This document shows, piece after piece, positions 1 through 64,000 of a DNA stretch of 64,000 bases. This stretch comes from Octopus vulgaris (lineage: Eukaryota), in contig OX597828.1 of NCBI GenBank assembly GCA_951406725.2, positions 3,100,001 to 3,164,000 of the forward strand, given 5' to 3'. The notes beneath the pieces are model-generated. The model was not told where the DNA came from, searched no databases, and saw nothing but the letters and a program-made list of their open reading frames with translations. The stretch's first letter is position 1; each line of letters opens with the position of its first letter. The position numbers and the translations under genes were made by a program.

Positions 1-99
1 TAGCTGAAAAAACATTCTTTAAAATGGCTTCAAGTGTTATGAGCTATACTCAGCTATCTGTGTATATATAATATATACATATTTACATATATACATACA

Positions 100-147
<48 letters not shown>

Positions 148-213
148 GGTCCCGGGTTGATTCGGGGTTAACCACAGTAAGTAAGGTACTCAATACATAG
201 CAGAGTAAAATTA

Positions 214-671
214 ATTTATTATATAGAAGGAGCTTCTACAGGACTAGTACTGTTTCATTCAAGAGAAATCTTCAGGAAGCTATTTAACAAGAATTGTATT
301 AGCATTTATACATTTAGGCAGGTTTAAAGGAGTGGTGGTGGGGGACTTTTGGGGGTAGGCATAGCGCAAAATATCATACTTGGGGAGTGGTCAAGGAGTC
401 AGTGGTAAGTTAGATGAAAGAATAGATAAATAAAAAAATAAAAAAATAAAAAAATAAAAAATAAAAAAATAAAATAAAAAAATAAAAAAATAAAAAATAT
501 AAAAAATATATATAAAAAATATATATATAAAAATATATATATAAAAAAATATATATATAAAAAAAGGGGGGATAGAGTTATAGGTAAATAAGGAGATTCT
601 CACTTATACCTATACACACATGTATACGTATCTACACACACATACATACATACACATATATATACACACAC

Positions 672-718
<47 letters not shown>

Positions 719-1596
719 CATATGTACACACATACATACATATCTACATACACACATACATACACCCGCCCACATATACAAATTTATACACATGCACATG
801 CCTATACCTGTCTACACATACACACACGTATATATGCATACACTCACTCCCATGCATGCACGCATACACACATGTATATATATATATATATATACCCACG
901 ACCACACATACATATATACACATAAAAATATATATTCATACGCACATACACTCATGCACACACAACACACCTAGTTCCCTATATACACATATTTACACCT
1001 ATATATACATACACCCACATACACCTATGTACACATATATATATATATAAACATATACACGCATACATATATATACATGTGTGCACATACATACATACAC
1101 ACATATATACATACACATACACATACACATGTGTACCTATACATACCTACACATACACACATACATACATACAAATATACATATACATATATATATATAC
1201 AATCCAATACAGGCCCATTCCCTAATTTTAATTTTATTATCTTCATTTATTACTTTTGTTATCTTTGATCGCTAGGGCTAAGAATCCTGGCAATGGCTGC
1301 ATGTCCATTTGTCTGTCTACTAGAAGGCAAGTACTCATTCCCGCACGCACACTCATTAGCACGTACATTCACCCATTCGTACACTCATACACATACACGT
1401 ACGCACGCGTTATATTCATACATACAAACATCTACATACGTTCACGTATATACACATACGTACTCGTACCTACAGATTCGTGTCTACACTTTAGGAGGCT
1501 AGTCTATACATATACACCAATAAATATACATATATATATATATACCCGCATATACATACACACACACACATATATACTCCTACATACAGATACATA

Positions 1597-1656
<60 letters not shown>

Positions 1657-1836
1657 CATACACATACACACATACATATACACACACATACATACACATA
1701 TATATACATACACAAACATATATACACACATATATATATACATACACACATACACACATACATACGTATACATACATACATACATCCATACATCCATACT
1801 TACATGCATTTATACGCATACACACACCCATCTATA

Positions 1837-1873
<37 letters not shown>

Positions 1874-2152
1874 TCACACATACATATACAAATCTACGCA
1901 CACACATACATACATACACGTATACGCATACACGCACATACACATATACATGCGTACCCATACACGTGCACACACGCACGCGCATCCATATATATACACA
2001 CACACACATATATATACACGTGTGCAAGCATACATACATACTCATACGCGCACACATACTTACAAATACATATATGCACACACTTACACACATATATATA
2101 CATACACATATACATGCATACATACATATATGCATACATACACACACGCACT

Positions 2153-2193
<41 letters not shown>

Positions 2194-2256
2194 TATATAC
2201 ATATATAGATATATATACACATACATACACATACACATACATACACACATATACAC

Positions 2257-2291
<35 letters not shown>

Positions 2292-2496
2292 TACATATAT
2301 ACACATATACATACATATACATACACACACACATACATATATACATATACACTGATACACATACCCATACATACACATGCATATACTTATATCACTACAT
2401 ACTCACATATATAAACATATATACATATACACACATACATATATACATGTACATACACATACGTATGCATATATATATATATACATATATATACAC

Positions 2497-2535
<39 letters not shown>

Positions 2536-2542
2536 TACATAT
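214..2542. repeat. Left arm of ~2.3 kb inverted repeat
   Basis: Reverse complement of 4755-7059; unique anchors match (e.g. 1262-1345 vs 5950-6032, 231-410 vs 6858-7042). Differences are mostly (TA)n length changes. Confidence 0.97.
231..281 (-). ncRNA. Type I hammerhead ribozyme (PLE 3' end, sense strand)
   Basis: Minus strand reads AGCUUC-CUGAAGA-UUUC UCUU GAAU-GAAA-CAG UACUAGUC CUG-UA-GAAGCU: 6-bp stem I, canonical core, weak stem II, stem III, GUA cleavage triplet. Confidence 0.85.
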
Positions 2543-2793
2543 ACACATATACATGTATACATACGCAAAAATGATACACATATATACACATACACACACA
2601 CAGACAGATGCATATACATACATATATATATATAAACTACATATCTATATAAATACATACATAATACACATATACACACACATATATATACATTCATGCA
2701 TATACATATACAAGTATACATACACATACATACACACACACGCGCACACATACATATACACACACACATATACAAATACATACATACACACAT

Positions 2794-2826
<33 letters not shown>

Positions 2827-3195
2827 CATACATGTACACATATACATATGTATATATATATCAACAAGGGAGGGTAAAGTTAATTAGTTATTAATCAATT
2901 TCATCAAGTGTTCAGTATGTAAAGGGACCATTATTATTTTGAGTAAACAATGTTAGAGGGAAAAAAATTCTCTAAGTAGTGGAAGAGGCTAAAAAACTTT
3001 ATTGGCTGCTATTTCTAGAAAGTTTAGTATGTGGCAAAGTAATTTATTTTATTTTCCTAAGCCCTAATTATATAATATTTTATACATACATACACATACA
3101 TAAGCACATACATTTACACATACATATGCATATACATATATACACATATACATACAAACACATATACACATATACACACACACACACATACAAGC

Positions 3196-3236
<41 letters not shown>

Positions 3237-3465
3237 AATATATATACATATATATTTTTACATGCATACATACACACACACACACATAATACATGCGTAT
3301 ATTCCTACTGTACCCATGCATTTCTATACATATATACATACATACATACGATACACATATACAAGCGTGCACATATAATATGTGAAAGGTCTTAGGAGAA
3401 AAGGTAATCGGGGGTGCTAGGGGAACAGTGGGGTTGGGGGGGGGGTTGTAGGGGGGGGGTTGTCA

Positions 3466-4128
3466 TCAATCAGGTTGCCGGGTAGGTCTATAGTTCTTGT
3501 AGTTCGCATACTTCTTATGCATGCAATTTGGGGAGTGTTCTGAAAATTTGTTAAGGAGAGGGCCTTTGGCGAACAAGATCTCTAGGCTCTCTGATATGCA
3601 TAGGTCACAGCAGGTATGTCCTCCTGTGTACGAGCGCGCCTTCTGTAGTAGTTTCCACTTGGTCTTGAAGGGGATTGAGTTCCTTTTAAGGTACCAGATG
3701 TGGGCGGCGAGGGTAGTTTGGTTGGATTTATCCTGTCGCCGGAACGAGTGTGTATGTGCATACCAGCGGGTCTTAAAGCTGTTTGACGTCATTCCAATGT
3801 AGGATTTACTTTTATCGTCAAGGCCTGATCTTACCTCGCATTTATATACTAGGTCCCTCTGTAGGCAGTTGTTGTTGAGGGGGCAGGTGGTTTTATCATG
3901 GCAGTTGCAATTGCTATCGGACGTTGGATGGGCCCCGGAGAAAGTAGATATGTTAAGTTTTTTCACATTGTTGTTGGCTAGGTTCCTGGCTAGGTTGGGC
4001 GTGGTAGAGTAGGAGAGTCTAATAGTGTTCTTATTTAGGATAGTGTAGTACTTATGTTGGGTGGGGAAGTGTTTCTGTAGGAGAGTGAAAAAGATCTTAG
4101 CTACAGGTGTAGCGACCTCACGGTTGAA
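3466..4128 (-). pseudogene. PLE linker + GIY-YIG endonuclease domain (continuation of the RT ORF after a 1-nt frameshift)
   Basis: Open frame from 4128 (FNREVATPVAKIFFTLLQKHFP...) into ORF 3466-3966: CNC..CPLNNNC, LVYKC...SYIGMT..FKTRW..H (GIY-YIG) and CDLCISE...CMH. I associate this motif pattern with the Naiad-type PLE clade, but the clade call needs a phylogeny. Confidence 0.88.
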
Positions 4129-4751
4129 GGGGGGTTGTACCAGCTAATGTGTCTTCGTCTATTTTTCCTGGGTTGGCGTGGGGCTATACTAGTGTAGGTA
4201 ATCTTATCTTTAAAACCACTGCGGGCCAGGGCCTCGTTGTAATAGGGGGCTGCGGCCTTAAAGATATCTTCCGTGGCGGACAGGCTAGAGATTCTAATTG
4301 AGACACTTTTTACTAGGTTATCTAATATATTTCTGGGGTGGTTGGAATTGATATCTATATATCTAAGGGATTCATTTGGTTTGTGGTACGGGTAATAAAG
4401 TGAGGTTTTTAAGTCGAGGGTGACATCTAGGAAGTTAGCCTTAGTTAAGTTGGATTCTAGGGTAATCCTAAGGCCTAAGTTTTTAAAGAAGGTGTGAAGA
4501 TTTTTCCGGAACCCATCCGTGGTCCTGGGGTTTATATTGTGGAGGGCGAAAAGGCCGTCATCTCGGTAAAGACCACCGGAGAGGCCTGTGAATAGGGTTT
4601 TCAGCCTATGGAGGATGAAAAGGCCCACTAGGTCACTTATTTCAGCAGAGTCGTTAGCACCCATGCTGACGTCGAAGGGGGTCACAGATTTTTTGTTGAT
4701 CCAGTGGGATCCGTCATAGAAAAGAAAAGTCTTACGTGCGTGGAGGATCAC
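4129..4751 (-). pseudogene. Penelope-type reverse transcriptase, C-terminal part (5'-truncated)
   Basis: ORF 4101-4751 contains MGANDSAEISDLVG, GGLYRDDGL (catalytic), NFLDVTLDL, YHKPNE..YI..SNHP and WYNPP motifs typical of PLE RTs. The N-terminus is cut at the inversion junction (~4754), and the frame shifts in the G6 run at 4129-4134. Confidence 0.9.
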
Positions 4752-4754
4752 ATC

Positions 4755-4761
4755 ATATGTA

Positions 4762-4802
<41 letters not shown>

Positions 4803-5009
4803 GTGTATATATATGTATATATATATATATATGCATACGTATGTGTATGTACATGTATATATGTATGTGTGTATATGTATATATGTTTATATATGTGAGT
4901 ATGTAGTGATATAAGTATATGCATGTGTATGTATGGGTATGTGTATCAGTGTATATGTATATATGTATGTGTGTGTGTATGTATATGTATGTATATGTGT
5001 ATATATGTA

Positions 5010-5046
<37 letters not shown>

Positions 5047-5109
5047 GTGTATATGTGTGTATGTATGTGTATGTGTATGTATGTGTATACATATCTATAT
5101 ATGTATATA

Positions 5110-5151
<42 letters not shown>

Positions 5152-5428
5152 TGCGTGTGTGTATGTATGCATATATGTATGTATGCATGTATATGTGTAT
5201 GTATATATATGTGTGTAAGTGTGTGCATATATGTATTTGTAAGTATGTGTGCGCGTATGAGTATGTATGTATGCTTGCACACGTGTATATATATGTGTGT
5301 GTGTGTATATATATGGATGTGCGTGCGTGTGTGCACGTGTATGGGTACGCATGTATATGTGTATGTGCGTGTATGCGTATACGTGTATGTATGTATGTGT
5401 GTGCGTAGATTTGTATATGTATGTGTGA

Positions 5429-5465
<37 letters not shown>

Positions 5466-5645
5466 TATAGATGGGTGTGTGTATGCGTATAAATGCATGT
5501 AAGTATGGATGTATGGATGTATGTATGTATGTATACGTATGTATGTGTGTATGTGTGTATGTATATATATATGTGTGTATATATGTTTGTGTATGTATAT
5601 ATATGTGTATGTATGTGTGTGTATATGTATGTGTGTATGTGTATG

Positions 5646-5699
<54 letters not shown>

Positions 5700-6569
5700 T
5701 ATGTATCTGTATGTAGGAGTATATATGTGTGTGTGTGTATGTATATGCGGGTATATATATATATATGTATATTTATTGGTGTATATGTATAGACTAGCCT
5801 CCTAAAGTGTAGACACGAATCTGTAGGTACGAGTACGTATGTGTATATACGTGAACGTATGTAGATGTTTGTATGTATGAATATAACGCGTGCGTACGTG
5901 TATGTGTATGAGTGTACGAATGGGTGAATGTACGTGCTAATGAGTGTGCGTGCGGGAATGAGTACTTGCCTTCTAGTAGACAGACAAATGGACATGCAGC
6001 CATTGCCAGGATTCTTAGCCTAGCGATCAAAGATAACAAAAGTAATAAATGAAGATAATAAAATTAAAATTAGGGAATGGGCCTGTATTGGATTGTATAT
6101 ATATATATGTATATGTATATTTGTATGTATGTATGTGTGTATGTGTAGGTATGTATAGGTACACATGTGTATGTGTATGTGTATGTATATATGTGTGTAT
6201 GTATGTATGTGCACACATGTATATATATGTATGCGTGTATATGTATTATATATATATATGTGTACATAGGTGTATGTGGGTGTATGTATATATAGGTGTA
6301 AATATGTGTATATAGGGAACTAGGTGTGTTGTGTGTGCATGAGTGTATGTGCGTATGAATATATATTTTTATGTGTATATATGTATGTGTGGTCGTGGGT
6401 ATATATATATATATATATACATGTGTGTATGCGTGCATGCATGGGAGTGAGTGTATGCATATATACGTGTGTGTATGTGTAGACAGGTATAGGCATGTGC
6501 ATGTGTATAAATTTGTATATGTGGGCGGGTGTATGTATGTGTGTATGTAGATATGTATGTATGTGTGTA

Positions 6570-6616
<47 letters not shown>

Positions 6617-7053
6617 GTGTGTGTATATATATGTGTATGTATGTATGTGTGTGTAGATACGTATACATGTGTGTATAGGTATAAGTGAGAATCTCCTTAT
6701 TTACCTATAACTCTATCCCCCCTTTTTTTATATATATATTTTTTTATATATATATTTTATATATATATTTTTTATATATATTTTTTATATTTTTTATTTT
6801 TATTTTATATTTTTTTATTTTTTATTTTTTTATTTTTTTATTTATCTATTCTTTCATCTAACTTACCACTGACTCCTTGACCACTCCCCCAAGTATGATA
6901 TTTTGCGCTATGCCTACCCCCAAAAAGTCCCCCACCACCACTCCTTTAAACCTGCCTAAATGTATAAATGCTAATACAATTCTTGTTAAATAGCTTCCTG
7001 AAGATTTCTCTTGAATGAAACAGTACTAGTCCTGTAGAAGCTCCTTCTATATA

Positions 7054-7059
<6 letters not shown>
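4755..7059. repeat. Right arm of ~2.3 kb inverted repeat
   Basis: Reverse complement of 214-2542. It begins immediately after the truncated RT 5' end and ends in (TA)n. Confidence 0.97.
6992..7042 (+). ncRNA. Type I hammerhead ribozyme (copy in inverted arm)
   Basis: agcttc(6992-97) ctgaaga(6998-7004) tttc-tctt-gaat gaaa(7017-20) cag-tactagtc-ctg ta(7035-36) gaagct(7037-42). Identical to the 231-281 copy. Confidence 0.85.
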
Positions 7060-7112
<53 letters not shown>

Positions 7113-7160
7113 GAATTTACAAAAAACAAAAGGCGAAGACAGGTGTATAAACAATGGAAG

Positions 7161-7196
7161 TCTTTTACGTTTCGAGCCTACGCTCTTCAATAGAAA
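7161..7196 (-). ncRNA. Degenerate minimal hammerhead motif in a short repeat fragment
   Basis: Minus strand: UUU-CUAUUGA-A-GAGC GUAG GCUC-GAAA-CG-UA-AAA. Stem II and GAAA-CG-UA are intact; the CUGANGA box is mutated. Confidence 0.45.
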
Positions 7197-7201
7197 TATA
7201 T

Positions 7202-7290
<89 letters not shown>

Positions 7291-7293
7291 GTG

Positions 7294-7630
7294 AAGGCGC
7301 ATGGCTCAGTGGTTAGAGCGTCGAGCTTACGATCGTGAGGTTGTGAGCTCGAATCCTGGACCGCGCTGCGTGTTGTGTTCTTGAGCAAGACACTTTATTT
7401 CACGTTGCTCCAGTTAACTCAGCTGTATAAATGAGTTGCGACGTCACGGGTGCCAAGCTGTATCGGCCCTTTGCCTTTCCCTTGGATAACACTGGTGGCG
7501 TGGAGAGAGGAGGCCGGTATGTATGGGTGACTGCTGATCTTCCATAGAACCACCTTGCCCAGACTTGTGACTAGGAGGGTAACTTTCTAGGTGCTATCCC
7601 ATGGTCAGTGTCGTGACCGAAGGGGGTCCC
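7294..7630 (+). mobile_element. tRNA-derived SINE (family A)
   Basis: A-box tggctcagtgg, B-box-like gagctcgaatcc, then a cttgagcaagacact CORE-like block; followed by (TATC)n. Confidence 0.8.
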
Positions 7631-7640
7631 GACTCAACAT

Positions 7641-7730
<90 letters not shown>

Positions 7731-8681
7731 GTGTACACACATATGCGCGCGCACGCACACATATAGCTACTTATCTGCTCTTTTGTGGACATGATATATA
7801 AAGATTTAACCTTTTAAAAATACGTACCTGTGTTGTTTATACTACGAATATAAAATATTCCTTCACATATATTTGAATACATAGACTTATACACTTGTAA
7901 ATAACCCGTCACAAACAGATATACATCTATATATTATTTGTCTGTATACGAGTGTGTGTATACGTATTGCTTTGTATAATCAACTACACATGTAGCTAAA
8001 ACTCATATATTCATACACATATAAAATATATTTCTATATGATAAAAATAATTTATAGAATATTTTAAAAAATTCAGGGTATATTAACAAAAATTGCTGAA
8101 GTCTGGGTTTTATTCCGTCTGCTGTCATTTTTTTGTTAAAGAAACTAAAAATGATGTAATTGGCAGTTTGAGATTCTCAGCGTTCTTAATGTATATGCAA
8201 AACAAATAATATCTGTCGGTAGCCTGAAGTAAGTTTTAACCGAAAGAAAAAAAATAAATAAATAAGCAACAAAATAAAATGCTAACCCTGTTTTACAATA
8301 ATTACTTTGTCTAGTTTCTGGATTTATACAATATCGATTATATGAGCTTGCATAAGGTTTTAGATATTTTTTAGTGGCTTCGAATGTCTCGTTTTTCTAA
8401 ACTTGTACTTGTTGCTCAGGCTGGGGTCTGCCCTTATAGAGCAACCCATGATCAATGGTATTCCAGCCGTGACTGTCACGTCTCTTAATGAAGCATATTT
8501 TAATCTATATTACATCACATAATGCATTTTAAAAAATGTTTTTAAGACGAGAGGATGCCATTTGAGGGAAATTAGTTGTTATTTATTGTAGGTCGAGTCT
8601 ACATAGAAATTCCCACGTTTTCAATGTCAGTCGTTTAAAAGCAATCGCGCTATTAGTGAGTATGGTTAGATTCTTCTAGAT

Positions 8682-8939
8682 CAGTGGTTCTCAACCACTT
8701 TTTCGTGCCTATGGAACCTTTTGATTCCTATTTTATTCAAGAAGGTAGGATCTCATAGCCATTTGATATCCAAAATTTCCTATTATATTTTTATGATTAA
8801 AAATCATTAGGGCATGTACGAAACACGCTTAAATATTTTATGAATTTAGAAATATAACCAATTTATTGCACATATATTTTAACAACAAGATCTTATATGG
8901 ACCCTCAAGGGCCATATGGACCCCAGTTGCGAACCACTG
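8682..8939. mobile_element. hAT (Charlie-type) MITE
   Basis: TIRs cagtggttctcaac / gttgcgaaccactg; 8-bp TSD-like ttctagat / ttttagac matching the NTCTAGAN preference of hAT-Charlie. Confidence 0.8.
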
Positions 8940-9476
8940 TTTTAGACTCTATCCAAAATAAAGGATGCCTACCTGGGTAGACAAAAATAAACACACTAAT
9001 GAAATATCATTTGTTAGTAGCTTCAAAGTGACAAAAGGGAAGTGAATTGATTACTATAAAGAAGTGAAGCAGAGAAAGAGACTTAAATTGTGGGCAACTC
9101 AGCCTCTAATGAGCTTTTCTTGCTGAAGACTGATAGTAAACTACACCACCGAAGACTGCAGCTTATCATTAAAATTTCAATGACGTATTATTATTGAATC
9201 CTCGCAATATATTCAATAACTGTTTGATAAATATTGTCAAAAAGTAATTAAAATATTTGTTTCTATGTATCCCAATGAATTGGTCGAATTATTTAACTGG
9301 GATGTAGAATTATGCAGGTAGATAATCACTTGCTTATTCAGAATATATTTGTAGACTACGATCAACGATCAACAATGTAAATAAACTTCCTAACGACTGG
9401 TTGAGAGAGTTCGGCAAACAGTAAGCAGTAATCAGGAAATGTTGCTTCGAGTTCCACTTCGACGGTGTCATGTTGC

Positions 9477-9507
<31 letters not shown>

Positions 9508-9734
9508 GGTGGCAGTAATGATGGCATCGTTTTGCTCCAGCATGACCATTATTTCGGAAGGGCGGTCGTATTTAATACTCACCCGAGTCGGTTCTCATAG
9601 GATTATTTCGCTAGTGAGCAACACCGGGAGCTGTAAACTGTGGGTGTTAATTTGCAGCCGTCTTCCTATTTTCTGTTTCATTTTTCACGTTGATTAACAT
9701 TCTTTCTTATTTCTTGTGCAAGCATTACCATATG

Positions 9735-9878
9735 GGCGCAGGCATGGCTGTGTGGTTAATAAGTTTGGTTTGCAAACACGAGGTTTCGGGTTTCGTGCGT
9801 CACCTAAGGTGAATGTCATTCACAATGTTCCAGCCGACCAATGCATTGTGAGTGAATTTGGTAAACGGAAACGTCGTG
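9735..9878 (+). mobile_element. SINE family B, 5' fragment
   Basis: ggcgcaggcatggctgtgtggtt...gccgaccaatgcattgtgagtgaatttggtaaacggaaac, homologous to 56981-57140. Confidence 0.7.
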
Positions 9879-9898
9879 TATATATACATATATATGTG

Positions 9899-9998
<100 letters not shown>

Positions 9999-10112
9999 CA
10001 CATATATATGTATATATACACGACGTTTAATGTAACATATTGTATAGATAAATTTCCTCTATTTACATAATATTGAGGTCTCTTTCTTTCTTTTGTTATC
10101 TTACCGTTTTAT

Positions 10113-10149
<37 letters not shown>

Positions 10150-10680
10150 CGGAACATCGACGTTCAAGTGGGCATAAATAAACTTGTGAGTTTAAGTCCC
10201 TACGAGAAAGTAATAAACTGCAACTTGGAAGATAAGCATGAGTGATACGGAATCAGTCTTTAGCTCAATCTTCATTCCAAGCTCAACGTGGTCTATTTTA
10301 CACTGAGACTGTGTGTTTTACGTTGAAAAAAGATTATGATTGACATACAGCGTATGTATATTCTCTTGGTCTTCCATTGGTTAATGTTGACCACGCAGCT
10401 GTGCTTAAAGGTTCAGCTCCCTGGGCAAGATTGAGAAAGATCAGCAGTTATCCATGCAATCAAATCACCCCTCATCAAAATCGAAGGGAATGCTGCCATC
10501 ATGGGCCGATATAGCTTTGCACCAGAGTTGTTACAGATGATATTCTAAGAAAGTAAAGAACAGAAAAACACATTGCAAGAAGAGTGAATCGTAACAAATA
10601 CTACGATGCATTCCTTCCAACACTCTAGCTATTATTTCTATACGACACCAGGTGTGTGATTGTGAGTGTGTGTATATCTA

Positions 10681-11145
10681 CAGCGTGTCCTAGAAAGGTT
10701 TAGCCATGCTTAAACTCTTCCCCCAAAATATCTACATTTTACATAAAGATTTGCATATGTTCATGCTTCTATTGTTTCGTTCGTCTATAACGGGCTTGTA
10801 AACAAACATGGCGTCGAAAACAAAGTGTGACCAGATTCTCGCTTTGAAAACAACTGGAGTGAGCAACAAGGACATATCGAAACCGTTGAATGTGTGCCGT
10901 AAAACTGTTCAGTACCTTGAATCGATGTATGGAATCCGCTGCTACCTTTAGCAAGACAATTCCTGGTAGGAAACGATCAATTCATACCAGACAATCTACT
11001 GTGAAGAAGCGAGTGAACCGAAATCCTTGAAAATTGCAAAAGCTCTTAATATTTCGAAATAGTAAATGCACAACATTTTAAAAGAGGATTTAAAACTAAC
11101 TGCATACAAGAAACTATCCCGGTAGTTAATTTCAGCAGCTTTCAA
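10681..11145 (+). pseudogene. Tc1/mariner-superfamily transposon remnant (5' end and HTH region)
   Basis: TA|CAGCGTGTCC terminus. From 10808 it reads MASKTKCDQILALKTTGVSNKDISKPLNVCRKTV, then IAKALNISK*..ILKEDLKLTAYK (paired HTH), with stops and frameshifts. Confidence 0.65.
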
Positions 11146-11562
11146 GTGTATTCAGGTTTATTTATGCAGTTGCCATGTGTGTATATGTACAAGTCATTGC
11201 ATTTGTATATATTTACATATATACTCTTTCTTCCGATTCTGCAAGCACATTAATATCAATACACCTACAATAATGCACATAACAATGTCTGATCGTGTAC
11301 TCATTTATATCTGTGTATGTATGTATGTATTCATGCAGTGGGACTGAACCCGGACTGAACCCACACAGCCACGCCTGCGTCTATGTATGCATTGTATGTA
11401 TGTCTCTCTCTTTCTTTCACACTCTCTCTTTGTCTGTATAGATTCATAGATATACAGACAGCGTATGATTATACATGCGTATTTGTTAATTTATATATTT
11501 GAAGAAAAATGCCAATTTATATACTTATACATGTGTACAATAATGTTTATGTTTATATGTTT

Positions 11563-11600
<38 letters not shown>

Positions 11601-12024
11601 GTTGTGTGTAGATACGTTTATATGGCCCTTGTGGTTAGAATTATTTATATCAATACAGCTGTTCATATATCTAATTTTAACATTTTTATTCCGTTTTATG
11701 TAACTTGGTGATTGTTGTTTTTCACTTATTTGCTTTTTCCATCTCTTCATTGTCTACATATATTTTTTGAGTACGTATATTTCATGACATACGTTTGCTT
11801 TTGTGTATATACATATATGTATGTATGTGGGTTTTGTGTGTGTACATGCCTTTGTACACGTATGTGTGAATATGCATTTGTGTCTGTGTCTGTATGTATA
11901 TATATTTACATATATATACTTCAGTATATACTTATATGACTGCATGTATGCATATACATACATACACATACACACACATATGCATGCATACATACATACA
12001 TATACATACAGCAGTCACTATATA

Positions 12025-12171
12025 ATAAGTAGCTTGCTTACCAATCACATGTTTCTGGGTTCAGTCCCACTGCGTGGCACCTTGGATAAATGTCTTCTGC
12101 TATAGCCTCGGGCCGACCAAAGCCTTGTGAGTGAATTTGGTAGACGGAAACTGAAAGAAGCACCTCGTAAG

Positions 12172-12247
<76 letters not shown>

Positions 12248-12415
12248 TGTGTGTCTGTGTTTTTTCCCCCCATCGCTTATTGGTGTGTTTACGTCCCCGA
12301 AATTTAGCGCTTCAGCAAAAGAGACCGACAGGCTTACAAAGAATAAGTTCTGGGGGCGATTTGTTCGACTAAAGGCGGTGCTCCAGCATGGTCGCAGTCA
12401 AACACGTAAAAGAAT
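12025..12415 (+). mobile_element. SINE family B with internal (TA)/(TG) microsatellite
   Basis: gggttcagtcccactgcgtggcaccttgg...gcctcgggccgaccaaagcc...aaggcggtgctccagcatggtcgcagtcaa; matches 56981-57500. Confidence 0.85.
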
Positions 12416-12541
12416 AATATATATATATTTTATATTTAGGAGCGGTCAAAAATGTTGTTGAGTTCTTGTTAAAAGGCGACCTTTGTAAATCTTTTGGTTT
12501 GAGATCCTTTCATTCAATTTTGGTATGGTGTGCCCATATTT

Positions 12542-12599
<58 letters not shown>

Positions 12600-12692
12600 T
12601 CACATACACATGCATCCACACATCTGCACATGCATGTATACATCCATCCATCCATCCATCCATCCATCCACACAGACAAATTCACTCACACA

Positions 12693-12743
<51 letters not shown>

Positions 12744-13419
12744 ACACACACATACATTTCCACACACACTTACACACCTACATCTACGTTCACATACATT
12801 CGCACATACACCCACAAAGTGAACAAAAAATATTACCACAACCATCAGAACTACCATCTCAACAACCCACAGAAAGACACCAGTCAAACACTGCCTGAAT
12901 AAGGATAAGTATATATAAATTGAATTAAACTAGTATCAGCTCACGAACTGTGACCATGCTGGGGCAACACCATTTGATTTTGTGACATACACATTTCTTA
13001 CTTCGCAAAAAATGATTTTTAGAACTTGACATTCGATGCATGAGAGAATCTGACACCGTTGACTTCTCTGGCCCTTCTTGCTGTGAAGTTAAATTCATCT
13101 GGGTCCCTTGAGAGTAAGAGATCTAATCCTGCTTTTTGATGACACTTACATCCACCTGATATGAGTATAGACTCCTTTTTGTACTATCATATGTACGCAT
13201 GTGCATATATGTGGGGAAATATCTATAGGTGTGTGTATATATGTGTATATATATGTGTGTGCAGGTATATAAGTATGTATAGTTACATAAAAATATGTTT
13301 GTATGGATGTACACCCTCTTATGTGTGTATGTGTGAATACATAAGCATGTATACACACGTGCGTATATATGTGAGCGTGTGTGTATGTGTGAGTGTATGT
13401 ATATGTATATGCGTGTGTG

Positions 13420-13452
<33 letters not shown>

Positions 13453-14089
13453 ACATATGTATGTTCGTATGGATATTTATATATATGTATACACATGGAG
13501 AATGTGTATGTATGTGAATGTGTGTGTGGGGGGTTGTATGCGCGAATGTATGTTTATATACGTAGATGCAGGTGTGTATTTATACGTGTGGATGCATGTA
13601 TACACGCATGTGTAGCTGTGTGGATGTATGTTTGTGTGTGTATGTGTGTGTGTGTGGATGTGACTAAATAAGGGCACACCATACCCAAAATGAATAAAAT
13701 GACCTCAAATCAAAAGATTTGCAAAGGTCATCTTCTGACAAGAACTCAACAACGTTTTTGACCATTCCTAAAGATATTTTATTTCTTTATTCCTGACACT
13801 CTAATCTCTTCTCACCAACATTTTCAACTACTTTTTGTCTTCTTACCGTCCCCCCTTTTTTTCATTCCTTTCCATCCTTTTTTCCTTTTTCCTTTTTCTT
13901 CTTTTTTCATACATGCTGTTGTATTTAGTTTTTGTAGTCTTTTATTATTTATTTCATTTTATTTTTTATATTAGATTTTATATTCTTTATTAAAAAAAAA
14001 TTTTTTTCTATCATTTATTTCCTATTTTTATATATTATTTGTATACTTGTACGAAAAAATTCTGTTGCTATATAAACCTTCTAAACCAC

Positions 14090-15978
14090 AGAATTTGCAT
14101 CCTTAAGAATTTCTTTTCCATTCTTTTTGAGCTTGTGCAAGGATAGGGTTTTGTTCCAAGAAAGTGTATATTCTTTCAGTTAGTATCGATGTGAAGATCT
14201 TGTAGCTGGTGTTCAGACATGTAATCGGTCGGTAGTCCTTTGGATTTTTTGTGTTTTCAGTGTTTGATAGAAGGTATGTTGTTCCTTCGGCCAGCCACGT
14301 AGGTATTTGCTCTGGGTTCTAGATGACATCAGTCAAGGATACAGCAAAATGTTGGTGTACTTCTGTCAAACAATTCAGCCAGGAGCTAGGGACCCGGTCC
14401 AGTCCTGGGGTTCTCCATTTGTGAGACTTTCTAAGAACACATCTTAGCTCTTCTACTCCTATTGTCTTCCATTTCTGCTCTTCAACTTCATCCAGTCTCA
14501 CTTTCTTATGTTCTATCCAGTCAGCTTCAGTATTATATTCTTTTTTATTGCTCCATATCTTCTGCAAGAGCTTTTCCACTTTCTCAATCCTAGGTGGCTC
14601 CTTTACTTCTATCCCACTTTTGCCAATTGCCCTGTAAAACCTTTTTGCAACCGTCTTGGATACCTTGTTTTGTCGATAAAATTTGATTATTTGTCATACC
14701 TTCTGAGCTGTTGGGCTTTCAGTTCTATTCGTTGTTTCACTAGTTCCTTGATTGCAGGGAGGTTTATAGAATCTTTGATTTTATATTCTTCGCTTGCTTT
14801 TGCTAGCTTGCTTCGTCTCAACATTTACTCCTCTAGCAAGTTCATCGAGAACTGATACATCCGCCCGCAAAAATTCGATCTCTTTTGTATTGCTACTTTC
14901 CACTTAGGAGGTCTGTTGACATGGTTAGTCCTTTTCTGTGTCGTCCTGATACCTAATTGAGCAGTTACAACTTTAGCAGTGGAATAGATGAGGTTATTTT
15001 AAGTTGTTAGGTCATTTCCCTTATTTCTTAAGATCTGTCCAAGAGCAATATTATATATTATGATTATGTTGTTATTTCTTATGTTGTTGAGAGCTTTGGT
15101 AGCGGTTCTCTATTGATCATATCAGTAAACTCAGTCTTGCTGAGTTCTCTTATAATATCTTCTTTTGCTTCTATGATCTTCTCTTTATTATTCGCCTCAA
15201 ATTCTGTATCATATCTATTCTGGTGTTCTTGAGGTAGGTCTACTTTCTCCTCTTTTTCCGCATGTCCGTTCTTCGCATGCTTTCTTCAGCTTCTTCGTTG
15301 GAATGTACTGCTCATACACTAGGTTCTGTGCATTTGTTGCCTATTTCCTCTGCATTGTTGCTGTTTTCATTTGGCTTACCATTGGATATTTGTCATTCTA
15401 ATTAGGCTAATTTCAGTATCAGTTAACCTTTTGTTCTTAATGATGCTTCTACGTACATAATTTATTTGCGCCTATATATTTGCGTACTTCGTTGCCGACT
15501 AAGTTTATTCATGAAGTGTAAGTTTGTACAATAAGGTTATTGTTTGGACTTAGCAGGGCTGAATAGAAAACTTTCAACACATCTCTATAATCCTCTCCAG
15601 TCCATTTTATGTGTTTTGCTTTAGGTGGTGTTTTTGGTGGTGTCACTCAGGTCCAGAGTTAGGGTTATCCTGGTTCAGGTTACCTGGCAGTTCGTTTTTT
15701 TGAGAGTTTTTTTCAAGCAGCTGATTTTTCGACCCCAGTCTGGTTCCCCACTGGGTAACGAGGTCCTTGTCCCAGGCGATGAACGATTCAGTATGAGTTT
15801 TGGTTTGTCATTAAAGCATTGACTGAGACAATAGGACACGGGTCTGTCTGTTCAAGGTCGACTTTTTGACATGACACTGTTTCCTTGTTCTTCGAATGGA
15901 TATATTTATCGTATCGTAGGTTGATAGATCGAAAATTGCCTCTATTTTTTCTTTTGGTAGCTATGTTTCCGGGCATAA
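14090..15978 (-). pseudogene. Decayed R4/Dong-like (REL-type) non-LTR retrotransposon, N-terminal to RT start
   Basis: ORF 14319-14579 (KSHKWRTPGLDRVPSSWL), followed out of frame by NPKDYRPITCLNTSYKIFTSILTERIY (14170-14250). Many stops. Confidence 0.75.
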
Positions 15979-15987
15979 CTGTGTAGT

Positions 15988-16245
15988 GGTACTACTTAAG
16001 AACAGTGGTCCCGGTACGCGCACTCGCGCATCCACGCCAGCTAGTCGTGACTAGTCGATCCTTACTTTGTGTTTTGTTTACCTTGTTTTAAAAATATATT
16101 TACTTTGTGTAAAAAAAAATTATTTATTTTGTGTTTTATCTATTTTGCTTGGTAGTCGTTGTAGGATCGACTAGTCACGACTAGCTAGCACGGATGCGCG
16201 AGTACACGAGTGCGCACACCAGGACCACTCTTCTTAAGTAGTACC
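15988..16245. mobile_element. Fold-back MITE with long TIRs and 9-bp TSD (Mutator-like)
   Basis: ggtactacttaagaa.agtggtcc...gctagtcgtgactagtcgatcct (15988-16061) is inverted at 16163-16245. Flanks are ctgtgtagt (15979-87) and ctgtttagt (16246-54), 8/9 identical. Confidence 0.8.
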
Positions 16246-17218
16246 CTGTTTAGTGATGTTTTAAACTGTGTATATTCATTTGTGGGAAGTTGCTTTGTTT
16301 TTGTTTGGTACGGCGTCGCTCGTGTCACGTGTTTTTCTTTTATTTTCTGTGTAGGTACGTGTGTGTCGTGTAGGTATTATTTACGTTGCTTGTAAATATT
16401 ATTTATGTTGCTTGTAAATATTGCCTTTAAATGTGCATTCGGATGCATGGACAGTTGCATGTAAAGGTAATTATTCAATTTACGTACTTACTGTGTAATT
16501 AGTGTGTTTTTCCAGGATTCATGCAGCTGGCTTCGACTTCTTGCGTATATTCAGATATTACGTATTTAAGAAAGAAACTACACTGTATGTAACAAAATTT
16601 ATTTCGATTTTTTAGTTCCTTTACTTTAACAGGACTTTCCCCATAGTTGTATCGTGAAGTTTTCCTTCCATTGCACCGATCCTATTGGATTGTTTTGTGG
16701 AGACAGCTTCTTAGTGTACGTTCATGTTGTTATTATTATTATGATTATTATTCAGTAGTCTTATTTTTATCACGTGCTTTCACTACACTACCGAGCGCAG
16801 CTCTGTGAGCCTTGGGTATGTGCTGTGGTTTGTTGTTCTTTTATTTTTACTGTATGGAAAGTGTTTTACGTAGGATGTGTACGGTGCCTAGCAGTGTTAT
16901 TTTCTGTATGTTATATATACTTGTTAGTCCTGGTATTTTTGTTATGTATTTGTCTGAATATTTTTTTCATCATACCTACTCCGTCTACTATGATAGGAAT
17001 TGTTTCTGTATTTAGACTTCACATTTAAGTTACCTCTATTCCCAATTCTTTGTATTTTGAAAGTTTTTCCGTTTCCTTTAGAGAAACGTTGTCATCTGTT
17101 GGTTTTGATACATCGATTAGAAATCATTTTTTCTTTTTATCTTTTTTCTTTTCTCTCTTTCTTTCTTCTTATTGTTATAAGCAGCATTTCATCTGTGTTT
17201 AACGTTCTGAGTTATTAC

Positions 17219-17357
<139 letters not shown>

Positions 17358-17399
17358 TATGGTTTCCTTTCTTTATAACTTTGTTTCAGTTGCCTTAGT

Positions 17400-17925
17400 A
17401 TCGGGCATCCTCCGGAGGTCAAGAGTAGCAAGGACACTTTTGTTTTGTTATGCATCACCACATTTATTCCATTTTAGATAGAGAGTGCTTTCCTTAGTAG
17501 ATGGGCTGTGTCCATCAAGGTTCTCTTTTGTAGTTCACGGAGATTGGAGTTACAAAGGAGTTACTTTATATAATTCTCAGCTCCGTTCTTTATCATTCCC
17601 AACGCACCAATTACTACTTGTATTATCATAGTACTAACCTTCCACATTTCTGTCATTTCAATTTGCAGATCTTTACAGTGAGAAAGCTTTTCGTATTTGT
17701 TTTCTTGAGACATTTTGATCTTGTGGGACAGACATATCTATTAACAGACAAGTTCCTCTGTTATAGTCCTTGATTACAATGTCTGGTCAATTTGTCTGTC
17801 TGTTTGTATTGGAAGTTCCAAAGGATGGTGGCGCCCTCACCATTTACTACATCCTCTGGATAGTGCCTGTACCATTTATCATGGGATTTGATTTTGTAGT
17901 ATTTATAAGCATTCCAATGGATGTA
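17400..17925 (-). mobile_element. R4/Dong-like LINE 3' fragment (REL region) between (TAT)n tracts
   Basis: Minus-strand remnants resembling PDIVIKD..LLIDMS.P.D, DLQIEMTEMWK and VIGALGMIK; flanked by (TAT)n at 17212-17358 and 17926-17990. Confidence 0.65.
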
Positions 17926-17926
17926 C

Positions 17927-17982
<56 letters not shown>

Positions 17983-18444
17983 TTAATATTATTACCATCA
18001 TCATCTTCAACATCGTCATCACCGTCATCATCATCATCATCGCCATCATCATCATCATCATCCCCTATCATCATCACCATCATCATTATCATCCTCATCC
18101 TCCTCATCATCGTCATCATCGTCGTCATCATCGTCGTCATCATCGTCGTCGTCGTCGTCATCATCATCGTCATCATCGTCATCATCGTTTGGTCATTATT
18201 TCTGTAAGTCGGAAATGATTTATTTGTATTTTTGTCTTAATAGTTGTTTATCTCAGGTTTGCAAATTTACAATCGATATTTCTGCGGAGAAGAGACAAGA
18301 ACAACAACAGCAACAACGACAACAGCAGATAACAATAACATTAAAATAACCACGTGAGAGGAAACTAATGAAAATGTTAGTAATATTGCGCATACAGGTG
18401 TCTATCCGTCTGTCTATATTTATACATATGTGTGATTTATTTCT

Positions 18445-18797
18445 GTATGTATGTATGTATGTATGTATGTATGTATGTATGTATGTGTGTGTGTGTGAGC
18501 ATGTATGTACGTGTGTATGTATGTATGTATGTATGTATGTATGTATGTATGTATGTATGTATGTATGTATGTGTGTGTGTGTGAGCATGTATGTACGTGT
18601 GTATGTATGTATGTATGTATGTATGTATGTATGTATGTATGTATGTATGTATGTATGTATGTATGTATGTGTGTGTGTGTATGCATGCATGTATAAATGT
18701 ATATGTGAGTATGTATGTACGTATGCATGTGTGTGTATGAGCATGTATGTACGTGTGTATGTGTGTGAGTATGTATTTTTGTAAGTACGTATGTATG

Positions 18798-18831
<34 letters not shown>

Positions 18832-18945
18832 TGTATGTATGTATATATGTGTGTGTATATATGTATGTATGTATGTGTGTATGTGTGTATGTATGTATGT
18901 GTGTATGTATGTATGTATGTATGTATGTATGTATGTATATATGCA
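18445..18945. repeat. (TATG)n compound microsatellite with higher-order unit gtgtgagcatgtatgtacgtgt
   Basis: The unit recurs near 18493, 18579, 18704 and 18735 between (TATG)n runs. Confidence 0.85.
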
Positions 18946-19353
18946 TGTATGTCTGTATGCGTGCATGCATGTATGTATGTGTGTATGTATGCAAGTCGTC
19001 TGTCTGTCTGTATGTGTGTGTATATCTATGTACGCATGTATGTGTGTGTATGTATGTATATATGTATGTATGTGTGTGTGTGTAGAAGTGCTTGTGTAGG
19101 TGTATGTGCAAATACATTAATGTGCATGCGTATGTTTTCACGAGTATGTGGGTGTGTGTATTTATGCGTGTGTGCTCCATTTTGTGTGTGTGTATGTGTG
19201 TGTGTCCATGTGCGCGCTCACGTGCGTGTAAGAGTGGTGTGTTTTCGTTTTTGCTTAAAAGCAAAATTGTTGCTGTTTGCTTTTAATGTTTATCAATTGC
19301 GTCGCTTTCAACTTGATGTCATTAGCTCCTCTCACTAATGCCACCAATACAGT

Positions 19354-19419
<66 letters not shown>

Positions 19420-20029
19420 CTCCTGCACCGCCTCTAACTACTACCAGTTTCTACTATCACTCACCATTACCACCCACACACTGATATCACCAAAATTAAT
19501 AATACAACCGCCAACATATCTCATCAGCACCACTAGCACCACCATCACTACCATCACCACCATTACCACCAACACTACCCTTACCCCGACAACTACTACC
19601 ACTACCATCATCATTACTACCATCACTAGCATCAACATCATTACTACCACCTTCACCACAACCATCGCTCTCACCTTTATTATCACATCATCACAACAAA
19701 CGTACGTCACTGGTACCACCACCACTACCAACTTCACTACTCTTACTGCCATCACAATTAAAACTACGAGAAGAATCACCAGCACCGTTTCCACTACCAC
19801 CGCCATTAACACTTCTCCCACCATGAATATGATAATATATCACAATTCTTATCATCAGCACACTCAATCCCACCACCACCACCACCACCACCATGATCAA
19901 TATTGCAGAACAACTACTACTGCCACCTCTACAACCACCCCTTCCCTCCCCCACCACTACATCGGTTGTCATTATCCCAACTCCCATCATCTCTACTACC
20001 GCGATTTTGGTTGCTTAAAGATTTAGCAA

Positions 20030-21180
20030 AGAAGTACCTGCGTTGATGAAGAATCGACAAAACTGATGGACATGAGACCGTCAGGTCAACTCACGATGAT
20101 TCTCACGTGAGTTTGATAATGGGGTCTTTAGAAAGTGTTTCCTGGCTGATGGCCAATGATATACACCGAAACAAGTTGCACAATTCTACCGCAATATGTC
20201 ATTAGAAGAAAGGATGCATGCACACATGCTAACGGTCATGCATGGCTACATTCTAAGATGACGTCAGAGTGACAGAAACATTGATAACCAGAGTGGTCTA
20301 TCCTGGACTAATAACTGCAATATTAGCTCTAACTTTGAAGGATATGTTTCATTAATATAAGAGCAGGATATGCTACAATATACTGGGGCACAAAAGATAT
20401 ATGAAAGCTGGTAAACCACTCAGAAGCGACAGCTGATGCAGCTGGTTTGGAATTAACCTTTAGGTTGTCATCCACATTATTGGAATTGTCAGCCACATCG
20501 CCTCTTACAGACGATTCTCGTCTGTCACTGATATGAGTTCTTTTAAGTAGCAACCCGAAAGTTTCCTTATGGTATTAGCTACTTATAAGACATGAGATCA
20601 TTGCAAGAACGCTATATAATGAAATCCGTACAAAGAATAATCTTGTGGATAGAAATATGAGGAGCTACACTGATGCGGAGTGGGTCGTAACCACTCATAA
20701 TTCAGAAGAAATGGTGGAACATTCCCGTCAAAACTTCAATACAATACTAGCACAACAAACCAGGCATAATTATTTGGGGCAAAGTACGGAAATTAAGCAC
20801 AGTAATTGAAATAAGTTACCCAGCAAATGTTATCAAACTATTAAAGATTAGTGTAAAAGAGCATATCTTAAGTTTTCTGCCAGTAGCTTTTTGACTGCTT
20901 AGCTAAGTAACTACTACAGTACCAACCTTGAGAACCTGGAATTCACAGAATCAAAAAGAATGCACCTTGCCAGAAGATTACATCTATGAGCTGTCAAAGG
21001 TAGTGTCAAAATATGTTGAATATTCATGAAGTTCAGCATGTAATACAGGATGAGGTGAATAAATGGTCGTTAAATTACGCAAAAATGAAAATAACACTGA
21101 AGAGCCTGGGCAGTTCCTGGTAATTCCTGGAAGTTCCGGCGCCCGTAACAGACGATTCTCGTCTGTCAATGATATGAATA
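20030..21180 (+). mobile_element. Decayed, internally rearranged R4/Dong-like LINE 3' region
   Basis: Fragments MHGYIL.., RHEIIARTLYNEIR, WWNIPVKTS..HNKPGIIIW and IEISYPANV. The hairpin acagacgattctcgtctgt occurs at both 20507 and 21148. Confidence 0.6.
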
Positions 21181-21463
21181 TGAGTGGTTTTATGCACCTT
21201 GTGTCCATATGAGAGGTCCTCTCAAGGTAAATAATGCAGTATTTGGTGTTCTAAAGCAACATATACACTACGTTGAACATGAAGATTCTCGATTGGTGTT
21301 TTGGGTGATTATAGACTCTGTCAACACACATGTATACAATTATGTGCTTTAACTACAGCTTTAGAGTATTTTAGCTCTTATTTCTAGCACTGTAGTTGTT
21401 CTAACACCCTTAATTGCATTTAGTGACATAGTTTTCCTTTAAGGTAAAATATTGCGCATCGCT

Positions 21464-21525
<62 letters not shown>

Positions 21526-21531
<6 letters not shown>

Positions 21532-21698
21532 TTCGGAATGGTCATTTTGCCAGTTTAGCCAATAAAAACACACGCACTATATATTTAGTGCTATTTTGCT
21601 TCAGTGTTATTTATTTTTTACATTAATCTTAATCTTATTTCGGCCAGAGTTCTTTCGTCACACTCCTGTGACCGCAAAATGACCATTCCGAAATATAA
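21526..21698. repeat. Short element with 25-bp perfect inverted repeat between (TA)n tracts
   Basis: ttatatttcggaatggtcattttgc (21526-50) / gcaaaatgaccattccgaaatataa (21674-98). Confidence 0.85.
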
Positions 21699-21755
21699 CA
21701 ATATCTGTTTCAACACGACTTCACATAAAAAATCTTGCACAACAAATATTTAAAC

Positions 21756-21793
<38 letters not shown>

Positions 21794-21931
21794 AAATACA
21801 AGGTAGCTAAATGTTGCTTAAGTTTCCCCGGATTTAATTCCGAGATAATAAGTCGTATTTAATAGTAAATAGGAAAATTGAATGAGGAGACGAAGGCTCA
21901 GGCTGTTGTTAAACCATTTATATCTTGAAGT

Positions 21932-22016
21932 CTTCTACATATGTTTCGATGGATGCACTCCAAGAATGTCCGACAGGATAAATTATGGTCAGCAATACAT
22001 CAATCTCATCAGGAAG
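21932..22016 (-). ncRNA. Type I hammerhead ribozyme with long stem II and palindromic minimal stem III
   Basis: Reverse complement of 24417-24501 with one substitution in stem II: CUUC-CUGAUGA-GAU..AUC-GAAA-CAUAUG-UA-GAAG. Confidence 0.85.
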
Positions 22017-23729
22017 GATATAAATAAGAAACTCGTCAAACAGACATGTTAACAGAAAAAGAAAGTCCTATAAAATACAACGTATTTATATTCATATGCA
22101 CACGCGCGTACACACACTCAAATATGTGATGTGTAAATATAAACATAATATACAGACAAAAAACACAAACGTATATACACATATACATACGCAGGCATTA
22201 ATATAATACACATACACACACGTATATATATAAATGCACACTCACGCATATATATTATATAAACATATACATAATTATATTCATACAAACACACATTCAT
22301 AAATATTCAAATACATACATATATAGGCAGAAATATACTCACACTCATATAATATAATATCTACACATATACTCGTACATACTCTTGCAGCAAAGACATA
22401 GAAACATACTTGTGCTAAAATATATGTTTACGATCTCATACTTCTTATGCACATAAACAAACGATCATATACATACCCAAGAGCACACACACCCCAAAAC
22501 ATCGCTAGACCCAAACACATAATTGTATACACATACACACACTTACTTAAGCACATATGCATTATTGTTCATTCACAAAATACTTACATATGAACAGGGG
22601 ACGCTAGGAATTTAAATTGACGTTATCGAAACAAACTAGATATTGAGAGAGAAGATGTATAGAAAGATAGGGAGGAGGAAAGAAAGGAAGGATAAAACAA
22701 AGTAAGAGAGAGAGGAGAGGAACGTGCAAATTGTAAATATAAAAAATGCATGAAAAGGAAGGAAAGAAGGAGAGAGGGGGGAATTATGGGAAGTAAGATG
22801 GAAGAAAAAAATAAAGAAAATTTGCAGAAATTATTATTAGGTTATGGGGAGAAATTATTTGAAAGAACTAAAAAAGTGTTAGTTCAAAGGAAACATTTAG
22901 AAACTCACACTCACTCTCATAAGCATATATAACTACACATATACTAATACATATTCCTACTTCAAACACGCAGATCCACACATATGCTTTAATAGACGTT
23001 TACGATCTGTCGCTTATAAACATAAACAAACGTTCACACACATACAGAAGAACACACACATCCTAAAACAACGACAGACAGAAACACACTATAATAAACC
23101 CATACACACTAAGAATATATACATTATTGTGCACACCGAAATATACAAACGTACGATAGCAAAAACGGGTATATACGCATATATGTATATGGAGAGCCAG
23201 GTAGTAGGGTAACTCTACAAATTTACAATGGTTTTAAGGAAATTAACTAGATTGGGTAAGAGAAGGAGAAAAGGAATGGAAAGATATGGAACAAAAAAAA
23301 AAAACGAAGTAAAAAGCGAGAGTGAAGAGGAACAGGGGAATTGTATACATGAAAATGCATAAAAGAAAAGTAAAGAAGGGAGAGTAAAGGCTATGGGAAG
23401 ATGGAAGAATAAAGAAAAGAAAATTTGCAGAAAATATTATTAGCTTACAGGTGGATATTATTTGAAAGAAGTAAAAGAGTGTTTTTTCCAATGAATGCAT
23501 TTGTAAACTCTCTCTGTAAATTTGTTTACCAATATGTGTTTAGAGGGGAGAATAAAATAATGCTCTTCCGTGCATAAAGGACAGAAATATTTCCCTTTAT
23601 CATAAGGAATGTGTACGAGTATATGTTTAGATATATATGCATATGTGTGTGAGTATATTTCTGCCTATGGATGTATTTGAATATATAAGTAAGTGTATGT
23701 ATATATATGTATATATTTATGTATATGGT

Positions 23730-23783
<54 letters not shown>

Positions 23784-23861
23784 TCTGAAAAGTTAGAGAA
23801 TGCAAGTCGGTAGAATCGCACATGCTTCTAACGATATGTACTTCTAGGATAACAAAGGCTG

Positions 23862-23934
23862 CTTACTGAAGAGTCTAGCCTTGGCAGATAAATTATATTT
23901 TTCTGCTAAAAAAAAGACGAAACTGCAGTATAAG
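23862..23934 (+). ncRNA. Type I hammerhead ribozyme with palindromic minimal stem III
   Basis: ctta-ctgaaga-gtct...(ttggcaga/tctgctaa)...agac-gaaa-ctgcag-ta-taag. Stems I and II are perfect; predicted cleavage after A23930. Confidence 0.85.
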
Positions 23935-24124
23935 ATGAGCCGAGTTTGTAAACGTTTTTGATTTTCATTTCATTGAATTTATCCACTTTTTGTGTATCTA
24001 GTACTTGCTTCTTTTAGAGGCCTTTTAATGTACTTATATATGAATAACGTATAGTCTAATGACTAATTTGTCTTTTGTGCTAGATCACTGGTAATAATAA
24101 TTTATTTTATTACCCTTTTTACTA

Positions 24125-24203
<79 letters not shown>

Positions 24204-24416
24204 GTATATATGTATATATTTATGTATATATATATATATGTTTATGTACATGTGTGTATACGTTTGTGTTTTTTGTATGCATATAACGTTTATATTTACA
24301 CGTTCACATAATTGAGTGTGTGTACGCGCGTGTGCATATGAATATAAATACATTGTATTTTGTAGGACTTTCTTTTTCTGTTAACATGTCTGTTTGACGA
24401 GTTTCTTATTTATATC

Positions 24417-24501
24417 CTTCCTGATGAGATTGATGCATTGCTGACCATAATTTATCCTGTCGGACATTCTTGGAGTGCATCCATCGAAACATATGTAGAA
24501 G
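24417..24501 (+). ncRNA. Type I hammerhead ribozyme
   Basis: cttc(24417-20) ctgatga(24421-27) gattgatgcatt...agtgcatccatc gaaa(24486-89) catatg ta(24496-97) gaag. Confidence 0.88.
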
Positions 24502-27500
24502 ACTTCAAGATATAAATGGTTCAACAACATCCCAAGTGTTCGTTTCCTTATTCAATATATATATATTCATATGTGTGAGGTAATAAAAGAAAATAATACT
24601 TAACACATTTGGTTAGGCTTCATTATTTAATAACAATGTAACACAGCTCAATAGTAGTCAAAATGTCATGGACGTGGGACAAGTCCATATCGTTAGCTTG
24701 ATCAAACTATGGCTCTCTTGTAATTTCATCGCAGATCATATATCGAGAGAATCAAATTTCTAAAAAGTGCCCGAAACATTAGATACTTCTACTTTTCATA
24801 GCAAATCACTGACGCATCCACGAATTCCCTTGTGGATGTAGCTTTGTTGGCAGATCGCCATCACTGTGTGAGTTCGTGTGCTTATGTGGTGAGGTGGAGT
24901 ATTCGAACACCTACGAGCGTTAAGTTCTGTTTTACTAATATCTCATATTCACACTCGAGATTTTGCATTGGACTATTTTTTCCCATTATTGGCTCAGAAC
25001 TTCGAAGAGAGTCTGTAATGACTGAAAGTTGAGTAGATTCTGGTCCTGAAAAAGAATCTGGAAATAGAGTCTAATTTCTGCTCTTAGCGTCGTGTGGTCT
25101 TCCAGAAAGATCATCGAATATGATGGAAGTTCTGCCGAATTGGTGACAGTTTCAAGTTATTCATGAGAACCAAAGAAGTATAAAGTTTAGTGAAGTTAAT
25201 CAGATATATGCAATAAATGTGTTTTTGTGTTACAACACTAATACAGTTACTACACGTTTTGATTATTTTCATGTTCCTAAAAGCATGTTTTGAAAATATT
25301 TCTTTGTAGATGTGAAACCTAATAGACACCCGGCGTCTAGACTGTGAATGAATGATGACTGTGTAGGAATATTTATAAGTTTGAAAGGTTGAATTATGTG
25401 GGTGGAAATATATGTGGTTAGAATCGACGAAAAAAGTATTGTTTATGTATAAGAGAGAGAGGGTGTATTGGAGAGGATAAGAGAGTAATGAGCTACACTA
25501 GAATTAATAGCGTTGAGGTCGAAAACCCCCGGCAAAAGCTTGTCTATTCACGCTACAAAGAAGCGGTATAATTGGAAAATTCCGATTCAAGGCACAATCT
25601 ATAGATGGTATACAGCAATAATATTAGTTTCTCTGACGTTTTTAAAGATGAAAACATGAATAGAGGACTTAAGAGAGCGAGTCTCTAATAAATCTTACTG
25701 TACAGAAATAATATTGGTTGGTGGTAACTGTGAAAAAAGAATGAATTTGGTAAAGAAGCGCAATAGATCAGTTGCTTGTTAGGTGTAAGAACTGTCTTAG
25801 CAGAAGATGAGATTTACTGTAGACACATCCAGAAATATTTTTACAAGTTATGTGACGTCATGTATAATTAAACTAGATCGATGTATATTAAATCAGCATC
25901 ACATTCTTTAAATAACAAAATGTTTATAAAGTGTCAGTACCTAAATGAGAGAGCACTTGACAAGAATACTTGCCTGAAGAGAGTCTAAATACACTCAAAC
26001 AGTAGTTTATTTCCTGATCACGTCTCATAAACTGAAATTTTGAAGCAACACAATTTTCACAGCAAGACTAAGTATGTTTACTGAACACTCAACAGTTTAC
26101 GTTATGTGTTCTGTGGTGAAATTTATTATTAATTGCAATTGGTGAGAAACGACAATAATCGTTGTTTGTTTGTCTCCGATACCCTGTTGTACTCTACTAG
26201 TGGGTAGTAAAATTCAGGGGAAAAAGGAGACAACGAGAGAGGTGAGAGAGAAAAGAAAATATAGAAAGATAAAGTGAATACAAGTCAAAGAGAAAGAATA
26301 GAAGTGAAGTAGAAAATGAAACGATGAATAAATGAAAAGTAATTTATTTGTGACCATGATCGCCCCACTCCCCATTTACGAGAATGGTATTTGATGATTC
26401 GTGAATGAAAATAGTCATACTTCCCTTAGACAAGTTACAGGCTTTTTATGTAAAGGGAAATGGGGTAAACAGTTGATCCGAAACAATATATACGTTCTTA
26501 TTTGATTGATCCCGTAAAGATAAAAAGCAAAGTTAATCCAAGTGAGATTTGAACGCCGAAATGTAATGCACCAGCTAAAGGATCGTAGACTATAATAAAA
26601 TTCTGCATTCTATCATTTATGTCAGTTCTATGTCCCCTGTGATTAAGAGTTCTAACGAGTTCGTTTGGTCAGAAAAAGGATGCTTTTTGTAAAGGGATGG
26701 AATACAGTGTATCAAATCACCCGCAATAGCTCACACTATTTCAACTGTGTTAATAATCTGATTTTAATAAAACGATAATAATGAGTATGAAAATTGATTC
26801 TATATTTTGTTTTAGTATTGTTAAGTTCTCACGAGAGGTTTCACTAAGGATCTCCCTTGTTAATACAAGAATGCAATTAAACTCTACAATAGAGTAGTTT
26901 TTCATTTTCTGGTCTCACGTAAAATGACGATGACAACTCAATTACGACTGAATTTAATTTCGACTTTTATATTTATTTTTTCATTGATTTTCTTGAAATC
27001 AGTTTTGATATAATCGCCATTAATTTTAATAGATATGTAACCCTAGAGTGGTTTCATAGATTTTAAAGATTTAAACATATTTTCTCTAAAAATGCCATCA
27101 CATCTTGTTACAGTATAGCTAATACCTTTCGTTGCTTGGTATATTTCTCCTTCGTCAGTGTTCATTACTTTTCTTAGACATTAAATAAATCAGTTGGGGG
27201 TTTCTATATCTGATATCCTTGAAAATTAGTGGTATTTTATTTAGCTCTCAGTTACTTTGTGTTAGACCTTTACACTGCAAGATTTTTATATTAATTTTTT
27301 ATTCTTTCATAACAATCTCACGTGAATTTCCTTGTTTTGAACAATGTTAATTGGGAGGAGGATGAGTGCAAATTTTTATTCACTGTTTCACAGCAGGCCC
27401 AACAACCATTTTAATAATGAAGTATGTTTTAAAAGTCTAAACTGTAATAACTCTCATTTCTCAATACTTAAACTAAAGATACTTTTACAATTCAAAGAGA

Positions 27501-27789
27501 TGTTTCAATAATGAGCGTTTTGATCTCATATGTCTTAGTTGTAGATTAAATTCCTTATTTTAAAAGCTATGATCTGTGTAGAAAATTGGTACTAGCACAA
27601 AACCATTGTGAGATGTATGGCCTTGTTAAATGCAAGCAGCTCTGAACTCCACATTTTCCGGAGTCTGCAGAAGTACACTTTTGATATTCTGGCTCTAGTC
27701 ACGGCACCAACGTATGCAACATTCTCATCCATTCCGATCATTTGAGATAATGTAGTTTTCATCATAGATGGAGATAGACAAACCATTAA

Positions 27790-28095
27790 TGTACATTATT
27801 CACATTTGACAGATATTTGTCCTCATCTTGTTTGTTGTTAACACAAAATTTCGGCTTTCATCAGGTGCCTCGGGGAATTTCCCAAACCACGAAAGTCGGC
27901 TTGTGATATACGGATGTCCTGAATCCATACTTGGTACAAGTTATTAATACCCAGGCTCGAAATTTCCCCAAGACACCTGGTGAAGGCTGGAGGGTATATC
28001 AGCTGAAACGTTAAGTTAATAACAAACAAGATGAGGACAAATATCCGTCAATTGTAAATAATGTTAATAATTCCTCATCTCTTAAATATAGAACT
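27790..28095. mobile_element. Two inverted partial copies of the hammerhead-bearing SINE 3' part
   Basis: 27790-27885 (minus) and ~27945-28095 (plus) both match 30243-30395 (aaatttccccaagacacctga...aacaaacaagatgaggacaaatatc.gtcaa.tgtaaataatgt). Confidence 0.8.
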
Positions 28096-28599
28096 GCATT
28101 AATGCACATGTTCTATTACATCCTGTAGTGAGCTCCAGTTCGGCAATTCTGGAGTTGTTGGAAGCTTGGAGTCATCCCTTAATTACCATTACTCCAGGTC
28201 AATTCAGACTCCGAACGATAGTACCTGTTAGGGTCCAGTCTATGGGTTAAATAAATTCCCAAGCGATAAACGAGGTTCCCGTTGTTTTTGAGAAAGCCGT
28301 AGGGAAGGCAGCTCTTCATGGCGAAAATTACTCTAGCATAAAACTAGTTGCCGAATGTAATGCTTGTCACTAGAATCCACTATGGCGATTGAAGGAGTGT
28401 CAAAAGTGTTGTACATGCTTTTGTCACTTAAATCCAATGACGTATAGATGTCTCACCGTGATGTGAGACGGCTATCATCTGACAAGATGAGGCACTCCTC
28501 ATGCATGTATGTATGTATGTATGTATGTATGTATGTATGTATGTATGTCTCTTCTATCTTTTTTAATTATTATAAATCTTCCGCTGAGGAGCCGGTTTC

Positions 28600-29050
28600 C
28601 AACAAAAATACACGGCTCCACCTTTGGGATGTAGTTAACACAGACAAATTCACATTTGGAACTTGAGAAAAGTCTTGCATATTTTTACTGTTCCACTCGC
28701 ACATTGCACATGTAATGTACGAATTAGCCGGTCGATTTCTCTTTCTGAAAATCCCAGTTTATTCAGATTCTCCCTTAATCCTTTACTTACTAAACCTAGT
28801 GCTCCAAATATTATTGGTATGAACATGAATTCATTGTCTGGATATAGAAACTGGAGGTTTCGAAGCAGTTGTCCATAGATGTCCTCTTTTTCTTTGATTT
28901 TCAGATATTTATATCTGCAGGACAGGTGACCTCAATGATAGTACATACCTTTGTTCCCCTGTCCCAAACAACAATATCGGGCCTGTTATGTTTATATTTG
29001 ACAGAAGTTTTGACTGGAATATTTCACCAATATTCCTTGAGTTGGTGTTT
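28600..29050 (-). mobile_element. R4/Dong-like LINE 3' (REL) fragment
   Basis: Minus-strand remnants ILVKYSSQN../HNRPDIVVWDR/CTIIEVTCPAD/YPDNEFMFIPIIFGALG; same family as the 20030-21180 fragment. Confidence 0.6.
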
Positions 29051-29129
29051 TTGTATGCATGCATGTATGCATGTATGTATGTATGCATATATGTAGTATG
29101 TATGTATGTATGTATTTATGTATATGTAT

Positions 29130-29235
29130 CGTCGGCAGTTCTGTACATATATGTATGTGTGTGATCAGTGATCCTGTATATATGTATGTGTGTGGTCAGT
29201 AGTTCAGTATATATATATGTGTGTGGTTAGTAGCC

Positions 29236-29299
<64 letters not shown>

Positions 29300-29450
29300 T
29301 TTTGTGTGTGTGTGTGTGTGTATGTGTGGCCAGTAGTGCCGTACATATATGTATGTGTAAAGTCGGTGGTCTTGTGTATATGTATGTGTATGGTCAGTAA
29401 TCCTGTATACATGTATGTGTGTGGTCAGTAGTTTTGTATATCAGTAGTTA
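29130..29450. repeat. ~31-bp minisatellite interrupted by (TA)n
   Basis: About 8 diverged copies of cagtgatcctgtatatatgtatgtgtgtggt. Confidence 0.8.
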
Positions 29451-29768
29451 ACAGTGATATTATTAAAAACACTCAGGAATAGTAGAATAGCAAGTATAAT
29501 AACTAAGAGAAAAAACAAGCAAAAAAGAAAAACAAGCATTACAACAATCTAGAAAACACTAATGACCAAAACCGCGATTCCACTTTGAATAGAAACCAGA
29601 CAATGAAATGTGAAACCACGAAAGTGGAAAATTGTTCAACAAAACTAATTGTATTATATGTAGAATCATGTTCATCTTTTTTCTTTTTTCTGAAATGTCT
29701 TGTACTTCTAGGATTGGAATATTATTTGTATGGAACAATTTTGGGTGAAAAAAATGAAATGACCATTA

Positions 29769-29850
<82 letters not shown>

Positions 29851-29851
<1 letters not shown>

Positions 29852-30086
29852 GCGAGTTGGCAGAAACGTTAGCACGCCGGGTGAAATGCTTAGCGGTATT
29901 TCGTCTGCCGTTACGTTCTGAGTTCAAATTCCGCCGAGTCAACTTTGCCTTTCATCTTTTCGGGGTCGATTAAATAAGTACCAGTTACGCACTGGAGTCG
30001 ATATAATCGACTTAATCCGTTTGTCTGTCCTTGTTTGTCCCCTCTGTGTTTAGCTCCTTGTGGGCAGTAAAGAAATAGGTATTTGT
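29851..30086 (+). mobile_element. SINE family C
   Basis: gcgagttggcagaaacgttagcacgccgg...gagttcaaattccgccgag...tttgcctttcatc.ttcggggtcgat; follows (TAT)n. Copies also at 35085-35462, 46735-47010, 48862-49072 and 50922-51240. Confidence 0.85.
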
Positions 30087-30111
30087 CTTAACCACTATGC
30101 CATATACCCAC

Positions 30112-30395
30112 GGGCATATGGCATAGTGGTTAAGAGCGCGGGCTACTAACCCCAAGATTCCGAGTTCGATTAAAGGCAGTGACCTGAACAACAACAACAA
30201 TTATAATAATAATAGCATCGAAAAATACCTTAGGAATGAGAACCCAGGTTCGAAATTTCCCCAAGACACCTGAAGAAGGCTGGAGGGTATATCAGCCGAA
30301 ACTTTGTGTTAACAACAAACAAGATTAGGACAAATATCGTCAAATGTAAATAATGTAAATACTGAACATAATTCCTCATCTCTTAAATATAGAAC
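30112..30395 (+). mobile_element. tRNA-headed SINE containing a hammerhead motif, preceded by an inverted duplication of its 5' end
   Basis: A-box tggcatagtgg (~30119), anticodon-like arm ggg-ctactaa-ccc, B-box gagttcgatt (30161); hammerhead at 30265-30310; 30087-30109 is the reverse complement of 30112-30134 (22/23). Confidence 0.75.
30265..30310 (+). ncRNA. Minimal type I hammerhead motif within SINE
   Basis: gacac-ctgaaga-a-ggctg..cagcc-gaaa-ct-tt-gtgtt. The sibling copy at 27972-28012 has ctggtga and gaaa-cg-tt, suggesting an ancestral CUGAUGA...GAAACGUU. Confidence 0.65.
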
Positions 30396-30399
30396 AGCT

Positions 30400-30814
30400 T
30401 TTTGTTTTGTTCGTGTTTTGTGGCTATTAGTTTTCCTTGCTTCTGAAGTAGGTATTTTTGTTGTCCTATGGTGGTTATTTTGTAATAGTTTTGTAGTTGT
30501 ATAAGGCCTCTACTATCTTCGATGATACGTTGTATGTCAGATTTTGTGTGTCAGATTTTGAGCGGTGCATGCTAAATAGTATCATTATTTTTCTTGTTTT
30601 TCTATCTATTTTGATTGGTTCATTTAGAGTCCTGTTAAGAATATTGTATCTGTAACTTATAAATAGGACGGCTAGAGTGTTGATAACTATTATCTTGTTT
30701 TTCGCATTGAGCTCTGTTTTCAGTATTAATCTAACTCGTGCATAGTATTCTTTTCTTATCTTCTCTTTCATTTGTGTGCGTTGTATCATATGTAGTTCAT
30801 TGATTCCAAAGCAT

Positions 30815-30882
<68 letters not shown>

Positions 30883-32300
30883 TTATTATTATTATTGCCT
30901 TTGCACAGCTTCTAACGCTGGAGATGTACTACAGTGTCAGCTGTTCACTACCAGTGAACTAAGGTAACACCTCTTATTTTTCGAGCACCTTCCGGAGTAT
31001 TCGAGCGGTTCCAAGCAGTGCTGTTTTCTGCAAGTGCTCCACCCTTATTGCAACCCCTATATGTTCCATGTACTTCTCGAGGTTTTTACTTACTGCTTCC
31101 AGGGCTCTGACAATTATTGGTACCACTTTCGAGGTCGATAAAATAAATTGGTAGTTGAACACTGGGGTCAATGTAATTGACTTCTCCCTAGCATAAAAAA
31201 TTGCTGCTCTTGTGCCAAAATCAGAAAGAATTATTGCAATAAATGTACAACTGAGTTCAACTTTGAATGCATTGGGTTCGGGAAGTGTTTGTGTCTTTCT
31301 ATTGTATTGAAAATATATGTAATATGTGTGCATATTCTAACATTTAACAAGGCACCTATCCTTATAGGAATTGTTTCCTATGGGATAATTTGTCTTTTTC
31401 TTTTAGTTATATATTATAGTCTGTTGGAACTATTATTTCAATTAGTGGGCATTTTCTTTTCTAGTAAGCCTAGTTCTGGTTGTCTGATTGGATTGAAATA
31501 TCTTTAAGTATGATTGCCCTGTCCTTATTTGACACCGTTTCTTGATTATGGGATATACCACTCAATTCTGCTGTTATAACACTGGTTTAATAGCCACCAT
31601 ATTAAAATTCCTTTGTCTTGCACGTAAGTGTTTTTTTCTTTAGTTACAACTGGACTGCCTGAGACAACGTGTATAATTGTTTCTCTCTAACCTTTCGATA
31701 TTCTGCAGTTTCTAAATGTATATGTGTCCATTATATAAGTTTGTTCCTGGTGGGAAAAATTTGGTCCCGTGCAACAGTAAAAAAAAATCCTTTCCGTTTC
31801 AACTTTGAGTGTTGCACTTTTTAGAAAATGTTGAGAATTTCTTTTGTTTATTCTCTACCTCACTGTCCAACCCAGAAACATTTCCAAGTTGACATAGGTA
31901 TTAGCCATATAGTGGCTTTTCCTACTACAGAGATAGCATGACATCCACTAACCCTATTTTAAGCTCAGTTTTTAGTTCCACTTCACTATTTCTGCTGTTG
32001 CCTTTCTCTCAGTAACTCTGTTTTCCCTTTTCCAACCTCTATTTTATATTATTTTCTTGGCTTCGTGAAAAGAAGAAAGTGGTTATTTTGTTTTGCAGCT
32101 ATTTTTATTGGTTTCCATTTTTATTTATAAGATATTTTTGTAGTTCTAAAATAGATATTTTGAAATATATTTCTATTTGCAACAGGCTCTGACACCCTAT
32201 ATTTGTGATGAATATATTTCTGTTTTAGATCTTTTGGCGATGTATTCTAAATAATATATTTATTTTTACCTTCTGGAGTGAGAGTCGATAAAATAAAGAT
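30400..32300 (-). mobile_element. Fragments of R4/Dong-like LINEs separated by (TAC)n/(TAT)n
   Basis: ORF 30475-30789 (KEYYARVRLILKTELNAKNKIIVINTLAV) and ORF 30974-31333, whose C-terminus reads PIIVRALEAV..LQKTALLGTARILRKVLEK, the typical end of this clade. Confidence 0.75.
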
Positions 32301-32362
32301 TCCATGGGTGATAATCTTCGTACTGGTGTGTGTATTTTGAACAACCTTTTATTCAAAATAAA

Positions 32363-32630
32363 TCTTTATATATAAAAGTGAAGTTGTGTGTCTGTCGCCT
32401 ACTTCCTAATTACTCCCACATTTTGCGATGCAGTTTAACCAAAAGCGGGTATCTTATAGTCGTGATTCATATCGAGCCCTTCTGGGTATTAGCGCGCGCG
32501 ATGTGTCTACGATGTGTCTACGATTTAAAAAAAAAATTACCATCATTCTTTCCCATTTTTAATGCATTTTTTGCTATTATATAAGGGAAGTAACTCTCTA
32601 AAAATGCTTATATAGTTATTTCCCTGCTAG
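32363..32630 (+). mobile_element. Non-autonomous Helitron lacking the 3' hairpin
   Basis: A|TC start (tctttatatataaa) and CTAG|T end. The 3' part (aaaaaaattaccatcatt..aactctctaaaaatgct..atagttatttccct) is shared with 36854-37226. Confidence 0.7.
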
Positions 32631-34090
32631 TGATAAATAATTTCCGAAAATTCTTGATCTGAAAATCTAGTCATACAAAAGGTTGCTGGTTTGAAATAAT
32701 CCCTAGAGGAAGAATAGAACCCTCAATCATATATGATCAAAATGCACGGAGAAAAAGAGGGATCATTCTCCCTAAATTCTTTCAGTATTCACCTACCATT
32801 AAGTAGTGAAGTTATTTCGAACAGTTGTTGCAAGGACGGATCCAACATTAAAGCACTTGGAAAATTCCTTCCACCTATTCACGTGGTAAAGAGAAGCAAC
32901 TTGTTTTTCTCAGATCGGTCACTCTGGTGAAAGAGGCTTATGAAGGAACGATGTTTAAAAGACTGCTAAAAAATTGTTTGTTTGCTGGCAGCCTCTCAGT
33001 TATGCATAATTGATTTTATTATATTGTTTATGACTATGACACTGAATAGTTATATAGATTGTTACTTTAATTTATTATATCGCGCCTGGAATCTCTGTTC
33101 TGTATGGGTATTACAGAAGCAATCTTTCAAGAGATGAAAAATAAAAAGCAAGCTATTCACGATATTCGTTCAGAATTTTGCTTGGTTACATATTTATCAC
33201 AATCGTTTGCTCTATTAGGTCTCAGCTGTGTTATGTCTCGTCAACACTGTTATGTCCTTTTTTGAACTGTATATGCCACTTTATATTGTGGACTTGTAAC
33301 AAGGCTATAACAATACAAATATAAATCAGAAATAACACGTCACAAACAATATCTCGTCTCAACGACTTCTACGACTGTCTTCATAAAGCGCCTGCAGACA
33401 CTACACCGCCCCTCACTGACAGTGCGCATGCGCTTTTATACGGTTTAAGACAGTTGACTTGCTATCCCACAGGGGTGTCAGGATTTCACCACAACATCTC
33501 CCCTTTTTGCGTTTGACTTTCGTTGAAAGTCAATATTTTTCTTTTAATTATTATCTTCATTACCATTTCTCCCCACTTTCTTTTTTTTCAATTCCTCATG
33601 AAGAAATTGGAACATTTCTTTCGTTTTGGATCTTCTTGCAAAAATTCTGTTTGCTTTCTTTTCCTAGTCGTTGGTTCGATTATTTCTTAAGGTACCAGGA
33701 CGTCAAAAATGTCATAAAGAAAATCCATTGACTCTTCATATCTTATTCTTTCTTCCGTAAATCTTTTTTTTTTTTAGTTGGTTTAGGTGTCGCTTGTGTT
33801 CCCACATATGAACTTTTACCATGTACGTTATTTTTCCTAAGCGTTTACTTATTATACTTCTTCACAACTTTCCTTTCTGTTTCTATATATTCAAAGAAAA
33901 AACAACCTTGTCACCGATTTTGAAGTATTTCATCGTTTCTTCGATGTTTCTCTCCGTTTTTTCTTTTCTTTCCGGTAGTAATTTGTCAAACACTGACCTG
34001 ACTTCCTTGGCGAACATTAGTTCAGCTGACGACATACCTGATGTGGTGTTGGGGTTAGGTGTTATTCGGTAGACACTTAAGAATTGCGTC

Positions 34091-34485
34091 TTACTTGTAC
34101 TTGTGGCGACATTCACCCTGGGCGGGTTGAATGGGCTTCTTCCACCACCCTCGAGGCATTGTACTCGCCCTTGAGAATTCATGGAAGAAGTTTCGCGGGA
34201 ATATGTGGATTTGATAAGCGGTCCCCAACAATCCCGCATGTAGAGACATCCTGTTTGCCGCAGATTGTCCGCAGACGCAGAGGCAGGACGACCGAGGAGC
34301 CGCCGGTTGCCGAAACAGACACTCCGAGGATTTTCTGCCGGGTTGTGGCCCTAATACCACTCGGTGTCAGACCAATCCGCCTTAGGTGGCCCTACCAGGA
34401 ACCGAAGTTCCCGACGGCATAGCTCTGTCACTACCCGTTGCCAGCGTCCCCACCACGGTGAGGAGGGGATGGACTTTGGAGACGC
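34091..34485 (-). mobile_element. Non-autonomous RTE-derived retroposon nested in the Gypsy integrase
   Basis: Perfect 12-bp TSD aagaattgcgtc (34079-90, 34486-97); RTE 5'-UTR-like motif gagctatgccg...gtagggccacctaaggcgga..ggtc; caagtacaagtaa tail. Confidence 0.75.
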
Positions 34486-35084
34486 AAGAATTGCGTCAAT
34501 GCAGTGTCAGCTAGATTTTTCAGCACCCTTTTAAACGTGTCTACGAAACATTCCGTTGTCCATTCGATCTCGGATGGTATGGCGAGTAGTAATATACTCC
34601 ACTGCATGCATTGCGCAAAAGTTTTAAAATTCCTTTAACGTGAACTGTGTTCCGTTATCAGACACTACAGCGTCTGGGACGCCATATCGTGCAAAAAGTT
34701 GGTCCAGAAATGCTATCGTTACTTTGGAGGTTAGCTTCCCACATATTTCCGGCCATTTCGTGTAACTATCCACGACTATTAGATAATATCACCCATCTAA
34801 CGGTCCTGCGAAGTGTATGTGTAAGCTTCACCAATGTACATCAGTGTTGGGCCAAGATTGAATTTTTACAGGTGGTGCCTTTGCTGCCAGGGCTCAACCA
34901 TTGCAGGCTTTCACCAATTCTTCAATATCCTGATCCATATTCAGCCAGTATACATAGATTCTCATCAATGCGTTCATTCTCGCAATTCTTGGCTGTCCCA
35001 TGTGGAATTCTTTCAACAGACGGTTTTGCAAAAAACAAGCATTACAACCCTCTGAGCGTACATAAGTATGTCGTCATATATCGA

Positions 35085-35462
35085 ATACCTATTTATTTAC
35101 TACCCACAAGGGGCTAAACACAGAGAGGACAAACAAGGACAGACAAACGGATTAAGTCGATTATATCGACTGCAGTGCATAACTGGTACTTAATTTATCG
35201 ATCCCGAAAGGATGAAAGGCAAAGTCGACCGCGTCGGAATTTGAACTCAGAACGTAGCGGCAGACTATAAACCCCCTGTTTCTTTATTACCCACAAGGGG
35301 CTAAACACAGGGGACAAACAAGGACAAACAGACGGATTAAGTCGATTATATCGACCCCAGTGCGCAACTGGTACTTAATTTATCGACCCCTAAAGGGTAA
35401 AAGGCAAAGTCGACCATACCGCTCAGCATTTCGCCCGACGTGCTAACGTTTCTGCCAGCTCG
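35085..35462 (-). mobile_element. SINE family C, partially duplicated, nested in Gypsy
   Basis: Two tandem copies of tacccacaaggggctaaacacag...atcgac..cagtgc..aactggtacttaatttatcga, plus the head at 35420-35462. Confidence 0.85.
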
Positions 35463-36853
35463 ACGCCTTCATATATCGAATACCATTTCGAAACTGTATT
35501 ACGGTCGGTTACATGAGTTTTTTTATTTGTTTCAAACTTCACTATTTTTTTCATTTTTATTATGAACGCATCTTCCTCTGCTTTAATTTTTATTTCTTCT
35601 AAAGTGACAGGTAGTTCGCGTACTACGTTGCAGAGTATATTTTTTATTTGGATTTCGGCTTTTAATGCCACCATTACCATGTTCTCTAACAGTTCATTGT
35701 ATTTAGTAATCAATCTTAGCAGCCCATCCGCGTGTCCTAATTTTTTCAATGGTAGAAATTCCATCTTTAAATCATGATTTAGCAGGATAGTCCCCAGCGC
35801 TGCAATCGCTTGGCTGTATGCGTCGGGATACCCCTTTTTGATCCGTAAATTGATAACAATGGGCGGTGATCTGTTTGCAGACTGAATTTCCTTCCCTGTA
35901 TGAATTTGTGAAATTTTTTCACCGCAAAAATAATGGCCAGTGCCTCCTCAATTTGGCTGTAGTTTTTTTCAGTGAAGTGAAGCATGAACTATGGGTTTTA
36001 CGCTACCATTTTCATACTTGTGTTAAATTACCTCTACTATACCACTTTCGTCAGCATCAACAAGTTTTTTATTTGGATCTAAGTGCGATAATGACAGTTC
36101 CGATTTTAAAACTTTAAAAAATTTCTTCGAACGCTTTTTCACACCAGACTGGCCAATACCATTTTACGCCTTTTCTCAATTGGTTGTTTAGGAGTGCTCT
36201 TAGCTCATGCATGTTTGGTAATAGTTCGCGAGCCCTAAGAACGCTTGTAATGGTGTAATATTTTTCGGAGTAAGCATATTTTTTATTGCCGTCGATCTTG
36301 AAGGATGTTGCCTGCGACCATTTTTATCAATACTTTATTTCTGGCATAAAAATTCACATTTCCCTTCGCTAAGTTTGAACCCATACACCTTTATCTTCTC
36401 AAAAACCATTTTAACATGTTACTCATACTGATCTAACTTTCTAACTTTCTAATTGTCCAGCTTTCCTCAGGCCACCGGTCAATTTTCACACAACACTTAC
36501 ACATCAAATGAAGAAAGCAAAATCACTTTTACCGACTTCACAAAAGTACACTGGAACAAGTGCTACCAAGAAACGCAAACAAGCTTTTTGTTAATCATCA
36601 ACAAAATCCTTATCATTGACACTGCAGCAAACACAATCGGCAGAATAATTATAAACGTACCCGCAAACATATTTCCCAAAGCAACAAAGAGAATATCACC
36701 CAATTAAACATCAGAAATAACCAACTTCATAAGAATCAGCAACATCTGCAGCACAGTTTTCCACAAAATCTCACTCAACTGAAATAAAACTCAAACATAT
36801 ATACAAAGAAATAAGAAATAAAATAAATCATTGAAAAGCAGAAATGGTAAAAA

Positions 36854-37226
36854 TCTCTCTCTATATAAACGGCAGTTTGTCTGTGCGTTTTCTGTGTGTC
36901 TGTTTTCTCGTACCCTCACCCTGACCACGGCTTTCAACCGATTCTGATGAAACTTGACACACACATAGCCCAATGTCATAATTCAAAACTAACGCAGCGA
37001 AAATTTTGAAAAGTTCCCCCAGTTCTGAAAAAAATCGATAAATTCGACATGGGGTCGAGAATCAGAAACCCAAACCACAGACCGTCTAGGGGACGCAACT
37101 CCACCTTTTTTAACTCTGAAAAAAAATTTACCATCATTTTTTTTCTATTTTTTGGCTATAACTCTCTAAAAATGCTTTATAGTTATTTCCCTTACAAACC
37201 TGAGCAACGCCGGGCGATACTGCTAG
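36854..37226 (+). mobile_element. Non-autonomous Helitron
   Basis: A|TC 5' end, subterminal imperfect hairpin cctgagcaacgccggg, CTAG|T 3' end, no TSD. Confidence 0.8.
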
Positions 37227-37309
37227 TCTAACATAAACTACAAATGAAATCTGGTTTGAGCCTCATAAAGGCCGGATTTTTGAGACGCTTAGGCAAGCGA
37301 AGGAACAAG

Positions 37310-37490
37310 ACTAGCACTATAAGTGGGATGTCAATATGTTGCAGGGTTAACTCTTGGTACCCAATTTCAGGTGAGTGAACTTGAACAACATGAAGTGCCT
37401 TGCTCAAGAACACACCACGCCGTCTGTTTTACGAATCGAACCCACATCCTAGCGATTATGAGCTCGATGCGCAAACCCTGCAGACCCGCT
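37310..37490 (-). mobile_element. tRNA-derived SINE fragment (family A-like)
   Basis: Minus strand gggttcgattc B-box followed by tgttcttgagcaaggcacttca. Confidence 0.55.
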
Positions 37491-37558
37491 TCTCTCTCTC
37501 TCACACACACACATGCATATGTATGAATGTATATTTGTATAAATGTATATACGTATAC

Positions 37559-37589
<31 letters not shown>

Positions 37590-38399
37590 TGTATGTATGT
37601 ATGTATGTATGTATGTATGTATCAGTATCTTTGTGTAATAAATTTATTAACACATACATAAATGCACGTACACACACACAGTCACACACGAACCCACACA
37701 CAGTCACACACGAACACACACACACACACGAATAAATGCTTGTTACTTTGTTAACTTGTTTGTGTATCAGTGATGTTGTGGTAACAGTTTCAATTTGAAA
37801 ATTGAATGAATAATCACGCGAGAATCATCTAATTATTTTGTATTTATTCATTTAATTATTTATTTCATTTTTTGAAAAAAAAATATTCAAGAAGTCAAAA
37901 CTTCAACACGCAACTGCTGTTCAACACTTCAATATTCTTTATGAGAAGATGGCAAAGTAAAAACGAAAATATGTGGAGAAGGAATGAAAAATTACAAGAT
38001 TCATATCATGGAAATTTTTGTCACATCATATATCTTATTAAAAATATTTTCTCTTTTTTTTTTTCTTTCTTATTCATTTACTGTAAATTGTCATGTTTTA
38101 TTAGCGAAGTCTTTCTGATGATTTATGGACAACATAAATTGTTGTCTGGAATGATATGTTGGCAGCATTTAGCTTGTTAATTGTTTTCATGTATATACAT
38201 AACTTTCCTCCTTCTCATACACGTCACATACATATACATAAATATTTTAGATGTTAAATATTTAATTCTTAGAACGACACAAGGTCACACTTTCGGAAAG
38301 AAGGTGTTTGGTCGTTTAGATCAATCCAGTTTTGAAAGAGATACTTACTTTACCGATCCTGGATGGATAAAAATCAACGCCGATCTTAAGAGGAGTTGA

Positions 38400-39840
38400 T
38401 TTTCTTAAGAGGAATCAAACACCGTACCTCTCAGATACCGACTGAAACAGGATTGCAGCTCAGTCAAAGAGATGAGCTGTGGAAGAGCGAGTCTAATAAA
38501 CGGTGACCTCATCTGATCACCGTTAAGAAAGCGCTGGCGGTGTCGTAGCCTCAGCACAGGCCTGCGCATCCCCAGTCATGGCATGTTTATCTCCCCGCCC
38601 CATTTAGCGGATGTTGACAACAAATGGAGTGCCTCTCCAGGGAAACGAGTCCCTTCTGCAGACAGCGAAAGAGTATGTACCCCAAAGTGGTCAGACGTAA
38701 ACTGGGACAAGGTACGACGGGGGCGATGTATGCATTCGCCACTTCTGCCCGATCTTTCAGAGATGGTGACGTCGTCTGTATATGCCGACACGGTCCTCCC
38801 ACAACCTAGTTCGCGCGGGATGTCTCTCAATGTCTCTGATTTCTGCTTTAGTGACTCTAGATCTGGCACATACAGAAGAGCGATAGGGGACACTCTTGAT
38901 GGACCGAGCGCCTGGTGCTAAACGGTTCCTATAAGTAACCATTCACCTGAACTACCGAGCAGATGTTGCTGTACATTGCAGCAAACAAGCCACAGAAAAC
39001 GGGACCGAAACCGGCCACCATAAGGATGGTCGCCAGATATTGGTGGTCTACCTTATGGAAGACTTTAGTTTGATCCAAATTGATCCGGTCCAGCTTCTTT
39101 ACCCACCCTGTCTATGATGTATCGCATGGGGTGAAAGATGTCATGGGTGGATATGCTTGAAATTGCGCATGTTTGTGCATTACCAATCAGCTCCTCGACG
39201 ACAAGCGCCAACCTTTTTGCTAACACTTTGGCCAAAATTTTGAAGTCTGCAGACCATCCAAACCAAGCAAATGTAAAGCCCATAAGGAAGACCATCCAAA
39301 CCAACAATTTTCCTCCTCGTGCAGCCCATCATCGCATCCTGAATTTCCGTACTGTTATGATCCTTTCGTAACGCCCCACATTCCTTACCGACAGTCGTGG
39401 CATGCTGTCGAGTTAGGCGTGCTGCTGAAATGCTAACATCTCTATTTGGGATTGAATATCATGCGCCCATTTTAGTCCACCAAAGATTGTATTTCGGGTC
39501 CAATGAGCGACTTTCGATCCGTCGTTCCTTAGGGCACGCGCCTTAGCTCTGACAATGCATCCTTCGTGCTTAGCGCTGAAGTATTGGTGCAGGGCCAATC
39601 TCTCCGCCAACACGTCAATTACGATGCCTTACTAAACCTAACAGATTCTACTCTTATTGTTGTTGTGACGACTGACACTGTCAACACCCGCTTCACTAGT
39701 TGTGTAATCCAGTCTTTGCAAGCTTGACACGCCAGAAGTAACGCGTTCAGCTTCCTGTAGCCAGGTCCCTGCCTTCGAAGTCTATCTAAGTCGACCGTGC
39801 AGATCACACATTTGTTGTCTGTGTAGCCGTCAATTTTGAA
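38400..39840 (-). pseudogene. Decayed L1/Tx1-clade LINE RT region
   Basis: ADFKILAKVLAKRL..LIGNAQTCAI (39065-39307) and TVSAYTDDV (38576-38893); homologous to 57500-59200. Confidence 0.8.
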
Positions 39841-40133
39841 AAATAGATAACAATATGCTCTCCTTATCTACTGACATACAGATTAGAAAATAATGTCATA
39901 CTGGCTGTTCCAACGGCTATTATTTCACTCGATTTGGGAAGACATATTGATATTTTCTGTTTTGAAATATTAAGTATTAAACTTTGAATCTCAAAATTCG
40001 ACAAAGCAGCTCACTGCAAGGGAAGAACCTGGGTTATTTAGTAAACAGTCCAACAAAGAATCAAATACCAGATAATAAAACAACCAATTTTAAAGAAAAT
40101 TGTCTAACCAAGAACAACCGTTATCTATTTACA

Positions 40134-40187
<54 letters not shown>

Positions 40188-40193
40188 TATAAC

Positions 40194-41139
40194 AACAGAT
40201 TTGCTTGTCAGTTGTTTGACCTTAACCAGTTGACCATGTCCCTTAGCGACTGACAATATGTGCATCTCTGACCACGTGCAGAAGTAGTGGGGGAGCATCA
40301 TAGCCGTGTGTTGAAAGGAATTCTTTGGATAATTCATCTTTGGAAACAAGGGTGGTTTTCTTTCAACATCCTTAAACAATCCTTATTCAGGGACCTTTTA
40401 AGTGTGATGGGCTACTCGACCAAAAGAAAATTCTAGCTGGGCCCACCTGCAAGGTCATGCGCTGTTTATCTTGATATGAGATCACCATGTCGCGCACATA
40501 TAGTTGTGATGCATGTGCCTGGTGTACCCATGATGGGTATACTGGGCTTCGTGTATTTTACCCCAGTGTCACTTTGATGGCATGCACTGCTCTCTCACTC
40601 AATGATTTTGATGATGATGATGATAATAATAAAATGAATACAAGCGCCGCCATGATAAAGTGTGTGTGTATCTTCATTGGCTCTTATACCGTAAATACCA
40701 ATATGAAATAACAGAGAACTGTATGAGCATGTATCATGTAAAGTTATGCAGGAGGTTGGAAAGGTAACGATACTCTGAGACCATGATTTTCAGACGAGTC
40801 GTGTAATCGAACACCGTCTGCCGGATATTGTCATACTGAATAAGAGAGACAAATACTGTCAGATCATTTATGTAGCCATACTAAATGACATGAATGTTGT
40901 GAGTAAAGAGGAAAAAAATCACCAAGGACTCCGAATTCTTAAGGCAACTGGAAGTCCCATGCGGGATTGATGTCTTGCAAAAAGCAGCTTTATTGGGCAC
41001 AGCGCACATCTTAAGGAAAGTATTATCTGCCTGAGGTCCTTGTTGTGACTCAATAGATGACTATAGACTCCGGTGCATTTTTAGCTACACTGTGTTACGA
41101 AGGAATAATAATAATATAATAATAATAATAATAATAATA

Positions 41140-41198
<59 letters not shown>

Positions 41199-41216
41199 AA
41201 TGATGATGCTGATACT

Positions 41217-41290
<74 letters not shown>

Positions 41291-41780
41291 ATGCTCTGAT
41301 GCAGTACCAGACAGTGGCTCTCGTGGTTTCTGATCATAACTGCTTGGAAGTGTTATCATGTACATTGTTTTGTCTTGGTATAAAAGATGGGCTACAGCAA
41401 ATATTCTGCTCAATACCACAGATTTGCTTGTTAGTTGCTTGACCGTAACCAGTTGAGCATTTCCCTTGGTCGCTGACGATATGTGCATCTCTGATCACGA
41501 GCAGAAGTAGTGGGGGAGCATCATAACCGTGTGTTGATAGGAATTCTTAGATGTTTGGATAGTACACTTTCAGAAACATGGATGTTTTGTTTATCATCCT
41601 TATTAAGGGACCTTTTGAGTGGGATGGGCTACTCGAGATGAAGAAAATTCTAACTAGGCTCCACCTGCAAGGTCATGCGCCATTTATCTCGGTATGAGAT
41701 CACTATGTCGTGCTCATATGGTTGTGATGCATGTGCCTGGTGTACCCTTATCAGACGGGTAGTCATGATGGGTATACTGG
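40194..41780. repeat. Two direct copies (~40194-40600, ~41418-41780) of a dispersed repeat next to trinucleotide tracts
   Basis: acagatttgcttgt.agttg.ttgacc.taaccagttga...gcagaagtagtgggggagcatcata...cacctgcaaggtcatgcgc...gatgcatgtgcctggtgtaccc is present in both. Confidence 0.85.
40790..41105 (+). mobile_element. R4/Dong-like LINE 3' end followed by (TAA)n
   Basis: EHRLPDIVILNKRDKYCQII.VAI..D.NV and LQKAALLGTAHILRKVLSA*. Confidence 0.75.
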
Positions 41781-44549
41781 ACATCAAATTATCGAAACCA
41801 TCAAGAATTGAACACAGAGTCACATTGATAGATTAAGCGATCTCCTTCAGTTTACCCAGATTAACAGTTTGATGTAGTAAGATATATGAAGCGATGGTAA
41901 ACTATTAACTATCTAACTATCTACATATCAAATGTGTTTTTATTTTCTTTGTGTTGGTGTTATTTCTGCTTCTGCTGTTGACATGATTGTCGTCGTCGTC
42001 GTCGTTGTCGTCGTCGTTGTTGTTCTCAACAACTTATCTCCAACTATTTCAATAAGTAAATAAATGGTCTAATTACGAAGTTTAAGTAAAAAACCCACCA
42101 GCAAATATACTATAACTTCTTTGAAGCAGCGATTTATATTCACACCTATTCAGCAACTATTTGCATCTCTCACTTAAAAAAATACAAACATAAAAACAAA
42201 CAAAATAAGTTCTCATTCTTTCTCGCTTTCTCTCCCTTCCTCTCTCTCTCTGTCTCTCTCACACTCTCTCACTCTCTCTCACTCTCTCTCTCACTCTCTC
42301 ACTCTCTCTCTCACTCTCTCACTCTCTCTCTCACTCTTTCTAGTCCTTCCTCTCTCTTTCTCGCTCTTTTAAAGCACTTCTTTTTCCACCTTGATTTCTC
42401 TAACACCTTTCCATGTCGAATTTTTCTTCATTCTCCGATTAATTTTTTTCCTCTCAATAAAATCCCTTTTTTCTCTTTCACTTTTCTCATCTTCACTCGT
42501 TATCATGCCGTTTCCCTTACTCTCCTTCTTTCTTTCTCTCTCACTCACTCATTGTATTTCCAGTCATGCTCACTCTTATTTATCCTCACCCTCATTCTCT
42601 ACTCGACCCTTCCTTATTCTCTCATTCTCTCTTCAATTCTCTTATCCTCCTTCTCACTATTTTAATTTCATTCCTTTCCCCATTCATTTTTTTCAATGCT
42701 CTCCTCCTTGTTGTTTATTTCTCCTCCGCTCTTCTTCTCTCTTTCCCCCCCCTCTGTCCTTATTTATGTCACAAACTCTTTTCCACTCCATTTCTACCAA
42801 TTGCCCTCCATTTTCTCCATCGTTATCTATTCTATAACCCTATCCCCTTTCTTCTCCTTCCTTACTCCTATTTATCTCCCCTTCTCATCAATTCCTCACT
42901 CCATCATTCTCCCTTCCCTCCTCACTCAGCCTTTGTTGCCACCATTTTCCTTCACGTCTTTTCTCTTTCGTCTTTCTTCAATATTCTCTTTCCCACATTT
43001 TACTTCCACCCAATTAATATTTTCTCGCTTCCTTATTTTCTCTCACTTTTTCTCTAACGATCTTACTAACCTCCTCTTTCTCATTCTTTTCCCCTCTTTT
43101 TCATGCATATTTTTTCTCTTCTGCCTCTAATTTCTTCTCTCTCTCTCCTTCTCTCTTTTTATTCTCTTCCTTTAATCTCACTCTCTCCCTCACTCACAAT
43201 GTATCTTTCATTCTCATCTTTATTATTTCGTATACTTTTCCCTTTAACTCCCTCACCTAAGCTTCTCTATCTATTTCTCTCGCCCCCTTTTCCTTCCTTC
43301 CCAAACCCCCTATACACAGTCTCTTTCACTATCCCTTACTTCTTAATCTCTCCTTTTTAGCTGATTTCTTACAATCTTATTCCATTCAATCTTTCACATA
43401 ACACCATCTTCTCTCATTCTCTCTCTCTCCCTCGGAGATATTTTCAAGAAAACTACACAAAATTAGGTCTCAATTTAGTTTAGAGGAAAAACGAAGAGGA
43501 AAAAAAAGAAACCAAAAACATTCAGATGAAGCAAAAAAAGGAAAAAAAAAAGCATTTATCGTATGTTTTTCTTTTTTTTCTCGTTAATCCCTTGTTGTTG
43601 TTGTTCTTCTCCTCTTCCTTCTTCTTCTTGTTCTTTCTGTCTTTCTCTTTTTTCAAAAATACTAAGAGTAAGAGAGAAATAATAAAAGCCAGACATGAAT
43701 GTTCCATACACACGCACACACAAACACAGGCGCACGCATGCACACGGACACACACACACAGAGGATCACGCATGCACACGGACACACACACACACACACA
43801 CACAGGCGCACGCATACACACGGACACGTACGCACCTACGCACGCATGCCCAAACACACACACACACACACAAATCACATCAAGCAAACACGCATACTCA
43901 AAGTGAGGAAGGGTTAGGAAATTCGATAGGCAGAGACAGGAACAAAGAGAGAAGAAAGAGAGGGAGAAAAAGAAAGCGGGAGAGAAGGAAAGAGAGAAAG
44001 AGAGATAGAAAGAGAGGAGAGAAAGAGTGAAAGAGGAGAGACAGAAGGAGGGGAAGAGAGAGTTAGGGGAGTTGAATGCAAGTTAATTCAGTGTAGCTAA
44101 TGAGTAAATTCTTCACACATTGCACTCTACAGGAAGTCAGAAATCGAATGAGTAACCAGGTAAGTTTGCGTAGTTAAGGAGATTTCGCTGTATGATGTTG
44201 CCGAAGGCATTGGGAAATGGAACAAACTAGAAATAAACATTTTATGCATTCAGGCAATGTAAAAAAAATAAAACAAAAAACAAAGTGGAAAGAATAGAAA
44301 ACAATTCTATGTAGCGTTATAATGATAAACATACATCTACCAACATTCACCTATATATGTATGTATGTATATATGTATGTATGTATGTATGTATGCATGT
44401 ATGTATGTATGTATGTATGTATGTATGTATGTATGTATGTATGTATGTATGTATGTATGTATGTGTATACATATGCATCTACAAACACACGTACACGCGC
44501 GCTCGCACATACACACACATATATATACGTGTATATATGTGTGTGTGTT

Positions 44550-44587
<38 letters not shown>

Positions 44588-44662
44588 TATATATTGATGC
44601 ATAAAGCGAGCTGCTTATATATACACTACGATATATATATGTATATAGACATATGTGTGCGG

Positions 44663-44698
<36 letters not shown>

Positions 44699-44750
44699 TA
44701 TATACATGTTTATACACGCACATTTATGTTTAAACGTAAGTATGTGTATG

Positions 44751-44821
<71 letters not shown>

Positions 44822-44928
44822 GTGTTTATAAATGTATGTATATATAAGTATATATGCGTACACACAAACACGCATAAATATTACGTGTATGTATATATGT
44901 ATGTATGTCTGTATGTATGCATGTATGC

Positions 44929-44980
<52 letters not shown>

Positions 44981-44981
44981 G

Positions 44982-45014
<33 letters not shown>

Positions 45015-45199
45015 ATATCTATCTTTCTACATACATACATAGATCGCGCGCGCAATGCTCAAAGTTACATACAGATATATGCGTGTTTTTTATACACGTA
45101 TATACATTTTTATATGAGTGACCTAATTTGAATGTGTGTGTGTGTGTGTGTGTTTGTGTGCGTGTGTGTGTGTGTGTGTATGTATTCATATATATATAT

Positions 45200-45615
45200 A
45201 ATCTTTTACTTGTTTCAGTAATTAGACTACGGCCATGCTGGGGCATCGCCTTGAAGAAGTTCCTAGTCGAAAGAATCGACTCCAGTACTAATTGTTTTAA
45301 AGCCTGGTACTTATTCAATCGGTTCTTTTGATGCGCCGCTAAGTTGCGGGGTTGTAACAAACGTAAACAAGCCAACACCGGTTGTGAAGCAGTGGTGGGT
45401 GACAAAGACAATCACAGACAAACGCACACCCACATACATGTATATAGATATAACGACGGGCTTCTTTCAGTTACCTTCTCTCAAATCTACTCACAAGAAT
45501 TTAGTCGGCCCGAGGTTATATTGGAAGACACTTGCCCAAGGTGACATGCAGTGGGATTGAACTTGGAACCATGTGGTTGTGAAGCAAACTTCTTACTACA
45601 CAGTCACGCCTGCGC
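45200..45615 (-). mobile_element. SINE family B
   Basis: Reverse complement of the head (ggcgcaggcgtgactgtgtagtaag) and of the tail (cttttacttgtttcagt..gact.cggccatgctggggca). Confidence 0.8.
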
Positions 45616-45895
45616 CTATACCCCAAGCTATAATATTACAGTCATCATACACATACACACACACACACGCACACACACACACACATACACACTCACTCAC
45701 ACACACTCATACGCACACACATATACACACTCACTTACACACACACACACACACGCACACACACACATATACACACTCCCTCTCACGCACACACACACAT
45801 ATACACACTCACTCACACACACACACGCACACACACACACACACATATACACATTCACTCACACACACACACACACACGCACACACACACATATA

Positions 45896-46735
45896 CGAGG
45901 TATCAAAAGGTTCCCGGACTCGGTTGGTTTAATAAAAAATAACTTATTTACCGAAGCTTTAATATCGTCTGCCTGGAAATAGTCACCTTGCGCAGCAATA
46001 CGCCGGTCCCAGCATCCCTGTCACTTTGCAATCCGGCCTGGAAATCGTTTTCCGTAAGCGAGTCGAGGAGCTTCTGTGATTCGGTCCGGATCTTGACAAG
46101 GTTGTTAAAACGGCGATCTTTGAGCTGTCTTTTCATTTTGGGTAAGAAATGGAAGTCCGCAGGTGGCAAATCTGGCGAATAGGGCGGGTACGGAAGCGAT
46201 ACCATGTTGTTTTTGGCGAGAAACTCAGGAGTGAGAAGAGCTCGGTGACAGGATGCTTTGTCGTCGTGAAGAATCCAATTCTTCGCTCTCAGATCCGGTC
46301 GCTTTCGCCGAATATACCCCCTCAAACGCTTCAAAACAACACAGTAGAACGCTCGAGCGACGGTCTCGCCCTGGGGGATAAATTCTCGATGCACAATACC
46401 ACATTTCCGGGGGTGACGCTCGTGGCAGATCTTCCAGATCCCTTATCGTCTACTAGAGACGTTCTTCTGCTTTTGAAGCGCCCGTGCCACTCTATACATT
46501 GTATAGACCCATTGCTTCGGCGCCGTAAGCTTGCAAAAGCATGCTCAATGTCACTGTAGCAGTCTTCCCAAATTTAACACAAATTTTATGCTGGCTCTTT
46601 GTTCCAACTTCCTGTCCATGACAAAATCGCAGAGTACAACATACACGTGACCACAAGAACACAAATTTCACAACGAAATAAACACAGCAATGTTATGCGG
46701 CACATTGCTTCATGAAGGCCACTGATAGTTCTCAT
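45896..46735 (-). mobile_element. mariner (DD34D) transposon remnant
   Basis: TA|CGAGG terminus at 45894-45900. ORF 45948-46394 contains WILHDDKASCH and YPPYSPDLPPADFHF; internally deleted. The right boundary is approximate. Confidence 0.85.
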
Positions 46736-47010
46736 TGCCTTTCATCCTTTCGATGTCGATTAAATAAGTACCAGTTACGCACTGGGATCGATATAATCGA
46801 CTTAATCCGTTTGTCTGTCCTTGTTTGTCCTCTCTTTGTTTAGCCCCTTGTGGGTAGTAAAGAAATAGGTATTTCGTCTGCCGCTACGTTCTGAGTTCAA
46901 ATTCCGCCGAGGTCCACTTTCGGGATCGGTAAATGGTGTACTAGTTACGTACTGTGGTCGATCTAATCGACTGGCCCCTCCCCCAAAATTGTGCCTAGAG
47001 TAGAAAAGAA
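46735..47010 (+). mobile_element. SINE family C, rearranged copies
   Basis: Matches 29945-30082 and then 48910-49072. Confidence 0.8.
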
Positions 47011-47149
47011 TATTAAATCAAACGTTATTTTTTTGCATTAAGTGTTATTTATATTGTTTATATACCAGGATGTGCTACCTTCAGTGTTTTGGAATGTATA
47101 AATGTGTTCTAATTGGTAACCTGGTGAGTAGAACGGTCGTGTAGTAGAT

Positions 47150-47480
47150 AGTGGTAAGTATATATTTATCATTTCAATGAATTTAGTACTGTTGGTCTTG
47201 TTTTAAATGCTTGCATTTTAGTATATTGTCACGTAATATTAGTATTCAAGGGTTGTTTGGTGTATTTAAGTACTGGATGCATGAATTTATGCAATTTAGG
47301 AGGCTTACCTTGTGTTATTGGGTTATAGTTTGGAATCTGAGCTGTCTCTGTTGATATTCGAGATTGTCTCCTGGATTATGGCGATGTTAATATCGTATAT
47401 AACGAAGTTTTTTAGTTCCATAAAAGGTATTTTAAACTTGCAACTTTTATTCATATTGCAGTGTGATTATACAAGATGTA
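47150..47480 (-). pseudogene. Apurinic endonuclease-like remnant of a LINE
   Basis: Minus strand ELKNF..DINIAIIQETIS resembles the N-terminal QET motif of LINE APE domains; heavily decayed. Confidence 0.45.
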
Positions 47481-48861
47481 CATTTGCTACTTGTGTCGTT
47501 TGTGAATGAAATTCTCGGAGTTTCGAATCTCGGTTATATATTTTGTGTGGAGCTGTAGTCATGAAAAGAAAAGAATGCTATAATACCAGTTTTTCTTGGT
47601 ATATTTTATTGTGATTTGATGTTTGTTTATGTGTGGTTTTGATATTTTGTATTGTTTGCTTGTATGTGTGTAATGTTCTCTCTGTTAATTGGTTGCAGAG
47701 TCGTCACTTGACGTTCAATTTTGTTTTACGTGTCAGTCTATTTATTTTTGCGTTAATCATAAGAATTACGTTCTAACTGCGAATCTCTTGTGTTTTGTAC
47801 GGAATAATCTTTTTTTTATAAGATGGGAGGTGTATTTTCACTTGTAGCATGCCAAAGGAGTGCACAGAGACTTCTTCGTGGGTCTGCATATATTTATTTG
47901 TTATATGATTGACAGTTAAATAATCTACTGTATATATTTTTATTAACTATACAATCAGTATACATACTGAGGTACTGTGTGTTTTTGGTCAAGTTCAAAG
48001 TGCATATGGAAGCTTGGCTGTTGACTTACAAGTGATAACATATGTTCGTCCCTTATACTCCTAATACTCACTCTCTTTAAGATGTATATCACTTTTGATT
48101 TCAAATCTAAATACAGAATCGAAGTTTGAATATAAGGAGTTGTAAACAAGTTTCTCAAAGATATTGGTTGCGACGGATATTAAAAGAAAATGTCGATCTG
48201 GGAACCAAAATTGTGTGATGGATGCAGTTCTTTATGTACATACGTTCATTATGTGATATTAGCTGCTTTAATAATAACTTTTGAGATGTCTCAATCGATA
48301 GGGTGATTTATACGATCCGAGATCCTTAGTCTTTGCTATTACCCACTCTTCACAAACGTTTAGCACATCATATGGAAACAAAATCAATATATCCTGTATC
48401 CAAATGAAATTTATTTCAGGCCTATAAATCCACACGTCGATTATAAAGTATAACTTACCATCTCCAATCGTTTTTCCTTCTCAATGATAACCAGTCTTAT
48501 CTCCGCGGAGCCAGATTAATAAGAACAATTTTTATACTATTCACGTAGCAATGGTATGAATCCAGCGAAAGGAAAATAAGTTTTAAAATGAAAGAAACTT
48601 TCGATAACGTGTTTAGCTACGATCTGGACACCGTTATCTAATCAAACAAAAGGAATTTTATAATAGACGTTTATGTATTTAAATATATTCATAGTTAAGT
48701 TTGTGTTAGTATATTTAATGGAGTTTTTGATGCTTTTCGCATTAATTATGTTAATACTTACGGAACTTGTCCCCCGCCCCGATGGTATCCGGAGGTCATT
48801 TATTTACTTTCTTTATACACTAATCAATGCACAGCCTTGTATATATATGTTTAGGAATTAA

Positions 48862-49072
48862 GGCGGCGAGCTGGCAAAAACGTTAGCACGCCGGGCGAAA
48901 TGCTTAGCGGTATTTCGTCTGCACTACGTTCTGAGTTCAAATTCCGCCGAGGTCGATTTTTGCTTTCATCCTTTAGGGGTCGATAAATTAAGTACCAGTT
49001 GCGTACTGGAGTCTATCTAAGCGAGTGGCCCCCCTCCCCCCAAATTTCGGGCATTGTACCTAGATTAGAAGA
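48862..49072 (+). mobile_element. SINE family C, near full length
   Basis: ggcggcgagctggcaaaaacgttagcacgccgggcg...ccccctcccccca..tttcggg..ttgtacctagattagaa. Confidence 0.85.
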
Positions 49073-50855
49073 GTATATGCTTAGGAATTATCTTACCATT
49101 ACTTCGGCTGGTAAGCTGATGTCTACAATCCAGTAAGATTATCATAGGACGAAAAATGTCCGAGACAAGTGCAGAAAATATAAAAATATTTGGTAATGGC
49201 CAATATCCTTGTTTTATTACTGCATAATTATTTCCAGTTAGATTTTAAAATCCTTCGTGCATTAACTATCGAAATACTAATTTTACTATTAGCTTTCAGG
49301 CGGATGGCGTGTCTGAATTATTTAGAAATAGCCCATACGTCACTATCATTGTCTTCCGAAATAGGAATGTGGCAAATGCTTTCTGTTGTTATCTGTTTTA
49401 TAGATCGGGTATTCTTGTAGTCGAGACAATTAGTATGTGGGTATTTAAGGTACCCCACTTCAAACTCTAGAAGAAATCAACGCAAGTGAAATTCAAAGCA
49501 CTTCACTTTATTGGTGCTAATAAGATTATAAAACAGTGTAAGTAAGAAAGGACGGGATTTAAAAGAAAATATTCAAGATGATACTGTTATCTTTTATTTA
49601 TATATTCTTTACTAAATTTACTTAAAATCAAAGTTGAAATATTTTTTACACATGAAGTAAATATAGCTATCTTGAACGTCTTAAAAGAAATAGTTTTCTA
49701 TAAGCATATATATTAATAAGGTTAATAACAGTTATAGCTGTATTGACCTAGTTGACTCTAAATTCGGGGCAAAATGAATCAAACCGGTTTCATATTACGG
49801 CTTTAGTCTTCAAGAAATATCAAATGATTTTTGTTAATATATTTTTGTTATACTTTTCGTGAAAAATTTTTTTTTTTTAAAGAAGTAAGTAGTAGTAATA
49901 TAAAAATGATAAATCGTCTTATGAATAACTCTTCTGAATATGAATGAATGCTTGGATGAACGAATAATTTCACTCTTTTCAAATGTTCGGTTGAAACGAA
50001 TTCGATTTTGTATTTTTTTTATATATCGTATGCATCTTAAAAAAGTTTGAGAAGTGAACTAGTATATTTGAAGATTAAAACATCATGGCTGCTCAACCAC
50101 AAATACAACAACAACAACAACAACATTATATACATCCAAACCATTACTGAAACTGTCCACTTTACAGCCGAGTACTATTGTATTATTCATGTAATATCAT
50201 TCATATAAGCTAAAGGCTCAAGTACTTTTTTCAACTTTTTTCTCTCGACTAGAAAGTTCTGTGAGCTTGTAATATCAAAATTGAATAGTTCTGATGAACG
50301 ATTTCAATATTTTTTAATGAAAAAGTTTATGTATTTAATCTCTCCCCTTCCTCCCACTCTCTAATCACGTTCTCTTCTTCTCTTTGTATTATCCTCTCAG
50401 TCTATTTCGGTAAAGATCAAATATGGTTCCAATAATAGAGCCTATGTTATTGATGCCTTCGCAATAACACCTTTAAAAAAAAAGTGACAGACATTTTGCC
50501 TCTCTATTATTATCATCATCGTCATCGATATCATCGTCACCACCACCACCACCACTGCCACCGCCACCACCACCACTGCCACTACTACCACTCTAGTAAT
50601 CCTATTATTATTGAGAGCTTTTTCACTGCATAACTGATGCTTTGTCTTGTTTTTTATGTTTCTATTATATTAAAATTATTCGAAGTAATATGTATGTATT
50701 TTCTACGATGTTGTATATGTATATAAGTGATGGCTTTTGTTTATATATTCGTCTGCATCATTTTATTATCAAACAACTATGGTTGTTAGACTTATTTTTG
50801 TTTTCCGCCGCCCCAGTTAGGCTATCAACAATTCTTTGGTTTTAAATCACAGAAA

Positions 50856-50919
<64 letters not shown>

Positions 50920-50921
50920 TC

Positions 50922-51240
50922 AGGCGGCAAGCTGGAAAAATCGTTAGCACATCGGGCATAATGTTTAGCAGTATTTCGACCGACTTTATGTTCACATTCA
51001 GTCGAGGTGACTTAGCCTTTCATCCTTTCAAGGTCGATAAAATAAATACCAGTTGAGCACTAGAGTTTGTGTACACGACTACCCCTCCCTGAAATTGTTG
51101 GCTTTCTGCCAAACTTTGAAACTATTATAATTATTTAAGGCAGCGAGCTGGCGAAATCGTTAGCACATTGAACATAATTGCGTTGCAGCATTTGGCCCAC
51201 CATTGCGTTCTTAGTCGAAATTTCGCCGAGGTCGACTTTA
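50922..51240 (+). mobile_element. Two older SINE family C copies after (TAT)n
   Basis: Heads at 50922 (ggcggcaagctgg) and 51139 (ggcagcgagctgg). Confidence 0.7.
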
Positions 51241-51915
51241 TTGACATAAAGTCACGTAGCTATCGTGCTTCGCAAACTCATCAGACAGTAGTATGCTTTT
51301 GAGTGAAGCAAATATATTGTCCTTTGGTTTGCTGGTGAGGTAACCATTTCCTGAAAGAGCGAGTCAATTTGCAAAGTTTCTCTCTTTTAAGTACTAGAAT
51401 TTGTTTCAGAAAAAACTATTCAGATTTTCTAAAATTTGTTTTGAAATGTGGACTTTATGTAAACTTTAGAGCGCCATATAGCAGTGGTATGTTGAATTAG
51501 AAAAGCTCTATTCTATTTTAATGTTTTATTATGCTTGTGTATGTATGTGTGTGTGAGCGCGTGTGTGTGATATCTTTTATCTTTTACTTATTTCAGCTAT
51601 TTGACTGTGGCGATGCTGGGGAACAGCCTTGAAGGGTTTTAGTCAGACAAATCGACCCCAGGACATATTTTTTAAGCCTAGTACTTATTCTATTGGTTTC
51701 CATTGTCGAACTACTAAGTTACAGGGACGTAAAAACATCAACACTGGTTGTCAAACAGTGGTAGGGGGACAAACACAGACACAAAGACACATACACACAC
51801 AGATGTATACATGCATACATATATCTGTGTTGACTACATCCCAAAAATGAAGCCTTGTTTCTTTGTTGGAAATCGGCTCCCTTCACAGTGGAAGATTTAT
51901 AATAATTAAAAAATA

Positions 51916-51988
<73 letters not shown>

Positions 51989-52065
51989 TTATTTTATTTA
52001 GTTTCAGCTCACAAGCTGTGGCCATGCTGGGGCACCGCCATTTGGTGTTACTACATGATTTTACT

Positions 52066-53565
52066 TCACGAATGCTTTTTAGCAAATGCCATCTGGTGCA
52101 TGAGAGAGTTCGATGCAGCTGCCCTCATCTGTACCTCCCGCCGTGAATTTGGTTCATCTGGGACACCTGACAAGAAGAGATCCAGTTTCATTTTAAAGAC
52201 ATCTGCATCCACCCCATGCAGGTCTCTTAGGTTATTCGGGAGGATATTGAAGAGCTGTGGGCCTCGGAAGCCCAGGCTATCACAGTATCTTGTCCTACAT
52301 CTTGATGGCAAATTTGGAGTCCTTGGCACTATGCAGTGGCGCCCAATTCTGGCATTTGTGTAACTCTCGATGCCAAAGTTTGGGACAAGTCCTTCTAGGA
52401 TCTTCCAGATGTATACTATGGCATATCTTTCTCGCCTACGCTCTAAGGAATAGAGTCTCAATCTCTTGAGTCTTTCCCAATAGCTTATATGCTGCACAGA
52501 GGCTATCTTCTTCGTGTAGCTTCGTTGGATCGCCTCAAGTTCTGTGATTAACTTGACACTGGATGGTGACCATAGCTGAGAGCAATAGTCAAAGTGGCTT
52601 AGGACAAGTGTCCTCCAGAGGACCATCATGGTTTCCTGGTCTCTTGTTCTAAAGGTTCTAAGAATCCATCCGGTCAGCCGCCTACATTTCATTGCCAATT
52701 TAGCAACATGCACATGAAAGGTTGCATCATCACTCATGTAAATACCCAGGTCTCGCACTGATTGTGCCACTGGGATTGCAATCCCTAGGGGTCCAGTGTA
52801 TTTATCGGGTATTGCATTTAGTTTTGCATGCTGATAGTATAAAGCTTGAAACTTTTCAGCATTGAACTGCATGCTATTCTTTTCAGCCCACTTGTATATT
52901 TTGTCCAGCTCACATTGCAGGTGCTTAGTGTCTTCAGGGTTCTGTATTGCCTGTGAAACTTTTGTATCATCTGCATAACTTGTGATCGTGGCTTTCTGCG
53001 TGGCTGAGGGCATGTCTGTGAGGGCCATTATGAACAGTAGTGGTCCCAGAACTGTGCCTTGCGGAACACCGCTCACTATATGCGTGTTAATGGCTACTAC
53101 CACCTGACTTCTATCCTTCAGAAAGTCATGAAGCCATTCTCCCAATTTTCCAACTATGCCAAGATCACGCAGTTTGTGGCATATCATTCCATGATCGACT
53201 TTATCAAAGGCCTTTGCAAAGTCGAGATATATGACTTCCACATGTGAGTGGTTGAGCAGTCGTTTCAGCACCCAGTCATAGTGTTGTAGGAGCTGAGTTA
53301 AGCAGCTTCTTCCTGGTCGGAAACCATGTTGGGTGTCAGGCAGCAAGTCATTTTCTTCAAGGAAGGTGATTAGTTTCCTTCTGACTATTCGTTCCATGAC
53401 CTTGCTGATGTGTGAGGTCAGAGAGATAGGTTTGTAGTTCTTGGCCTCCGCTCTGCTACCTCCTTTATGAATAGGGCATATTTTACCTTCCTTCAGTTTT
53501 CTTGGAAGTTTGCCAGTTGCAAGGAAGCTCTGAAAGAGGAACTGCAGTGGTCTTGCTGTAATCAA
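52066..53565 (-). CDS. CR1/L2-group LINE reverse transcriptase, 5'-truncated (499 aa open frame)
   Basis: [56 protein letters not shown] and RDLGI motifs. Short 3' UTR to ~51986; (TA)n on both sides; an apparent small in-frame deletion before SGVPQG. Confidence 0.92.
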
Positions 53566-53787
53566 TCATCGCTGCCTCTAAATATATATATTTATATATA
53601 TATATATAAGTACACATACATACATATATATATATACATATATATATATACAGACATTTATATATACATACATATATATATGTACATAAAATATATATAC
53701 ATAAATATATATATATATATATATACATACATACATATATACATATATATATACATACATACATATATACATATATATACATATACA

Positions 53788-53823
<36 letters not shown>

Positions 53824-53838
53824 GGCATACATACATAC

Positions 53839-53890
<52 letters not shown>

Positions 53891-55035
53891 ACATACACAT
53901 GCATACATATATATATATATAATCATATGAAAGGGAAATGGAAATTTATAGAAATTTTCATTTCCAGTGGCCTAGCGTGTAAAAATTTAGTCCTATTACT
54001 CATAAAATACAGTGTACATTTAAACACATAAGGAATCCACTCGTGGGATTCAACATGCTAGAAAGAACAGCTAGGTTCTATAACCATATGATTATCAGGA
54101 GGGTTCTAAACATTTGAAAGTCTGCTGAAAACTTGTGGATACCTAAGGTTACAAGTAGTAACCCGCTATACACATAATACCTACACGTTATTCACGTTAT
54201 TCCTACTAGGAATAAGACTGAACCCGAGCCAAAGAAAAATAATAATAAGAAAAATATATATACATATATGCATAGAATTTTGTATGGGAAGATATATTTC
54301 TATGCTGTTCTGATTTAACGATAAAAAGTCAGCTAATTTAAACCCTGTAGTCAATGATGATTGTTATTTATCTCATACACTGAAGTCCACATCGATAATA
54401 CATTATACATAAAATTCACGGAAAATCTATATCATAATACGCTTATGATGAACGGTGTAGTTATCTTAGTTCCTCTATAATACTCACAAGAAGACAAAAC
54501 GAAACAAAAGAACTTTTAATACAAAAAGAAAACACTTTATAAAAGTTTGAATCAACTTAAAATCATATATTTTTTTACAGAATTATCGTCATCTTTAAAA
54601 TTTAAATTTCACCTTGAATTTATCTATTTTGTTAGTGGCTAAAATATTTTTAACTTGCAAAACCTAAGGGTGAATATGAATTGGTGAAAGAAAAGAAATA
54701 AAAATGTTAAACAATGTTGTCCGTGATAAGAATTAATTTTAATAAAAAAGTGTCTGTGTGTTGAATTATTATTTTAAATTAAATAAAAAGGGAAAAAAAT
54801 TAAAATTAAATTTTTGTTAAATAATTTGTCTTTTGAGAGCATAATTACTGCAGTTAAGCGATAATTATGTTGATGCTGCGAATGATGATAACGATATTGA
54901 TGATGATGATAATAATGAATATAGCGAGGGAAGAAAATAACAATGATTACAACAGCATCTGTAGAATAGGAACAAAAATTATTATTATTATTATTATTAT
55001 TACTATTATTATTATTATTGTTGTTGCTGTTGTTG

Positions 55036-55105
<70 letters not shown>

Positions 55106-55106
<1 letters not shown>

Positions 55107-57146
55107 TGTGTCTGGAGCAAGAGGACGCGTTTTCGTGGCTCGTAAGTCATTCGTTAAAACTTGTTTTAATAGTTGGTATTCCTAGTTTTGTTGAACTTTA
55201 AATTAAATAACCCAACTTGTTACAAGCGGGGCGAGCGACTGTGGTTGGAATCCGCCCTTTAAGGGTGGATTATGAGACTTAAAATTGTAAATTTAATATT
55301 TTAAAACAAAAATATCAATATGGCTTCGCAAATCGAGCGAAGTGACAACCGCTAGAACAACTGCTATGACGTTGCTGTCCCACCACTAGTTGATGTGGTC
55401 GAGAAACGAAGTAAAGACAGCAGCAGCAACGGCAGCAACAACAATAACAACACCACTACCACCACCAGAACTACTACAGCTATCACCATCACAAAATCAT
55501 TAATAAAACGACACCAGCAGCCATTCTTTTTTCCTAGCAGAATGGAGACAGTTTTTCACAGCTTGTCGGAAATAGGAAAAAGTCGTGTTGAGTGACGTTA
55601 AGCAGCACTTAACAAAGAATGGTAGAAAAGTCTTCCTTAACACACTAGAGTAAGTGCAAGAAGACACTAACCCACCCTAGTAAATAGCAGTAAAGACGAG
55701 GAGACTAGAGTGAGCGATGCAGGCACAGATCAAAAAATGCCTGAGATTGGCCTGGGGGTTTAAAAACTTATGTCACCTGTGGGAAACATTGTGGCACAGC
55801 TGAAGTAAGATTCTCAACTGAAGAGTTAAGTAATGATAAAGCCACACCAACCCTTAAAAGTGAGGAATTATGGCTAATTCAGACATACTTCGGTCGAAAG
55901 GTTGTCAAAATAAAGGTTGCGGAGATGTCACCAGTGTTGACATCTCTTTGCTAGTAGCAACCGTATTATACGGTATAAAGGACAAAATAAAAAAAAAATT
56001 TGGATATCTACGAAAAGGAAAAGAAGAATTCGTGAGATATGGGCATGAAACTGCTGTTATACGCCGATCTGACCAGTATCGAAGCCATCGATGACCTGAT
56101 CAACCTACCTAATAGAACACAGTTATCTGTAGCAGTGGAAGGTAGAAAACCGAGATGGCAAATTTGTGACAAAAGAAACCATTTAAAGAAAAAAAACTCA
56201 CAGCTTCAGACACCCCAACACAACAACAACAGCAGCAGCAGTACCACCATTAGCACCACCACCACCAACAACAACACTAACAGAACAGCAGCATCCAAAA
56301 CAAAAACAGCAACATCAACAGCAAGAGCATCAGGAGAAATCCAATCAACAATATCAACAGGAAGCACCAGAACAACACCCGAGAACAACTATAAAAACAT
56401 CTACATCATCGCAGCCAAGAGTAGCCTCAATGGCACCAGTCGACTAGATCCCCAGCTTAGAAATGCGCGACTATGCAGACATAGACCTCCCTCTTGTCAC
56501 AGATTTTCCCGACTATGAAAACTCGTCTAACGAAGAAGGCAGTCTTGGAAACACACCAAAATGGATCCCAGGGAAAGAAAAAGGAAAAAAATTACAAAAT
56601 GAAAAGCATGGCGTAAGACTAAAATCAATGAGATTTGAAGAGGAGATACAAAATCCATCAAACCATCACACGACCACTCATTCCATACCAACATAATTAC
56701 AAATATCTCCAACATTACAAACACCACAACAAATGAAAACACATCACAATCCAGACCAACAAGATGAACAACACCGCCAAGGCATCACTAATTATACGGT
56801 CATTGACACAAATAAAAAGAACGTAATAAAACTCATTCAAAAATACACAGACAACATTCGAAATACAACCCCGCATAACTCTCCTATTCACATAAAAAGA
56901 AAATAACGCAACAAACTTACAGCGAACTGAAAACAAATTGTTCGGAAGGAATGGGAAATTTCCGTGGGTTATAAATACAAGGCGCAGGAGTGGCTGTGTG
57001 GTAAGTAGCTTGTTTAAAACCTCATGGTTCCGAGTTCAGTCCCATTGCGTGGCACCTTGGGCAAGTATCTTCTACTATAGCCTCGGGCCGGCCAAAGCCT
57101 TGGGAGTGTATTTGGTAGACAGAAACTGAAAGAAGCCCATCGTGTA

Positions 57147-57191
<45 letters not shown>

Positions 57192-57202
57192 GTATGTATA
57201 CA

Positions 57203-57239
<37 letters not shown>

Positions 57240-57246
57240 ATATATG

Positions 57247-57298
<52 letters not shown>

Positions 57299-60204
57299 AG
57301 TATGTGTGTTTGTGTGTGTGTGTTTGTCCCTCACCATCGCTTGACAACCGATGCTGGTGTGTTTACGTCCCCGTAACTTAGTGGTTCGGAAAATAACCGA
57401 TAGAATAAGTACTAGGCTTACAAAAGAATAAGATCGACTGAAGGTGGTGCTCCAGCATGGCCGCAGTCAAATAACTGAAACAAATAAATGAATAAAAAGA
57501 GTAAGGAAATGCTTGTGGACCACCCACAAATAATCAGGACAGAACATGTGTCTCTCCTTCTCTTTGACAAATACGGCCTTGCTCAGAATAGGCAGTATAA
57601 ATGTATATGCTCTGGGATCGCCTTGGAAACAGGGCCAGCTACTCAGAGACTGGATTAGCGAATTAGTTAAACGGATATTGACGAGATCAATCCTCAGCAA
57701 CAAGTGGTGATTTGCCCTGTAAAGGGAAATTAGAACAGAATCGATTAGGGTAATCAAGGCATTAACGACAGAAGAGATAGAAGGCAACTTAGAAATGTAG
57801 AGGAGGCGTTTAAGAAAGGCATCGCAAACGACGTGCTGGCGGCGACATTGGCGCTGGTCCAATTCTTCAACGCTAAATACGAAGGATGCATTGTCAGAAC
57901 TAAGGAACGTTCTTTAAGAAACGAGAGAACGAAAGTCACTCGACGGGCTGAGTGGCAGAGGACCAACATTGAAACAGAGTTACAATTCAGTCTTTGGTGG
58001 ATTAAAATAGGCGCACGGTAGTCGAGCCTGATTAGGTGTGTACGGTATTTCAGCGGTACTTCGCTCAGCTGTTTGAGACGAATGACAGTCCTGAACGCAG
58101 GATAAACTTCAGTGCCTACCTCGACGGCAAGAGAGACGGAACGTTGCGAAATGTTGATAACAGCTGCGGAAATACGGGACGCAATGATAGACTGCATGGG
58201 GGTGGGATAAATCATCTGGTTTAGATGGTCTTGCTCACGAGCTTTACTTTTATGTGCCAAACTTGTTTGACGGCATCTTAGCAGATCTCTACCAGAATTG
58301 GCAGCAGAACAGGAGAATTCCCAGTTTTGTTAGTCGAGGAGCAGTGGTACGGCTGAGAAAGGATCCAAACAAGGGAGATCAAATAGAAAATTCTGGGCCT
58401 TTAACGCTGCTGAACGCAGATTTCAAAATTTTGGTCAAGGTGTTATCAAAGAGATTGACGATCTTCGAGAAGCTGATTGGTGATGCGCAAGCATGCGTCA
58501 TCCCATGTAGAGCCGTCAACGATAACCTCCACCTCATGCTATTCATCATACATAGAGTGGGTAAAGAAGCTGTGATGGGTGGATCTCTGATCAATTTGGA
58601 TAAATCTAAAGCCTTCAATAGGGCAAACCACCAATACTTTGCAGCCGTTCTCATAGTGATGGTTTCGGTCGCTTTTTCCGTGGTTTGATTGCTGCAATGT
58701 ACAACGACATCTGTTCAGTAGTTTGGATGAATGGTCACTTACCCGTCAAGGGCGTCTCCCCTCGTCTCTTCTGTATGTACTTGCTCTAGAGTCACTGCCG
58801 CCGAAACTGGAGATAGTAAGAGGCATCCGCACGAACTAAGATGTGGGAGAACCGTGTCGGCATACGCAGACGACGTCACCGTCATAGCGTCGAACACCAA
58901 AAAGATAGACTTGGTCGAGACCTAGTAGGACTGAGGTGGCGAATGTATACATCGCCTCCGCTATATATTACTGCCTGACCGTCGTGTCTGCCTCACTTTA
59001 TGTCTGACCAATTTAGAGCGCATACTCTTCCGCTTTCTGTGAAAGGGACCCTTTGCATTGGTCAGGCCCTGCGTTTGCTATGAACATCCGCTGAATGGAG
59101 GGCCGGGAATGTCGTGGCTAATGATGCGCAGACATGCGCTGAGGCTACATCTCTAGCACTTCCTTGACGATGAGCAGCTGCGGTTGCCGTTGGTCAGGAT
59201 TCGCTTTTCCACAGCTCGTCTTTTTGACTGAGATGCAGTTCTGGATAAAACGTAGACTAGGGACTGGGTGCCTGGCACATAAAGTGTTGTCTGGCGCTCA
59301 CAGCCCTCTCTCAGTCGGGAAGAGCGGTCGGTAGACGTTCAACTTTGGCGTCCCAGAAAGGGTTAGTGGAGGGCAAGTGTGACGACGTTCTCGGGGAAAC
59401 TATCGGCTGGTCTGTTCCGGAGGATTTTCGATCTGGGGCCTAAGGATGATTTCCAGAAATCTGTTGCCTGGCAATGCTACTTGGAAGCATTACCAGTTTG
59501 AGATAACCTCTACAGACATGGACGTACTGTCAGCCGGGCTTTCCCGAGATGCGCGCTGAGTGACGAAACTGTTCTGCAGGCTTTCGTCCAGTGCCCGAGA
59601 ATTGCTGACTTGTGGGTTTATGTTGAACACCTGTTGTCATGCGTAGGACGGATCCGGCTATCGTCTGACTTCACATTCCCCACCTCTGTCTTACTATAGT
59701 GCCGATCCTTCCACCGTCTCCCTCTGGACGAGGAGAGCAGGCAGTGTTTCTTTTTCTGGTGGCTTTAACGAAAGAGATTGCGTGGTGAACCAAATTGAAG
59801 GGATTGAAGACAAATACTTCCCTCTTTGGCCGAGCCTTCATCAACTTTTTCAAGTTTCACTTGGAAAAGAAAGTGAGGGTGGAGAGGGAAGTGCTGCTTC
59901 CCAGCAATCTTATGAAAAGCTTGGTGAATGTTGCAAGAATGGTCCGAGTTAACGGGCCTACTCAAAGAACGCACCTGAGGGTTGTAGGAGACTTGCCCTA
60001 GTGGTCAAGGAAACCGTAGTGTTTGTGGGGTCACTATAAGCACCCCGAGGAAATCTCACACTTTTGGGGAATTATTCAATCTTATAATTTATGCTACTGT
60101 GTTTTTTTTTTACTTATTATACGTCTTTTATGTAACCTCACATTGTATTGTCTTGTCCTGTCCCCAACGCTTTTCTGTGAACCCTTAGTGGTTAATAAAG
60201 AAAG
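55106..60204 (+). mobile_element. Near full-length decayed L1/Tx1-clade LINE flanked by (ATT)n
   Basis: ORF1-like remnants at 55870-56200; RT remnants PLTLLNADFKILVKVLSKRL, LINLDKSKAFNR and TVSAYADDV; C-terminal C..C...ET...F..C at ~59540-59600; aataaag then (ATT)n. (ATT)n also at 54980-55105. Confidence 0.8.
56981..57500 (+). mobile_element. SINE family B, full length, nested in the Tx1-like LINE
   Basis: ggcgcaggagtggctgtgtggtaag head, gagttcagtccc B-box, internal microsatellite, tail ggtggtgctccagcatggccgcagtcaaataactgaaacaaataaa. Confidence 0.88.
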
Positions 60205-60233
60205 AATTATTATTATTATTATTATTATTATTA

Positions 60234-60323
<90 letters not shown>

Positions 60324-60441
60324 ATTATTATTGATTTTGTTGTTGTTATCGTTGTTGTTTCAGTTAACAAAAATGACAAAATTAATTTCTTTATTTGCCA
60401 GCATAGAATTTCTAACAGAAAACATCAAAAGAAAAAAAACC

Positions 60442-60543
<102 letters not shown>

Positions 60544-60594
60544 ACACACACACACACACACACACATCCACCCTACCCCTACCCCTACACAGAC

Positions 60595-60648
<54 letters not shown>

Positions 60649-60667
60649 CATATATGTATATATATAT

Positions 60668-60828
60668 GGGTGCAGGGATGTTTGCGTGGTTAAGAAACTC
60701 GCTTTGTAGTTTATGTCCAGTCTCACTGCTGCACGGTATCTTGGGCAAGTGTCTTCTACCATAGCCGCGGACCGATCCATATCTTGTGAGGTGATTTTGG
60801 TCAACGGAAACTGTGTGAAAGTCTGTTG
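60668..60828 (+). mobile_element. SINE family B, diverged 5' fragment
   Basis: gggtgcagggatgtttgcgtggttaag...cttgggcaagtgtcttctaccatagcc. Confidence 0.65.
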
Positions 60829-60864
<36 letters not shown>

Positions 60865-61280
60865 CATGTATCTATGCATGTATCTATGTGTGTGTGTGTG
60901 TTTGTAGATACATTCATATATAATTGCCATTGTGATAGAACTTTAGAACGGAAATAACTGCCGATTTATCGAGAATATATGTTTCAGGTATTCTGTAACG
61001 TATATAATGTAGATGAGTTTACAGCTACTACTGTTTAATTAAATACATGGCAGGCTCCAGGAGACTCCTAATTTTATAACCTAATGTGCTACAATTGTTT
61101 GGCGGCTTTAAATTCTTCGTACTCTTGGTAGATTAAAAATTAGCGTACATAAAGCCAAGCGAGACCATCATCCCGGAATAATAATTTATAAGAAGATTCT
61201 TTTTTCTTTTAGCTTAAGAGAACACAGGGTATTTTGACATGGGATGCATTCCACACAGCTAAAGGCTTTCAAATATATAA

Positions 61281-61328
<48 letters not shown>

Positions 61329-63035
61329 ACACACAGACACACACATAACTGTAAATATATAACTATAGATTTATACACATTACTGATATACGTATATGCA
61401 TGTGCCCCCACACACGCACTTGCACATATAGAATTCAGTTAAGAAAAGTGTCTATACGATCTGAAACCTGACGAGAAAGAGAAGCCAACGGATTCGTAGG
61501 CATGAACATTCAAGAGGCTCCAAAGCTGGATGGAATAAAAAAAGTCTTTCAGTGAGGCTGAAACAATATATTGCAAGGTCATTTCTTCATTCTAATAGAT
61601 TGCAGTCAGTTATAGTATACCCTAATTAGACTTCAGACAAAATCAAAAGAGTGTACCTAAACTATAAATTTACGAATATGTCGTGCTCAATCAGTTGCTG
61701 TTGAGTAACAAATTTATAAGTATTAGCGTCAAACCCATTATTGTTAAATACTTATATTTTTTATGGTTTTACAATAAATTTATTATTGCTGAACAAATTT
61801 ACAAAACTGATTTTATTATTTTGAAGCAATAAATTTATCATTTTTAGATATAAATTTTCCATTTATATCATTCTCAGATAACAAGTACATTACAGTGTGA
61901 AATAAAATCTATATTATTTTATTTAAGTCTATTAAGTTAATACTTTTATATGTAATTGATATTTTTTTTTTAAAGTAAGGTTCTCAAATAATTTCATTTG
62001 TCTTAAGTTATATGATGCAAATAGTGAGTACAATAAATAAACTAATAGTTTCGTATGAAGCTTCGAAGAAAGGTGTTCAATAAGAATTTCTTATCGGTTT
62101 AATCAGTCCCGTTTCAGCTAGCAACAATATCATTATTCCTTAAAGGTATTCAAGGGTGCTTGCCGAGGTAAATCGTGTGCTTTTGAATCATTTAAATTTA
62201 GTGGCGAATTCAACTGTTTTCATATGGTTCTCTGCACATAGTTCATAGACAGGATTATAATTCTCGTATAGAGCTATAAATCTCAAATTCCGTTTTTTTT
62301 GTAAGGCTATTTTTATAATTTAAGAACTTCTAGATATTGTCTCCACCGAATACTTGGTTCAATATAATCAACAATTATTTTACGGATTATTTCGGGGTTG
62401 GTACATAAAATACGAACCAGGGACGTAGGATGGGCATTGTTTTCTGTTGTTTTGAATTTTGAAAATTTTACTTAACTCCTACTCTGGTCATTGAATCGGT
62501 GAAGTAACCATTTGAAAGCTCGAAGTTCCATAACGCTATCCTCAAATTTTTGCTGCAGGTTGGCATCATTGAGAGCATCTCACTGACTTTTTATTTGCGT
62601 CTATTTTCTTTTCTTATCAACATTGATTATCATGTCATGTCACTTTCATGTTAACCAAAATATAACAAATAATATGGTTTGTCACGCAGCCAATCCCGTT
62701 TGTCGAGTTGTAAATCTTGTTCGAGCCTGCGTCTCTCGATTTTGAGCGGAATGGTGTTCTTGCAGTTTCTACCATATCTTTGTACAATTTGTGCTTATGG
62801 ATGATTTAATACTTTCTTTTCCTCTTGACTGCTCACCGAATTGGCTTGTGATAGGGATTGTTGTAATGCCATCTGCTATAGTCTTCCAATTCTGTGAAAA
62901 TGCTGTGGAGTCGCTCCTCAGTTGACACTGTCACGTGACATGTTTGTATTGTATTTGTTCTTCCCTTAGTTTCCTGAGAGATATATAAAATGTTTTCTGA
63001 TGGGACTGAATAAAGAGATTACAAGTAAGGAAGGA

Positions 63036-63076
<41 letters not shown>

Positions 63077-63081
63077 GAGAG

Positions 63082-63178
<97 letters not shown>

Positions 63179-63199
63179 GTTAAATATTAAATAGTATAG

Positions 63200-63244
63200 A
63201 ATCGTGTGAGAGAGTGCGAAATCGCAGCGAAACACGTGTTGGTT
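63200..63244 (+). ncRNA. Degenerate hammerhead motif
   Basis: aatc-gtgtgaga-gagtgcga aa tcgcagc-gaaa-cacgtg-tt-ggtt. Stem I aatc/ggtt, stem II tgcga/tcgca and palindromic stem III are present; the CUGANGA box is decayed. Confidence 0.4.
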
Positions 63245-63479
63245 GGTGGGTAACGGAAAAAACGGGGATAGATAACCGACGAGAATGGAGGCACTTTTAA
63301 CCTCCCCCTACAAAAGAGGAAGGAAGCGGGCGAAGATCAGGGAAGAGACCATAGCTAGGAAATAACACGAGTTTGAAAAGAACTTAAAAGTCATAGAAGG
63401 GTAAAGATTGAGAGATAGGAAGTAAAAAAAGAAGACGATTGGCAGACGTGTTGAAGAGGGAGGAATTGATCGGGGTAAT

Positions 63480-64000
63480 GAAGAAGCATTAATTATGGTT
63501 TGTGGTGAGAGGAAGTTTTTACAATGAATATGAAATACTTTATTCTGCATTTGCAGATCTGGGAGAACCTTTGTGTAAGGTTACTCTGCAAGTCAAAAGG
63601 TGGACCTCGATCTAATCTGGTGAATGCTTAGCTTCGGGTCCGGAGAGTGCATGAAAGGTATTTCAGATGTCGAGGTGGTGCTCGCAAAAGTGATCGTCTT
63701 GATATCACCGATCAGTTTCACTCACATTTTGAAATTTGCAGGGTTTACAGATGAAGTAGTAAATAAGGCTGGGAGAGATAGAATTAAAATGGTCAGTTGG
63801 GGTCAGGTTACGAGTGCACTGTCGTAAAAAGAGGGACAAATATAGAAAATATTTGAAGGAACTGCAATGTATGATACAGAGAGTGCTTCTGAATAAGAGG
63901 TCAGACAAAATTTTTTGTTCTTTGAAAGAAGGTCAGAAGAAAAAGGACTCAGTTGAGTGTGACGTTGATTGTGGATTAATGTCAACAGCGTACGAAAAAA
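63480..64000 (-). pseudogene. Decayed PLE GIY-YIG endonuclease (Neptune-like pattern)
   Basis: ORF 63705-63908 ends DHFNSISPSLIYYFICKPCKFQNVSETDR, followed by D.FCEH..DI. This resembles the S.NLIY.I.C..C...YIGET.R...RF.EH pattern. Confidence 0.55.

What the first reader, a model, noticed from the sequence alone, without database searches (positions are those of the whole stretch)
21790..24556. Second, non-coding element repeating the same architecture: tail, hammerhead, inverted hammerhead arm, (TA)n target
Seen: ~310-bp inverted arms each contain a canonical hammerhead with a long stem II and palindromic stem III (ACAUAUGU). The ribozyme-containing ~160 bp (21913-22070) differs at about one position between arms, while both flanking parts of the arms are clearly more diverged. 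The left-only tail has a short GC hairpin (cgga-tttaat-tccg) loosely like cccggg-ttga-ttcggg in the first element's tail. No ORF is present. Inference: a non-autonomous or heavily truncated PLE-mobilised family, with selection or arm-to-arm conversion focused on the ribozyme.
Basis: partly seen in the sequence, partly recalled or inferred. Interest (0 to 1): 0.74.

Follow-up and report, generated by a model that had tools for sequence, protein, structure and literature searches.

The report
Truncated Hydra-type Penelope, converted arms
This is an ordinary broken-off end of a Penelope-type jumping gene whose two mirror-image ends each carry a predicted self-cutting RNA motif, and those two motifs are nearly identical most likely because one end was recently copied over the other by DNA repair, not because the ribozyme is being preserved.

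Summary
The arms, the two hammerhead motifs and the uneven divergence are real: 1 difference in 159 bp against 8/35 and 9/69 in the flanks. "No ORF" is wrong. 23458-23609 (-) holds the last ~50 codons of a GIY-YIG endonuclease, and related copies continue into reverse transcriptase with Hydra-clade motifs. The element is an old, 5'-truncated Hydra-type Penelope-like retrotransposon, one of several hundred copies. An inverted 3' copy, a one-sided tail, a 3' hammerhead and a (TA)n target are all published for this clade.

The identity peak (~210 bp, 21912-22121 / 24312-24521) is most likely one late arm-to-arm gene conversion. Both arms share rare derived bases, the tract runs 100 bp beyond the ribozyme, and 13 of 14 other arm pairs differ by 9-25% there. 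Catalytic columns are no better conserved than loop columns. Two independent runs carry both arms' alleles, so it is not an assembly artefact.

The scan found the one-long, one-short end pattern before in other families of this genome. Low interest.

The parts
21757..21789 (.). (TA)n target at the long (tail) end
21790..23609 (-). Main body of the 5'-truncated Hydra-type PLE: EN remnant, long 3' UTR, hammerhead, tail
   Evidence: collinear matches in other copies (e.g. L008/L052, L053, L054, L057)
21790..21876 (-). Tail, present on this arm only; other copies' long ends run about 27-40 nt further
21826..21845 (-). Small tail hairpin; no significant likeness to the first element's tail
   Evidence: p=0.19
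21926..22020 (-). Left type I hammerhead motif: core CUGAUGA 22012-22006; predicted cut after GUA at 21936
21912..22121 (.). Homogenised tract, left copy (likely gene conversion): 3 differences in 210 bp and 9 shared non-majority bases
22337..23510 (-). Old ~580-bp duplication in the 3' UTR (22337-22906 / 22909-23510, 66% alike); shared by other copies, so a family trait
23458..23609 (-). C-terminal ~50 codons and stop of the GIY-YIG endonuclease (CxxC-E...N-CxH); 5' truncation / inversion junction at 23609/23610
23610..23781 (+). Inner part of the inverted arm (mirror of ~22240-22385), ending in (TA)n
23782..24131 (+). Nested young insertion: 350 nt of a separate ~430-nt non-coding hammerhead repeat (retrozyme-like), with (TA)n on both sides
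23860..23936 (+). Hammerhead of the nested element (Rfam RF00163, 24.2 bits, E=0.001, below the gathering score of 34); palindromic stem III ACUGCAGU
24132..24556 (+). Outer part of the inverted arm, ending at the family's short end (no tail)
24312..24521 (.). Homogenised tract, right copy
24413..24507 (+). Right type I hammerhead motif: core 24421-24427; predicted cut after 24497
24557..24566 (.). Short (TA)n remnant at the short end

Best explanation
The element is a dead, 5'-truncated copy of a protein-coding Penelope-like retrotransposon with Hydra-clade motifs and an inverted copy of its own 3' end, and its near-identical ribozyme region is likely the product of one late gene-conversion event between the two arms. 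Shown: the EN remnant, the RT-EN link in related copies, the two classes of 3' end, the nested insertion, the identity peak and the shared derived bases. Inferred, first step: the element's endonuclease cut a (TA)n tract, and both DNA ends primed reverse transcription of element RNA, one at the long start site (tail) and one at the short start site ~100 nt upstream. The two incomplete cDNAs joined head-to-head at 23609/23610. Inferred, later history: the copy decayed neutrally by ~8-13% per arm. Late in that history a retrozyme inserted into the right arm's (TA)n, and, independently, a ~210-bp tract was copied from one arm onto the other, followed by about 3 new mutations. The tract covers the ribozyme likely because this is the best uninterrupted, non-microsatellite homology between the arms. 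In the source element the hammerhead likely cut the RNA near its 3' end, perhaps as a dimer through the palindromic stem III (untested).
For: EN remnant: 56% to an intact 778-aa RT-EN ORF; 150 of 150 scored genomic candidates match it. Collinear RT+EN+3' end+hammerhead arm in L158 (ORF residues 80-775) and L082; RT+EN+3' end in L087; a tail-bearing arm 87% like the window's, inverted next to RT, in L159. Closest-subfamily copies reach ORF residues 516-546 (L092, L083). End pattern: 12 of 12 scorable outward pairs (window included; 7 of 19 not scorable) have one long and one short end. Conversion: both arms share rare bases (21964 G in 0/40 other copies, 22028 G 1/37, 22035 G 2/37, 22059 A 1/35, 22078 C 1/30). 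Normalised to family mutability, 11.9 differences are expected in the tract and 3 are seen, p=5.5e-5 (boundaries chosen after the fact; boundary-free p=3e-5). No other copy among the 40 of 367 candidates scored is closer than 92%. Against family-wide selection; one shared base (21930) breaks a distal stem I pair that 21 of 43 copies keep. Not an assembly artefact: runs X1 and X2 (two studies) each hold both arm-specific alleles at 24352/24362 as separate contigs, and X1 has a double-depth shared contig 24363-24435 with no differences. Architecture published: PMC8557442, PMC3846280, PMC4209133, PMC11167929.
Against: Both arms keep an intact catalytic core, which only 9 of the 41 other aligned copies do. 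A random 210-bp tract would cover the whole ribozyme in 50 of 300 placements. Both points are mild and subject to ascertainment. One other pair (L205) also differs at only 2 of 81 sites, though one of its arms lacks the ribozyme's 3' half and I scored only 1 shared derived base. No intact ORF of this exact subfamily was found; RT links come mostly from sister copies 72-75% alike at the EN end. Four shared non-majority bases also lie in 22122-22190, where alignment is poor, so part of the sharing may come from the donor element. Only the 40 best candidates per search were scored. Clade placement rests on motifs, not on a tree.
Confidence: 0.85

Rival explanations
1. Selection at this one locus keeps both ribozymes, or a perfectly paired RNA hairpin, intact, for example as a co-opted cut or silencing signal in a host transcript; conversion is the tool of that upkeep.
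For: Both cores are intact whereas 9 of 41 other copies are. The tract contains the whole motif. The locus interior is present with few differences in runs under four organism labels, so the insertion is old and shared.
Against: The tract extends 100 bp upstream of the motif and includes loop positions. Shared derived bases are not structure-preserving as a class, and one breaks a stem I pair. Run X2 has a G>A change at 24501 in stem I of the right arm. The active fold is 4-5 kcal/mol above the MFE.
Confidence: 0.06
2. The arms were copied from a donor that already carried the derived bases, the insertion is young, and the flanks are simply hypermutable (CpG and microsatellite-like).
For: Family divergence is somewhat higher in the flanks (0.113 and 0.117) than in the tract (0.083-0.089). 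Shared non-majority bases also occur in 22122-22190.
Against: The rate difference is 1.3-1.4-fold, while the arm difference is more than 10-fold (p=5.5e-5 after normalising). The inner arm differs at 22 of 144 columns. No close relative was found. A truly young pair, the first element of this window, is uniform: 6 differences in 2298 columns.
Confidence: 0.05
3. A non-autonomous, non-coding retrozyme-like family mobilised in trans.
For: Most copies fetched are short 3' ends without coding sequence.
Against: The window copy itself ends inside the EN frame, and related copies run through EN into RT. No head-to-tail array of the arm was seen, apart from a partial tandem in L030/L220. The description does fit the nested 350-bp element.
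Confidence: 0.02
4. The identical tract is an assembly or polishing artefact (reads of one arm corrected onto the other).
For: The tract is about one short read long.
Against: Independent runs X1 and X2 reproduce the arm-specific alleles beside a shared stretch; in X1 that stretch has double depth. In X3 and X5 the depth of the shared contig is intermediate, so its extent there is unclear.
Confidence: 0.02

Closest known systems
Hydra clade of EN+ Penelope-like elements, e.g. Hydra-1_Obim and Penelope-13_HM (PMC8557442: section 11, passages, and supplement files S1/S2 part 2 read)
   Same: RT then C-terminal GIY-YIG EN; CxCX5C linker; DKT; CxxC and CxH around E and N; (TA)n targets; canonical type I hammerhead ~100 nt from the 3' end. 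Penelope-13_HM is listed with a 5'-truncated inverted copy and a hammerhead on each strand.
   Different: The hammerhead sequence differs from that listed for Hydra-1_oBim, and its stem II/loop II is far longer (~64 nt). The 3' UTR is long (~1.7 kb) with an internal duplication. The tail is ~90-110 nt against the usual 30-40. No sequence comparison with the published proteins was made.
Penelope/Poseidon elements: PAc of Anolis (PMC11167929, parts 1-2 of 4 read) and Adineta Penelopes (PMC3846280, passages)
   Same: Inverted terminal copy, tail on one end only, two RT start sites defining the tail, nicking and extension of both strands of AT-rich DNA.
   Different: There the hammerhead and tail overlap the ORF start; here the hammerhead follows a long 3' UTR. 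No full 5' end of this family was recovered.
PLE hammerheads of metazoans (PMC4209133, parts 1-2 of 4 read)
   Same: Short palindromic helix III suited to dimers; pairs of motifs on opposite strands 100-700 bp apart, attributed to truncated PLEs.
   Different: Helix II here is longer, with an inner hairpin.
Animal non-LTR retrozymes (PMC7229834, passages; bioRxiv 10.64898/2026.07.22.740005, part 1 of 5 read)
   Same: Fits the nested 23782-24131 element: non-coding, type I hammerhead, head-to-tail ~430-nt units in some copies.
   Different: Does not fit the host element, which carries coding sequence. RNA circles were not tested.

Membership tests
EN+ Penelope-like element | Single ORF with RT and C-terminal GIY-YIG EN upstream of the 3' repeat | tested here: met
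   EN remnant in the window; collinear broken RT+EN+arm in L158 and L082. Pfam gave no family even for the intact relative, so the call rests on tblastn and motifs.
EN+ Penelope-like element | Inverted 5'-truncated copy next to the 5' end | tested here: met
   window; 18 further outward pairs
EN+ Penelope-like element | Tail on one end only | tested here: met
   12 of 12 scorable pairs, 7 of 19 not scorable; the tail is longer than the published 30-40 nt
EN+ Penelope-like element | Direct pLTR upstream of a full-length ORF | tested here: inconclusive
   no full-length copy of this family found; the longest starts at residue 80
Hydra clade | CxCX5C linker before the EN | tested here: met
   matched in L082, L083 and L162, 3 of 15 loci scanned, most of which are broken or truncated
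Hydra clade | DKG changed to DKT | tested here: met
   QSDKT in L158 and in the intact relative L121
Hydra clade | CxxC and CxH flanking the conserved E and N of the EN | tested here: met
   in the window's own remnant and in L082, L087, L158
Hydra clade | CCHH motif absent from the EN core | tested here: inconclusive
   no Cys pair seen around the YIG in printed translations; not tested against a reference alignment
Hydra clade | N-terminal RWK motif | tested here: inconclusive
   RWL in the relative L121; this family's N-terminus was not recovered
Hydra clade | (TA)n insertion and a canonical hammerhead near the 3' end | tested here: met
   many short ends abut (TA)n or (CA/TG)n
Hydra clade | Groups with Hydra in an RT phylogeny | not tested
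   reference proteins were not available as tool sequences
Type I hammerhead ribozyme (host arms) | Core CUGANGA / GAAA / NUH with three helices | tested here: met
   (86% of cells paired against 28-41% when slid)
Type I hammerhead ribozyme (host arms) | Covariation support or Rfam hit | tested here: not met
   covariation equals shuffles (248/500); no Rfam hammerhead hit for the right arm
Type I hammerhead ribozyme (host arms) | Self-cleavage | not testable with these tools
   needs an in vitro assay
Non-LTR retrozyme (host element) | No coding sequence; tandem hammerhead units | tested here: not met
   EN remnant and RT-linked copies
Non-LTR retrozyme (nested 23782-24131) | Non-coding unit with a type I hammerhead, in head-to-tail repeats | tested here: met
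   RF00163 E=0.001; tandem in L037, unit ~430 nt; no RT/EN match at E<1e-3 in 19 other loci with 1.5-kb flanks, one weak E=0.007 hit
Non-LTR retrozyme (nested 23782-24131) | Expressed as circular RNA | not testable with these tools
   needs RNA data

The most novel reading that the evidence does not exclude
At this locus a dead Penelope insertion has been co-opted: conversion plus selection keeps two opposite-strand hammerheads intact and paired, acting as a strand-independent RNA cut site or hairpin silencing trigger in a host transcript.
Probability: 0.06. Interest if true: 0.65.

Novelty: new member of a known kind. Interest (0 to 1): 0.2.

Why it matters
It matters modestly. It adds a Hydra-type PLE family with an unusually long hammerhead stem II and a ~100-nt tail. 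It extends the one-long, one-short end rule to a protein-coding family (12 of 12 scorable pairs), which supports priming from both cut strands at two fixed RNA sites. It is also a caution: arm-to-arm identity can be reset locally by conversion, so it is not a safe clock or a sign of ribozyme selection. If the co-option reading were true, it would be a host-maintained ribozyme pair derived from a PLE.

Tried and rejected
Whole-window repeat and Rfam scans were swamped by microsatellites. MFE folding gave no support for the host hammerheads (z 0.55 and 0.05); the nested one gave z -2.1. Pfam gave no relevant family for the remnant, the first element's frames or the intact 778-aa ORF. The protein atlas could not take the query. 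Expression: no RNA holder listed. The first read-laying mixed in other family copies and no contig spanned the locus; it could not tell whether the nested insertion is polymorphic. Conversion triggered by the nested insertion was considered and rejected: the 69 bp nearer the insertion site differ at 9 positions. Tail homology between the first and second elements was not significant. Junction microhomology is at most a few bases and was not established. L224/L022 was dropped as a pair because its 3' ends face inward; L010, L021, L204 and L225 were dropped from the tract count for fewer than 80 shared sites. In one search eight older-subfamily loci and one segmental duplicate were left out of the majority count. 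Literature: the search Penelope + gene conversion + inverted + pLTR returned 1 paper, whose single 'gene conversion' passage I did not read; a general palindrome-conversion search was seen as a listing only. I therefore do not claim that arm conversion in PLEs is unreported. Supplements of the bioRxiv retrozyme preprint were not seen and might list the nested family.
Full report
OBSERVATION. Alignment of the arms confirms an inverted repeat 21877-22190 / 24556-24243. Differences by region: 8/35 (21877-21911), 1/159 (21912-22070), 2/51 (22071-22121), 9/69 (22122-22190). With the 20 differences permuted over 314 columns, a 159-column stretch with at most one difference has p=1.8e-4 and a 210-column stretch with at most three has p=3e-5. 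Each arm holds a complete type I hammerhead core, on the minus strand at the left and on the plus strand at the right, with the palindrome ACAUAUGU and a GUA triplet. Rfam does not detect the right-arm motif, the active fold is 4.4-5.4 kcal/mol above the MFE, and covariation among 43 copies equals shuffles. The motif is therefore a predicted ribozyme. The tail hairpin exists, but its likeness to the first element's tail is chance-level (p=0.19).

ANATOMY. Two things were missed. First, 23461-23616 on the minus strand is an open frame matching the last 52 residues of an intact 778-aa RT-GIY-YIG ORF elsewhere in the genome (56%, E=5e-14). The body 21790-23609 is thus the 3' 1.8 kb of a coding element, cut off inside its endonuclease. 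Second, the inverted arm starts right at that cut (~23610, mirroring 22385 downwards; 122 matches, 22 mismatches) and is split at its (TA)n by 23782-24131. That insert belongs to another family (1762 candidates, 40 scored, near-full-length matches 88-97%). It has its own hammerhead (RF00163, E=0.001), head-to-tail ~430-nt units in L037, no RT/EN match at E<1e-3 in 19 other loci, and only 5 of 348 positions off its family majority. It is a young retrozyme-like insertion.

FAMILY. The host arm has 374 candidates in the 2.8-Gb genome; the best of the 40 scored are 81-90% alike. Related copies link this 3' end to coding sequence. L158 carries ORF residues 80-775, the EN end and the hammerhead arm in line, and L082 does likewise; L087 links RT to the EN end; L159 has a tail 87% like the window's, inverted against RT. 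The closest-subfamily copies L092 and L083 reach residues 516-546. All of these are broken; no intact ORF of this subfamily was found. Motifs CxCX5C, DKT and CxxC-E...N-CxH are those given for the Hydra clade (PMC8557442 section 11). That paper's supplement lists an octopus member with (TA)n preference and a hammerhead ~100 nt from the 3' end, and a Hydra member with an inverted 5'-truncated copy and hammerheads on both strands. The 3' ends fall into a short class (~21866-21877) and a long class (at or beyond 21790). Of 19 outward-facing pairs including the window, 12 could be scored at both ends, and all 12 have one long and one short end, with the tail on either the main or the inverted arm. 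This matches the published one-sided tail and the two internal RT start sites and two-strand extension shown in vitro for PAc. Earlier notes of this scan reported the same pattern in other families of this genome; I took the twin-priming wording from them and tested it on this family.

THE IDENTITY PEAK. Against 40 main-subfamily copies, both arms share 9 non-majority bases in 21912-22121, several of them rare (21964 G 0/40, 22028 G 1/37, 22035 G 2/37, 22059 A 1/35, 22078 C 1/30). In the flanks each arm has its own 4-5 private changes. Scaling by family mutability predicts 11.9 of the 20 differences in the tract; 3 are seen (p=5.5e-5). Shared derived bases with few private ones are what copying from one arm to the other leaves behind; purifying selection would instead keep both arms near the family majority. 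A young donor subfamily is unlikely: nothing closer than 92% was found, and a truly young pair, the window's first element, is uniformly alike (6/2298). The peak is not a family trait. Of 14 other pairs with at least 80 shared sites, 13 differ by 9-25% there, and one (L205, 2/81) may be a second tract but lacks half the ribozyme on one arm. Catalytic columns (92.3%) are no better conserved than loop II (91.9%). Against my reading: both window cores are intact while only 9 of 41 other copies are, and a random 210-bp tract covers the whole motif in 50 of 300 placements. Runs X1 and X2 from two studies show both arms' alleles at 24352/24362, X1 shows a double-depth shared contig over 24363-24435, and X2 has a stem I change at 24501. 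The tract is therefore real; its extent in X3 and X5 is unclear.

MECHANISM. Shown: truncated coding element, inverted arm, two end classes, nested insertion, local homogenisation. Inferred: an endonuclease cut in (TA)n; priming from both ends at two RNA start sites ~100 nt apart; head-to-head joining; neutral decay; a late retrozyme insertion and, separately, one late conversion tract. That inverted repeats convert each other is general knowledge, recalled; the search was seen as a listing only. Untested: cleavage, dimer dependence, transcription.

VERDICT. A new member of a known kind: a Hydra-type PLE remnant with published architecture, plus an incidental conversion tract and a nested retrozyme. 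Interest 0.2. The co-option reading is not excluded (probability 0.06).

Noticed in passing
   Followed up: partly
window 148-7090: First element: young PLE (arms differ at 6 of 2298 columns) with RT and EN at 3466-4754 (-) and a CxC-type linker; its hammerhead motif also shows at the end of the intact 778-aa element in L121.
   Followed up: partly
window 21531-21700: Short inverted repeat (~25-bp matching ends) between (TA)n tracts just left of the element; extremely high depth in sequencing runs, so a very abundant family.
   Followed up: no
window 27864 (-) and 30270 (+): Two further CUGANGA...GAAA motifs followed by a shared TTGTGTTAACAACAAACAAGA stretch; likely a fourth, minimal-hammerhead PLE-related family.
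   Followed up: no
L121:2287-4620 (G000:C1): Intact 778-aa RT-EN frame with Hydra motifs; three loci show 778-aa open frames, so a young family.
   Followed up: partly
L205:4716-6496: Second arm pair with only 2 differences in 81 sites, split by a LINE fragment; possible second conversion tract.
   Followed up: partly
window 22848-23032: ~184-bp segment present in the window and a few copies (L057, L065) but missing in many others (L008, L053, L054); two structural variants of the 3' UTR.
   Followed up: no
window 33883-35947, 45948-46442, 52066-53565, 58191-58688: Frames that look, from recalled motifs only, like LTR-element, mariner transposase and LINE RT fragments.
   Followed up: no
L089:6897-9900 and L082:1023-2517: Long Ser/Thr-rich mucin-like open frames near family copies.
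   Followed up: no
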